Origin: the human T2T-CHM13v2.0 reference genome, Homo sapiens
NCBI RefSeq assembly: GCF_009914755.1
Contig: NC_060947.1
Direction: 5' to 3' (one strand)
DNA: 64,000 bases
The notes beneath the pieces were generated by a model, which was not told the origin of the DNA, did not search any database, and saw only the letters and a program-made list of their open reading frames with translations. Positions within the stretch are counted from its first letter, which is position 1; every line of letters starts with the position of its first letter. Positions 1 to 64,000 of this stretch are shown piece after piece. The position numbers and the translations under genes are program-made.

Positions 1-681
1 TCCTGAGATGCACTTGTTAAAAAACAGTAGTAAGCAGGCAGAAATCTGGGCTCTAACCCTGTCCCCATGCTCTTTACTGTTTTTTAGTGAATGAATTCCA
101 CCATGTATTGGTGTCACATTCATTTTAAAGCTATGCAAAGTGCTTTACAGAATTCATAAGGCTTTAAAATACCTTTGAGCCTAGAATTTTAAAGTGCTTC
201 CCAGATATTCTATGGTGGGAAATATGCTTGTTTGCAAATGGATAAATAAGAAGTGAGAGGTTAAAAGATTTATCTCAAATCACAAAGGCACAGCTAGGAA
301 TAGAGTCAGCCTGTTAAATCTCAATTCTGGGCCCAAAGCACTAGACTGGTGTGTTTTTAATCTCTTAGGAATTGTAGAACCTTTTGAGAATTCTGATCTC
401 AGGAAGTCTCAAACAGTTTAAATGATGAATCATCATTATAAGCATTTTAAAAGTTTTAAGCCTTTTAAAAAATCAATCATTACAACCACCTTAAAATGGT
501 ATCTCATCTTAAGTCTGGATTTGTTTAGCCCTAAAGAAAGTAATTAGTCCTAAAAGGCAGGCAAGTGGCCCCCATTATCCCACTTTGTTTAGAGGAACCT
601 AGATCATTTCTAGGCTCAAAGAGGCTGCTTTGAAAACCTTGTATTAATTATCTTGAGGTGGACTAGGAAGTGGTTTTGTAG

Positions 682-865
682 TCTGGAGCCTTGGGCCTCA
701 GTCTTGACTCTGATCTTCAGTTAAGTTTCCTTTAGCTTTGGTTTTCTCATCTGCACAATGGGAATTAAATGAATATCGCTAATTACAGAGGATTGGGGTG
801 AGAATACAAGGACATAGGACATGGGAAATGCATGTGTATAAGGCATTAGAGTATGATACAAAAAT
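682..865 (+). mobile_element. MIR SINE fragment
   Basis: MIR core ttttctcatctgcacaatggg, followed by gaggattggggtgaga. Confidence 0.6.
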
Positions 866-869
866 CAAG

Positions 870-1130
870 GGGTAGTTTAGAAAGACAACTACATTTTTTG
901 GCTATAACATGCCTGATTGGGAAGGTCTCTGAAGGCTCATTCTGCAATATTATAAGCCTAGAGAGAAAGCCAATTAGAAGTAGTATTCCTTACATGCATG
1001 ACAAGGCCTTCCAAAAGTATGACAAACAGACATATACAGGAAACAAAACTGAGACTGAAAGATTCTCTTGAATACCAAAGACTGAATATAGATGTTCCTT
1101 CATGTAGCAACTGGCCCTGTATAAAATGCA
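870..1130 (+). mobile_element. Possible ancient RTE-clade (L4-like) LINE remnant
   Basis: Frameshifted peptides YMHDKAFQK and KLRLKDSL..LNID resemble the RTE post-RT motifs RMxDxRLPK and KLRxKDxLK...ID. Confidence 0.35.
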
Positions 1131-1479
1131 TGGGGGAATTAGCTCCCTTCTCAGACATGGACATCTCTGAAAGCCAATCAAGATCTGATGCTCTCATGGC
1201 AGAGAAAGATGGTGCATAGAAATGGGCAATCCAGAGGGGAAACGAAAGCATTGCAGACCCTCGGATGGCACCCACAAAGAATCCAGCCAGCCTGAGAAAA
1301 GGGTGAGTTGCAGAGTGGAGAGAAAATGAGACATTATCAACATCCTATGCTACCTCCTCTGACCATTTCTTTCTCCTTACTCCACTATTCACTTGTTCTC
1401 CCCCAGTTCTCTCACACCTTCAGGCTTAAAAAAAAAAAGAAAGAAAAAGAAAAAAACAGTTTTCCCATCTCTGTTCCTT

Positions 1480-2540
1480 TGCTCACACCGTTTTGCTTGC
1501 CTAGAATTCCCTTCTCATCACTCCTCTCAGCACCTCCACCCAAATAAGAAAAATTCTGGAATGTTCTTTTACTCATCACTGAACCCAAGTCTACCCCATC
1601 TTGCTAGGCCCCAATCAATTCTTATCTCCTTTAAATTTGAGTTTCTCTTGTGGCTATATTCATTTTCTATTTGAGATTACAGTTATTTGTATACTTGGTC
1701 TTATTTCCTTTACTTGACTATAATTTCCTTCCTTCAGGCAAATTACAGTTATTGGCACAGCGCTCAACACAGAGTAGGTGTTAAATGAATGATTTTAGAT
1801 TATCATTGCCTGAGGTAAGCAGGCCACCATCATCTCTCACCTTGATTTCTGCAACAGCCCAAGTAACCTTTCTGCATTCTGTATTGTTCCCTTCCAATCT
1901 ATCCTTTACACTGTCACAATATATATCTTAAAAACAGTACTTTCATTATGTTACTCTCCTACTCAAGAACATTAATTAATATCCTGCTATACATAATAAG
2001 GTCCAAATCCCTCTGCCTTTCTCTCAAAGCTCTTTGATATCAGCTGAATAGGGTTCTTGCTGCTTCCAGGTATTTGTGTATGTTGCTTGCTCCCTAGTAG
2101 TGGAATGCTTTCTCCTCTCCACAGATCTAAATTCAGTTGATCTCAAGTCCATCAGGAAGCCTTCCCTAACTTGAATTTGGAGCTAGATTGTCAGTAGGAC
2201 TAATGCAAGCCTCTCTTTTTTTGTGAGGACTGAGAAGCAACAGCTAAGCTCTGATGTTCCTTTGGCAGTTCAAGTTTTATCTAAAATAGTTTTCTACTAA
2301 TTACAAGAAAAGCCTCCTCCATCCTTTATTTGTCCTCTTTTATAATTCTACAGCATTATTCTCTGTACCACTTTTCCTGTAACAAAATCATATCTTTCCT
2401 TATATTGTTATGTACCTGTCTCCAATGTACACGTTTTGTCTTTCAAATGAGATTGCAGAATTTGCATCCATTTTGTTCTTTCCACAAACTGGGGACCTAC
2501 TAGGTCTTCAGTTCACACTTTCAAACAATTACTGATTTAT
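1480..2540 (+). mobile_element. L2 LINE fragments (interrupted at 2169-2315 by an inverted duplication)
   Basis: L2 3'-end motif cacagcgctcaacacagagtaggtgttaaatgaatg near 1760-1792; aggaagccttccct motif at ~2155-2167. Confidence 0.55.
2169..2315. repeat. Inverted repeat arm A (147 bp; pairs with 3678-3824)
   Basis: Hand alignment to the reverse complement of 3678-3824 gives about 8 mismatches and 2 indels. Confidence 0.95.
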
Positions 2541-3677
2541 TCCCTGATTATTCTGTCTGGCCTTCCCTTTGTTTCCTCCACTGTCTGCAGCTGTTTTAAG
2601 GAGCTTATTATTCAGTTGATACCTAAAAGATGATGTTGACTTGGTAAGACCAGTTTTCTTTAAGAAAGTCCTCACTTTCCCTCAACATTTTCAGAGCAAA
2701 TTTTATAATGCTCTGAGTATATTTTAGCTTGCTGTCTTTGGAGATCTTTTAATATCTGTATCTATCTATGTCTCTATTTATCTGTCTATCACTGCTTTGT
2801 TGTTCATGTTAATTCAGCAGTTATTAAGTATAGGTACTTAATACTTCACACTATGTGTGAAGAACATTAAAATAGAATTTTTACATACAGAACAATATAT
2901 TCTCATTATTTTAATAAAAGAGAAGTATTTTCATACTCCTCCTATTAATAACTGGATAAATATTAACCTTCATTACTAGTTTCCCTAAGCGCAATATATT
3001 CCAAGGCTTATAAATAAGCAGTTGTGTAATGAGAGAAAAGACACTTGCATTCCATCCAATGGCAACACATTAATAATATTCCCCTCCTTTCAAAGCCATT
3101 TGGAGGATTTTCATCAACAAAGAGAGAATAGCCAAAGGAAAAATAGAAGTTATTGAAAAAATTACTCAGGATCAACCCTTTAAAGGAAAATGTTCCTTAA
3201 AAAATTACACATTCTTTCTCTCCTGGTTTGCTTCCAATACTTCAACCTCTAATTCAGTATTTTTCCCCTCCCCTTTTCCCTAAACATTATTTGCCCACAT
3301 TTGTCTACACTCCCTTATTGTCATAATATACCAATTTTGTCAAAGCAAGGCACTTAACTGCCATCTGCTAGAAAATTGCCACAATGAATATATACATCTA
3401 TGGTGTCTACAATGTGAAAGGTGTCCCATTAGACATGACACCCTCATATAGTGCACAACCTGTACAACTTTATGTGGTCATCTTGCCCTGCAGCTATTCT
3501 AGAAAGGGTAGAAGTTTTCCTTCTCATTTAAAAGGAAAAGTTGTTCCTTCTGATTGGAAACAAGGTGCCTGTTGGGGTTTCCTGCTCTCTGATTGGAGAC
3601 TTCATATTCTCTTCCCTGACCAGACCATTTCAAGGTCAGGGTGCTAATCTGATCAGAGGCATTGGTGAAACAAGTTA

Positions 3678-3824
3678 AGGCTTTTCCTGTAATTAGTAGA
3701 ACGCTATTTTAGATAAAACTTGGACTGCCAAAGGAACATCAGAGCTTAGCTGTTGCTTCTCAGTCCTCACAAAAAAGAGAGAGCCTTGGAATAGTCCTAC
3801 TGACACCTAGCTCCAAATTCAAGT
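3678..3824. repeat. Inverted repeat arm B (147 bp; pairs with 2169-2315)
   Basis: Reverse complement acttgaatttggagctag...gtgaggactgagaagcaacagctaagctctgatgttcctttggcagt...gaaaagcct matches arm A. Confidence 0.95.
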
Positions 3825-6800
3825 GCCAGGTACAGGAGAAATTTGACACTAAGGTAATGAGTCAAGAGCTTTTCAATTAAAGTGAAAAGCCTACCAGAAA
3901 TAGATTAAATTCTGATTAACAGTTAAGATTAGTGAAAAGGTTACCAAATGGTACTTAGTTATTTGTTTCAACCTGCTCTCCATATAGTACACTTAAATGC
4001 AATAGTCTTTAGTGTTATTATGCTGTATTTAGTGTTATTATGTAGTATTTTAATAAATGTGCATTTTGGATTTTTTTAAGAACTGGGGAGATAAATCATC
4101 ATTCTCATTTTTATTAAAATTAACTATGTTCATGACTGAAGACTAGTAATTCAAGACCACACAATCAATATGGGCCTCCTCCTAGTACATATGGTGTGTC
4201 TGTGTGAGTTAGAAAAATCTATAATCCTCTGGGAAGATATGAGGCAGTCCTGCTTACCACCGCCTACTGGTAATGCAAAGGTTTGCACAGGGTGCTATGG
4301 GAACCCTAGGTTCTGGGTGTCTAGCCCGGAGGGGATAGCAGTGAAGGCCTGCTGGATGAGACTGCTGAGCTGAGTTAATGGCACATCACTGGCTTTATTT
4401 AAGAGACATAAAAGCTAAGCCACAGAAAGATTAAGCAATTTACCCCATATTGCACCACCATCTAAATTGGAGTCCACCAAAGTGAGGTGACTTCCAATCT
4501 AAGAAGAGTCCAAACTCTTCAACTTCTTGCTACAAGTTACCACGGAGCAAAGATTTTTGTGAGAAAATTCCATACTGATATGCCTCACAGACACGAACAT
4601 TAGCATATTAAAATGCAGGCACACCAAAATAACCCAGTCTTGCAGCATTTTAGGACAGCTCATTAACACCTATACCACAATCCTGGCAACCTTTAGTTCT
4701 TCATTTTATAGTTGCTGCAGCTTGCTACAGGAAGATGTATTGCATCAGCTCAAACTTCCTTGGACACCAACTTTAAGAGGCCTGAGTCATTCAAATCATT
4801 ACCCAAAGTCCTTCGACCATCAAAGGCAGCAAACAAAAGTACCGCTAATTAATAATGTAATTAGGGTTTATTATAACTAGCATACATTTGTTCTAGGTCT
4901 GATTCACCCTTGCTTTGAACTGGCTTTGTCCTGTTTTTATCTGTGCTTAATTGTACTGTTTTATGTGCATTTGATTTTGTAAGATACTTCGTATCTTTTC
5001 TGGATGCAGGCAGAGTGTAAATTCTAAATAAATAATAAACAACGGATTAAAGTTATGTAGAATTAGCTCTTTTATGTGCTTCATGTACAGTTTATAGTAC
5101 ACTGAGGCCCCTTACAAATTCAATGTGGATGGTACGTTTATGCCTATTTTATAGGACTTGGAACAATTTTGCTGCTTTAAATGATTACAGAGGCTTACAG
5201 TTATATACTAGCTTTTACCACATATTTTTAGTTATATCTACAGTTTATTTGGTGTAGTGTTCTTTGTCAGGAACACAATCCCCAAAAATAATAAAGAGCT
5301 ATAAGCAAAGACAGTGTGCATTATGACAACCCACTTTATGAGATAGTTTTAACACATTCCAGGTTAGGAGGAGGGAAGAAAGAAACTTGAGAGAACGGCC
5401 ATGTTTCCGAGAAAGTATGATCTACCTTCTGGAATATTACAGGCCAAAATTTAAACCCTGACTTGTTTCTTTCTTTCTTTTTCTTTTTCTTTTTGGTCCC
5501 ATGTGCTCCTGCATCACCAGCCTCCTTGCTAAGGAGCTAGTAATAAACAGGGAGCGCAAACACACTCTCCTCTTAGCCTAAAATAAGCAATTGGGAAGCT
5601 AAGTTATTTACAAACCCATTTTAGCATAGAAGAGGAGTGATAAAATACTGCATGTTTTATGTTAAGTGTCTGGCTTTCATTTATTATTTCATTGAGAAAA
5701 ACATGAGATTCTACTGCTAAAAAGGTTTTAAAACCACTGGACTACCTGACCCCCAAAGGCTCTTTCCAGGACATTCTATGGGTCTATAATACTGAAGATA
5801 AAAGGCTTCACTGGATTTTCATCATGGTTTCTTATTTCCACTATAGAAAACACTGAAATGAAATAGGAAAAAATGTCATAGAGAAAGCAGATGAGACTTT
5901 TGTAACCATGTAATGTGGATAAAAGAGGGCCTGAAACAGCAGGAAAAGGATACTAGATAATATATTTATTTTCTCCCGTTTTAGCTTTTGTAGTTTAAAT
6001 TGGAATTTAGCATACAAATAAATTGAAAGCTGGATAGTTTTTAATTATATGCCCCATCAGCCAACCCTCCACTTCAGCCATGTTATACTAATCAACAGCT
6101 CTTCAATGATTGCACAACATTAATCAGGTGATATACAAAATTTTGTCGGTTGCGTTTATTTATTTATTTTTCTGAGTCTACTTGCCAGGGAATCTGTTGT
6201 CTTTAAAATTTCAATAGGACTTGCCTCATCTACTTTATTTTTTACAATCTTTCAATCAGTACCCTATGATTCCCTGGCCCTGGCCTCACCTGCCCAATTC
6301 AAGTATAACTTCACTTCTACTGATACTTTTCACTGTCACTGCTTAATTTAATACCAGTTTTCTCTCCTCTCTGGGTTTGAGGGGGATATATTGTTCCTAC
6401 GTTCCTCAAACAACTTCTTCATTTTTTCCCCTAAACTTCTTACATCAAAGTGAATTTGCTATCAGGCAGTCTCTCATATCTGCACCTAATCCATCTCTGA
6501 AAACTTGTTGGATGATGAATTTTGAATTGTAGGAACCTTTGTTCCATTATTTAGGTTGGAAAAGCGATAATGCATTCCCACCACATCTAAAAGTCCCAAT
6601 ATTTCTTCAAATATGGTAAAACACTGTTAAATGCCCATGTAACAATCCTCCAAATATGTATCATATTATAAAGCATTTAAAACACCAAGTACCTAATTAT
6701 TGAACACTTAACAGACAAGCAGATACTTTGTGAGTAGGTCACAATAATGCCCTGCTATACGGAGTACAAAGTACTTCCCACACAAAAAAACAACCTTTCA

Positions 6801-8819
6801 AGCTGTTTCAAAGGTCTACCTTTGTGTTTCATCATTTTCATCATTAGAAAAAAAGACAGAGAAATTCAAAAAGTTCAGTGCCAGTAAGGAATTGTGGAAA
6901 GGCAAAGTAAGGCTTTTTCAGGAATTTCTAGAAAGAGGACTCACAAGTGCGAAGGAATATAATAAGAAAGCCATGAAGAGAACCACTAATGGGTACTTTG
7001 ATTCCATGTGAAACCAAAGTGAAGCTCTCACATCCAAAAAAACAAACAAAAAAAATGTCACCAAGTTAAGTAAATTCAAGCAGAGGAGATCATAACAATG
7101 TCAAAATTATCATTTTAATTAGTCTTAACAGTCAAAGAGAGTTAAGTAGTTTGCACTAGAGGTGAGGTAGGGAAGAAAGGGACAGTAATATCCGAATTCT
7201 GGGTAAGAGAAAAGTTGTTTTACTCAAGCTCTGCAGGAGGGAAATTGTCACAGTAAGCATTAATTGAGGTTAGTGAGAAGGGTACCAACTTGCTAATTTT
7301 CTGAAATCAAGAATCTTGTTCTGCAGCTTCATTTACTGTCCTCTTTATTGTTTACACTTAGCTGTTTTAATAAAGCTACATCATATTTTCCTCTATAGTG
7401 CACAGTGATGTGAATAAACCATGAAATAATATGTTAAATGTACATAATAAATGCAAGTGACACTTATCAAGGGAAAATTAAAAACCAAGTTTATTATAAA
7501 ATGGAACTGAGAAACTACTCTTAGAGTTGGGGTTCAGAGGACATCACCATGATGCTGGAGCTGACTTCAGGACAGTGAGGGCTCAACTGACAGAGCCCAG
7601 AGTTCATGAAAACTTTCTGGGTTTCAAGTCTCTTTACTGACAGCCAAGGAGCTTAACAATTTTTGCTCAGCAGGTACCTTTCATTTCCTGCGTCAAGCTG
7701 CAAAATCCCAGAAGAGAAAAGGTAGAGACATTTGCTGCAGGAGAAGGTAAATGAATGAACATCCAGGATTTAGTCCTACAAGCCATACTTTCATTCCCCT
7801 CTACTCTTGGAGGCAGGGAAAAGGCTCAGTCCTCAGAACTACTGCCTCTTGTTTCAGAAGAACACTGCAAAGCTCTGGATGTGTGGGTGGGTGGGGAGCA
7901 TTAAGCATATCTCTCAGTATCCTACACGTGCTTGAGGGAAACAAGGGGTAAGAATCCCTGTCCTCAGGGGCCAATATTTCCTTTACAGGCTCTTTAAAGC
8001 AAGAGGCTTAAACAATAAATGCCTATAATGCTTTGGAAGATGAAAATCTCTGAAGTGCTACTGACCAGGCTGAAGATTCTGATCTTACTCAATAATGCAT
8101 TACACTTCCCTTTTAAATTACTGATTCAGCCTTGGTTGGGTTGTATACAGTTTATTAACTCTCTCAAGTTTTGATCACACTTGGTTAATGAAAGCTGGAT
8201 GAATTGAATATTCTATTTCCTTATAATTGTGGATAATGTCCTCATATATTCTTATTTCCCTTCTGGGTATGGCATACCCAGTTTAGCATAATGCTGTAAC
8301 TTCTTGTTAAAGAGACAAAGCCATCACTAATTTTTTTTTTTTTTGGCATATAGTTAAAAGTGACTCAGAAATTTAGATTTTTTCCCTTTGGGAATTTAAC
8401 AGTGGGAAGATAAGGTTGGTTTTGTTCTGGATCTCCTTCTCCAAGGCCAAGTCACAAAAGCTAACTGGACAAATAAAATCTAAGTGTCCAAAAAAGTGCA
8501 GTAAGTAAATGTGAGATCAAACTGCATTTGTATATGGGAGCAACTGCAACAATTGTGTCTACATAAAATCTATATACTTACTGCTTCACACAGCAAATAT
8601 GCCCCTGAATGGTTGTGATTCAAGCATATGTTTAACAATCAGATCAGACAGGAGTTTGACTAGATGAACTTTAAGCTAAAATGAACAAGTGTTTCCTAAA
8701 TCCAAGGTAGAATAATGAACACGATCTAATAATTAAGCGTGTGGGGCTGTGACTGGGGCAGGGTGAAGCCCGAGACACAATTGTGCATTCCCCAAAGTCT
8801 TACTACAGAAGACTATAAG

Positions 8820-8975
8820 CAAATATTCAGAGAAAATAAATGAAAAATATAGCAAAATATTAACAGTGATTATCTCTGAGTGGTGGGGTACTAGATGATT
8901 TTTATTTACTTTTTAGAAGCTTTCTTGATTTTCCACATTCTCTGAAATTAGCATGCATTCCTTTATTTTATTACA
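8820..8975 (+). mobile_element. Old L1M (L1ME/MC-type) 3'UTR fragment
   Basis: aaatattaacagtgattatctctgagtggtggg...gatttttattt motif. Confidence 0.55.
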
Positions 8976-9109
8976 TTGAATTTTAGTTTAAGTAGAGGAA
9001 TGCTGAGAGAACTGACTATTAATAGTGAATACCTTGGCAAAGCATCTGGTAAAACAAATAACCACCATCTGCATATTTGTTTTGGTAATTGAGTCTCTCA
9101 TTTACCAGT

Positions 9110-9235
9110 TTTGCTTAAAGGTAGTCTCATCCATGTGGTTTTGTTCACTGTAGAATCCTCAGTGGTTAGCACAATGTTAAACACATAGCACATAGGGAGC
9201 AGGTATCAGTTTACGTTTTAAAGAAATAAATGAAT
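9110..9235 (+). mobile_element. L2 3' end
   Basis: ttttgttcactgtagaatcctcagtggttagcacaatg...aataaatgaat. Confidence 0.6.
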
Positions 9236-10310
9236 TTTAAAATTTGGAAAACATTAATTGAGTCTCTCTGCTTATAAATATGATTTGCAAATTTTATGGA
9301 TTTGTGAAAATCAAGCCCTTTTATCGCCCTGCAGGAACAGACATCAAAGCCAGCACATAATGAAACATAATGGAGGATGGATCACCTCCATTACTGAGTT
9401 GGCGAAGGGTCCTTCCCTGTTAGGTAGGGGTGTCTGACTAATTGGTAGTTAATAGCAAGAGTGTCACTGCTTTTGAGTTTATCATCAACTCTTAATTCTC
9501 TGTAGTGTTAGATGGGAACAATGACGCAGCGAATTCCCAAATCATTTGTTTGGTTTGGAAAAGAGGTATGATTTTTCCCCAGAAGGTTTGCCTCCTAATT
9601 CTTTTTCTTTTGGACAGTGCCTTTCTTGGGAGTGTTGCCTACCTGGATGATGGGGAAGGTAACCAGAAATAGACTGGGGCAGCGGGAAGCCAGCCTGGGA
9701 TTAAAATGTATCATCCTTTAGCCTTAGTGCTGAATGTAAAGTTCACTGGTGCCATTTGAGAGGGATAGTACCTTTTCTTTGTACAACACTTCAGATCTGT
9801 GGAGCCTGTGGGAGAAGTGAGTGCTTTTTTTTTTTTTTTTTTTTTGAGGCTTTTTTTCTGTCTTTGCTTTTTCTTTTAAAAAATCTCAGGAAGAAAGTTC
9901 AATGGTGTTGGAGGGATTATAGCCAACTTGCCTTAGATTAGGAGGATTTCTTCCCTTTTCCTCAAATATTTTTTTTCTCCTCTTGGATGTGGAGAGGAAT
10001 AAAGTCCATTGATTTTAGTAAAGTTGAAGGTATCTCCTCTTACAATGGAAGATTTTTTTCTTTAAAAATCTCCAGGGGAAAAGATTCATTGCTTTTGGTG
10101 GAGGTGGGGGAGCATCTCTCTTTAGGTCTGGAGGATTTCCATTAAAAAATAGGTTTTGTGGAGAGGACCTACAAGGGCAACTTGTTTTAATGAAGCTGGG
10201 GAGCCCTCCCTAGTAGGATTTTTCTTTCTTTCCTTTTCTTTAAAAGAAACAGTTTATTGGGAAAAATTAGAATGGGAGACATCTCTCCTGGAAAGATTTT
10301 CTTTTCCTTT

Positions 10311-10349
<39 letters not shown>

Positions 10350-10599
10350 GAAACAGTGAAGGCTGAAAGATACATAAGGTCCCTGGGATAGGGTGAGATT
10401 GGGTACATACCCACCACCCCCCCCACACGCACATTCCCCACCTTGAAGAAGCTTGAGAAAGAGATTTTGTGTGTGTGTGGTTTTTTTTTCCTTATTGTGG
10501 GGGATGGAGAGGGTAGTCATCAGGAATAATACGCAATGTCTGCAGTAAGGTGTTGGTGCATTTTCCTGGAGAGAATTTCTTTCTTTGATCCTTTAAAAA

Positions 10600-11120
10600 A
10601 TAATCCCTTTGTTAATTTTCTTCTTCCTCTTTCCCACCCCTCCTTCTCTGCCACCTTCACTCTATCCTACCTAGTCCTTTTCCCCTTCCCTTCACATTTC
10701 TCCCCCCATCCTCCTTCCTCTCTCCCTCTCCTTTCCTCCGTCTCCCCTTTCTTTTTCCCTCTCCTCCCTTCTCTCCCCCTCTTTCTTTTTCCCTCTCCAC
10801 CTCTCCCCTTTGTCTCTCTCTCTGGCTCCCTCCCTTCCTCTGTCTCTCTCCCTCTTTTTTCCTCTCCCTATCTCAGTCTCTCCCTACCTGCTCCTACCTT
10901 CCTCTCCTCTCTACCTGTCCGGCTTTCCCCCTCCCTCCCTTCTCCCCTCCTCCCTCTCTTCCTCTCTCTGTTTCTCTCCCTCCTTCTCCCTTCTCTTCCT
11001 TCTTTCTCCCTCTCTCCTTCTCCCCTCCTCCCTCCCTTCCTCTCTCTGTTTCTCTCTCTCCTTCTCCCTTCTCTTCCTTCTTTCTCCCTCTCTCCTTCTC
11101 TTTGTTTCTTTTTTGTTTTC
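10600..11120. repeat. Polypyrimidine/polypurine tract containing a 78-bp tandem duplication
   Basis: About 500 nt of nearly pure C/T on +; a 78-bp unit is repeated at ~10938-11100 (26-aa repeat in the ORF track). Confidence 0.9.
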
Positions 11121-11388
11121 AGAAAAATATTCAAGGACTTTGGTGAGTTTGGGGGCATCTTCATTCCTTAAGAAAAATATTTCTCTTTAAAATATACTGT
11201 TCATGTTCTTCCCTTCCCGCCCCCCATAATTCTAAATGTATTTGCTTGTTTTGAGAAAAAAAGGGGCTTTGTTGAGGCTGAGAATACTTTTGTTTAAGAG
11301 GACTTTCTTGGCTTTGTGTTTCTCCCCTACCTATCTTTTCTATTTGTTCTCAAATTACAAAAATTCTATATTAAGAATAAATCTTTTG

Positions 11389-11490
11389 GTAAATTATATA
11401 AATATATTAAATTATCACATGTTCCCTGAAAATATGTACATCTATTATGCATCAGTTAAAAATTAATTAAAAATAAATAAATAAAATAAA
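11389..11490 (+). mobile_element. Very short 5'-truncated L1 (L1PB/L1MA-type 3' end) inserted in an array unit
   Basis: aaattatcacatgttccctgaaaatatgtacatctattatgcatc plus A-rich tail; TSD aagaataaatcttttg (11373-11388) / aagaataaagtttttg (11491-11506). Confidence 0.7.
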
Positions 11491-12192
11491 AAGAATAAAG
11501 TTTTTGAGTGAATTTGAGTCAACTCCCATTAGAAGGATTTTCTTTCATTTTTTCTTCTTTTAAAAAAATCGGTTTTTTTTTTTTTGGTTGTGTTTTGACA
11601 GGAAAATTAATGGGTCTTTGTGACATTGAAGTACTTCTTCTCTTTAAGAGGATTCTGTTTTTGTTTCATTAGTAATATCCTCTTCACCAACACATATACC
11701 CTTCCATTCTTAATTTTATTTTAAATCTTAAAAAAAATTGTATTTTAAGAATAAGGTTTATGCTCTTTAGTCATGGAGGAGTGGTATTTCTTTTGTCCCT
11801 CCCTCCCGCACCCCCCGCGCCCCTGCTTCTTGGAATTAAAAATTCTGGAGATTTGGTATAGTCAGGGACCTATCCTTTAATATTTCTTTCTTTTTTTAAT
11901 TAAAATGTGTGTATCTAGAGGGGAGGATTCGTAAATTTCATTAACTTTTATGATTTTTGAGAATATCTGCCCTTAAAAAGATTTCCTTTTTTTGTTTGTT
12001 TTCCTTAATTTCTTTTTTTTTAATTGAAGGGGTGGCAAATAAAGGTTATTATCCTTGGCGAGGTTGAAGATCCTTTAAGAGGATCTCCCTTTCTTTTAGT
12101 TCCTTTTTTCAATTTTGTTTGTTTTTTGTTTTTGGGAGAATAATAGGTCTCTTATCTTGTGGTTAGAGGGATGGTATCTTTCTTTGAACTAT

Positions 12193-12440
12193 TTTTAAAA
12201 ATTGAGATGTAATTTACATACCATAAAATTCATCATCTTAACATACACAATTTTGTGGGTTTTATTGTATCCACAGTGTTGTGCACCCATCACCATTCTC
12301 TGATTTTAGAACATTTTAATCACCCTCAAAAGAAACCCTGTACTCTTTAGCCATCATCCCCTTTTCCACCTCCCATATTGCTTCCCTCATTTCCTTTCCA
12401 TCTCTAAGGATTTGCCTCCTCTGCACATTTTATGTAATCG
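12193..12440 (-). mobile_element. L1M (L1MB/MC-type) 3' end inserted in the array
   Basis: attgagatgtaatttacataccataaaattcatc...tttagaacattttaatcaccctcaaaagaaaccctgtac. Confidence 0.8.
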
Positions 12441-14593
12441 GGAAAATAATGTCAGGAAGCTTTGATGAGGTTGGGGGACCTTCCCTTTATTTTTGCCCCC
12501 TTAATTTTCTCAAGAGATTAAGCATGAGCCATGAAGTCAAATAAAGTTTACAAATTTCATGAATATTTTAAGGTTAGAAATACTGTTTAACTTAAGATGA
12601 TTTCTCTTTTTTCATCTTAAAATTTTTCTTTGGGGGATATAAGTTCCATGGGCTTTGATGAGGGTGAGGATAACTTCCTTTTAGAAGCTGTTTCTTTTTT
12701 TTTCTTAAAATAATTTTCAGAGGAGAGATAAATTTCATTATCTGGGGTCACTGTCCCTTTCTTTTCGTTTTTAAAATTCATAAATTTGTTTTTATTATTT
12801 TGAGAATGAGCTCTATTTGCTTTGGTGAGGGTGGGGCATCTCCCTTTAGAATGGCTGCTTGCTTGCTTTTTTTTTTTTCCTTTAAAATTATTTTTTTTCC
12901 ACTGAAAGAATTACAGTGGGTGGGCTTTGGAAAGGTCGGGCACCCTATCCTTAGCAGGATTTCAATTTATTTCCTTTACAAAACACACACGCACCAACAA
13001 AAAAGGTCTTTGTGAGTAATCGGTTCAGGGTCTCTGCCTCTTCTCGTTTCTTCTCTGGCTCCTCTTCTATGCTGGCCCCCTCTGGGAGCATCAGAAGTGG
13101 AGCAGCAACCACCGCTTTGGAAAAAAATTCAGAGCTGATGAAATGTCAGCTAAAAGACTGTTCTTAGACAAATGAGGATCCTATGTATCACAAAAGGCCA
13201 TATGTCAGATTTTTAAAAAAATCTACAATAGAAAATTCAATCATTACATCCTATAAGCTGTCAAGTTTTATTTTTGCCCTCCCCCACCTGCTGCCTTGTT
13301 CAAGGAAATAAAAGGGTTAATAATGCAGAGGCAAGCACTCTGTAAACTGTAAAGTGCCACAGGAGCAGAAGGAACTATATAATCCTTATTAGAATACCCC
13401 TGAATGGTTTCCTGGTTTCTATGGATATTTTTTTCTTTTTCTTTTTTCTTTTTTTTTTTTTTTTTTTTTTTGCCTTTCCTTGGAGGCACTTTCCCTTTGG
13501 GCTGCAGATCTGCAGAAGCCCTAGTCGGAGATTTTAATAAGTGCATAAGAATTGTACTCTGAGAAACTAAAGACCACTGACCAATACTTCATTATCTTTT
13601 CTAGAACACCCTGTAGTGACTGCTTAGGAACTATTAGAATACACCAAATAAATCAGATGGTATCATCAAAGCTTGGCAAGGAGGGGGGAAAAACTGAAGA
13701 GAAAAGAAAGTAATTTCATTCTGACCTTCAACAGGTTAAACATCTGAATCTATAATCCCAAATCTGTTTACAGTCACTGCAGATACTCTGTTCACTTAGG
13801 AAAAAAATTTATTATCCCCTGAAGCTAACAATATCATTATTAGTCTGCTGCTGCTGGGACTGCATGGGATAAGGACACTTTCCAAGCCATTAATAAAAAT
13901 TGTTAGTAATTTGCTTCTTAATTATAGTTCCAATAACCACTCTGAAAATGGAAAGATTGACTGTATTTCCTTAAGGGCTATATATTCCATGCCATTTAAA
14001 TAAGTATTTACTTCTCACTCTGAAACCAATGAGAACAAATTTTTATTCATTCACAGCAGCAGCCTCTACATTGCTGGAAATGGATAGTTTTCAAGCTTCA
14101 GCAAGTGTTTATTAAGCAAAATCAAGGAGGGCTGCATTGAACTAGGCACTGAGAAAGGCCACCCCTATTTTTGAGAAGCTCAGAAATCACTAATAAAATA
14201 TTGATAGGAATCACCAGATATCATATAAACAAATGCTTGCTATTTTGCAAGAAAATGTACAAAAATATCAGTTTTGTGCATAAAAGCTGTCCTGATATGG
14301 TTTGAGGATAATGGTTATTACTGTGCAGTCATCAGGAGGGATACACAGACCCCTTTTATCTCCCCCAAAAGCCATGAAAGTGTATCTCCCCTCAGATTTT
14401 CATCAATCATTTGTATGATGTGATTTTCATTTCATAGCTGGTCAAAACCCAATGAATAAACAAAATTTTGTCTTTCTTCAAGCACAGCTGATGAGAGAGA
14501 AAGAAACATGGTCTACTTCATATAAGCCCCATCCCTCCCCCAAGAGAGTTATAGCATTGCTAAAGAACCAATTCACACATCCTTACTTACACT

Positions 14594-14615
14594 TGCTGCC
14601 ACCAGGTGGGAGACC
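14594..14615. promoter_or_regulatory. Candidate CTCF site
   Basis: Plus strand TGCCACCAGGTGGGAG and minus strand CCCACCTGGTGGCAGCA are each one mismatch from CCASYAGRKGGCRS. Confidence 0.5.
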
Positions 14616-16287
14616 ATGGCTCATTTCCTGGGAATTGAAACATTTTAGAAAGGAAAGAAATAGACATGTTTGGTTCACAGACTGACTGTGTTATCCTGGT
14701 AGCTATTTGAAAAGAAAACATGAGCCCCCTTTTCTCAGTCAATTGCAGGTTCTGAAACTTTCCTGAAATTCCAAAAAAGAGCAGACTACAAGGCTGAAAG
14801 ATGTTGGTTTTTTGCTACAATACCAGTCAACAAAATTATCTGGGAGAAACTTGCAGTCATATTCAAACACTTGGTTTTGCTCATTTCATCCTTTGAATTA
14901 TCAGGATAGTTTCATGCTTGCTATGGAGGATTTCATTGCATGATGAGACCTGTATTTTGTTTTGTTCCCTGACATTTTGGGCACATATGTATAGTATGTG
15001 TGTGTGTTAGGGGTGTGTGCACGCCTGTGCGTGTTGCACAGTTTTTTCCCCCCAAGCTTGCCTCGAGGAGGCAGTGTTTGAAAACAACATCACCCCAGCT
15101 AAGATGACAACCTGTTTGCCTTGAATGTTAAGATACAAGCCAGCTGGTTGCAGGTGCCATTTGTCTGAGGAAGATGCAGGAGAGAATGATCCTATCACTG
15201 AAGATCAGATGTTCCCAGCTGCACCAGAGAGCAATTGCATAGCAACATTGAGGGTGTTGTAAAAGGGTTTGGCTCCAAGCAATTTAATTTGAGCACGTAC
15301 CTAGATCCTTTACATCCTTCAAAATTCTCCAGAGCCACTGATTAGTTAATCTGCATGGCCTTCTTAACGGATGGTCGTGGTTCTTAACCCCATTCTACAG
15401 ATAAGTGATTCAACAAATGTCTGGCTCTACTAAGGGCAAAGTCAAACCCCTGGGATCCTGGTCTCCTGCCAGTGTTGCCAGATGTCTGTGGGTCAGCTAG
15501 CCAGCACGTCTGAGTGGGCACTACGTAGAGGAAACTAATCTGATTCCCCTTACCTTAATCTTCCTCATCTGTCTGGCAATGACATTTTCCTGTCAAACAG
15601 GTAGGAGATGCTTTCGCATGGGAGCAGGGGATGCTTTTCACTGGGGGAAGGGTCCTGGTCGCCAGTCAGCCTTTCAGAGGCCAAAGGGGAGATGCATTCT
15701 CTGGGTATTACGTCCCCACGTGTCAGTTTCACAGCCATGTTCCCAAAATTTCGCTTAAGATGGCCACAGGTCAGGTGATTCCTGCTTGTCTCTTTCCCAC
15801 CAGCTTAATGCAAACTCTTCCAAAAAGACAAGATCAATCACCCGGTGAGGGTGAGCTCCCAAATCTAGCCACCCCAACTTTGCCCTTCTTAAGATCACTG
15901 CAGGAAAGGGTATTTTCAGGAAGGGGAGGGATACATCCCCTGGTGAGAGCTAGGGTGTTGAATTTTTAAAAACTTATCAGAGTCTCCCACCGTCATGTTT
16001 TATTTATTTTTAAACCTCTGCACTTTCTTTTCTCTGTGAAACTTTTCATTTTAGCCTTCTTTTTCAGTTATTCGTCATTGCAGATATTTTGCAAACTCAA
16101 GCCTCCCTACTAAGAACTCAGGAAGCAACCAATGCTTCCATTTCGTGATGCCAATCTGCCCCCTCCCCTCCCGCATTCTACATTCTATAAGTGTGCGGTC
16201 CACAGCAGAAGGGTTCCTGAGCCGTGTCCTTATGGTCTGCTAGGCAGCAGGATGGACCGGTATTGTTCGTGTGTTGTGTTATTCGTT

Positions 16288-16328
16288 TGTGTGTGTGTGT
16301 GTGTGTGTGTGAATGCGCGCGCGTGTGT
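16288..16328. repeat. (TG)n plus (CG)n alternating tract
   Basis: (tg)11 then gcgcgcgcgtgtgt. Confidence 0.9.
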
Positions 16329-17463
16329 ATGTCTTCCTGCAGGGGAAGCTAAATTGAGGTGTGTGTGTGCATTATCCTGGTTTTCAGTTTTGTGGAACGA
16401 AGTTTAGGGTAAAGGAAGAGTAGGGAGAGTGCAGAGAAAGCAGGAAAGACAGGCATACTCCCGCTTAAGAGCAGACGGGGTTTCAGGGTCCAAGGTAAAC
16501 ACGAAAACCTTTTTCCTCCCTACTCCCCTTGGGCGAGTGCCAGAAGATTCTCCACTCATCTTTTCCCGGCTAAGTGTAACGATTTAGAAGGCGTCGCGGT
16601 AGACTGGTAGAGATGAAGGTTCCCCTTCACACGTTCTGCAATCCCAACTCCTATTTTCGTGTCTCTAAACCAGGACTCCTGTACCATTCCAATTGGCCCT
16701 GGTGCGGGATGCCAGTTGCCCCGTTTGTGACGCTGCGCAACATTGTATCACTGCGTTTGCACCTACCTGCTGGGAAATCCTGCAGACAGATGGAATGGTG
16801 GCTTCGACACACGCATGCTCTCCCCCTCCTCCCGGAGAACCCTGCCCTTCCCCTGCAGTGCGCGTGGGCGCCGCCCATCCCCTCGTCCTCACCAGGAGTA
16901 CCAGCTCGAAGCAGCCGGCAGAGGCGCCGGGCACCTCCCTGGAGGGCCGCCAGTTGCGCCCAGCTGAGGCGCCCCCTCCCCAGTGGCAGGGAGGGGGCCA
17001 AGCAGGCGAAGGCTCCGCAGCTTGGGCCTCTGCGGCAGTGACCGCGGCTAAGAGGTGTGTCCCACCGCCCCCACTCAATCCGTCCGCTATGTATTCGGGG
17101 CCAGCCCCAAACACTTCTCCAGGTCTCTTGCGCTCCCCGAGGGTATCTTCCTCCTCTCTTTCAAGATATTGGCGCTCACCGCACTGTCGCTTCTCTTCAA
17201 GGGGAAAACTGCTCCGATTCCCACCCCCTGCTGTCACCCCCGTTTCTAGCCCCAAACAGCCCATTCTCGATTCCCACATGTTGCTTCCCGCCTCCCAACC
17301 CCTTCCCATTCCCCCGGGTTCCCCATCCCTGCATCTTTCTCAGCATCTTGGCCAGCCAGTGCCAGACAAGCGGGATGCAAGGGGTACCCGGAGTCCCGCG
17401 GGCTCCATAGCCATCTGACTTCGCCTTGCTTCTTTTCCCCGCTTCAGGGGGTCTTTTGCTTAC

Positions 17464-18108
17464 CTTTATTCTGGACCACGACATTGGCGTTCTGGGCGAT
17501 GGCGATGGCGATGGCGATGGCGAGGTCTTTAGACCTCTCTCTCGAGTGTCCACCGGACATTGCAATAGACATGGTGCTGGACTTGGACGGAACTCTGGAG
17601 CCGCCTCAGGGCAGAACTCTGGGGCCAGCTCTGTCACAGGTTCTGGGGTCGGCTCTGGGGCCAGCTCTGGGGCAACTTCTGGAGTCAGCTCTGGGGCCGG
17701 CTCTGGGACCGACTCTAGGGCAGGTTCTGGAGTCGGCTCTGGGGCAGACTCTGTGGCAGGTTCTGGGGCCGGTTCTGGGGCCGGCTCTGTGGCAGGTTCT
17801 GGGGCCGGCTCTGTGGCAGGTTCTGGGGCCGGTTCTGAGGCCGGCTCTGTGGCTGGTTCTGGGGTCGGTTCTGTGTACAGTTCTGTGGCTGATTCTGAGG
17901 TCGCCTCTGGACAGGGACCTGGAGCAAGCTCTGGACAGGGCTCTGGTATGGGTTCTGGCGAAGCCTCGGAGAGCAGCGGCGGAGCCGGCGGCGGAGCCGG
18001 TGGTGGTGGCGGCGGCGGCCAAGGCGGCGGAGGCTCTGGAGACTCAGCGGGCTGCTCTCCATCCTGAGGCGGGGCAGTGCCCTGGGCTGCGGCAGCTCCG
18101 CGGTCCAT
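17464..18108 (-). CDS. DGKK: DGKK coding exon 1 (diacylglycerol kinase kappa N-terminus, aa 1-215; partial CDS, downstream exons lie left of the window)
   Basis: Translation MDRGAAAAQGTAPPQDGEQPAESPEPPPPW...EPAP repeats...SPSPSPSPRTPMSWSRIK matches my recollection of the human DGKK N-terminus. ATG (18108-18106) in strong Kozak context gcggccATGG. Exon ends AAG|GTAAGC (GT at 17463-17462) after exactly 645 nt, phase 0. Confidence 0.95.
17495..17523 (-). repeat. (GGCGAT)4-5 hexamer encoding SPSPSPSP
   Basis: ggcgatggcgatggcgatggcgatggcga seen directly. Confidence 0.9.
17570..17970 (-). repeat. 12-bp coding minisatellite (about 33 E-P-A-P-type units)
   Basis: Plus strand shows GGTTCTGGGGCC / GGCTCTGTGGCA variants with TCT recurring every 12 nt; encodes EPAP/EPAT/EPTP. 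Confidence 0.95.
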
Positions 18109-18560
18109 GGCCGCACACCGCTTCAGGTCTGGGCAGCCTGAGTCCCTAAGCCTGGAAGGCTAAAGTACCCTCGGGCGCCCCGCCCACTCCAGTCCGGCAG
18201 CCCCTCGCAGGGTGCCAAACTTTCCCCCATCCCACTCCATGGCTGGCTTGGCTCTGAGGTCTAACCCGTGGGCGCTCAGCGTCTCCCTATGCTGGAACAC
18301 GCCCCTCAGTGTGCGCACACCTCTTCGTAAGCAGCCACGGGTCCGATGGGCGGGAAGCAGAGGGGCTTGCGAACGCGGACTGGGCAGAGCGCTTGATGAC
18401 CTCCTAGCGACGCGCGGGAGGGGAGGGGAGAGACAAAAAGGGGAGGGGGAGTGGAGCGGCGTGGAGGTTGGGGGGCGGGCTGGAGCCTTGCCGTGTTTAA
18501 CCCTTTAGTGACACGAATGAAAAAAAAAAGCCAGAGGCGAAGTTGAGGGTCTTTGCAATC
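18109..18560 (-). promoter_or_regulatory. DGKK 5'UTR and proximal promoter with Sp/KLF GC boxes
   Basis: CCCCGCCC at ~18178-18185 and GGGGCGGG at ~18472-18479, immediately 5' of the ATG inside the CpG island; TSS cannot be fixed from sequence. Confidence 0.7.
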
Positions 18561-19089
18561 CCCCAACCACTTAGCTGCTGGTCAGAATAGCTTCCATCCT
18601 GTGTCTGCTCTCTCACCTCAGCAGCAGGTGAGCTTAGCCTCGGACCAACCTCTTGCCCCCCATCTCCAAGCCTCGATGGGCAAGTAATGCTTTTTATCTA
18701 AGCCGGGAAAAGAAATTAAGCGGCATGGTGTGTGTGTGGTGGGGGGGGGGTGCGGGGGGGGCGGGTGTTCAGCCTCCTTTGGATTGAAGTACAATTTGAC
18801 CCTCTTCGGTTTTTTGCATTTCTGAGCTTTGCCGTTGGGTACAGAGTTTGAGGTGATTCGGGAAAGGAGTGTGATGAGGGAGGCTGGCGCCCCGGCTTTC
18901 CGCAGCCTGCAGCCTCCCCGAGAGCAAGTCGAGAGTGCCCCGGCAGCAGCTGGGCTTCGCGCTCGGGAGCTGAGGCTATCTGGGCGTCTGTCTGGCTCGC
19001 CTATGCTATAGGAGCCTGCCTTGTGCTTTTAGCTGGATTTCCCAGCCATCAGCAGGAGTTTGTTTTTCCGCCCCCCCCAAACTTGTTAA

Positions 19090-19144
19090 CGCGCGCGCGC
19101 GCGCGCGTGTGTGTGTGTGTCTGTGTGTGTGTGTGTGTGTGTGT
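19090..19144. repeat. (CG)9(TG)n microsatellite, Z-DNA prone
   Basis: cgcgcgcgcgcgcgcgcg followed by ~18 TG units with one interruption. Confidence 0.95.
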
Positions 19145-21734
19145 CTTGGGCTGGGGAAATTCACTGCAACACCCACACCCTTTTCACCTCCTGAAGCAGT
19201 CTGACATTAGAGATGGGAGATTCTCTTGGGAAGAGAACGACTGATGCCTAGCGCAGCACCTTTCCCACCACATCGGAAGACTTTAGAAGCTCTTTCTGTT
19301 ATAGTCACGTACACATACACACAAACCATCATCTTAGTCAGACCTAGACTTTAGACGCCAATATATTACCAATTGTAATTAAAATTTGAGAAGACTACCT
19401 GTTAAGCCACAGCTGGGTGGGGGGAGCGGACGGGGGAGAAATACCTGTAAACCTGATTTGAAATATGACAAGTGAATTTATCTCCCATACACATAATGCT
19501 GCAGTTGTGGGTAGCAGCCTTCTTTCTGCAGCCCCTTCTCTAGCCATCTACTCCCAGACCATATCCCCCACTATTCCCTCTTCTTTTGCCAACGGACACT
19601 GACCTAGCCAGAATTTTCTAGAATCTGCAACATCTTTCTGTTGCCTATACTATGTCTCAGCAATAAATAATACCATAAGAGCACAGTTTCACCTAAATCC
19701 CTCCAAAGACCAGAATCTCTGGTGAGGTCTGCATTTCCCAGATCCTCGCTGCAGCCTCACAGCCTAAGCCCACCTTTCCAGAGATGTGTTAACACTGCTT
19801 GGCAGCTACTAAGCTAGTGCAGGGACCGTCCTTAAACTCTGGGGATGGGAAGACCAGGAGAAGTGAGCCCTATCAATTCCCTCACGTGGCAGTCCTCCTT
19901 CCAGTAAATTCACCTTAGGAGCCCACTCTCTTCACCCTCCTTGGGCTTGTTCTCCTTTCCCCTATCCCACACTCAAGTAGCCAAGCCGCCTTTAACCCTA
20001 AGAGTTCAGGACTGAAATATACAGGTGCCAGATCTCATTATTGGATCTGGTGCATTAAAGTGCCAGATCTGACCAACCAGCAAGTCCAGGACTGGAGATC
20101 ACTTTTCTGGCTCTCACACCTTAATGGAATCCCTGTCCTTAGAAGGGGCAGATATCCCACATTTAAATTTTGCTTTTTACTAAACCCAACATGTAGTTAG
20201 AAGGGCTGAAGGCTGAGCAGTCACAGAGTAAGATGGCCTCTTGGGTTACAGATGGCCTCTTGGGGTTTGGCATAGACAGTGTATTGTCAAGCGAGATACC
20301 ACCAGGGGACAACTTGGAGTTACTGCTTTATGTATGTTTATTGAAACTCTTGTCTATAATTCTACACTCAATTATAATGAGGCCAACATTTATGATGTAG
20401 ACTCTTGCTACAAGGTCATTTTGAGATTGAATGCTAAAATAGTTGCTTGTACATGGCTTTTGCTCCATTAGGGTAGGTTACTGGAGATATACTGCCTGAA
20501 CTGCATTATGATTAGTTTTGAAGGTTTTAAAAAATTATTTTTCAGCCCATCATTAGCTACCTTATTGCCTCATATCATAGTAAGGGTTCTTTGTGTGTGT
20601 GTGTCGGGGGTTCCTTAGCCCAGCATTGAATACCATGCTTTACATTGGAGGCAGAGTAGAGGGATGGCCAGAATGGTTGATTGGTACCTGATTTGGGGAG
20701 GCACCTTTGCTGTAACTAAGCTACACCTTCCTCTTTCCCATAACCTGCTGGTTTCTTAATAAAGTTTTACTTAGATGCTTCTGTATTTTCCTCACAACCT
20801 AACCCAGGACTTGAGGTCATAGTCAGGATTCAGGAAATGTCTGTTAAGTGGATGATTCATTGTAGGTTACTGGTTAGGATGTATTTTTCTGCCTTGCTTT
20901 TCAGCACTATTTGATATTTCAAATGATTAATGATCTCCTAAGAGGCTCTCTTTTAATTAAACAATACAGATTTTTAAAAAGGCAAAGAGGTACATAAGAA
21001 TTTCTTTAACCAGACATATCTGGAATGATGACCGTATCCACAGAGGCTTGGATGAACATAGTTCTGGATGTCCCAGGGCAGAAATGGTCCTTAGCCTGGG
21101 ACTTTTGGGCATGTTATATAAGTTACCTGATTGGGCTGGATGAAGGATCGATCAGTACAATAGGCTCATATCTTTTGAATATGCAATGCACTACCTTACC
21201 CAACTGCCAGCATTTACTCTGATTCTACCCAGAATAAAGCTTATCCAAGCCAGCATGGAGCTCCTTCAATTTCAGCCGTGCTCAGAGTTCTGGAGAGGCA
21301 AAGGAGAGAAAAGCTGAGAAATGTGACAAAATTAAATCTCTTCTCCCTTCCTGTTTTCATTTCATTTTCATTATTGAATGAGAGAGTGGCACTGTATTGC
21401 TAGAGTGGAAGCCCTTCCCCCCTTGATCAGTAGCTTTAAATTCCCTAAGTCCTCCCTTTTAGAGCAATTTGGGAAGAAATCAGTGTCTCTCCCGAGTCTT
21501 AGCAGCTGCCAACCTCCCCTACTGTACTACCTCGGGATGTGCCAAGCCAAAATAGCAACCTTTATAATAATCTACTAAATAAAATAAGGAGATGGGATGA
21601 AGAACAGGCAGCATGTATGGAGAAGGTAGAGGATTCAGACTATTAATTTAGCTGGGATTAAAATGCAAACCTGTTAACCTTTACTCACTCTAGTCTCCTA
21701 GGATTAATTGATATAGGATTGGAGAGTTAAAAAG

Positions 21735-21975
21735 TTAATACCTTGCATTTGTATAATGCCTTTTTATTTCTAAAGTACTTTCACATATATTATCTCACTT
21801 CAGCCTCACAACAAATGTGTGAGGCAAGCAAATTCGGACTTCCATCACATACCCCTGTCCCCTACCCTTTAACAGATGAGAAAACACAAGTCCAGTGAGA
21901 CTAAGTGCCATGTCTTAGGTCACAGAGATAATTAGTGGTGGAACAGACATTTAGAACTTGTGTCACTCAATTTCC
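21735..21975 (-). mobile_element. MIR
   Basis: actttcacatatattatctcacttcagcctcacaac...acagatgagaaaac...aggtcacaga. Confidence 0.75.
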
Positions 21976-22544
21976 AGCTGAGGGAGACCAGAGCACAATA
22001 CTGAGGGCTGTGAGCTGGGGGCTGTGAGACAGGGTCTGTGTAAATCCTCTTCATAGCAGAGTGGGAAGGCTGCCTTAATGCCTTTTTCTTTCTTGAGCTT
22101 GTCAAAGGAGCAGAGGTTTCTCAGCTCTCACTCTTTCTGGACAGCAGTTAATGATCTGCAACCAAGCTCACTATAGGAGGTCCCTGTTTAGAGGAACATT
22201 TTTGAATATGTATGTAATATAATAATTCAACCAGGGTATACTCATTTTATTGGTTCTGTTTTTATGTTTTCTTGAAGTGAAGCACTCCACAGTTAAGCGG
22301 TATTTACTGCCAGTCTGTGGTGTATACAGCCCTATTAGGTGTCCTGGGGAAGGAGAAAGGGCAGAAATATTAGACGTGATCCTTCCCACAAGAATTATTA
22401 GAGCTTGGTGGTCAAGATAAGCCAAATACAGGTGAAAAGCAATCCAAACACAGATGCCAGTTTATGATCATGACACCACACTTTGTACTTTTCTGGGGGG
22501 CTGGGGGTGGGTGGGGACTAAGTGTGACAGAGCGGAAAGGAAAT

Positions 22545-22710
22545 TGCAAGGGGAGTCAGGAAATCTGGCTTCATATTAAGGTTCTACCACTAAACTCTCA
22601 ACATGACCTTATACAGATCATTTAATGTCTTTGGGCCTTAAGTTTTCTCGTATGAAAAATGGAGGTGGGAATAAAGTTGAGCTTGATCATCTAGCTCTAA
22701 AGTCTGTTTT
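22545..22710 (+). mobile_element. MIR3/MIR
   Basis: gggagtcaggaaatctgg...tgaccttatacagatcatttaatgtctttgggcct..ttttctc..tgaaaaatg. Confidence 0.7.
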
Positions 22711-22749
22711 AGCACGAAATATCAGCAATCCTGTGAGTGAATCACGGAC

Positions 22750-23110
22750 AGCTTTTTGTAAGGGGACAGATCTTGAAATGGATCTTGAATGATGCAATTA
22801 ACATAGATCAGCAAAGGGGAAGTGGAAAGGCATTGCAGACAAGGAGAGAAGCAAAGATAGAAATCTGGAGGTGAGAATGAGCCAGGCTGGTTGAGATAGA
22901 GGGAACATACCAACGACTGATGAGAGATGAGATTAGAGTGAAGCAAGTGGTAGGGAGAAAGCGGGATGTAAAAGGTTTTCAACATCAGATTGAAGAGTTG
23001 GAAGATTTGGTTTTAAAGGTAATGGGAGCAATGAAGGCTGTTTGAATATAGGTGTACATGGTAAAACTAACCAGTGAGGAAAAATTGTCCTTGACTGTGT
23101 ATTTGGTTCT
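22750..23110 (-). mobile_element. L2 fragment
   Basis: cttgaaatggatcttgaatgatg...aggtaatgggagcaatgaagg. Confidence 0.55.
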
Positions 23111-24529
23111 GGAAGCATCTACAAATCTGCTTTGTTTCCCTAGAGCTGATATCCAGTTGATTTGAGGTAATTTGTAAAATCATGATTCTTTCTTTATTTT
23201 TGCTGCAACCTCTAGCTTTGGGTCTGCATTGCCAAGGCTGCTGGCCCAACTGGCTTAACCACCTGCCTATACATTTGGATTTAGTCCATAATGGGTCATT
23301 TGGCTTCCATGGACTCAACATGCTAATGGGATTTCTAATTTAAAATTCTAACTGATGATGAATGACCAGGGGATGAGAGAAAGGTCTTTGTAGGTAAGCA
23401 GGAGTGGGATGGTTGTGGACCTCAAAGCAGATTCAGAGACTGAAAACAGTTTGAAGAAAGATAAGAAAAAAAATGAATCTTTGCAGAATCTTTAACTCAC
23501 TGTGGCTTAGACATGGGGGAAAGCTGATGAGAAACAGCCATCCAGTCTAACCTGCCAAGGATCTAAACCCAGCTTGTATTAATAAGAGAAAACAGATTGC
23601 TCTAATGGCATAGAGAAAAAAGTGGTGGAAATTTTGGTGTGGCAGATCACAGGTGTGTGTGGGGGGATCTGAGGGAGGGAGTATAGAGCTGATAGTGTCC
23701 CTTAGGTGATGGTGTTTAGAAGGAGTGAAAAAGATTATTAGAACCCTCCTGGTGTGGTGTCAGTAATGGAGGCAGGCAGACATTTGTAATACTCAATCTC
23801 AGTATTTGAATATGTGTATGTGTGTGTGTCTTTATCCAAAAAGGAAAAAAGATAATGTTAGTAAGAATTGTCTCGCACAAAATTACTTTGTTACCTCACC
23901 ACCCTCTACAAACGCTTTATGACTGACTTTAAGAGGGAAAGTGATGGATATAGGAGGGAGGAACGAATAGAGAAAGGAATTTAAGAAAAAGAGGTGTTGA
24001 TAGGCAGAACTGCTGTGATGAAAAAGGTTGGGGAAGAAGGTGGCTTTCTTTTCCTCCAAAGAACTGCCAGCAGCCTTTCCAGCTGTCCCTTTTTCTCTTT
24101 CTTGTAGTTCTCCCTTACTGAGAGTTAGCTCAAAATGCAGAATTAATCAGTTCTGTCATAAGAAGGAATCTCAGGGGAGAGGCTTTACACAATTGAAGTG
24201 ACTTGCAAGGACAAGGCGTCACAGAACTCAGTTGTCTTAGATGGAGATTAAAGCATTCAACAGTCATTTCCAGGACCTCCCTTCTATCATTCACCTTTTG
24301 GTTTTAAGTCCCCATGCTCTAGTTATGACCTTTAGGCATGGCCATTTCTGGAAGGGCCTATTCCCTTTAACCACACTTCATATGACAGAACTAGGCTCAG
24401 TTTCCCCCTTTCTCTTTCTCAGCTTCACTGGTCTCTGCAATAACAAGGCCCTTTCCCAACTGGGTCTCAGAACCTTAACGTGGCCCTGGGGCAAAACTGC
24501 AGCAGCCTGACACCCAGGGTTTCTAGGGA

Positions 24530-25800
24530 TTGCATTATTCAGTCATCAATTCCACAAATAATTATTGAACATCTACTACATGCTTGGCACTCATTTGAAT
24601 GCTGAGGATTCACCAAAAAACAAGACAGACATCATCCGTGCTCAAATAGCATTTATTGGCTAAGGGCTGGGGAAATACAGACATACATACATGAAGACGT
24701 TGTTTCAGAAAATAAGTGCAATAAAGAAAACAAAAACTGATGATGTGATAGAAAGTGCCTGGAGGGCTACTTTGGTCAGTCAATTTATTTACTCATTTGC
24801 TTAATCCTATAGCACATCCAAAATAGTTTGGAATTACTTCACCAATGCTACTACCAACAACAAACCTACTAAATAAACTTCAAGATTTTTTTTCCACCAA
24901 CTTCTGATTTGAAAACTTTTCAATCCTACAGAAAAGTTGCAAGAATAATACAGTGATCACTTACATATTCTTTACTGATTGCTAACACTTTATCACATTT
25001 ACTTAATATCTATAACTCCATCTATTTATCTGCATATCTACCTCTTTATTTTTGGCTGAGCCACTTGAACGTTTGTTGCAGACATCATGACATGTCACAC
25101 ATAAGTATTTCAGCATGTATCTCATAAACAGCAAGGACATTCTCCTTCATACACAATACAATGATCACACTTATGAAATTTAACAATGATACATTAATAT
25201 TATCTAGAATACAATGCATATTTGAATTTCTCAAATTGTCCAAATAATGCTCTGTATAGCTTTTTTTTTTTTGTAAATATAGGGTCAAATCATAGATTGC
25301 ATTTAGTTCTGTGTCTTTAGTCTTCTTTAATCTAGATTACTCCCAGCTTTCATTTGTCTTTCATGACATTGACACTTTTGAAGAGTACAGAGCAGTTGTC
25401 TTTAGACTGGATTTCAGTTTCAATTTGGGTTTGCCTGATTGTTTCAGATTGGATTGTCATGAAAGGCTTCTCTGAAGAGGCAACTTTCAGTTGAGTCTTG
25501 TCAACAGGAGGAGGCAGCTGTGAAAATATCTGGGGAAAGGGATTCCAGGCAGAGGGAATGGCAAGTACAAATTCCTGGAGATGGAGACAGGCTTGTGTTT
25601 GAGGGAGAAAAAGCAGGCCAGAGTGACTGGAGCCTAGAGATCAAGGGGGAGAGTCCCATGAAATGAAATAAGATAGGCGGGATTCAGATCATGATGAAGC
25701 ATATAAGTCATGGGAAAGAGAAGATTTTGTTCTAATTGCAATGGTAAGCCACTAAGGGTTTTATGTAATTTGGTGACATGATCTGATTTGAATTTGCTTT
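24530..25800 (-). mobile_element. L2 3' region, interrupted by an L1MC/MD fragment
   Basis: cacaaataattattgaacatctactacatgcttggcac at ~24553; resumes gaaaggcttctctgaagagg...ttccaggcagagggaatggcaagtacaa at ~25460. Confidence 0.7.
24890..25450 (-). mobile_element. L1MC/L1MD 3'UTR fragment
   Basis: aaaacttttcaatcctacagaaaagttgcaagaataa...aacagcaaggacattctcctt. Confidence 0.7.
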
Positions 25801-25815
25801 TAAAAATAGTTTTTA

Positions 25816-26112
25816 CACCGCATGTTCTCACTCATAAGTGGGAGGTGAACAATGAGAACACATGGACACAGGGAGGGTAACAACACACACTGGGACCTGG
25901 GGTTAGGTGGCGGGAGGGAGAGCATCAGGATAAATAGCTAATGCATGCGGGGCTTAATACCTAGGTGATAGGTTGATCTGTGCAGCAAACCTCCATGGTA
26001 CACGTTTATCTATGTAACAAACCTGCACGTCCTGCACGTGTATCCCAGAACTTAAAATAAATACAATAAAGTTGAAAAGAAAAAAGAAAAAATATAATAA
26101 AAAATTAAAAAA
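25816..26112 (+). mobile_element. L1PA (older primate) 3' end, 5'-truncated
   Basis: catgttctcactcataagtgggag...aacctgcacgtcctgcacgtgtatcccagaacttaaa plus A tail; perfect TSD taaaaatagttttta (25801-25815 / 26113-26127). Confidence 0.9.
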
Positions 26113-27164
26113 TAAAAATAGTTTTTATTTTCTAAAGAATTTTGCTTTGTATGCAGTTTAAAGAAACAAATAGGTACTTGTCATAGCTGTCAACCTGCCC
26201 CCCTCTCCCATTATCTGCTCCCTAGAGGGAACTACTTGGAGCTCCTTTAGCTAAATAGCATGCTTGTAAAGCTAATTCATAATTTTTCAGATTAAAGCAT
26301 TCTATGGAAGAGGAGAGTTTAGTTCATTATCACCATAAGCCCCCGTGCATGCACAAACACAGACTTCCCATTCCACCACTCTACCAGTACAGTTATGTCA
26401 TAATTTTGACTAGATCAATATTCAGTGTTTACATTATTATGACTCTGGAAATGCTATTCACAGCTGAGTTACATAGCACACTAGGATTACTTTTCCTTTC
26501 TTGCACATCTGCTTGTTTTTAATGGAGCCGATAATTGTCTTGTTTATTCTCTTGCTTATTTTTCTACGTACTTAACATTAGCTCATCCACAACCTGTTCC
26601 CCAGTTGACTAAATATTCTCCCAATATGTGAAGATGCATTGGCTCTTCTGTCAGTCTCGTCTTCTGTGAGACATCTTTGAATTGCTCCAATATGGCCCAA
26701 TTGCTCTCTAGATCTGTAGAGCACTCTCATCCCATGATATCCCTAATAATTTTGAAGATATTTCTTCATTGTTTTCTAGCTTCTAACTTTTGAGAAGCCT
26801 GAAACCATTTGGAATCCTGATCCCTTGTAATTTTTCTTTTCTGGAAGCCATTGGGTTCTTTGTTTTGTCCTTAGGATGCAACATCACATTGATCTCCCCT
26901 GGTGTGTGTCCATTTTCTTTCACTGTGTTGGGTATTCTGTGGACCCTTTCAATCTTAAAACTGTCTTTCAACTCTGGGAACTTTTGTTGAATTATTTATT
27001 TAATTTTGTTCTCTCCAGTTTTTCTGACCTTTTCCTCCCTGGAACTCATGTTATTCTTATGTTGGACTACCTGAATAATGTAATTTGCTTACATTTTTCT
27101 TATTCTTTCCATGTGCTTGTCTGTTTGCTCTACTTCTGGGCTGTTCCCTCAGCTTTATCTTTCA

Positions 27165-27952
27165 TTGCTTCTGCAATACTGCAATGCAATTCTGACACTA
27201 ACAGAGTTAGCAGAGACTCTACTGGTTAAGGGCACAGTCTCCAACAAACTGTTCTCACTTCAGATGCCAGCTACAAGTTCAGGGTTACCTGCACTTCTGA
27301 CCAACTGGCTACCAACTTGGGTATTCCAATGAGCCCCTCAGGTTTGATGATTCCCTAGAATAACTCACAGAACTCAGAAAAGTACCATGTTTATGATTAC
27401 AGTTTTATTATAAAAGATGCAAATCAGGACTAGCCAAATGAAGAGACCTACAGGATGAGGTCTAGGAGTGCCCTAATTGTGGAGCTTCCGTGTCCTCCCC
27501 TTGTGGAATCAGGATATGTCACCCCTGGCACATCAATATGTTTACTAACTAGGAAATTCACCTGAGCCTTGGTGTCCAGGGTTTTCACTGGGGTTTCATT
27601 ATACAGGCATGACTGATTGAATCATTGATCATGTGATTGAATTCAGTCTCCATTCCCCCTTCTTCCCTCCCCAGAGGTCATCTTCGCCTGATATCATCTG
27701 GCACAAAGCCCCAACTCTCTAGTCACATGGTTGTTGGTCTTTTCAGCCTCACCAACCCCCATCCTGAAACTATCCAAGAGCCCACCCTAAGCCACCTCAT
27801 TAGCATAAATTCAGTCATGGGCCCAGAGGCCCATCATGAATAACAAAGACACTCTTATCACTCAAGAAATTTTAAGAGTTTAGAAGCTCTTTCCCAGGAA
27901 ACTGAGACAAAGGTCCTGCAACAAAAACCAGACAAATTTTTCATTCTACAAC
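27165..27952. mobile_element. MER21-family ERV LTR
   Basis: caattctgacactaac..gagttagc..gac..ctggttaagggcacagtc...cacttcagatgccagc...ataacaaagacactcttatcactcaagaaat. Confidence 0.8.
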
Positions 27953-27985
27953 ATTTTCTAATAAGAAGTTCAAAGCAGGATTTTT

Positions 27986-28293
27986 TTAAAAAAAAAATTC
28001 AACTTTTATTTTAGATTCAGGAGGTACATGTGCAAGTTTGTTACATGGGTATATTGTGTGATGCCAAGGCTTGGAGTACAAATGATCCTGTCATCCAGGT
28101 AGTGAGCATAGTACCCAATAGTTTTTCAACCCTTGACTCCCTCCCTACCTCCTGCTAAGTAGTCCCCACTACTTATTGTTGCCATCTTTACGTCCATGAG
28201 AACCCAGTGTTTAGTTCCAACTTATAAGTGAGAACATGTGGTATTTGGTTTTCTGTTCCTGTGTTAATTTGCTCAGGATAATGGCCTCCAGCT
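27986..28293 (-). mobile_element. L1PA (L1PA13-16-like) 3' end
   Basis: caacttttattttagattcaggaggtacatgtgc...gataatggcctccagct; TSD aaagcaggattttt (27972) / aaagcaggaatttt (28294). Confidence 0.88.
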
Positions 28294-28581
28294 AAAGCAG
28301 GAATTTTTCAGAGCAATTTTTTGCCCTCTGAGTATCCTTTTAAATATAATCTTGCTCTTTTTTGATAGATACAACATCTTATCTCTTTGAGTACAATAAT
28401 GGTTATTAATTTTCATTTCTGTTTCTTTTAAGTTTTTGGTTTATTGGTTGGTTTAGGTTTCTATCTTTGATATTGGAGGCTTTCCTCAGATAGCTTGTCA
28501 TCCTTGGCTGTTTGCTCATATTTATGAGTAGGTTCCTAAAAAGCTAATTAGAAGGTCAGAGTATTTAGTGAGACTTGTGTG

Positions 28582-29188
28582 AGTATATCAGTTTTCTACT
28601 GTGGCGTAACAAGTTACCACAAACGTAGTGGCTTAAAACAACACGCATTAATAATTTCATGGTTTCTGTGCATTAGGAGTTCAGGTCTGGGGTAGCTGAG
28701 TCCTCTTTCAAGAGTCTCCCCAGATTGTAATCAAGGTGTTGGTCAGGATGTAAACTCATCTGGAGTTTTGATTGGGGAAGAATTTGCTTCCAAGCTTAAT
28801 CAGGCTGTTGGCAGAATTTATTTTCTAATGACCACACGACTGAGGGCCTCAGCTTTTTGCTAACTGTTGGCTGGAGGCTACCCTCAGGTCCTAGAGGCCA
28901 TCCACAGCTCCTTAAGGAGATTGGCAGTTACTTGCCATGTAGGCTTCTGCAACATAGCCTCCCATTTCATCAAGCCCAGAGGAAGAGACATTAGCTTCTG
29001 TCTGCTAAAGCAGAGCCTTTTATAATGTAACTTAACTATGAGAGTGACATCCCATCACCTTTGCCATATTCTGTTAGGTTAGAAGCAAGTCACATTTCCC
29101 ATCTCCATTCAAGAAGAGAGAAGTATATAAAGGCATGAGTACCAGGAGGTGGTATCCACTGGGGATTACCTTGGGTCTGTCTACCACA
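28582..29188 (-). mobile_element. MLT1 (MaLR) solo LTR
   Basis: gtaacaagttaccacaaacgtagtggcttaaaacaacac...ttagaagcaagtcac...gtctaccaca. Confidence 0.8.
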
Positions 29189-29374
29189 ATGGGTTTCACT
29201 GCAAGGTGATCTGGCTGGGTCATTTCATTGGACAACCCTTTATATCAACATCTTTAGGGTTTTTTTTCTTTTTCTTTATTATTATTTTTTTCTGAGGTTG
29301 TTCACATTTCCACAGAAGGATATTCCAGCCTGGAGGTTGTAAGCCTGACTGTCAGCATTCTAAGAACTAAGTGG

Positions 29375-29677
29375 GGCCAGGCACGGTGGCTCAGGCCTGT
29401 AATCCTAGCACTTTGGGAGGCCGAAGCAGGCAGATCATGGGGTCAGGAGTTTGAGACCACCCTGGCCAACATAGTGAAACCCCGTCTCTACTAAATATAC
29501 AAGAAAAAAAAAATTAGCTGGGCGTGGTGGTGTGCACCTGTAATCCCAGCTACTCAAGAGGGTTGAGGCAGGAGAATCGCGTGAACCCAGGAGGTGGAGG
29601 TTTCAATGAGCCGAGACGGCATCATTGCACTCCAGCCCAGGTAACAGTGCAAGACAACATCTCAAAAAAAAAAAAAA
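29375..29677 (+). mobile_element. AluS element
   Basis: Full dimer ggccaggcacggtggctc...catctc plus poly(A); TSD aagaactaagtgg / aagtactaagtgg. Confidence 0.95.
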
Positions 29678-31378
29678 AAGTACTAAGTGGGATAAGAGGC
29701 TAAGAGTATCAACAATCAATATATAAACTTCTGAATGTCCTTGTTTTCCATATGGTACTTCTTCCTCAACTGTGCTTCCGCAGTCCAGAGACCCTCTGTT
29801 TTACTCTCTCTAGAGAATAAACCTCACATCTGATGGGAGTTGGGGCAGAGACAATCACACAACCGTGAGGAGTTGTGGGGGAGATCTTAGGATCCAACTG
29901 GTTAATAAGAATTTCAACCAATACTCTTGTTTTTAGACTTACTTTCACCTCCACTTCCAGAAGTACTGGTACTGCCAATTTTTGAGCCTTTTGGAGGTTC
30001 TTTATTGTGAATTGTGTTGGTTGTCAATTTTCCCCAATGCCAGTTTTGGATTCAGTTTCTGCAGGTCGGCTGTCAGTTACCCTTGTATGTCTATTTTCTA
30101 GCTTTAAATATTGCATTGTTGTCTTCTCTCCCCAAATTACTGTCATTTTAATGAGGGTTGGCAGCGAAGTGGAGGTAAATACACGTGTTCAAATTGTCAT
30201 GGTCAATGAGATGTCCTAATTTACATGTTAAAAAGATTACTGTGACCTTTTTGTGAAGAAGACTATGAGGGAGGGATAACAGTGGAAGTTGGGAGAACAG
30301 TTAGGTAGCTAGTTCTAACAGAAGAAATAGATAGCACTTGGTAGTAGATTGAGAGTGGGGAGAAGAGAGAGGGAGGTGTCACCAATGTCTCCTAAGCTTG
30401 TGTAGTAGGATGGATGGTGGATTTCACCCATTTTGTGATTCATTGTTTTCATGTCATTTTCCAGGACAGCTATCAACACACTTGTCTCCCTCACTACTAC
30501 AATTGGTGTCACCACAAAACCAGCTCAGAGCAAATCTAACATTGCCAGGAACACAGTTACCATGATAAGAAAGCCCTAATGTAATGACCACCACCAACAA
30601 CTACTACTACACCAGCTCCCAGTTATGAAGTGATCACTATAAGCCTGGTTCCATAATAAGCACTTTCCATATATTATTTTATTTAACTTCCCCAATAGCC
30701 CTGTGAGGTAGATACCCATCTGTAGTTTATTATCATTGAATTCCCCAAGTGAATTCTTTCTAAATCAATCAAATTCTGGGGAGTATAGTTTCAAAACAAA
30801 TTATGACAGGGGCTCTAGAAGTAGTAAGAGGGCACATCGCATTAGCTGTTGCCATTCCTACTCATTTGCTGTCTACTCCACACCTGTGGTAGGATGCATC
30901 TACTCTTTGCTCATACTGCCTGTCCCTCTGGTTAACCACTTCCTCCTATTCTTGCCTCAGAATTTTGCTTCTTCTGAAAATCCTCTCTTATAGTTGTATT
31001 ATTGCCCAAAGTGGCAAGAATGTCCCCTTTGCCTCAACTGTAGCATGGAACTACAGCCTTATTCTACTCCACAAGCTCTTCATAGGAGAAATGGAGGCTT
31101 GGAGTGGAGATGAGAACTTTGCCCAATCTTCAAATTTATGTGGAATTTCAGGAATAAAACGCATAAGGATGGAAATGTCTTGAATTGTTCACATGAACGT
31201 AGCCTAGAAGAGGGCAAAAAAGCGGAACAGGAAGAAGTAATTTTAATGCAATTTGAGACTTTCCCCAAGTTTCTTGAGAAATGGAAGAGTTGGGGGGACT
31301 GGGAACAGACGGTACAAATTACATTAACTTATTATGAATTACTTGGAGTTTTTACCCCTAGGAGAAATCCTGGAAGGA

Positions 31379-31753
31379 TGTCTTAGTCAGCCCGGGTTGC
31401 CATAACACAATACCATTAGACTGGGGAATTTAAACAACAGAAATTTATTTCTTACAGTTCTGGAGGTTGGAAGTCTGAGATCAGGGTGCCCCCATGGTTG
31501 GGCTCTAGGAAGGGCCCTCTTTCTGGCTTGCAGATAGCTGCCTTCTCACTGTGTCCTCACATGGTGGAGAGAGAGAAAGAGAGCAAGTTCTCTGGTGTCT
31601 CTTCTAATAAGGACACTAATCCTATTGAATTAAGGCCCCACCCTTATGGATTCATTTAACCTTAATTACCACCTTATAAGCTCTATCTTCAAGTCATGTT
31701 GGGGGTTAGGGCTTTAACATACAAATATGGGGGGACACAATTCAGTCTATAGC
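31379..31753 (-). mobile_element. MLT1A/B (MaLR) solo LTR
   Basis: tgtcttagtc...gccataacacaatacc...acagttctggaggttggaagtctgagatcagggtgcc...ggggacacaattcagtctatagca. Confidence 0.88.
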
Positions 31754-32684
31754 AGAGATTATGCTCTGCTTTGCCAAGTCCTCTTGGGTTCTTCCCCCCT
31801 AGTGTTAATCAATACAATTGAGAACAGAGGACACTGACAATCAAGTCAATCAGCAAACCTAGGTGAGATTTGCCTAGACCCCTGTGTTTCCGTTGTAACA
31901 TTAGCTCTGGCAGTTCCTGTAGAGCTGACACTCTTTGTCTCTAACCATTTATGTTCTGCGGAGTTCTGGTTGGATTTTTACTCCTCTGTAAATTTCTTTC
32001 TACTGTGTTATATTAGGCTTCATCAAGACATACTTCTATGATGATAAATGAGGTGGCCAGATTGACTGACTATGTACTAAAATATCATTGACTTTCCTTC
32101 CTTGAAAAATGTTCTTTTTGTATGTGTGACTGGTGAAGGGGGTGATGGTAATTCAGAGTATAGAGTTTGTAAAAGATATTTGACTTCTTTGGAGACAAGA
32201 GTGATGGGAGAAGATTTTGTAGTCTTGACGACATCACATGTGTGCTCTTTCTCCTCCATGGAAACCAAAATGTGTGAGTGAGACTGATGAGTCAGCTAAT
32301 TCTCACTCCCCTCCTCCACTCCCACCTCCACCACTAGCCTAAGGACTAGTGTTTTTCTTTTTCAAGGGCAAGAGTGAACATACTAAAGAATAGAAGGGGA
32401 TATCACAGTGCCATAAGTAACTAAGTAACTTAGTTTCTCAGTTATTATAGTCCTGATTCCTGCTAGAGAGCCTTCTGTTATTACTCTAGGTACCTTCAGA
32501 ACAGTGCATTTAGCCATTCACGGTGAATCCAGATATTTGAGCTTTATTATTATTTTTTCTAAGATATCTTGATATAGCAAGAGGTTTGAGCTTTAAATAG
32601 TCCATGGTTCTCAATGCATGAAAGTCTGTTTTTTGGGGGGTTTTTTTTGAGGAAGGGGTTAGTGTCCTTTTATGCAGCCAACCA

Positions 32685-33980
32685 TATTCATTCTTTCACC
32701 AAACATTTATTGAGCACTTATTGTGTGCCAGGCACTGTGGTAGATACTGGAGATTTAAAGACATGTAAGAAACAATTTCCTGCCTTTGATGCACTTATAG
32801 CTCCACATACGGATCTCTCTTCCAGAGATAGTCCCACATGAATCACCTAAACACAGAATAATAAGTTTGATGATTAGATGCCTGGACAAAGTATGGGCTT
32901 TTGTTTTGCTCTGGGGAAGCAGGGAAATGTTCACAAAGGAGGTGACATTTGAGCTATGTTTCAAAGATGGAGAATAAGGAAAAAGTTATTTTCAGGCATT
33001 AGGAAAAGCACATGCAAAGACACAGAAATGTAAAGGGGCACAGAGTGTTCAAAGGTCTGCAGGAAGTTCATTTTGATTGAGGCAATGTCAGGTGGTCTTG
33101 CTAAAAAGGGAAGTTAGAGTAATTATGAGGAACCTCCTTATGCCATGCTAAGGTACTTGGATTTAGCATTGAACATTTTTAGGCAGAGACATGGCATACT
33201 ATTATAGGCAATTTATAAAGTTCACTCCAACAACTACATGGAGGACAGTTTGAAGGGAGGCAAGAATGGATGCACAGAGACAGATTAAAAAGCTGTTGCA
33301 AAAATCCTAGTGTGAGGATGATAAGGGTCTGAACAAAGGCAGTGACAGTGGAAACAATAAGGAGAGAATATGGTTAAGGGGTGATTCCAAAGAAGATATA
33401 ATAGGACTTTGCAGCCAATTGAACATAGTTATTGGAGAGAGAAAAATGTTTTGTGTGACTCCCAGGTTTCTAATTTAGGTAACTTGATAGATGACAGTGC
33501 CATTAATAGAGATCAGTTGGAGACATCCAGGAGACAGTTGCATATATGGGTCTGGAGTAGGGGAGAGATATGAAAGTCAGAGACAAAAATTTCCGTATCA
33601 TCAATGGAGTAGTTGAAGCCATGGGAATGGAGAAGATTTCCCTGGGCAAGTTTCCAGAATGATATGAGAAGAGCCTTATGAAGAGGGTCTCTGAAAATAG
33701 TAACCTCTAAGGGGTAGATACAGGAAGAGAATTTTATGAAGGAGGAGAATGAATAATCAGAGAGATAGGAGGAAAACCTGAGGAGAAGGAAGATATGGTC
33801 CACAGTGTCAGATACAGCATAGACGTCAGGAAAGATGATGGCAGGAGCAGAGCCCACTTGATTTAGCACTCAGGGGTGTTAGTGACCTTAAAGAGGGTAT
33901 ATTCAGTAGAATGGTGCCAGGAGAGCCCAGCCCAAGTAGGCTGAGACACAAATGGGAGGGAAGGAATTGGAGACTGAGAG
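32685..33980 (-). mobile_element. L2 LINE, ~1.3 kb 3' segment
   Basis: cattctttcaccaaacatttattgagcacttattgtgtgccaggcactgtg...gaggtgacatttgagct...tgactcccaggtttcta. Confidence 0.8.
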
Positions 33981-35614
33981 TACAGACTACTTTCTTCTTT
34001 TTTTTTTTTTTACTTTGACATATGGATTTATAAACATTCTAATAACAGTGCACCTCGTCCTGAGGGTCTCTTGTACACTGAAGTATACAGCCAGGATGAT
34101 CAGCAACAGATACTTTTTAGTTGTATCTAATATTAGTATTTATTTTTGTATATTGTGCTGTGGTTTATATATAATATATATGAATAAGTATACATGTATG
34201 AGGGTATCTTTTGGTTCTGATAGGGTGATGAATCAATCACAGTTTTGGAGATCCCTTCTGGAGAGTAAGGTCTGCAGACCTACTGACCCCTTTGGTTCTA
34301 GAAAAGCTCCTATCTGCCTCAAAGCAGCCTCATCTCCAGTGCAGGGGGAAAGTTATCATGCAGGGAATGCAACTCTCCTGGAAGCATTTGAATTTACCCA
34401 AGCTGGGAACATTCCTCTCTCCATTCGCCTTTACTGGGCTTAAAGATTTGTCTGCAAATGGATCTGGTAAGCACTCCTGAGTCCATCAAGGTTCCTCAAG
34501 GCAGTCACAAAGACTAAATTCTGAAATCCACAGAGGTGCCATCTTGCCATCTCAGGCAGTGATGGTCAACACTTTTTTCACTCTAACACACCTGAGGAGG
34601 CCTGACTCTATCAGTAACAGTAATTTCTTGACAGTGAGCCAGGAGGTGAGATAATAAAGACGGACCACTTTTGTTAAACAGCCAGACACTGTCCTCAGCA
34701 TTTTACATCAATTAAGTAAATTACTATGTCCCCAGGATACAGGTATGGAAACTGGTTAAGAAGTGTGGTGGTGAAGGAAGAGAGAAAGCAAAAGAAACAC
34801 ATATGGAGAAGGCAGGTGTGGTTTGCCACTCAACTGAATTCTCATCTGAACTCTGTCCTCTTCTCTGAAGAAGATGTAGACTGTGTACCTGGCCTTGTGT
34901 TGGAGCAACTAGGAATGGGTAGGAGATGAAAATGGCAACGTTCCTAACTTTAAGGTGCTTATGTACTGTTTGGCTAGATTTGTTGTTTATTTCTTAAGAA
35001 AGAAACATGGAACAATAAAGAATAGGTGGTGTTTTTAAAGCTGGGTTGTAAGGCAGCTGCTTGGAACTTGAAGTTCATTTTACTTTGGGAACTTACTAAA
35101 GATATATACCTTTTATAGGTGGATCCATAAATCCAGTTTGTCCATGACATAGCTGGAATGCTATACATTTATTAGGAAAATTAATATGAAATAATATTGT
35201 TCTGGTACTAATAATTAAGCAAAATGAACTATCAAGTTGAACAATACATGAGTTTTAAATGATAGCACTTGAAGAAAAGCTGGTTTAATTACGAGTGGTG
35301 TAAAAGATGAAGAAATATACATGTGGAGATTCTGAATAAGACTTTTGGCACTTTCAAGGACTTTAGAGGATACTGCAAAGTTTCTTTATCATGGTTAATT
35401 TTATTTTAAAGCATATGACTCTTCATTCTTTAATTTGATTGAATCAGCACTGCTCTTATACTTGTCAACCATAATTACAGCTTTTGGTTGAATCATGAAT
35501 GGAACAAAGAAGAAAACGTTAAGGCCACCATAGGTTCATGGCTACCTAGGAGTGGTCACATTTTCATCTCTTAAACATTTTCCCCTTAATTTCTGTCCAT
35601 CTTGTTTTCTCAGT

Positions 35615-36008
35615 ATGAGTTAGGATAAGCAATTATAGCTGTCATAATAAACAATCTCAAAATCTGTGACTTAACACAATGAGGATACATTACTTGCTCA
35701 TATGATTGTCCAATGTTTTCAGAGAGGAGAGAGATTCTCTGGTCCTCATAGTCATTCTGAAATCAAGTTTCTCCCATCTTGTAATTTGGCCATATTCCAC
35801 ATATGGCCTCTATGGTCACTATAGAAGTGAAAGAAAGGGAGCAGAGGGATTTGTTGTAGATTTTAGTGCCCAGACCTAGAAGTAGAATGTGTCACTTTTA
35901 TTCACATTCCTTTGGCCAGAACTAGTCATACTGTCCACCTGTGACTTCCCGTGTGCCCAGGAGAAAAACAGAGTGGTTTGCTGAACATATAGCAATGTCT
36001 CTGCCACA
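35615..36008 (-). mobile_element. MLT1J/K-type MaLR LTR
   Basis: gttaggataagc...aataaacaatctcaaaatctgtgacttaacacaa...cacattcctttggccagaactagtcat...tctctgccaca. Confidence 0.7.
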
Positions 36009-36055
36009 ATGTCCTTCAATACAAAATGGCTAAATAAACTATGTATGTCTTTTCT

Positions 36056-39120
<3,065 letters not shown>

Positions 39121-39144
39121 TAAACTATGTATGTCTTTTCTATG

Positions 39145-39530
39145 GAACATTATTCAGCACTTTCTAAAGAATGAAACATCTCTATGTGGACTGGTATGGA
39201 AAGATCTGCAGAATATTTTGAGATCAGAAAAAATAATTTGGGAATGATATGTTACAATATAGTAACACTGGGATTTAAAACAAAAAACAAAACAATGCAC
39301 TGTGTAAAAATATGTATTCTGTATATGAATGAACATGTGTAGAAAAAGATTTAGAAGGATACCAAAATTTAAACTGTCAACAATGGTTATTTCTAGGGAG
39401 GAGAGGAGTGGACCTTGGTTGTTGATGATATGCAAAATGGACCTTATCTGTAACTTTCAAAATATTTATAAGGAAAATGAATTCATGTGTTATGTGTATA
39501 AGTAAAATTTATATAAAATAGATATATTTG
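39145..39530 (+). mobile_element. L1ME/MC 3'UTR fragment
   Basis: tatggaacattattcagcac...atggaaagatctgcagaatatt...aaactgtcaacaatggttatttctaggga. Confidence 0.65.
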
Positions 39531-39589
39531 AAAATATGCATATTTGTTATCTGTTCCTAAAACAGATTTCAACTGTGAGTTTAGCTTTT

Positions 39590-40620
39590 GACTTGTTGAG
39601 TTTAAAGAGCTAATGAAATATCTAGGTTGTTGTCAGTGATGACAGGTCTGGCAGGCAGCCACAGATGCACGTTTGGAGCTCTGGGGAGAAGCTGGAGTTA
39701 CAGAGTTAATTTGAGTGTGTTTTCTTTGCATAGGGGTGAGTACTGAAGCTAAAAGAGTGTAAGGGACCTCAAAGGTGATGCTCCTCAAAGCATCAGGCCA
39801 TGTCAAGAGGAGACACTTGTGGCAGAATGTAATTCATTGCACTGCTTCCTTCACTGAGAAAGCTTTGTTACCAAAAAAATGCCAGCTGAACTAATGTATG
39901 TGTTTAGCGATGTGAGTGATTTACATTCTGGACAAGCTCCTTATCTTGTCGTGAACCAATAACTGACAGTTTGCTGATGGGCATTGGTACATGGACTACA
40001 GTTTGAGTAGCAGCTCTCTGTGGAAGGAAGAATCTAGCAAGAGAAGAGATTTCAGTTGTGAACCTTTGGATGTGACCATACTTGGAGGGGGTAGAGGAGA
40101 AAGACTTATCAAAAGAAAAAGAAGTAATAAGATACTGAATTAATGTACAGTGTTCCCGGGTCAGGTGAGAGAAAGTTTCGAGTGGTCAACAGTGTCAAAT
40201 GCCATGAATAGGTGGTGGATGAGAGAGGGAAAGCCACTGGAGTTAACTCTGTGCATGTGTGCACATGTGTATGCTTGCTTATATTTGGAAAGACCTACAA
40301 TGTTACTGAGTTCTTATTCTGTGTCAGGAACTGTGTCATGTGCTCTACAAGTATGACCTCATTTCTTGGGTTGACTGATGAAAAATAAAAGAGTGTATGA
40401 CAGTGGTAGGGATAGAACCAGAGTGCTGGAGGTTAAGGAAAGGGTGAGTGGGTGGATACAGGCAGTCATTGCAGAGAAGAAAGGTGATGCAAAGAAGGAA
40501 ATAGAATGTTAGGTAGAAATGTAAGAGGAAGGGAAGTCTAGGGAGCTCACTTAGGATGACTTTGATTTCAGTAAGGTGGGAGGCAAGATTGAGTAGAGGG
40601 AGCATGAAAGAGCAAAGAAG
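39590..40620 (-). mobile_element. L2 fragments with a probable hAT-Charlie MITE at ~39770-40012
   Basis: tttggagctctggggagaag; gagtggtcaacagtgtcaaatgcc; Charlie-like end tggactacagtttgagtagcag. Confidence 0.5.
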
Positions 40621-40980
40621 GTATGTGACAGATGTTGTGGGGAATGTGATGGGGGAGCCAAAAGCTACATGTGTAAAATGATATAATCGAGACCTCTTCT
40701 ATCAAGGCTCAGAAGGGCAGAAAACACAAATACAGAGGGCAGAGGTTACTTGTGTATTGGCAAATGGTTAAGGTGGTTGAGAAATTGGTGCTCCCAACCC
40801 CCTATTCACTTTTTCTTAATCTTGAATTTACAATAGCTTGATTTCTTTCAAGATCCTATTTCAAAAAGACAATTGTGACAGCTAAAAATCCCTCCTCTAG
40901 ATTGGGATGTCATTGATGTGTTGTCAGAGAAAGCTTTGGAGGCTTCCAGCTCCCCTCCACCTTCAAGAAATCTGAAAAGA

Positions 40981-41329
<349 letters not shown>

Positions 41330-41829
41330 CTAAGTGGCTTTCATGCAGAAAAGATAACAGGGAGTGTGTCTGACCTACAAAGAGATGGAAGATTGGTATA
41401 GGGTGATGCTATCACATGAAATAGTCTGGGGCTAGGGACAATTGAAGAGATTATACTGCGGAATGAAGAGTAAGCCTGGCTGATTAATAGCAATACGAAG
41501 ATGACAGCCACTGAGCTCAGGGATCATAAAATTCCTAATAGTGTTTGCAGTGTGACTCTCAAATCATTTCTGTGCAGATTCTGTCTGGCTAGTGAGTACT
41601 GGAAATTTCAGATATTCATAGGTTCTTATCCCCATCTAAGTCTTCGAAGAGTTTGAAATCCACTGTGCTTTCTTTTCCCCTCACCTTGTTTTTCCTTTAT
41701 CCCTTCCCTTGAGTTCTTTCTTTTATAGATTTTGCTGGGTACATTTAAGTTTGTAAGCTACACTGAGAAAGAGCAGTTCTGAACACAGTCATGAGTGAAG
41801 GCAATGAATTGGCTATTTCAAGGTTGAAC

Positions 41830-42240
41830 TGGGGAGTCAGCTTTGCTACTAACTGGCCATGTAAGCTTGGACAAGTTGTTTCCCTCTCTGGACTTCAGTT
41901 TCCACATTTTTTAACTGAAGGGCTTAAACTAGATGAACTAAGGGTGTGTATTAGAAGTGAAAGGCAGTATGTTTTTGAAAATCTGGATACCCAGGTCCCC
42001 TTGTTGGAGCCTCATTAGATATGGAGTAGGGCCCAGGTATCTGTGGTTTTATAAAGTGATTTAATTCCCCCTTTAACTTCTGCCATGATTGAGGGCTTCC
42101 TGAGGCCTTCAGCAGAAGAAGATGTTAGCACTATGCTTCTTGTACAGTCTATAGAACCATGAGCCAAATAAACCTCTTTTCATTATAAATTACCCAGCAT
42201 TTGGCATTCTTTTATAGCAATGCAAAACAGACTCACACAA
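41830..42240 (+). mobile_element. Cluster: MIR (~41830-41945), MER5-like piece, MST LTR 3' fragment (~42070-42240)
   Basis: ttggacaagttgtttccctctctggacttcagtttcc; ctgccatgattgagggcttcctgaggcc...aaattacccag...ctttatagcaatgcaaaacagac. Confidence 0.7.
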
Positions 42241-43604
42241 GGGATCTCCAGTTCTAGCATAATATGAGGGGAGGGTCAGGGGAGCGGGGGGTAAAGAAAG
42301 AGAGAGCACATACACGTTTTACTCTCTGGAAAGGAGGCTATCTATTATTTACACAATTGAAAACTGGGGAGCCAAGACAATAGTGTAATATTTTCACATT
42401 ATTAATGTATAGATGGGTTTTGAAAGACTTAGCAGTTAATGCACATGGACACTCACCTGCCTTTCCCAAAGAAATAACTAAATTGGAAAAGAAACAGGGC
42501 AGAATAAAAGCAGGGCCTTCTTCAGGTAATGAATATAGACATGTACCAGTCATGGGCTCAACCCTCAAGAAGCTTGAATTTTGTGCCCCATCTTTTCCTA
42601 GCTTTCTGACACTTGGTAAGAACTCCCAGACTCACTGACACTTAGGTATTCAGACTTACTGTGTTTAGAAGTGTTATTCTGCCAGGGAAATTTGCATTTT
42701 GAGGAACCTATGCCAAAGAACTGCATTTTGAACCAATGTTTATGGGAGAAATGTGGGGAAAGGCTGCCTGCCAGGAGGCTGAAATCTGGTTTTTGGATGC
42801 CCATGATGATGTGGGGGGAACCAAATAATTGAAAGTCTATAGTGGAAATGGATGCCTGCAATGGGCGTCAAGAATAGGGCAGGGGGCTTTAAGAAGCAGT
42901 GGGGAGTGGGCCTTTGTATAAACCCTACATGGTGAATTGTTCACTCCAGTAGTAGCTGGACTAGAGATAGGAGGTTAAGGAAATCAATGTGGATGCTTCA
43001 GGGTGAAGAATTCCTAAGCACAAATTTTAGTTTGTGGGACAACTGAGAGGGCACACATATCCAAGTTCCATCCTTTTTGAAATGGATTGTTGATAAGGCA
43101 GTATTTCATAGTTGTTCCACTGAAAGGAAAAGTCCATCTCAGCCAAGTGGACTGTAAAATCAGACCTACAAGCTCCTTATCTCCCAGTAACTCCCAAATC
43201 CCTAAGGTGTGAGCTCAGGCCTGACCCAGTGCCAACAATGTGGCTTGGATGTGGCTAGAAAAGCCCCAAGCACTCCCCAGGGCTGGCTATTTGCCATGTG
43301 GCTCCATTAGCAGTCAAGAGGAGATTCTCCTCTAGGGCCTTCTTGTTGCACAGAGTAGTTGCACAGTCTCAGGATAAAGAGCTGGCTTATAGCTATTTGT
43401 GACTGGAGGGGCAAGTTCTTTACTCTAAAAAAGCGACCCTACTCATTGCCCCTCTCTAGGCAGACGTGCACTATCTCAGCTTCCATAATTCTCTATTTAA
43501 AATGCAGTTGCTCTGCAAGCATTCACACCTTATTATCATCTAAAATCTCTTGAGCTGCTTTTAGATGCTTTTTGAGAGTGAAGCTCTGGGTTAACAGTTT
43601 AATG

Positions 43605-43787
43605 CAGTGGTATTTCGCATGGTCCGCAGACCAGCAGAAGCAGCAGCAGCATCATCTGGGTACTTGTTAGGCATGTAAACTCTCAAGCTCTACCCAGACC
43701 TAAAACTCTAGACATGAAGCACAGTAACTTGTGTTTTAACAAGTGCTCTAGGTCATTCTGATGCATGCTAAGGTTTGAGAACCCCTG
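43605..43787. mobile_element. MER5A (hAT-Charlie MITE)
   Basis: cagtgg...accagcag..gcatcatctggg.acttgttag...gttttaacaag...gattctgatgcatgctaaggtttgagaacccctg; degenerate 8-bp TSD gtttaatg / gcataatg. Confidence 0.85.
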
Positions 43788-43794
43788 GCATAAT

Positions 43795-44220
43795 GAGAGG
43801 AATTTGGGCTTTGGGGCCAGACACACCTGGGTTTGAATCTGATCTCCATACTACCTAGGTAACCTAGGATAATGACAAGAGCTAATATTTATTGAACAAC
43901 GTGCCGTTTATCAGATAATGTGCTAAGCACATTTAAGGGCTTATCATGTACATATGTATAGGTATGTGTGTGTGTGTGTGTGCATGCGTGTAGAATTCCT
44001 ATGGATTAAGATACTGTTATTATCCTCAATTTAGAGGTGAGGAAGCTGAAGCTCTGTAAGTGAGTTGCCTGAGATCCCATAGTGGTGGTGCTCAGCTCAG
44101 GTAATCTGGCTCTAGAGTCTGAGCTTTTAAATTTCTACTCAACCTAAGCCTCAGTTTCCTCATTTGTAAAATGAGGCTAGTATTACCCTACTTTGGAGTT
44201 TTGAAGAATAGAAATAATAT
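43795..44220. mobile_element. MIR (+) interrupted by an antisense MIR
   Basis: ggctttggggccagacacacctgggtttgaatc, then antisense MIR 43870-44135, then aagcctcagtttcctcatttgtaaaatgagg. Confidence 0.7.
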
Positions 44221-44909
44221 ATCTTGAGACCAGTTCTCACTAGGCAGTCTAGAGCAAATGCTTTTAGAAAGAACCCCTTCTGTAGACTCTACAGCATAGA
44301 TGGTGCTTTTTCATAAAGATGTCACCCATAGTGTAACTAGGGCAGCAGGAGAGAGGCACAGCTGTAGGAAGAGTCACACAAGCTGCAGCTTTAATCCAGG
44401 CTAGGCCCCTTCCTGCTTACCATCCCCACCTTTCACCCAGGCCTAGTGGAGTTAAGGGAAGCAGCCCTCTCTATGGAAACTCCTCCTCTGCGGTGATTCA
44501 GGTAGACCCCAAGGGATCACCTTACTGGGAAACTGGGGCTGTACTGCACTCCTCCATCGGTGATCTCTGGTGAGAACAAGATTGACAGAGAGGCTTCTCT
44601 CCCAGACGTACCCTGCAAGCAGTTTAGAGATCCACATCCTGTTAGTGAAAATGACAGGTGACGTGGGTCTCAGAAAAATGCCTCTTCTTTTCTCATCTTC
44701 CTTATAGCTCCTAATTGGCTTGGGGAATAGGTGTAAGAGAGATTCCTTCCTATGCTTCCTATTGAAAGGTTGCCATGGAGACTTGGCCCAGCCTTTGCCT
44801 CTGCCCTATTGGCAGTCAACAAATGGCTCCTGGGCTCTTATCCTCATTATTGCAAATGCCCTTTCCAGTGGCTCTCCCCATCTCAATGTTGCCTACAGTA
44901 GAATAAAAG

Positions 44910-46940
44910 TAATTCATTCATTTAAACTTTGTTAGTTGAGAATCTGCTATGTGCCGAGCACTGTTCTAGTTCTGGAGAATCAGGGGTGAATAAAACAAAT
45001 GCCTGTTGAACTAAATTAAATTGAATCAGATTGAACGGCTCATCCCTGGGCGAGACACTGAACTAACTCAGTGATGCAGAGGATCCCAATTGATTTCACA
45101 ATAATTCATTTCACAAATATTTATTAAGCACTTACTCTGGACAAAGCACTATTCTAGCTGCTGAGGATACAGCAGTGTCTAAAGCCTTTGCTTTAAGAGA
45201 ACGTACTTTCTTAAAGAGGAAGACATAAAATAAGTAAATATATAAATAGGATAATGATATTAGATGATTATAAGTGCTATGAAGGTAATAATTTAGAAAA
45301 TGACTAATGGGATATAAGGCTACTTTAAACAAAGAGGTCAGATCTCCTAATGAATCTTATTTGAGATCAGAAAGATGAAAAGCAACTGGCCATGGGAAGA
45401 TCTAAGGGAAGAACACTCCAGGCAGGGAAACAGTATTTGCAAAGTCTCTAAGCTGGAAATACCTTGGCTTATTCAAGGGACTGAAAGAAAACTGGAGCAA
45501 GGTAAATAGTAAAAAGAGTTAGGTAGAGGTTGCATCATTCAAGATCTGCTAGATCAAGATAGTTTAGATTTTGATCTCATGTGATGTGAAGCCATTGGAG
45601 AGTTCTAGGCAGTGGACATACGTGATATGATTTGTGTTTTATAAGGATGCTCTGGAAAGCTGTGTGGAAAATGGACTGTGCGAGGAAATGAGTGGAAGCT
45701 GCGAGATCAGTGGAGTAGAGATGGCAGTGTTCCATTTAATTTTTTAAAGTTGTGACCAAGCGTGATATAAGCAACAAATTACAAAGACTGAATATGCATG
45801 CCTTGAGTTTAAATTAGTGACTTACAAAGGTGTCAGGCTATATTCATTATGCTGCCTCTCATCTCAATTAACTAGGACCCCTTCATTTTAGAGCTGAGAC
45901 CAAGGAGGTCTCTCTAATTTACAACCCTTTTTCCATTTGTAGGTACGTGTGTATGTGTCTGTGTGTTTGCATATGCACGTGTGGCATCTCAGTGTCTTCT
46001 CATCTAGTTCTCTAAAATTAATTCTGACCACACCTAATTAATATATATCCCGAAGAACAAAATAAGAAAAATTGCAAAATTTAAAGTGATCACAGGGCTG
46101 GCTATTCTTATACTTGCAGAAAAAAATCCCAAAACCCAGTTTATGAAATCTTGGACTTACAAACTAGATAAACTAGAAGATAATTATTCACATTACTCAT
46201 TATTCTTTCTTATTGTTTGCTTTCCCCAGTCACTAACTTATTCCTTTAAATAGCTATTTCCCTAGCACAATTAAGTTTTTTATTTACAAATCGTGAACCA
46301 ATCATTATTGATCATTAACTGTGTGACAGTGGGGCTAGAGGGCAGGGAAATTCAATTAAATTCGTTGAGGTCTACTTTGTACATATAAGAAAGACGGTAG
46401 GTCCTGGGGAAAGTACAAAGATAAATAAGGTAAATTTCTTGCCTCCTGGAAGCATGAAACTGTGTGAGGGAAGACAGCCAGTACACAACTAGTTATAACA
46501 TGAGGCAGCCTAGAATAGAAGTCTGTTAAAAAAAGTGCTATGAAACATGGAAAGAGCAATTTGTTCTGACTGGGAGAAATGGGGAAGGCTTCATAGAAGG
46601 GATTTTTTTTTCATTTATTCATTCAACAGCCTTCATCAAGCACCCACTATATGCCAGAAACTGTGATAGATACTGGGACTACCATGGTAAACAAGACCCT
46701 AGGCGAGCAATTACAATCTAGTGTGATCACATAGGCTATGTGAGGGAGAGTGCAGGGTGCTCTGGGAATACAAATGAATGGCATCAAGGCTAGCCTTGGA
46801 CAGGCTTGGATAGGCTTCTTGGAGGGGTTATCATGTAAGCTGAGATAGAAGAGTACAGGTTGCCTGGGTAAGAGCTGTGGTGGGAATTGGGGACAGTGTT
46901 CTAGGCAGAGGAAGCAGCATCTGGTAAGGTTTAGTGATGT
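44910..46940 (-). mobile_element. L2 fragments (44910-45000, 45100-45730, 46300-46560, 46610-46940)
   Basis: Repeated L2 3' ends (ttcattcatt..; tattaagcacttac; caagcacccactatatgccag) and ttctaggcagaggaagcagc motifs. Confidence 0.65.
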
Positions 46941-47589
46941 GCATAGGGAGAGGAAGAGGGGGACAGATAATAGTAATTTTGAATTACTGAATGAATAAAA
47001 ATAGTAATTTCCTGATATTTATTTGAATAAGCCATAGCTCGAATCTACTGCAGGAGATTTTTGTAGAACTGCTTCTTAGAAATCAGATTCTTTTCCACTA
47101 GCCACTCTTAATGAATCGTCTTTGATTAAGACAAAGGAATACCCAATAATTAATAGTGCAATAGCTCTACCACACTTCTATATTCCTGACTAGTCCTGGG
47201 AAGGTTGAGGAAGAGGGGTGAGACACCCATTCCTGGGTATTTGTTTCTTCTGCAGCAGCACTGTGTCTTGTCATTGGGTTTCAGATAATGTTCATAGGAT
47301 CATAGAAGACAGCAGCACAAAACTTTTTTTCCCCGGAGATTTGCACCCCAAACCAATCCTTGTGGATCTGCTAGAGGTGACTGCCTTCATTTGATAGCCC
47401 CTTTTGTGGGTCTTTTAGATGTTAATGAAGGTCTTAACACTTACTGACACGTTGTTGCAGAGATAATCAAGACGACCAATTTAACAAATTTCAAAAGCAC
47501 TGTCTTATAATCATTTATTATATTTAACTACTTAAACAGTCTCCACAAGTACACAACTCATTTCAAAAACTGAAAACAGCAGAACTTTA

Positions 47590-48490
47590 AAAAACTTTTA
47601 AAAATAAAATATAACAGATATACAGAAAATACATGAAACATAAATGTACAGCTAGCAAATTATTTTAAAGTGAACAACTGGCTAACCCCCACCCTGGTCC
47701 AGAAATAGAACGTTGCCAGTATATCAGAAGCCTTTTGTATGTCCCTGACCAATCATCATCTCTCTACCCACTAAATATAATTATTATCCTTTCAATGTAA
47801 TTATTTCACTGTATTTCTATTTCTTTATAGTTTTACCACCCAACTATGTATTCCAAAACTATATATAATAGTGGATACATAAAGAATATATATAGTATAT
47901 ATACAAATAATATATAATTCTGTTTTCTTTTTGAATTTATAATGTAATATACTCTTTTGGCTTATTTCACTCAGCATTGTGCTTATGAAAGTCATCCATG
48001 TTGTTGCATGTAGCTGTACAAGCATGCCATTGTGGGAATATACCACAATTTATTTATTCATTCCATTGTTTCTAGGCATGTGGATACCTTCTGTTCCTCA
48101 GTTATTATGAATAATGGTGCTTTGAAAATTCTTGTACCTGTCTTTTGACGTATATATGCACACGTTGCTTTTGGGTATGTATCTAAGACTGAATTTGCTG
48201 GGTTATAGGATGTATGTAGGTTCACATAATGCCAGTTTTCCAAAGTGATTGAGCCTATTTACATTCCCTTCAGTGGCATATGAGAGTTCTTATTGCTCCA
48301 CACCTTCACGAACACTTCATACTGCCAGTCTCTTTAATTACAGATATTCTGGTTGATATGTAGTGGTAACTGATTGTGGTTTCAATATGCATTTCCCTGA
48401 TCATTAATGTGGTTGAACATCATTTTGTGTGCTTAATTGGCCACTGGAATATCTTATTTTGTGAAGCACCTGTTGAAGTCTCTTGACCAC
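47590..48490 (-). mobile_element. L1ME/MC 3' region
   Basis: cttatttcactcagcattgtgcttatgaaagtcatccatgttgttgcatgtagc...gagagttcttattgctccacacc. Confidence 0.8.
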
Positions 48491-48539
48491 ATTTACACTG
48501 AAATAATGCAGTAATACTTCTGAGTGGATGTTAGAGATT

Positions 48540-49830
48540 ATGCAGAATTTTGTCAAGGATTGTTGAACAACCTTATGTGGCTGGAGTACAAGGTGTATGT
48601 GGGGAACCTAAACCATGGAAGATGGGAGTGATGTGATCAGATTTGCATTTTAAAATACTCTCTTTGGAAGCAGTGTAATGAATGGATTGGAGGGACTGAG
48701 ACCAGAGACAATGAAACCTGTTGGGAGGTTCTTTCAATAATCCTTATAAGAAAACAATGGTGACTACGTTAGGATTGGGGTAACAGAAATGAGGTTTGAG
48801 AGATATTCAGGAGGTAGCAGTAAGAGAATTTCTAACTGATTTGTTGGGGGGAGTGTTGGGAAATAAAGGGCCAAAAATGACTCCCACCTTTTAGAATAGG
48901 AAACACAGATGGTAGAGTTGAGATTGGATAGACAATGGATAGCATTTTTGACAAGCTAATGTTGAGGTTTCTGTGAGAAATCTGAACGGATCTCTCCAGA
49001 AGTCAATTGAAAATATGGATTTGGAGTGTGTGTGTGTGTGTGTGTGTGTGCATGCACATGCATGTGAGTGTGTGTGTATGTGTTTTTCTGTGTGTCACAG
49101 TTTCTTAAATGAAAATGGCTGACTGCCTAGTCCTAAGAATGACTGTTATTGCTTGGGAATGAAACAGAATATCTGTGCTTGAATGTTTAAGATTTATGGT
49201 TGCTTTAAATCAGGGTTTCTCAATCTCAGCGCTATTGGCATTTTGGGCTGGATGATTCTTTGTTATGGAAAGCTGTTCTGCATGTTGCAAGGTGTTTAGC
49301 AGCATCCCCGGCCTCTACCCACTGGATGCCAGTGGCAGAATCCTTCCCAGTTGTGACAACCAAAAATGTCCCCAGACATTGCCAAATGTCTCCTGTGGGC
49401 AAAAGCACCCCCATTGAGAACCAGAGCTTCAAATGTTAATTTGGGTATTATCTGTATATATTATCCTATATAAAGATAATAGGTGACAGGTGATATATAT
49501 GGAGATATATATATATGCACACACACACATATATATGTGTGTGATAATATATACAGATAATATATAGATGACAGCTGAGAGCATGAGAATGAATAAAAGA
49601 GCCCATGAAAAGCATATAGCAAAAAAAGGAAGTTGGCTAAGGATATAACCTTGAGAAATGCCTACTTTTAGGGTGTGAGTGAGAAGCTAAGAAAGACGAA
49701 TGAAGGGGAACAATCAAAGAGGTAGGAAGACAACCAAAAGACACAGAGGATTGGGAGGAAACCCCATCAATAAGGAGAAAGTGGCTGGTCAATGGAATCA
49801 AAGGGTACAGATAAGTAGACCTAGTAAGGC
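48540..49830 (-). mobile_element. L2 segment interrupted by (TG)n, MER20 and a fold-back insertion
   Basis: ggagtgatgtgatcagatttgcatttt...gaggtttgagagatattcaggagg...ggtcaatggaatcaaa. Confidence 0.6.
49211..49426. mobile_element. MER20 (hAT-Charlie)
   Basis: cagggtttctcaatctcagcgctattggcattttgggctggat...tgtccccagacattgccaaatgtc...ttgagaacc; 8-bp TSD ctttaaat / cttcaaat. Confidence 0.9.
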
Positions 49831-50429
49831 CTGGGAATAGGGGAGGCAAGGAACGGCTGTACTTTGCGGGAATTAATTATTTCACATACATACAGGACAG
49901 TGCCAGGCACGATACTGTGGAATAGTCATATGTTACCTCCTAAGGGGGAATGCTGCTGCCAAGGGCATTATAAAGGAGTAAACTATTAAAATACTTATCT
50001 CATTGTGCTGTAATAATTTGTTTATGTTTATTTATTATCTGATCTTCCTTGTGAGAATCTAGAGATAGTGACTTAAATATTATTCATCTTTGTATCTGCA
50101 ATACCTATTGAGAGTGTGGCTTATAAATGGCTCAATAAATATGGGTTGAGTGAAGATATGAAAGTGTAATTTTCTTCCATTGTATTCCTTTGGGGCCAGA
50201 GAAATAACCAGAAAAAAATTTTGGCACATAGACCCATGAATTTGGATTAGGCAAAACAACTATGATGAGCTGTTTAATCAAAGGGGCTATGAGACTTCAA
50301 TCAGATATAGAGACAAAGGAGAAATTGGTAAACTGGAAGTAAGGGAGAAGTTCACCATCTTGATGAGGGTGAAATGACAGAGATAGAAGGATTGGAAGGA
50401 GGTTTTAGTCAGAGAAGAGGTTTTCCAAG

Positions 50430-51030
50430 AGGAAACAGTCACTGAGTTCCTACTCTGTGTCAGCACTGTGTTGGATTTGTCACTGACACCTTAGTAAATA
50501 AATAAGTGGATAAATAAGAAAATTGGCACACATTGTTATAATTTATCCTCATAATGGCTCCATGGAGATGAAATGAGGCTCATAGTGGTTAAGTAACTTA
50601 TTTCACATTCATCCATCAGACCCGATATAGGCCACTTAGTTGCAGCCAAGTGAAAGACTGGGCCCTCCCAAAGAAAGCTAGTGGGCCAGAGGGATATGCC
50701 AGGCTACGTTTCAGACTCTTCATGGGGAGGATAGAGAAATTCCCTAAGGAAGAAGCTTTAAATCACAGTTATCAGGAGGGTATGGCAAACTGCAATGGGA
50801 CTGGGCAGCTAGAGTTTCTAGGCGGAGTTGATAACTTGCAATATATGCAGGTTCAAATCCTGCATTTGTCATTTCCCAGCAAGTCACTTCAACTCTCTAA
50901 ATCTCAGTTTTTAATCTGTAAAATCGTAAACTGAACCTTACAGGTTGCCATGAGGATTATATGTGACAATAGATATAAGGAACCTTTGCAAACTAGAGTG
51001 TGTTATGCAAATGTTAGGTGTCATTATCAT
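50430..51030. mobile_element. MIR fragments (~50430-50610 antisense; ~50850-51030 sense)
   Basis: aagtcacttcaactctctaaatctcagtttttaatctgtaaaat...ggttgccatgaggattatatg. Confidence 0.65.
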
Positions 51031-53582
51031 CTCCTACTTCTTTTTCCATTAAGGCAATTCTAGGGACTCTTTCTATCCTGTGCAAGATGGGATCCATTTC
51101 GGCAAACTGCATGTAAACCCTTTAATATAATATGCAGAGATATATTTATTTTCTTGAAAAAAAATAGAAATGCCTTAAAATTGGCATTTGTCCTAAAATG
51201 TTAGGTCACACTGCATGCACCAGAGCTGTCTTCCTGTAGTAGGAACATCTTCAGGGGTTTTTCCAGCAAGGCAGGTTTACTAAGAACAGAGTATTCTGAT
51301 TCCCAGTATGACCTTTGGGGTCAAGACACTTTCTGGGAGGAGAAGATGGAAGGAGTGAATAAGCAGCCCTGTCGTGTGTTCTCCAAAGTAATAAGCAACC
51401 TTCAGCCATCATTGCTGGAAAGTTGCTGCTCTCCATTTCTACCATAAGGCAGTTCGTTGGAGAATAAGATCAAGCCACGATTTATCTGGAGAGTACTTGG
51501 AATTTCCAGGTATTTAAACCACTTGCTCTGTATGTCTTGAACACCTACTATGTAGCTAGCTTTGTGCCAGTTGTGAATAACTGCTCTATACCCCTGATGA
51601 ATGCACAGGAAAGGCAGAAAACCCTGTCATCAGACTCTCAGAGCAAAATGGATCCCACAAGCAGAGCAGCTGGAGTCCTGAGAAGGCAGCCATTATTGGG
51701 ACTTGATATGATCTGCAGGGCAAAGCCTTAGTGAAGATAGAGATAGGAATAAATTTGGCTAGGTTTCTCATATCTCTGTGGAAATTTTAATTTTCTTGCT
51801 TTCACCCAGCTTTCTATAGGAGTATGCATGCACATGCATGTGCACACTCACACATGCACAACACACATCCTGGATCATACAAATACCTTTCTTGAATACT
51901 CAGTATGTGCCAGGCACTGAACTAGGCATTGAGGGCACAATGATGGCCAAAGCTATGCCTCATTTGGCTCTCCACATCAGGCTCTTAAAATAGCTGGACC
52001 TCAAGTACTTTTAATCTTCAGTCTTCACAACTCGCTTCTTATTCTTGGCCCCAGCCTCCTTAGGGCTTCATTTTCTGGTTTTTCTTTTTCCCCATCACTT
52101 TTTTTTACCATTTCCCCCCACCACTTGCTTGTCCTCTTTATTTTGAGCCAATTGACAAATAAATGCAAATATCTACAGCTCAACCCTAAAGACATCCCTG
52201 AGTCGCCCCTTGCAGTTACTCCAGACTGTGTTCTACCCTAGAGCCCTCTTTCGCTGCCTTAGCCCTGCAGCAGGCAGAAAGCAGCACTGCTGGTTTTCTT
52301 CTCTGTCTTCATCATTGTTACATCAAATGTTCCGAAGTGTCTAAAGTCCCTCTCTCATCCCTTTTCCCTCCTCCTCCACTCCTCTGCCATGTTTGTTAGT
52401 TCTTCATCTCTTCATCAAAAATCTCTTCAGCCTCCATGTCTTATTTTTCAGTGGCAATGAGCTTTCAGGCCATCTCATTCTTTTTCTCTGGGTTTTTGTC
52501 TAGTTCTCTGATTTCTAGTCTTTTCTCAGCTAGATATAAAACATGATCTAACTCTGGACAGCTAAAAAATATATATAGTGCCTATTTTGCTGCCTGGATT
52601 TAATCAGATTACATGTTTATATGTGCCTTAGAGTGCCTTCAGAGAATCAGGTCCATTCTTAATTGTATGCGCTAATTGAGGTTATCATTGGTACTAATAA
52701 GCTCAGAATGATGTCCTTTTGGCTTAGAGATGTATTTAAGAATTTGTTTTACAGCCACCTCTGTTCCTAATTCTGTTTTTCCTGGGCTGATATTAGAATG
52801 AGTTTGCATTTCCCAAGCACACAAGCATTGTTGGCAAAGGGAGGAGGGAGCCTGGTGGTTGAGAGTGGAGGCGCCTGGATGCAGCCTCTGCATTGGAGGA
52901 GGGGCAAACTCGGACTCTAAATGACCACAGATAATTCAGAAAATAAAGGATCCACAGGCTGATAATCAAGTGGCGAATGTGCTTTAAACACTGCGGCAGG
53001 CTTCAAGCTATGATGAAGTGTTTTTTTGGAGCTGCTCTTGTTGCAGCTGTGAGGTTGCTTTTCGTGACAGAGCAGAGCAGTACTGGGGACACTAACTAGG
53101 CTGCAGAGGCCAGCCTTTGAGGGGCCACTAGCAGGTCTAATGTCTAGTGTCTAAAGGGTGGGGCAAGCACAGGCCATCAGAAAAAGCTGATTGAGACTCA
53201 GAGGCCCAAAGGGTAGAGGGGTTCTCACAGTCAGGGAATTTTGGAAAATTAACTTATTCACTGTAGTCTCTACTAGGAACTGGAAGGTTCAGAGATCTAG
53301 GTCCAGCCTTATCCATATGGACTAAGATTTGGAGTAGGGCTTTAGGACCAGAGGAATATCCAATGTTAAGAAGGACATGAAGACAGACAGATAGACACTC
53401 TGTTGTACTTCCTGAGTTAACATAGAGAAGTTGGAGAAAGTGGGAAGGAAGATAGGGATTAGGGAAGTGCTGTAACTCAGAGGTTATACAAAAACTTTGT
53501 GTTTAGCCCTAGCACTGCCAATGAATTGCTAGTGAAGCTATTTTAGGTCCCACCAAGTGGTAGGGCTAAGGATGCAGATACT

Positions 53583-53750
53583 ACTGATATTTCATCAAAT
53601 TAAAGATGCATGCTTCTGTTTTCTTTGAAGACAAAATTGGCCTTGCAATCAATGACATTTTACAATGGCTCTTAGTCATTTTTCATTTTTGGTGTTTTTG
53701 AAATTTGTATGCAACTTCTACTTGATGCCATTTTAGACTTGAAATGTACT
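53583..53750. mobile_element. MER104-like TcMar-Tc2 MITE
   Basis: Left end tatttcatcaaattaaagatgca and right end tgatgccattttagacttgaaat resemble the MER104 termini. Confidence 0.5.
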
Positions 53751-54049
53751 ATATACCTTGCCACAATTGGCTCATGATAAGGACAGGGCTGAGCTTGCAG
53801 TGACTCTAGCTGTGAAGGGTTGAGCTAATGAGGGTTGCTGTTCCTTTAGAATTTTGACAGCCACATCCCACTGTTGGCTCAAATAGGGGCACTGTCAAAA
53901 CGAACCACAAATCTATACAGATCTTACAGGATCACAGGCTGATATAAGACACAGTTCTTCATTCTGCATTGCACCACTGGTCCTTGGGACCCAGGGGGAA
54001 TCCTTCGCATACATTACTGTTAAATTTAACCTTGTTTCATTTAACTCAT

Positions 54050-55340
54050 CATCCCATTCATTCACTCAGCAAACATTTAATGGGCCAGGTTTTGAGCTGG
54101 GTATTGGAATGCAAAGATAGCCCGTCACCTCCATGTACTATAGGGGAAAAGGTAGTAAAAAGACTGATAGATAAATACTAAATTAGAAGTGTGCTTAGAG
54201 TTATGTGGAAGCACACAAAAGGAATACTCAGTCTAAAATAAAGTTTGTGAAGGATGAGACTAGAGTGATAGATTCACTTAGCCTCTTACTAGTTGTGTGA
54301 TCCCTCTATGCCTCACCCTCTTTATGGCTAAAATGGGGATAATAATAGCACCTACCCATGGAATAGTAGGGATAAAATGAGTTAATTCATGTGGATCTTT
54401 TAGAACACATTTTGGAGTACAGTAAGGGCTATATAAGTGTTAAATAAATCAAGGAAGGCACTTCAGCAGCTCGATCTTGAGCATTTGAGCAATTTCATAA
54501 AATATTAGTTGCTTAAAAAGAGCAGGACAAAACCTTTCACGCAGAGTAGGGATAGAAAGAACATGGTGCATTTTGAAATCTACCAGTTTAGTAGGACAGC
54601 ATATGAACTGTGTATTGACAATAACAGAGGTGTCGGTGACAGGGAGGGTATTAACACATGGGACTATGCCTTGTTTGGCATGGTCATGGGTTTGGATTGG
54701 ATCTTGAAAAAGAGGAGTAGCCTTTAAAAAATTTTAAGTCATAAGAATTTACCCTTCCACCTGTGAAGTAGTTACTATGCCATTTTACAGATGATAAAAC
54801 TGGTATGCTGAAAAATTAAATAACTTTCCCATAGCTATGCAGCTAGTAATGAACTGAATTTGGATTTGAATCTAGGTTCCAGAGTACGCGTGCTTAATCA
54901 TTATGTCATACCACCTCTCCAAGAATACAGGCAAAAAAGTCAGGCTTGAGGGAAAAAAAGATGACTGTAATTTTTGACATGTTAAGTTTGCAATAAATAT
55001 GTGGTATCCAAGTGTTTATGTCCTGTAGGCAACTGGATATATGGATGGGGAGTTTAACAAAAGGATCTGAGCTTGATATTTAGGTCCGAGAGTTAATAAT
55101 GATAGGATATAAATTGAGAAATTTAAAATTTGATGGTGAAACCTAGGGAACCTCAAAAGGTATCATATGGGCAGAGGAAAAGGAGCCCATAGTGTTGACT
55201 AACAATGAACACCAAAAGAATTAGGAAGAAAAGAAGAGTAAGGTAACAATCCAAAGAAACAGTTTCAAGAAGAAAGATGTACTCAACAGAATCAAATGCT
55301 GCAGGGATGTCAAATACGTTAAAGATATAAAATTATCATT
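54050..55340 (-). mobile_element. L2 with nested MIRs (~54280-54450 sense; ~54750-54915 antisense)
   Basis: cattcattcactcagcaaacattta; ccattttacagatgataaaactg; ttgacatgttaagtttg. Confidence 0.65.
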
Positions 55341-55623
55341 TGGGATTATGGAACTTCTATTTCCAGTATGGTGATGTAGACATGTTTTTCCATATCCTGT
55401 TTACTAAATACAGCTAAAAGCCCTGGTAGTTATACATACAACAACAATAAGAAGACTCTGAAAGGTGTAGAAGAGAAAGCAGGCCTGCTAGAGACCTTGC
55501 GCCCTAAGGAATTAAATGGAGATGAGTCCCCTGGGTTTACTTTGGGCCTCATACATTCAAGACTGGGTACTAGAGAAGTCAGCAATCCAGAATCACCAAC
55601 AGGTGCAAACACACAAAAGCCCT

Positions 55624-55638
55624 AGAACAGCCTGTTCT
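55624..55638. promoter_or_regulatory. Perfect palindromic steroid response element (ARE/GRE/PRE) AGAACAgccTGTTCT
   Basis: Exact match to AGAACAnnnTGTTCT; function unverified. Confidence 0.55.
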
Positions 55639-57163
55639 CGCTAGACAAAGGACCAGGAAAGGGTAAAAGTAACAAGACAGAAAACTCTGTAACCAAACAC
55701 CCAGGAAAAACTGTGGCCCCACTTTCACCACTGTCATCAAAGACCAGTTGGGGAAGCTAGACTCCCACCTTGGCTAGGCTATTACAAGGCACCCCAATCC
55801 CACACCACCCCTGCCAGGGTGGTGTCAGAAAATGCTAAGAGTGAAACTGAGATTTTAATTTTCACCGGGAGGTAATGAGACCCTCCTTCCATCGTGTTAG
55901 TGGAAACCACATGAGGAACTTAGACTTTCAATCCACCTGTGGTAATGAGGGTGATATCAGAGGAAGTCGTGTGGAGGGTTGAGACGTTCAACAATGTTCC
56001 CCCTGAGTATCAACGAAGGCTTATGGAGAACCTGGGCTTTAATCCAAGCATGGCAGTAACGAAGCAGCATCCTCCCTTCCACACAAGAACAGAGTCAGAG
56101 GAGGCCTGCTAAACAAAAGATTTAAATAAGATACGAAGTCTCATAATAAAATATTTAAAATGTTCAGGTTTCAATAAAAAATAACTCATTATACCAAGAA
56201 CCAGGATGATCTCCACTTGAATGACAAAAGACAATCAACAGATACCAAAGACAAGATGGCACAGATGTTAGAATTATCTAAAAAGAATTTTAAAGCAACT
56301 GTCATAAGTGTTTCAAAGAGCAATCACAAACATGCTTGAAAAAAAAATAGAAAGTCTTAGAAAAGAAATAGAAATTCTCAGCAAAAAAGGAGCTATAAAG
56401 AAGAACCAAATGGAAATTTTAGAACTGAAAAATACAATAACAAAATTCAAAAACAATGAATGGGCTCAATCGCCCATAATGGAGAAGACAGAGGAAATAA
56501 TCAGTAAACTTGAAAATAGAACAATGGAAAATACCCAATGTAAGTAATAGGCTGAAAAAATAGCCTCAGGGACTTATGCAACTATAATAAAAGATCTAAC
56601 CCCCATGTAATTGGAGTTCTTGAAGAGGAGGTTAAAAAGGATGGGACTGAAAAAGTATTTGAAGAAAAATGGCTTAAATTTCTCCAAATTTGGCAAAAGA
56701 CATAAGACTACAGATTCAAGATGCTAAGTGAATCCAAAACATAATGAAATAAATCCATGCTAAGACACATTACAGTCAAACTTTTGAAAACTAAAGACAA
56801 ACAATCTTGAAAGCAGCCATAGAAAAATGATGCACGTCCTATAAAATGACAGCAAATTTCTCATAAAAAAACATACAGACTGGAAGGAAATGGTACAAGA
56901 GTTTTTCAGCAGCTGAAAGAAAATAACAGCCAAATGAGAATTCTATATCCAGTGAAAATATCCTTTAGATAGGATGGCAAAATCAAGATATTGTCAGAGG
57001 AAGGAAACTAAGAAAATTTGTGGCTAGCAGACCTATTTACTTTAAAAGAATGGCTATAGGAAGTTCTAAAAGCAAAAAAGGGGATTACAGAATAAATCTT
57101 GGAAGATTAGGAAGAAAAAAAACACAGAAAGAGCAAAAATATGAGTAAATACAACAGACTTTA

Positions 57164-57555
57164 TGTTATGGAATGAATTATGTCCCCCTGAAATTCGTAT
57201 GAAGTTCTAAACCCTGATACCTCAGAATGTGACTATATTTGGATATTGGGCCTTTAAAGAAGTAATTAGGGTAAAATGAGGTAATACGGCTTTGCCTCAA
57301 TTCAGTATGAGTGATGTCCTTATAAGAAGAGGGGATTTGGACACAGATATGTGCTCACACAAAGGAAAGACCATGTGAAAAGATAGCAGGAAGGTGGCCA
57401 TCCATAAGCCAAGCACAGAGGCCTCAGAAGAAATGAAACCTGCCAAAACCTTACTCTTGGACTTTTAGCCTCTAGAACTGTGAGAAAATAAATTTCTGTT
57501 TTTTAAGCCACCCAGTCTGTGGTATTTTATTATGGCAGCCCTAACAAACTAATAC
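57164..57555 (+). mobile_element. MLT1B-like solo LTR
   Basis: tgttatggaatgaattatgtcccc...cctcagaatgtgactatatttgga...ggcagccctaacaaactaatac. Confidence 0.88.
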
Positions 57556-57662
57556 TTTCATTCTTGTAATTTTTATATTTGATGGTTGAAGCAAAAATAA
57601 AAACACTAAAGTTGTTCCCAATGTATAAAAAAATTTAGGCAATTAAATTATAAGTGGGGGAG

Positions 57663-58044
57663 TGATATGGTTTGGCTCTGTGTCCCTACACAAATTTCAT
57701 GTCAAATTATAATTTCCCAGTGTTGCTGGAGGTGCCTGGTGGGAGGTGATTGAATCATGGGGGCGGACTTCCCCTTTGCTGTTCTTGTGATAGAGTTCTC
57801 AGGAGATCTGGTAGTTTGAAAGTGTGTAGCACCTCCTCCTTCTCTCCCTCTCTCTCCTGCCAGCCATGTGAAGATGTGTTTGCTTCCCGTTTGCCTTTGC
57901 CATGATTGTATGTTCTCTGAGGCCTCCCCAGAACGAGAAGCCTGTACAGTCTGCAGAACCATGAGCCAATTAAACCTCTTTTCTTCATAAATTACCCAGT
58001 CTCTGGTAGTTTTTTATATAGCAGTGTGAGAATGGACTAATGCA
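57663..58044 (+). mobile_element. MSTA/MSTB solo LTR
   Basis: tgatatggtttggctctgtgtccc...gaatggactaatgca; 5-bp TSD GGGAG on both sides. Confidence 0.92.
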
Positions 58045-58746
58045 GGGAGAGCAAAGGGACATAAAGGGAGGTAAGGTTCTTACACTTATCTCTAAATGGA
58101 AAAATGTTGACACCAGTAGAATGTGATAAGTTATGTGTGTAAAGTGGAATACAAAAAAAAATTGCTAAAATGCTATACAAAGAGTTAAAATAAAAACTAA
58201 ACTGAGCTAAAAATGTTCAAGTAACCTACAAGGAAGAAAACTAGAGAACTGAAAAACGGAACAACAGAAAAATAGATGTTAAAAATAAATTCATAGACTT
58301 AGGTCCTAACCTATCAATAATTACATTAAATACAAATGGTATAAATGCACAAATTGAAAGACAAAAATTGGCAGAGTTAATTTTTTAAAAACATGACTTA
58401 ACTAAATGCTATCTATAAGAAATTCACTTTAATTATAATGATATAGGTAGGATGAACATAAAAGGATGGCAAAAGATATTCCATGCAAGTGTTAATCAAA
58501 AGAAAGCAGGAGTGGCTATTACATTATGTAATAGTCTTTCTTGGTCAATCCACCTAGAAGACATAGCAATCCTAAATGTTTTTGGACAAACCAACAGAGC
58601 TGGTTTGTAAAGTAAAACTGATAGAACTGAAAGGAGAAATAGACAAATATAGAATTATAGTTGGAGATTCAATACCCTGTCTTAACAATTGATGGAACAA
58701 CTAGACAGAAGATCAGCAAGGATACAGAATAACTCAATAACACCAT

Positions 58747-59085
58747 TGCTGTGATCGAATGTTTGTCTTCCTTCCAATTCATATGTTGAAACCTAACCCC
58801 ACACTGATGATATTAAGAGGTTGGGCCTTTGGAAGTAATTAGGTCATAAGAACAAAGCCCTCAAGAATGGGATTAGTGGCTCAAGGAGGTTTGTTCATGC
58901 CTTTTGTCATGTACAGACACAGCTAGAAGGCATCATCCATGAGGCAGAAAGCTAGCCCTCACCAGACACCAAATATGCTGGTGCTTTGATCATGGAGTTT
59001 CCAGCCTTGTGAGCAAAAATTTCTGTTGTTTGTAAATTACCCAGTCTAACGTATTTTGTTATAGCAGCCTGAATTGACTAAGACA
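58747..59085 (+). mobile_element. MSTC/MSTD-like solo LTR
   Basis: tgctgtgatcgaatgtttgtc...attcatatgttgaaacctaacccc...gactaagaca; 5-bp TSD ACCAT. Confidence 0.88.
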
Positions 59086-59224
59086 ACCATCAACTAACAG
59101 GTTCCAATTGACATTTATAGAGCACTTCACTCAAAAACATCTGAATATGCATTACTTTTTTATTAAATTATTAATAATTTGTCTATATATTTTTTGCTTC
59201 ATTAATTAATATATAAAGTAATTT

Positions 59225-59602
59225 TTATTTTTATGTTTTTCTTCTCCAACTTTAATTTTAGGTTCTAAGGGTACATGTTCAGGTTTGTTACATGGGTAAA
59301 TTGCTTGTCACTGAGGTTTGGTGTACAGATGATCCCATCACTCAGGTAATGAGCATAGTAACTTCCAACCCATGCCCCCTCCAACTCTCCCCTCTCAAGC
59401 AGTCCCCAGTGTCTATTGTTCTCATCTTTGTGTCCATGTATATTCAATGTTTAGCTCCTACTTCATAAGCGAGAACATGCAGTATTTGGTTTTCTGTTTC
59501 TCCTACATTAGTTTGCTTAGGATAATGGCCTCCAGCTGTATCCATGTTGCTGCAAAGAACATGATTTCATTATTTTATATGTCTGCATAGTATTCTATGG
59601 TG
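59225..59602 (-). mobile_element. L1PA15/16-L1PB-type 3' end
   Basis: ccaactttaattttaggttc.aagggtacatg...gataatggcctccagctgtatccatgttgctgcaaagaacatgat. Confidence 0.85.
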
Positions 59603-61389
59603 AAAATACACATTATTTTCAACTGCTTAAACAACATATACCAAGATAACACACATCCCAGGTCATAAAACAAACCTCAACAAATTTAAATAAAGTGAAA
59701 TCATACAGAGTGTGTTCTATGGCTGCACAGAACCAAAGTAGAAATCAATAACAGAGAAACAAATGGGTTTTTTTTCCTAAGGATGAAAGGCTGCTTAAAT
59801 ATCTGAAAATTAATCAATGCCATCCACCACATTAAGAGGCCAAAGAATAAAAATCACACGATCATATCAATTGATGCAGAAAAGCATTTGACAAAATTCA
59901 ACACCCATTTTTGATAACAACTCTCAGCAAATTGAGAATAGCAGAAGACATCCTTAAGTTGATAAAGAACATATACAAAAAACCTGCAGCTAACATCATA
60001 TTTAATGGTGAAAGACTGAAAGAAGGCAAGGATATCCATTTCTGCCGCTGCTATTCAACACAGTGCTGGAAGTTCTAGACAGTTCAATAAGGAGGAAATA
60101 AAAGGCATACAGATAGGACAGGACAAAAACAATTGGAAAAAAAAAAACTGTTTCAATTTGCAGAGGACATGATAGTTTACATAAAAAAATCCCAGGAAGG
60201 TACAAAAACTCCTAGAACTAATGAGTGAAATTAGCAACATCACAGGATATGATATCAACTACAAAAATAAATTTTATTTCTATGTAACAGCAAAAACACA
60301 TAAAAATTGAAATTTAAAATACAATACCTTTTACTATTTTGTGATGTCTCACAATTTTATTTTGCCTTGTGCTTTATTTGGAAAGAAATTTTTATCACTG
60401 AAATTTTTTTATTTTAATTTTCTGATTTTGTCCACAGTACCTTTGTATGAATATTGACAGCCATTTTCTGTTCATTTTTAAATAAAATATTTGCCTGGAC
60501 AGCAATAACAGTTGCAAATAAAATGAAACAAAGTAAAATACCATTACAATCACTCAAAAAAAGAAAATTAAGCACACAGGTGTAATTCTAACAAAATATG
60601 TGCAAGAACCATATGTTGGAAAAATATATAAATTGAGGGACATACTGTGTTCATGGATTGGAAGATTTAACATAGTAAAGATGACATTATCCTTAAAGTG
60701 TTAGATAGGTTTAACGTAATCCCTATCAAAATCCCAGCAAGATTGTTGACATAGAGAAATTTATTACAACATTTGTATGAAAGGCACAGGTCCTAGAATA
60801 GTTAAAACAATCTTTTTGAAATCCTCAAACTGAAAACAACCAAAATGTCCTAAAGCAGATGAATGGGCAAATCATCATATATTCATATTATGGAATACTA
60901 TTCAGCAATGAAAATGACTAATCTATTGATATATATAACAACTTGGATGAATCTCAAAGGGATCATGCTGAGTAAAAAAAAGCCATTCTCAAAAGGTCAC
61001 ATACTGTATGATTCCATTTACATCACATTCTCAAAATCACAAAATAATAGAGATGGAAAACAGTTTAGTGATTACAAGGAGTTAAGAATAATGGGGTTAA
61101 TGGAGGTGAGTGAGATTATACAAGGGTTGCGTGAGGAAGTTCTTTATGGTGATGGTACAGTTCAGTATCTTGATTGCAGTGGTTGTTGCAGGAATCAAAA
61201 CATATGTTAAAGTGACATAAAACTATCTACATACACTGTACCAATGCCAATTTCCTGTCTTGATATTGTATTATAATTGTGTAAGATGTTATCCTTGTGG
61301 GAAACTGGGTGAAGGGTACATGGAACCTCTCTCTACTATCTTTGCAATTTCCTGTGAAGCAGTAATTATTTCAAAGTAAAAAGTTAAGC

Positions 61390-63420
61390 AAATTTTGAAG
61401 AAAATGACTTTGTGCCCAAGTGGTCATTAGAGTCCTTTGAAAGAGCTATTTCAGTGCATAGGGAGATGTTGAAGATACAGAAGAGAGAAAAGACAAGGAA
61501 GCAAGGTTCTGGAGGAAGCAGAAGATGTGGGATCAAGAGCACAGGTCTGGATCCCACAAGGGCTGTGGTAGACGCGCCTTTGCCTGAGTTCTTGTTCTGC
61601 ATCCAGGATGAATGAGGTATGCAGACAAGTGAAGTGTGAAGAATAAGAAGAAGACGAAGAGTTTTATTTAGTGTTAGAACAGCTCAGAGGAGTGGGTAGC
61701 TCCTCTCTGTAGACAGGTCGTCCTGTTGAGTGTTCAGCTCTCAGCAGATAGGAGACCCTGGAGAGGGTGGCTCCTCTCTGCAGGCAAGTCGTTCGGACAT
61801 CTCTGCAAATCTCTGAAGCTCTCAGCAGAGACAGTAGCTCCTCTCTGCCAGCAGGTCATCTCTGAAGCTCTCAGTGGAGAGGGTACTCCTCTCTGCAGCT
61901 GGTTGTCCCACCTCTCCAGAGATCAGCAGAGAGGGTACTCCTCTCTGCATCTGGTCATCCCAGTGTCTCTCTGCCCTATTCATCCTCTGGCTGTCCTCTG
62001 CCCTGTTCTGGCTGAGCCCAGGGCTCAGCTGATTGATCCATGGGTGGCCATGGGTGGGCCGGGAAGAGGCACCATGAGCCCCTACTCCAGTCAGCGAGAC
62101 TGGCAGCCCAGTCCCCAGCCTTCAGGCCCTCCCTGGTCTGAGGGTGGAGCCTTACTGTGGACGCCACTCCTTTCCACCCAGGACTCTGTTTGCCTCTCAC
62201 TGCCATTCATTGCCCTGGGGCTCAGCCCCAACCCCGCTCTGAGATTGGAGCAGGTGCTGAGAGTAGAGAGAGACCAGGCAGACAACCCTGAGCCTGCAGA
62301 AATGGGGGTGGGGTGGGGAGAGAGTTCATCCTGGGGCCCCCAAGGGTGCAGGCTGCAGAGAGACCCAGTTCCTGTGAGGAAAGCTGCAGCTGCGCCTGGG
62401 AGCTCCCACCCCACCAACTCAGAAGAGGCAGGGCTCCGGCTTGTCCCCGGCTCCTGCCTGGCTCATGGAGCGGGAGGCCCAGGTTTGCAGCCGCAGGTCC
62501 AGCCACTGCAACTGCACCCCGGAAGGCAGATCCTGCCTGTTCGTGGCTCCCCCAAGAGCACATGGAGGCTGAGATCCACTGCTGCAGTTTGGAAGGCTGT
62601 AGCCCCACCAGGAGGTCAGGGCTCCTGCCCATTCTGTAGAGCAGGAGGCTGGGGTCTACAGCTGCATTGGGCAGCTGCAGCGGGCACCCAGGTAGCTCCG
62701 GTCCCAACTCAGAAGGGGGGGGGCTCCCGCCAGCTCCAGGGAGTGTGCAGCCCCAGCTGCGCAGCTGGCGTGATGGCGGCAGCCACTGCCATCAGTAGTT
62801 ATACACGTACTTGTGTGATTTTCCTCTAGTCATACACAGCCTGGGATAGGAGAGGAAAGAGCAGGTTAAAGTTTGGTTGTGAGAGAAAAGATGGAAACAG
62901 AATAGGAGAGAGGAGAGTGAAGAGAAGTTATCACTCAGGGGTTCTATGCTGGTTAAGGAAAGTAATTTAAGGTCTCAATGAAATTGAAGAATTGATGTCC
63001 TAGGAGTAAGCAAGTGAGAGAGTTAGAAGGATAGGAAGGTGTGATCAGAGGGTAGGATATTCAAGTTCAAAGTTTCAGAAATGGAGCAGTTCCAATTACC
63101 AGCAAAGTCCGGGATGTGGTTACAGTTGAAGCAGAAAAGAGAAGGTCGTCCCAATTAAACAAAGCCAGAAACTGTAAGACCAGGGGCTTGAATGGGTTAA
63201 TGACCATTGAAAGCCCCCAAAGATGGCAGGAGGCTTGAGAGAGAGAGAGGGAGAAATTAGGATGTGTTCCACAGTCTGTAATGAATATGGAAGAATGACC
63301 AGGAGGTTTTTACATGGCATTGACCACCTACTTGAAGATACAAACCTCAAAAAAAGAGGGCTTTTACATGAGGAGTGATTTTTTTTTTTGAAACAGCAAT
63401 GGAGAACTAGAAAGATACTT
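61390..63420 (-). mobile_element. L2 segments flanking the ERV1 LTR
   Basis: ggtcattagagtcctttgaaagagctatttcagtg (61420); purine-rich L2-like sequence after 62795. Confidence 0.45.
61560..62794 (-). mobile_element. ERV1 solo LTR of the MER52/LTR1 group
   Basis: Terminus ...ggcagccactgccatca (TGATGGCAGTGGC on -); internal tandem gggtagctcctctctgcag repeats (61690-61960); gcgcctttgcctgagtt; GC-rich and embedded in L2. Confidence 0.75.
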
Positions 63421-64000
63421 GATACTGTCAAGTATCTTTACTTGATACTTACTGTAAGGAGGAGTGGAGTTCTTAGATGAGATCCATTGGTGCACTTGTT
63501 ACTTCATTCATTCAACAAATAATTATAGATTGGGGACTGTAGAGCCAGGTCTACCTGGGGACAGTTCTAGTTTATGCTTGTTTTTCTGACATAATTGTTA
63601 AAAATGCCCCCTGTTATTCTCAAAAGGTTCCAGCTTGGATAATAAATTATAGAGCATTTATGGCCTGGTTGAGAAAAAAGTCTCTGTGGCTCCTTATTCT
63701 GTTTTCCATCATATTTGATATCCTGTCATTTGCATGTTTGGGTATGGGCATTCATCCTGTTGGGAATCCATCAAATTCTACTTTCATCCAGCCTCATTTC
63801 TCCAGTTGTTGAGAAAGACAGCAGAAAAGACCTGCCTGGCACTCAGATATGCTCTGCTTATAGGTTTTCCCTAAGTTGGTAAGCCCATAAATAGAGAAAA
63901 TGAAGTTAGCCTGTCACGGTTAACACTTGGTGAGCTCTGCTTTGTTTTATTTCTTTGCAAAAATAATCTGTTTTTAAACCAGTCCATTAACAATACATTT

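What the first reader, a model, noticed from the sequence alone, without database searches (positions are those of the whole stretch)
9735..12965. Ancient ~23-unit core-plus-T-linker tandem array in DGKK intron 1
Seen: a shared ~55-bp core (approx GGAGAATAAAGTTCATGGGCTTTGGTGAGGTTGGGGGCATCTCCCTTTAGGAGGATTT) recurs near 9737, 9890, 9997, 10075, 10160, 10245, 10370, 10523, 11121, 11255, 11491, 11600, 11748, 11835, 11920, 12037, 12134, 12441, 12540, 12633, 12721, 12801 and 12907. All copies have the same orientation and are separated by variable T-rich linkers often ending TTTAAAAA. The units are likely too diverged for a standard tandem-repeat call and match no interspersed repeat I recognise. 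Inference: a locus-specific repeat whose cores persisted while linkers drifted. This is reminiscent of the stem-plus-U-spacer design of XIST repeat A or the local repeats of FIRRE, suggesting a possible multivalent DNA or RNA protein-binding platform 5-8 kb from the DGKK promoter. This is my best candidate for an undescribed system here.
Basis: partly seen in the sequence, partly recalled or inferred. Interest (0 to 1): 0.8.

Follow-up and report, generated by a model that had tools for sequence, protein, structure and literature searches.

The report
Decayed tandem repeat in DGKK intron

Summary
Window 9735-12965 carries a same-strand, head-to-tail array of highly diverged units of about 80-150 bp.

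- **Unit support.** 15 of 23 claimed units pass a leave-one-out profile test at E<=0.1, against 0 of 69 shuffled units. 22 of 23 beat random window segments at p<=0.022.
- **Missed by standard tools.** TRF does not call the array.
- **Locus-specific.** In the T2T human genome, BLAST-level searches and a core-motif scan find the unit nowhere else. The one exception is a 26-nt chance-level match on chr5.
- **Later insertions.** The span also holds a 520-bp CT-rich block and two 3'-end fragments of interspersed retroposons.
- **Duplication history.** Units two steps apart are the most alike (0 of 5000 permutations), which points to amplification in steps of about 180 bp.
- **Decay.** Core identity averages 45% pairwise. 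Even the best pairs are 65-69% identical, so the array stopped homogenising long ago.
- **No RNA structure.** Neither strand has a consensus structure, and 16 unit folds give z between -1.6 and +1.7. The XIST repeat-A analogy therefore fails.
- **No retained motif.** No short motif survives in most units, and column conservation is only mildly uneven.

Best reading: a neutral relic of an ancient minisatellite-like array. A regulatory platform is not excluded, because cross-species conservation and binding data could not be examined here. Interest is low.

The parts
9735..12977 (+). Whole decayed tandem array. It holds about 21-23 units of 80-150 bp, all in one orientation, and is interrupted by three later insertions or expansions.
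9737..9790 (+). Unit u9737 (weak).
   Evidence: Leave-one-out E 8.9. Empirical p 0.0068.
9885..9956 (+). Unit u9890.
   Evidence: Leave-one-out E 0.061. p<0.001. 69% identical to u10075.
9994..10065 (+). Unit u9997.
   Evidence: Leave-one-out E 1.4e-6.
10075..10145 (+). Unit u10075.
   Evidence: Leave-one-out E 1.4e-4.
10166..10245 (+). Unit u10160.
   Evidence: Leave-one-out E 6e-6.
10245..10316 (+). Unit u10245. Its core is shortened, and a 30-T run follows at 10317-10346.
   Evidence: Leave-one-out E 0.034. p 0.0004. T run.
10368..10414 (+). Unit u10370 (doubtful).
   Evidence: Leave-one-out E 1.3. Empirical p 0.16.
10521..10596 (+). Unit u10523.
   Evidence: Leave-one-out E 0.074. p 0.010.
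10597..11110 (+). CT-rich polypyrimidine block, not units. It is probably an expanded linker.
   Evidence: TRF rows covering 10699-11101. About 70-73% matches to simple CT-rich tracts on many chromosomes.
11117..11190 (+). Unit u11121.
   Evidence: Leave-one-out E 4.9e-5.
11250..11321 (+). Unit u11255.
   Evidence: Leave-one-out E 0.0039.
11390..11490 (+). Inserted 3'-end fragment of an interspersed retroposon with an A-rich tail. It is flanked by an imperfect 17-bp direct repeat (11373-11389 and 11491-11507, 14 of 17 matching), read as a target-site duplication of the start of unit u11491.
   Evidence: 40 scored genomic copies at 78-94% identity. Other copies share 1.4 kb upstream and end at the A tail. 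The direct repeat was read.
11485..11556 (+). Unit u11491.
   Evidence: Leave-one-out E 0.015.
11594..11665 (+). Unit u11600.
   Evidence: Leave-one-out E 0.045.
11743..11793 (+). Unit u11748.
   Evidence: Leave-one-out E 0.2. p 0.0014.
11831..11903 (+). Unit u11835.
   Evidence: Leave-one-out E 1.4. p 0.0004.
11932..11999 (+). Unit u11920.
   Evidence: Not in the training set of model R1, yet E 0.014. p<0.001.
12033..12096 (+). Unit u12037.
   Evidence: Leave-one-out E 0.0068.
12134..12194 (+). Unit u12134 (weak by profile).
   Evidence: No leave-one-out hit, but p<0.001 in the pairwise-based test.
12195..12440 (-). Inserted fragment of an older interspersed repeat. Its T-rich (reverse A) tail is at the left end, and it sits in a linker.
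   Evidence: Dispersed copies at 70-82% identity. Copy-to-copy homology starts right after a T-rich run.
12440..12510 (+). Unit u12441.
   Evidence: Leave-one-out E 1.9e-5.
12540..12600 (+). Unit u12540 (weak).
   Evidence: Leave-one-out E 87. p 0.0007.
12633..12703 (+). Unit u12633, the best-preserved unit.
   Evidence: Leave-one-out E 5.2e-10.
12721..12777 (+). Unit u12721 (marginal; core truncated).
   Evidence: Leave-one-out E 3.8. p 0.022.
12798..12877 (+). Unit u12801.
   Evidence: Leave-one-out E 2.6e-5.
12907..12977 (+). Unit u12907.
   Evidence: Leave-one-out E 0.037.
12997..13066 (+).
   Evidence: p 0.022 against all random segments and 0.058 against T-rich ones. No profile hit.

Best explanation
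This is the neutral relic of an ancient, locus-specific, minisatellite-like tandem array.

**Proposed history.**
1. An ancestral unit of about 90 bp was amplified locally by unequal exchange or replication slippage. The unit was a mixed-sequence core of about 55-60 bp followed by a T/CT-rich linker ending in TTTAAAA. The last rounds of amplification moved in steps of two units (about 170-190 bp).
2. Homogenisation then stopped, and the copies have drifted apart by substitution ever since.
3. The low-complexity linkers changed length by slippage. One may have grown into the 520-bp CT block.
4. At least two retroposon 3' fragments landed at linker or core-start A/T sites.

On this reading the array does nothing specific today. 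It is simply transcribed, in antisense orientation relative to its T-rich strand, as part of DGKK intron 1.

**Shown:** the array, its strand and order, its uniqueness in the human genome at the sensitivity reached, the insertions, the lag-2 similarity, and the absence of RNA structure.

**Inferred:** neutrality, the age, and the mechanism of amplification.
For: **Real homology among units.** 15 of 23 units pass leave-one-out at E<=0.1, against 0 of 69 shuffled units. 22 of 23 reach p<=0.022 against random window segments.

**Deep, general decay.**
- Over the 65 core columns, mean pairwise identity is 44.7% (random expectation 27%) and identity to the majority consensus is 60%.
- The best pairs reach only 65-69%.
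- No sub-motif is kept in most units. AATAAA or ATTAAA at the core start survives in 5 of 23 (read). GGTGAG occurs 4 times in the span. The 18-nt degenerate core motif fits 3 units.

**Conservation is only mildly uneven.** Column variance is 0.025, against 0.017-0.018 +/- 0.003-0.004 in uniform-rate simulations realigned the same way. The simulation maxima were 0.024-0.032.

**Duplication history.** Lag-2 neighbours have mean Z 4.24, against a permutation mean of 2.55 +/- 0.48, reached by 0 of 5000 permutations. Four of the five most similar pairs are lag 2.

**Later insertions inside the array.** These came with no sign of array repair.

**No consensus RNA structure on either strand**, and no Rfam family.

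**Not part of a larger element.** The flanks are unique sequence, so the array is not the inside of a recognisable transposon. No other genomic copy was found.
Against: - Neutrality is inferred, not measured. No orthologous sequence, population data, chromatin data or RNA data could be examined.
- Column conservation is somewhat more uneven than the simulations. The block CTTTGGTGAGGTTGGGG holds most of the columns at 70-88%, which a retained binding motif would also produce.
- Twenty-odd units have stayed in order and recognisable at about 40% divergence from their consensus. That is a long survival for neutral DNA.
- The array sits in a first intron a few kb from a promoter, a place where regulatory elements are common.
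- In some searches only 40 of 3366 and 40 of 722 first-look candidates were scored, and BLAST cannot see copies below about 65-70% identity. Uniqueness is therefore shown only at that sensitivity.
Confidence: 0.7

Rival explanations
1. The array is a functional multivalent platform. Repeated cores would bind a protein many times over, either on DNA (as an intronic enhancer or silencer of DGKK) or on RNA.
For: - There is strict same-strand order of about 20 units.
- The best-kept columns cluster in CTTTGGTGAGGTTGGGG. CTTTG occurs 16 times in the array, while its complement CAAAG occurs 0 times.
- Column conservation is about 2-2.5 SD more uneven than uniform-rate simulations.
- The array lies in intron 1, 5.3-8.5 kb from the transcription start (hub table).
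- Functional intronic 'fuzzy tandem repeats' carrying transcription-factor sites are in print (PMC3386156; I saw only the search listing).
Against: - No motif is intact in most units. The 18-nt degenerate core fits only 3 units.
- There is no conserved RNA structure on either strand.
- The T-rich 'spacer' strand is antisense to DGKK.
- Insertions of 100-520 bp were tolerated inside the array.
- Strand asymmetry of CTTTG follows from common descent of the units and needs no selection.
Confidence: 0.12
2. The array is a remnant of a known or uncatalogued ancient repeat family, such as an old satellite or the internal tandem-repeat region of an extinct transposon, with this copy the only one still recognisable.
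For: - Repeat libraries (Dfam, Repbase) could not be searched here.
- Copies diverged below about 65% identity would escape the genome searches.
- In some searches only 40 candidates each were scored.
Against: - There are no matches to the units anywhere else in the 3.1-Gb assembly.
- The core motif occurs 3 times in the array and once elsewhere, with 0 hits for the reversed control. The one outside hit matches only 26 nt.
- Both flanks are unique sequence with no shared element.
Confidence: 0.13
3. There is no true repeat. The apparent units are an effect of T-rich composition and of the eye finding patterns.
For: - TRF calls nothing.
- Pairwise identities are low.
- A few claimed units are weak: u10370, u12721, u9737 and u12540.
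Against: - 0 of 69 composition-preserving shuffled units pass at E<=0.1, against 15 of 23 real units.
- No profile hit below E 0.09 occurs in the other 60 kb on either strand.
- All hits are on one strand and in register.
Confidence: 0.02

Closest known systems
Decayed minisatellite-type tandem repeats (old intronic tandem arrays that standard callers miss)
   Same: - Head-to-tail units of tens to about 150 bp in one orientation at a single locus.
- Stepwise multi-unit duplication.
- Length-unstable low-complexity parts.
- Below TRF's threshold.
- The ULTRA paper (PMC11580682; passages read) speaks of 'highly decayed' tandem repeats and of TRF first seeking well-conserved candidates.
   Different: - It is unusually far gone, at 45% mean pairwise core identity, yet still about 20 units long.
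- Copy-number polymorphism, the usual hallmark of a live minisatellite, could not be checked.
XIST repeat A (description recalled: GC-rich stem-forming cores separated by U-rich spacers in a lncRNA)
   Same: There is a formal layout of a mixed-sequence core plus a T-rich spacer, repeated many times on the X chromosome.
   Different: - No conserved or unusually stable stem.
- No Rfam match and no sequence match elsewhere on X.
- The U-rich reading would need a + strand transcript, which is not in the gene table. DGKK pre-mRNA carries the A-rich complement.
FIRRE local repeats and other X-linked tandem repeats bound by CTCF, such as DXZ4 and ICCE (recalled from memory; no paper on them was read here)
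   Same: A locus-specific tandem repeat on the X.
   Different: - Those arrays are recalled as well preserved, with larger units and a retained protein-binding motif.
- Here the units are short and decayed, and no motif is kept in most copies.
- No sequence similarity to any other X locus was found. CTCF binding is not testable here.
Intronic 'fuzzy tandem repeats' carrying p53 response elements (PMC3386156; only the search listing and the start of the abstract were seen)
   Same: An imperfect tandem repeat inside an intron that could multiply a weak binding site.
   Different: No recognised response element was identified here, and none is retained across units.

Membership tests
Tandem repeat array (minisatellite size class) | Three or more homologous units, head to tail, in the same orientation. 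| tested here: met
   15-22 of 23 units supported depending on the test, all on the + strand and in order.
Tandem repeat array (minisatellite size class) | Copy-number polymorphism in the population (VNTR behaviour). | not testable with these tools
   Only one haploid assembly is held.
Interspersed repeat or satellite family | Homologous copies at other genomic loci. | tested here: not met
   no other copy at BLAST or motif sensitivity. Repeat libraries were not available, and only 40 candidates each were scored.
XIST repeat-A-like RNA module | A conserved stem-forming core. | tested here: not met
   RNAalifold gives 0 pairs on both strands. 16 unit folds have z from -1.61 to +1.69.
XIST repeat-A-like RNA module | U-rich spacers in the transcribed strand of a known RNA. 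| tested here: not met
   The T-rich strand is + (41% T). The only annotated gene, DGKK, is on the - strand (hub table). RNA-seq data are not available.
XIST repeat-A-like RNA module | Multivalent protein binding (for XIST, SPEN and others; recalled). | not testable with these tools
   No CLIP data were available.
FIRRE/DXZ4-type X-linked repeat | A retained protein-binding motif in most units, or sequence similarity to those arrays. | tested here: not met
   The 18-nt core motif fits 3 units only. No X-linked match to the units. CTCF occupancy is not testable.
Transposon-internal tandem repeat | Array flanked by the body or termini of an element that recurs elsewhere. | tested here: not met
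   The flanks 9000-9735 and 12966-14600 are unique except for T runs. The only nearby interspersed repeat is at 8814-8966.

The most novel reading that the evidence does not exclude
The array is a eutherian-old, locus-specific intronic platform that is kept because many weak copies of the core block (CTTTGGTGAGGTTGGGG-like) together recruit a DNA-binding factor. That factor would tune DGKK transcription from intron 1. The array would then be a degenerate but selected 'fuzzy' repeat enhancer or silencer in a gene tied to hypospadias risk and fragile-X biology.
Probability: 0.07. Interest if true: 0.6.

Novelty: new member of a known kind. Interest (0 to 1): 0.2.

Why it matters
As read here it matters little. 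It is one more decayed tandem repeat that standard callers miss, and it is mainly useful as a worked case showing that such arrays can be recovered with leave-one-out profiles and shuffled controls.

It would matter if cross-species data showed the cores under constraint. [quoted passage not shown] A repeated element in intron 1 would then be a candidate regulatory site. Nothing seen here places any risk SNP in the array.

Tried and rejected
- **TRF and plain self-BLAST.** These are too insensitive.
- **Whole-genome search with the sequence-only covariance model R1.** I used the offered DNA and pattern modes instead.
- **chr5 hit to the core motif.** It matches only model positions 16-41, so I read it as chance; roughly 0.7 hits are expected for an 18-mer with three two-fold positions in 6.2 Gb.
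- **Extra unit at 9545-9610.** It was suggested by weak profile hits but is not supported (p 0.36).
- **Poly(A)-site or 5' splice-site reading of the core on the + strand.** I considered this because the consensus reads AATAAA, then a GT-rich stretch, with GGTGAG inside. I rejected it as a maintained function: AATAAA or ATTAAA at the core start survives in 5 of 23 units (read), and GGTGAG occurs 4 times.
- **A persistent A/B alternation along the whole array.** Same-parity versus different-parity similarity shows no difference (2.47 against 2.59, permutation p 0.66). Only local lag-2 similarity holds.
- **A roughly 5-unit higher-order period marked by C-rich linker pieces.** C-rich runs are not enriched. 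There are 3 in the array; by my arithmetic (41 runs in the other 60 kb of the + strand, and about 2.7 kb of array outside the CT block) about 1.8 would be expected.
- **Naming the two inserted repeats by protein domains.** 15 ORFs next to six other genomic copies gave no relevant Pfam family. 'LINE/L1 3' end' therefore rests on the A-rich tails, the 1.4-kb shared upstream body and recall.
- **Literature.** No paper linking DGKK intron 1 to a repeat was found.
  - The 12 papers listed in each do not mention DGKK at all.
  - Of the 11 papers holding both 'DGKK' and 'tandem repeat', I judged 10 from titles and abstract starts only.
  - In the one I opened (PMC8789076, passages), the tandem repeats are the SNORD116 genes and the DGKK site is in exon 8.

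Full report
**What is there.** I read window 9500-13300. To the eye it shows a recurring stretch of the form GAATAAAGTTCATGGGCTTTGGTGAGGTTGGGGGCATCTCCCTTTAGGAGGATTT. A T/CT-rich run that often ends in TTTAAAA follows it, always on the + strand.

Standard tools do not call it. TRF at minimum score 30 lists 26 rows between 8000 and 15000. These are T runs, a CT-rich block (10699-11101) and AT-rich microrepeats, and none has the unit period. A sensitive self-BLAST of the region against the window finds just two unit-to-unit alignments: 9868-9950 with 10055-10139 (69% over 87 columns) and 12602-12717 with 12762-12894 (65% over 136 columns).

**Is it more than chance?**
- An nhmmer profile built from six units found five further units inside the region and one weak hit outside (29799-29846, E 0.15).
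- Iterated to convergence, it holds 11 cores. All are on the + strand and between 9889 and 12949, and nothing else in the 64 kb on either strand has E<=0.1.
  - 15 of 23 reach E<=0.1 for a search of the whole window, 17 of 23 reach E<=1 and 21 of 23 reach E<=10.
  - u12134 has no hit and u12540 has E 87.
  - The best hits outside the array in those 23 searches had E 0.049-1.3.
- When each unit was shuffled in place, keeping its composition and most dinucleotides, the same procedure gave 0 of 69 at E<=0.1, 1 of 69 at E<=1 and 2 of 69 at E<=10.
- A second, profile-free test compared each 80-nt core segment with 17 reference units (self excluded), against 2813 random 80-mers from the rest of the window.
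  - 17 of 23 units have p<0.001.
  - Four have p 0.001-0.01 (u11748, u9737, u12037, u10523).
  - u12721 has p 0.022 and u10370 is not significant (p 0.16).
- The sequence-only covariance model R1, built from 17 units, also picks up the untrained unit at 11932-11999 (E 0.014). Its best hit outside the array has E 0.093.

The linker description holds too. TTAAAA occurs 18 times in the span (5.6 per kb against 0.94 per kb in the rest of the window). TTTTTT occurs at 27 per kb against 2.0 per kb.

**What else lies inside the span.** Whole-genome searches of the T2T assembly that holds the window were possible with DNA and patterns.
- The full 3231-bp span matched other loci only in three places: its CT-rich block (query 882-1386), a stretch at query 2446-2716 (window about 12180-12450, 70-82% identity to many chromosomes), and once in a T run. 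Only 40 of 3366 first-look candidates were scored.
- Window 11110-12190 matched elsewhere only at window about 11375-11507, at 78-94% identity, with 40 of 722 candidates scored.
- Window 9735-10590 matched elsewhere only in a T run, with all 10 candidates scored.
- Window 12600-12900 matched only itself.

I fetched six other copies of the two dispersed elements.
- Copies of the first share 1.4 kb of upstream sequence and end in an A-rich tail.
- Copies of the second begin to be alike right after a T-rich run, which is an A tail in reverse.

Both therefore look like 5'-truncated 3' ends of non-LTR retroposons. I recall them as L1-type 3' ends, but that name is not tested: 15 neighbouring ORFs gave no relevant Pfam family.

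The first fragment (about 11390-11490) is flanked by AAGAATAAATCTTTTGG (11373-11389) and AAGAATAAAGTTTTTGA (11491-11507). These match at 14 of 17 positions (read). I take this as a target-site duplication of the start of unit u11491, so the unit was there before the insertion. The second fragment (about 12195-12440) sits in a linker between u12134 and u12441.

**Is the unit found anywhere else?**
- At BLAST sensitivity it is not.
- A degenerate 18-nt motif taken from the best-kept block occurs four times in the 3.1-Gb genome. Three are in this array and one is on chr5; the reversed control pattern gave 0.
- The chr5 site matches the unit model over only 26 nt, which is what chance gives for such a pattern.
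- The flanks are unique. Window 8200-9890 matches elsewhere only at an old interspersed repeat (8814-8966) and a T run. Window 12900-14600 matches elsewhere only at a T run.

The array is therefore not the interior of a recognisable transposon.

There are limits to this. Repeat libraries (Dfam, Repbase) were not available. Copies below about 65-70% identity would be missed.

**How old and how decayed.**
- In the 17-unit alignment, the 65 core columns show 44.7% mean pairwise identity (range 29-62%; random expectation 27%) and 60% identity to the majority consensus.
- Even the closest pairs are only 65-69% identical.
- With a neutral rate of about 2e-9 per site per year (recalled), the closest pairs would have separated on the order of 100 million years ago, and the array as a whole earlier. 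This is inference from one genome only.
- Units two steps apart are the most alike. Mean Z is 4.24 against a permutation mean of 2.55 +/- 0.48, reached by 0 of 5000 permutations, and four of the five most similar pairs are lag 2.
- Lags 1 and 3-8 are not significant, and whole-array parity shows no difference.
- This fits a last phase of amplification in two-unit steps of about 170-190 bp, not a fixed A/B alternation.

**Tests of the functional reading.**
- RNA structure:
  - RNAalifold predicts no pair on the + strand alignment or on its reverse complement, the DGKK sense strand.
  - Eight units folded on each strand give z-scores between -1.61 and +1.69 against dinucleotide shuffles.
  - Rfam gives one sub-threshold chance match only.
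- Motif retention:
  - The best-kept columns (70-94%) are the AA of AATAAA and much of CTTTGGTGAGGTTGGGG.
  - No short motif is intact in most units.
  - The variance of column conservation (0.025) is about 2-2.5 SD above uniform-rate simulations passed through the same aligner (0.017-0.018 +/- 0.003-0.004). The simulation maxima were 0.024-0.032.
  - Shared ancestry among units and A/T-biased mutation would also raise that variance.
- The linkers are T and CT runs. Such runs are known to change length by slippage, so their poor alignment needs no special explanation.
- The T-rich 'spacer' strand is antisense to DGKK, the only gene annotated here.

Cross-species constraint, chromatin, protein binding and transcription could not be examined. 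This is the main gap.

**Literature.**
- I found no paper that describes a repeat in DGKK intron 1.
- Of the 11 papers holding both 'DGKK' and 'tandem repeat', I opened one (PMC8789076, passages). Its tandem repeats are the SNORD116 genes, and its DGKK site is in exon 8. The other ten were judged from titles and abstract starts.
[quoted passage not shown] Nothing ties them to the array.
- The ULTRA paper (PMC11580682, passages) gives context on decayed tandem repeats and on the way TRF works.

**Verdict.** It is best explained as a locus-specific, long-dead tandem array decaying neutrally in intron 1 (confidence about 0.7). The rivals are:
- a regulatory or RNA platform (0.12);
- a remnant of an uncatalogued or library-known repeat family (0.13);
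- a composition artefact (0.02), which the controls refute.

The kind is known, and this member seems undescribed in the papers searched. Interest is low unless conservation data show the cores to be constrained.

Noticed in passing
window 10597-11110: A polypyrimidine (CT-rich) block of about 520 bp on the + strand, which is purine-rich in DGKK pre-mRNA. It sits between two units. It is 70-73% similar to CT-rich tracts on many chromosomes, including the ends of X and Y. It may have grown from a linker, and long mirror-like pyrimidine tracts can form triplex DNA (recalled).
   Followed up: partly
window 11373-11507: A short retroposon 3' fragment with an A-rich tail, flanked by a 14-of-17 direct repeat. 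The insertion site is the AAGAATAAA start of a unit. The second insertion (12195-12440) also abuts a TTTTTAAAAA site. Both are A/T sites of the kind L1 endonuclease prefers (recalled).
   Followed up: partly
L002 1500-1525 (G000 C5:135021014-135021031 and flanks): The only other genomic match to the 18-nt core motif. It agrees with the unit consensus over 26 nt and not beyond, so I read it as chance.
   Followed up: yes
window 10424-10432 and 12986-12994: CACACGCAC occurs only twice in the 64 kb, both times in the array just after a unit core. C-rich pieces follow some units (10408-10432, 11211-11228, 11797-11826), but such runs are not enriched over the rest of the window.
   Followed up: partly
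window 8814-8966: An old interspersed repeat with 70-90% identity to copies on many chromosomes, about 800 bp upstream of the array. Its family was not determined.
   Followed up: no
window 9825-9845, 10317-10346, 13428-13471: Pure or near-pure T runs of 21, 30 and 44 bases on the + strand, in and just beyond the array.
   Followed up: no
window 10425-10500 (-): A sub-threshold Rfam match to a Caenorhabditis C/D-box snoRNA family (23.3 bits against a gathering score of 48, E 0.13). I read it as chance.
   Followed up: no
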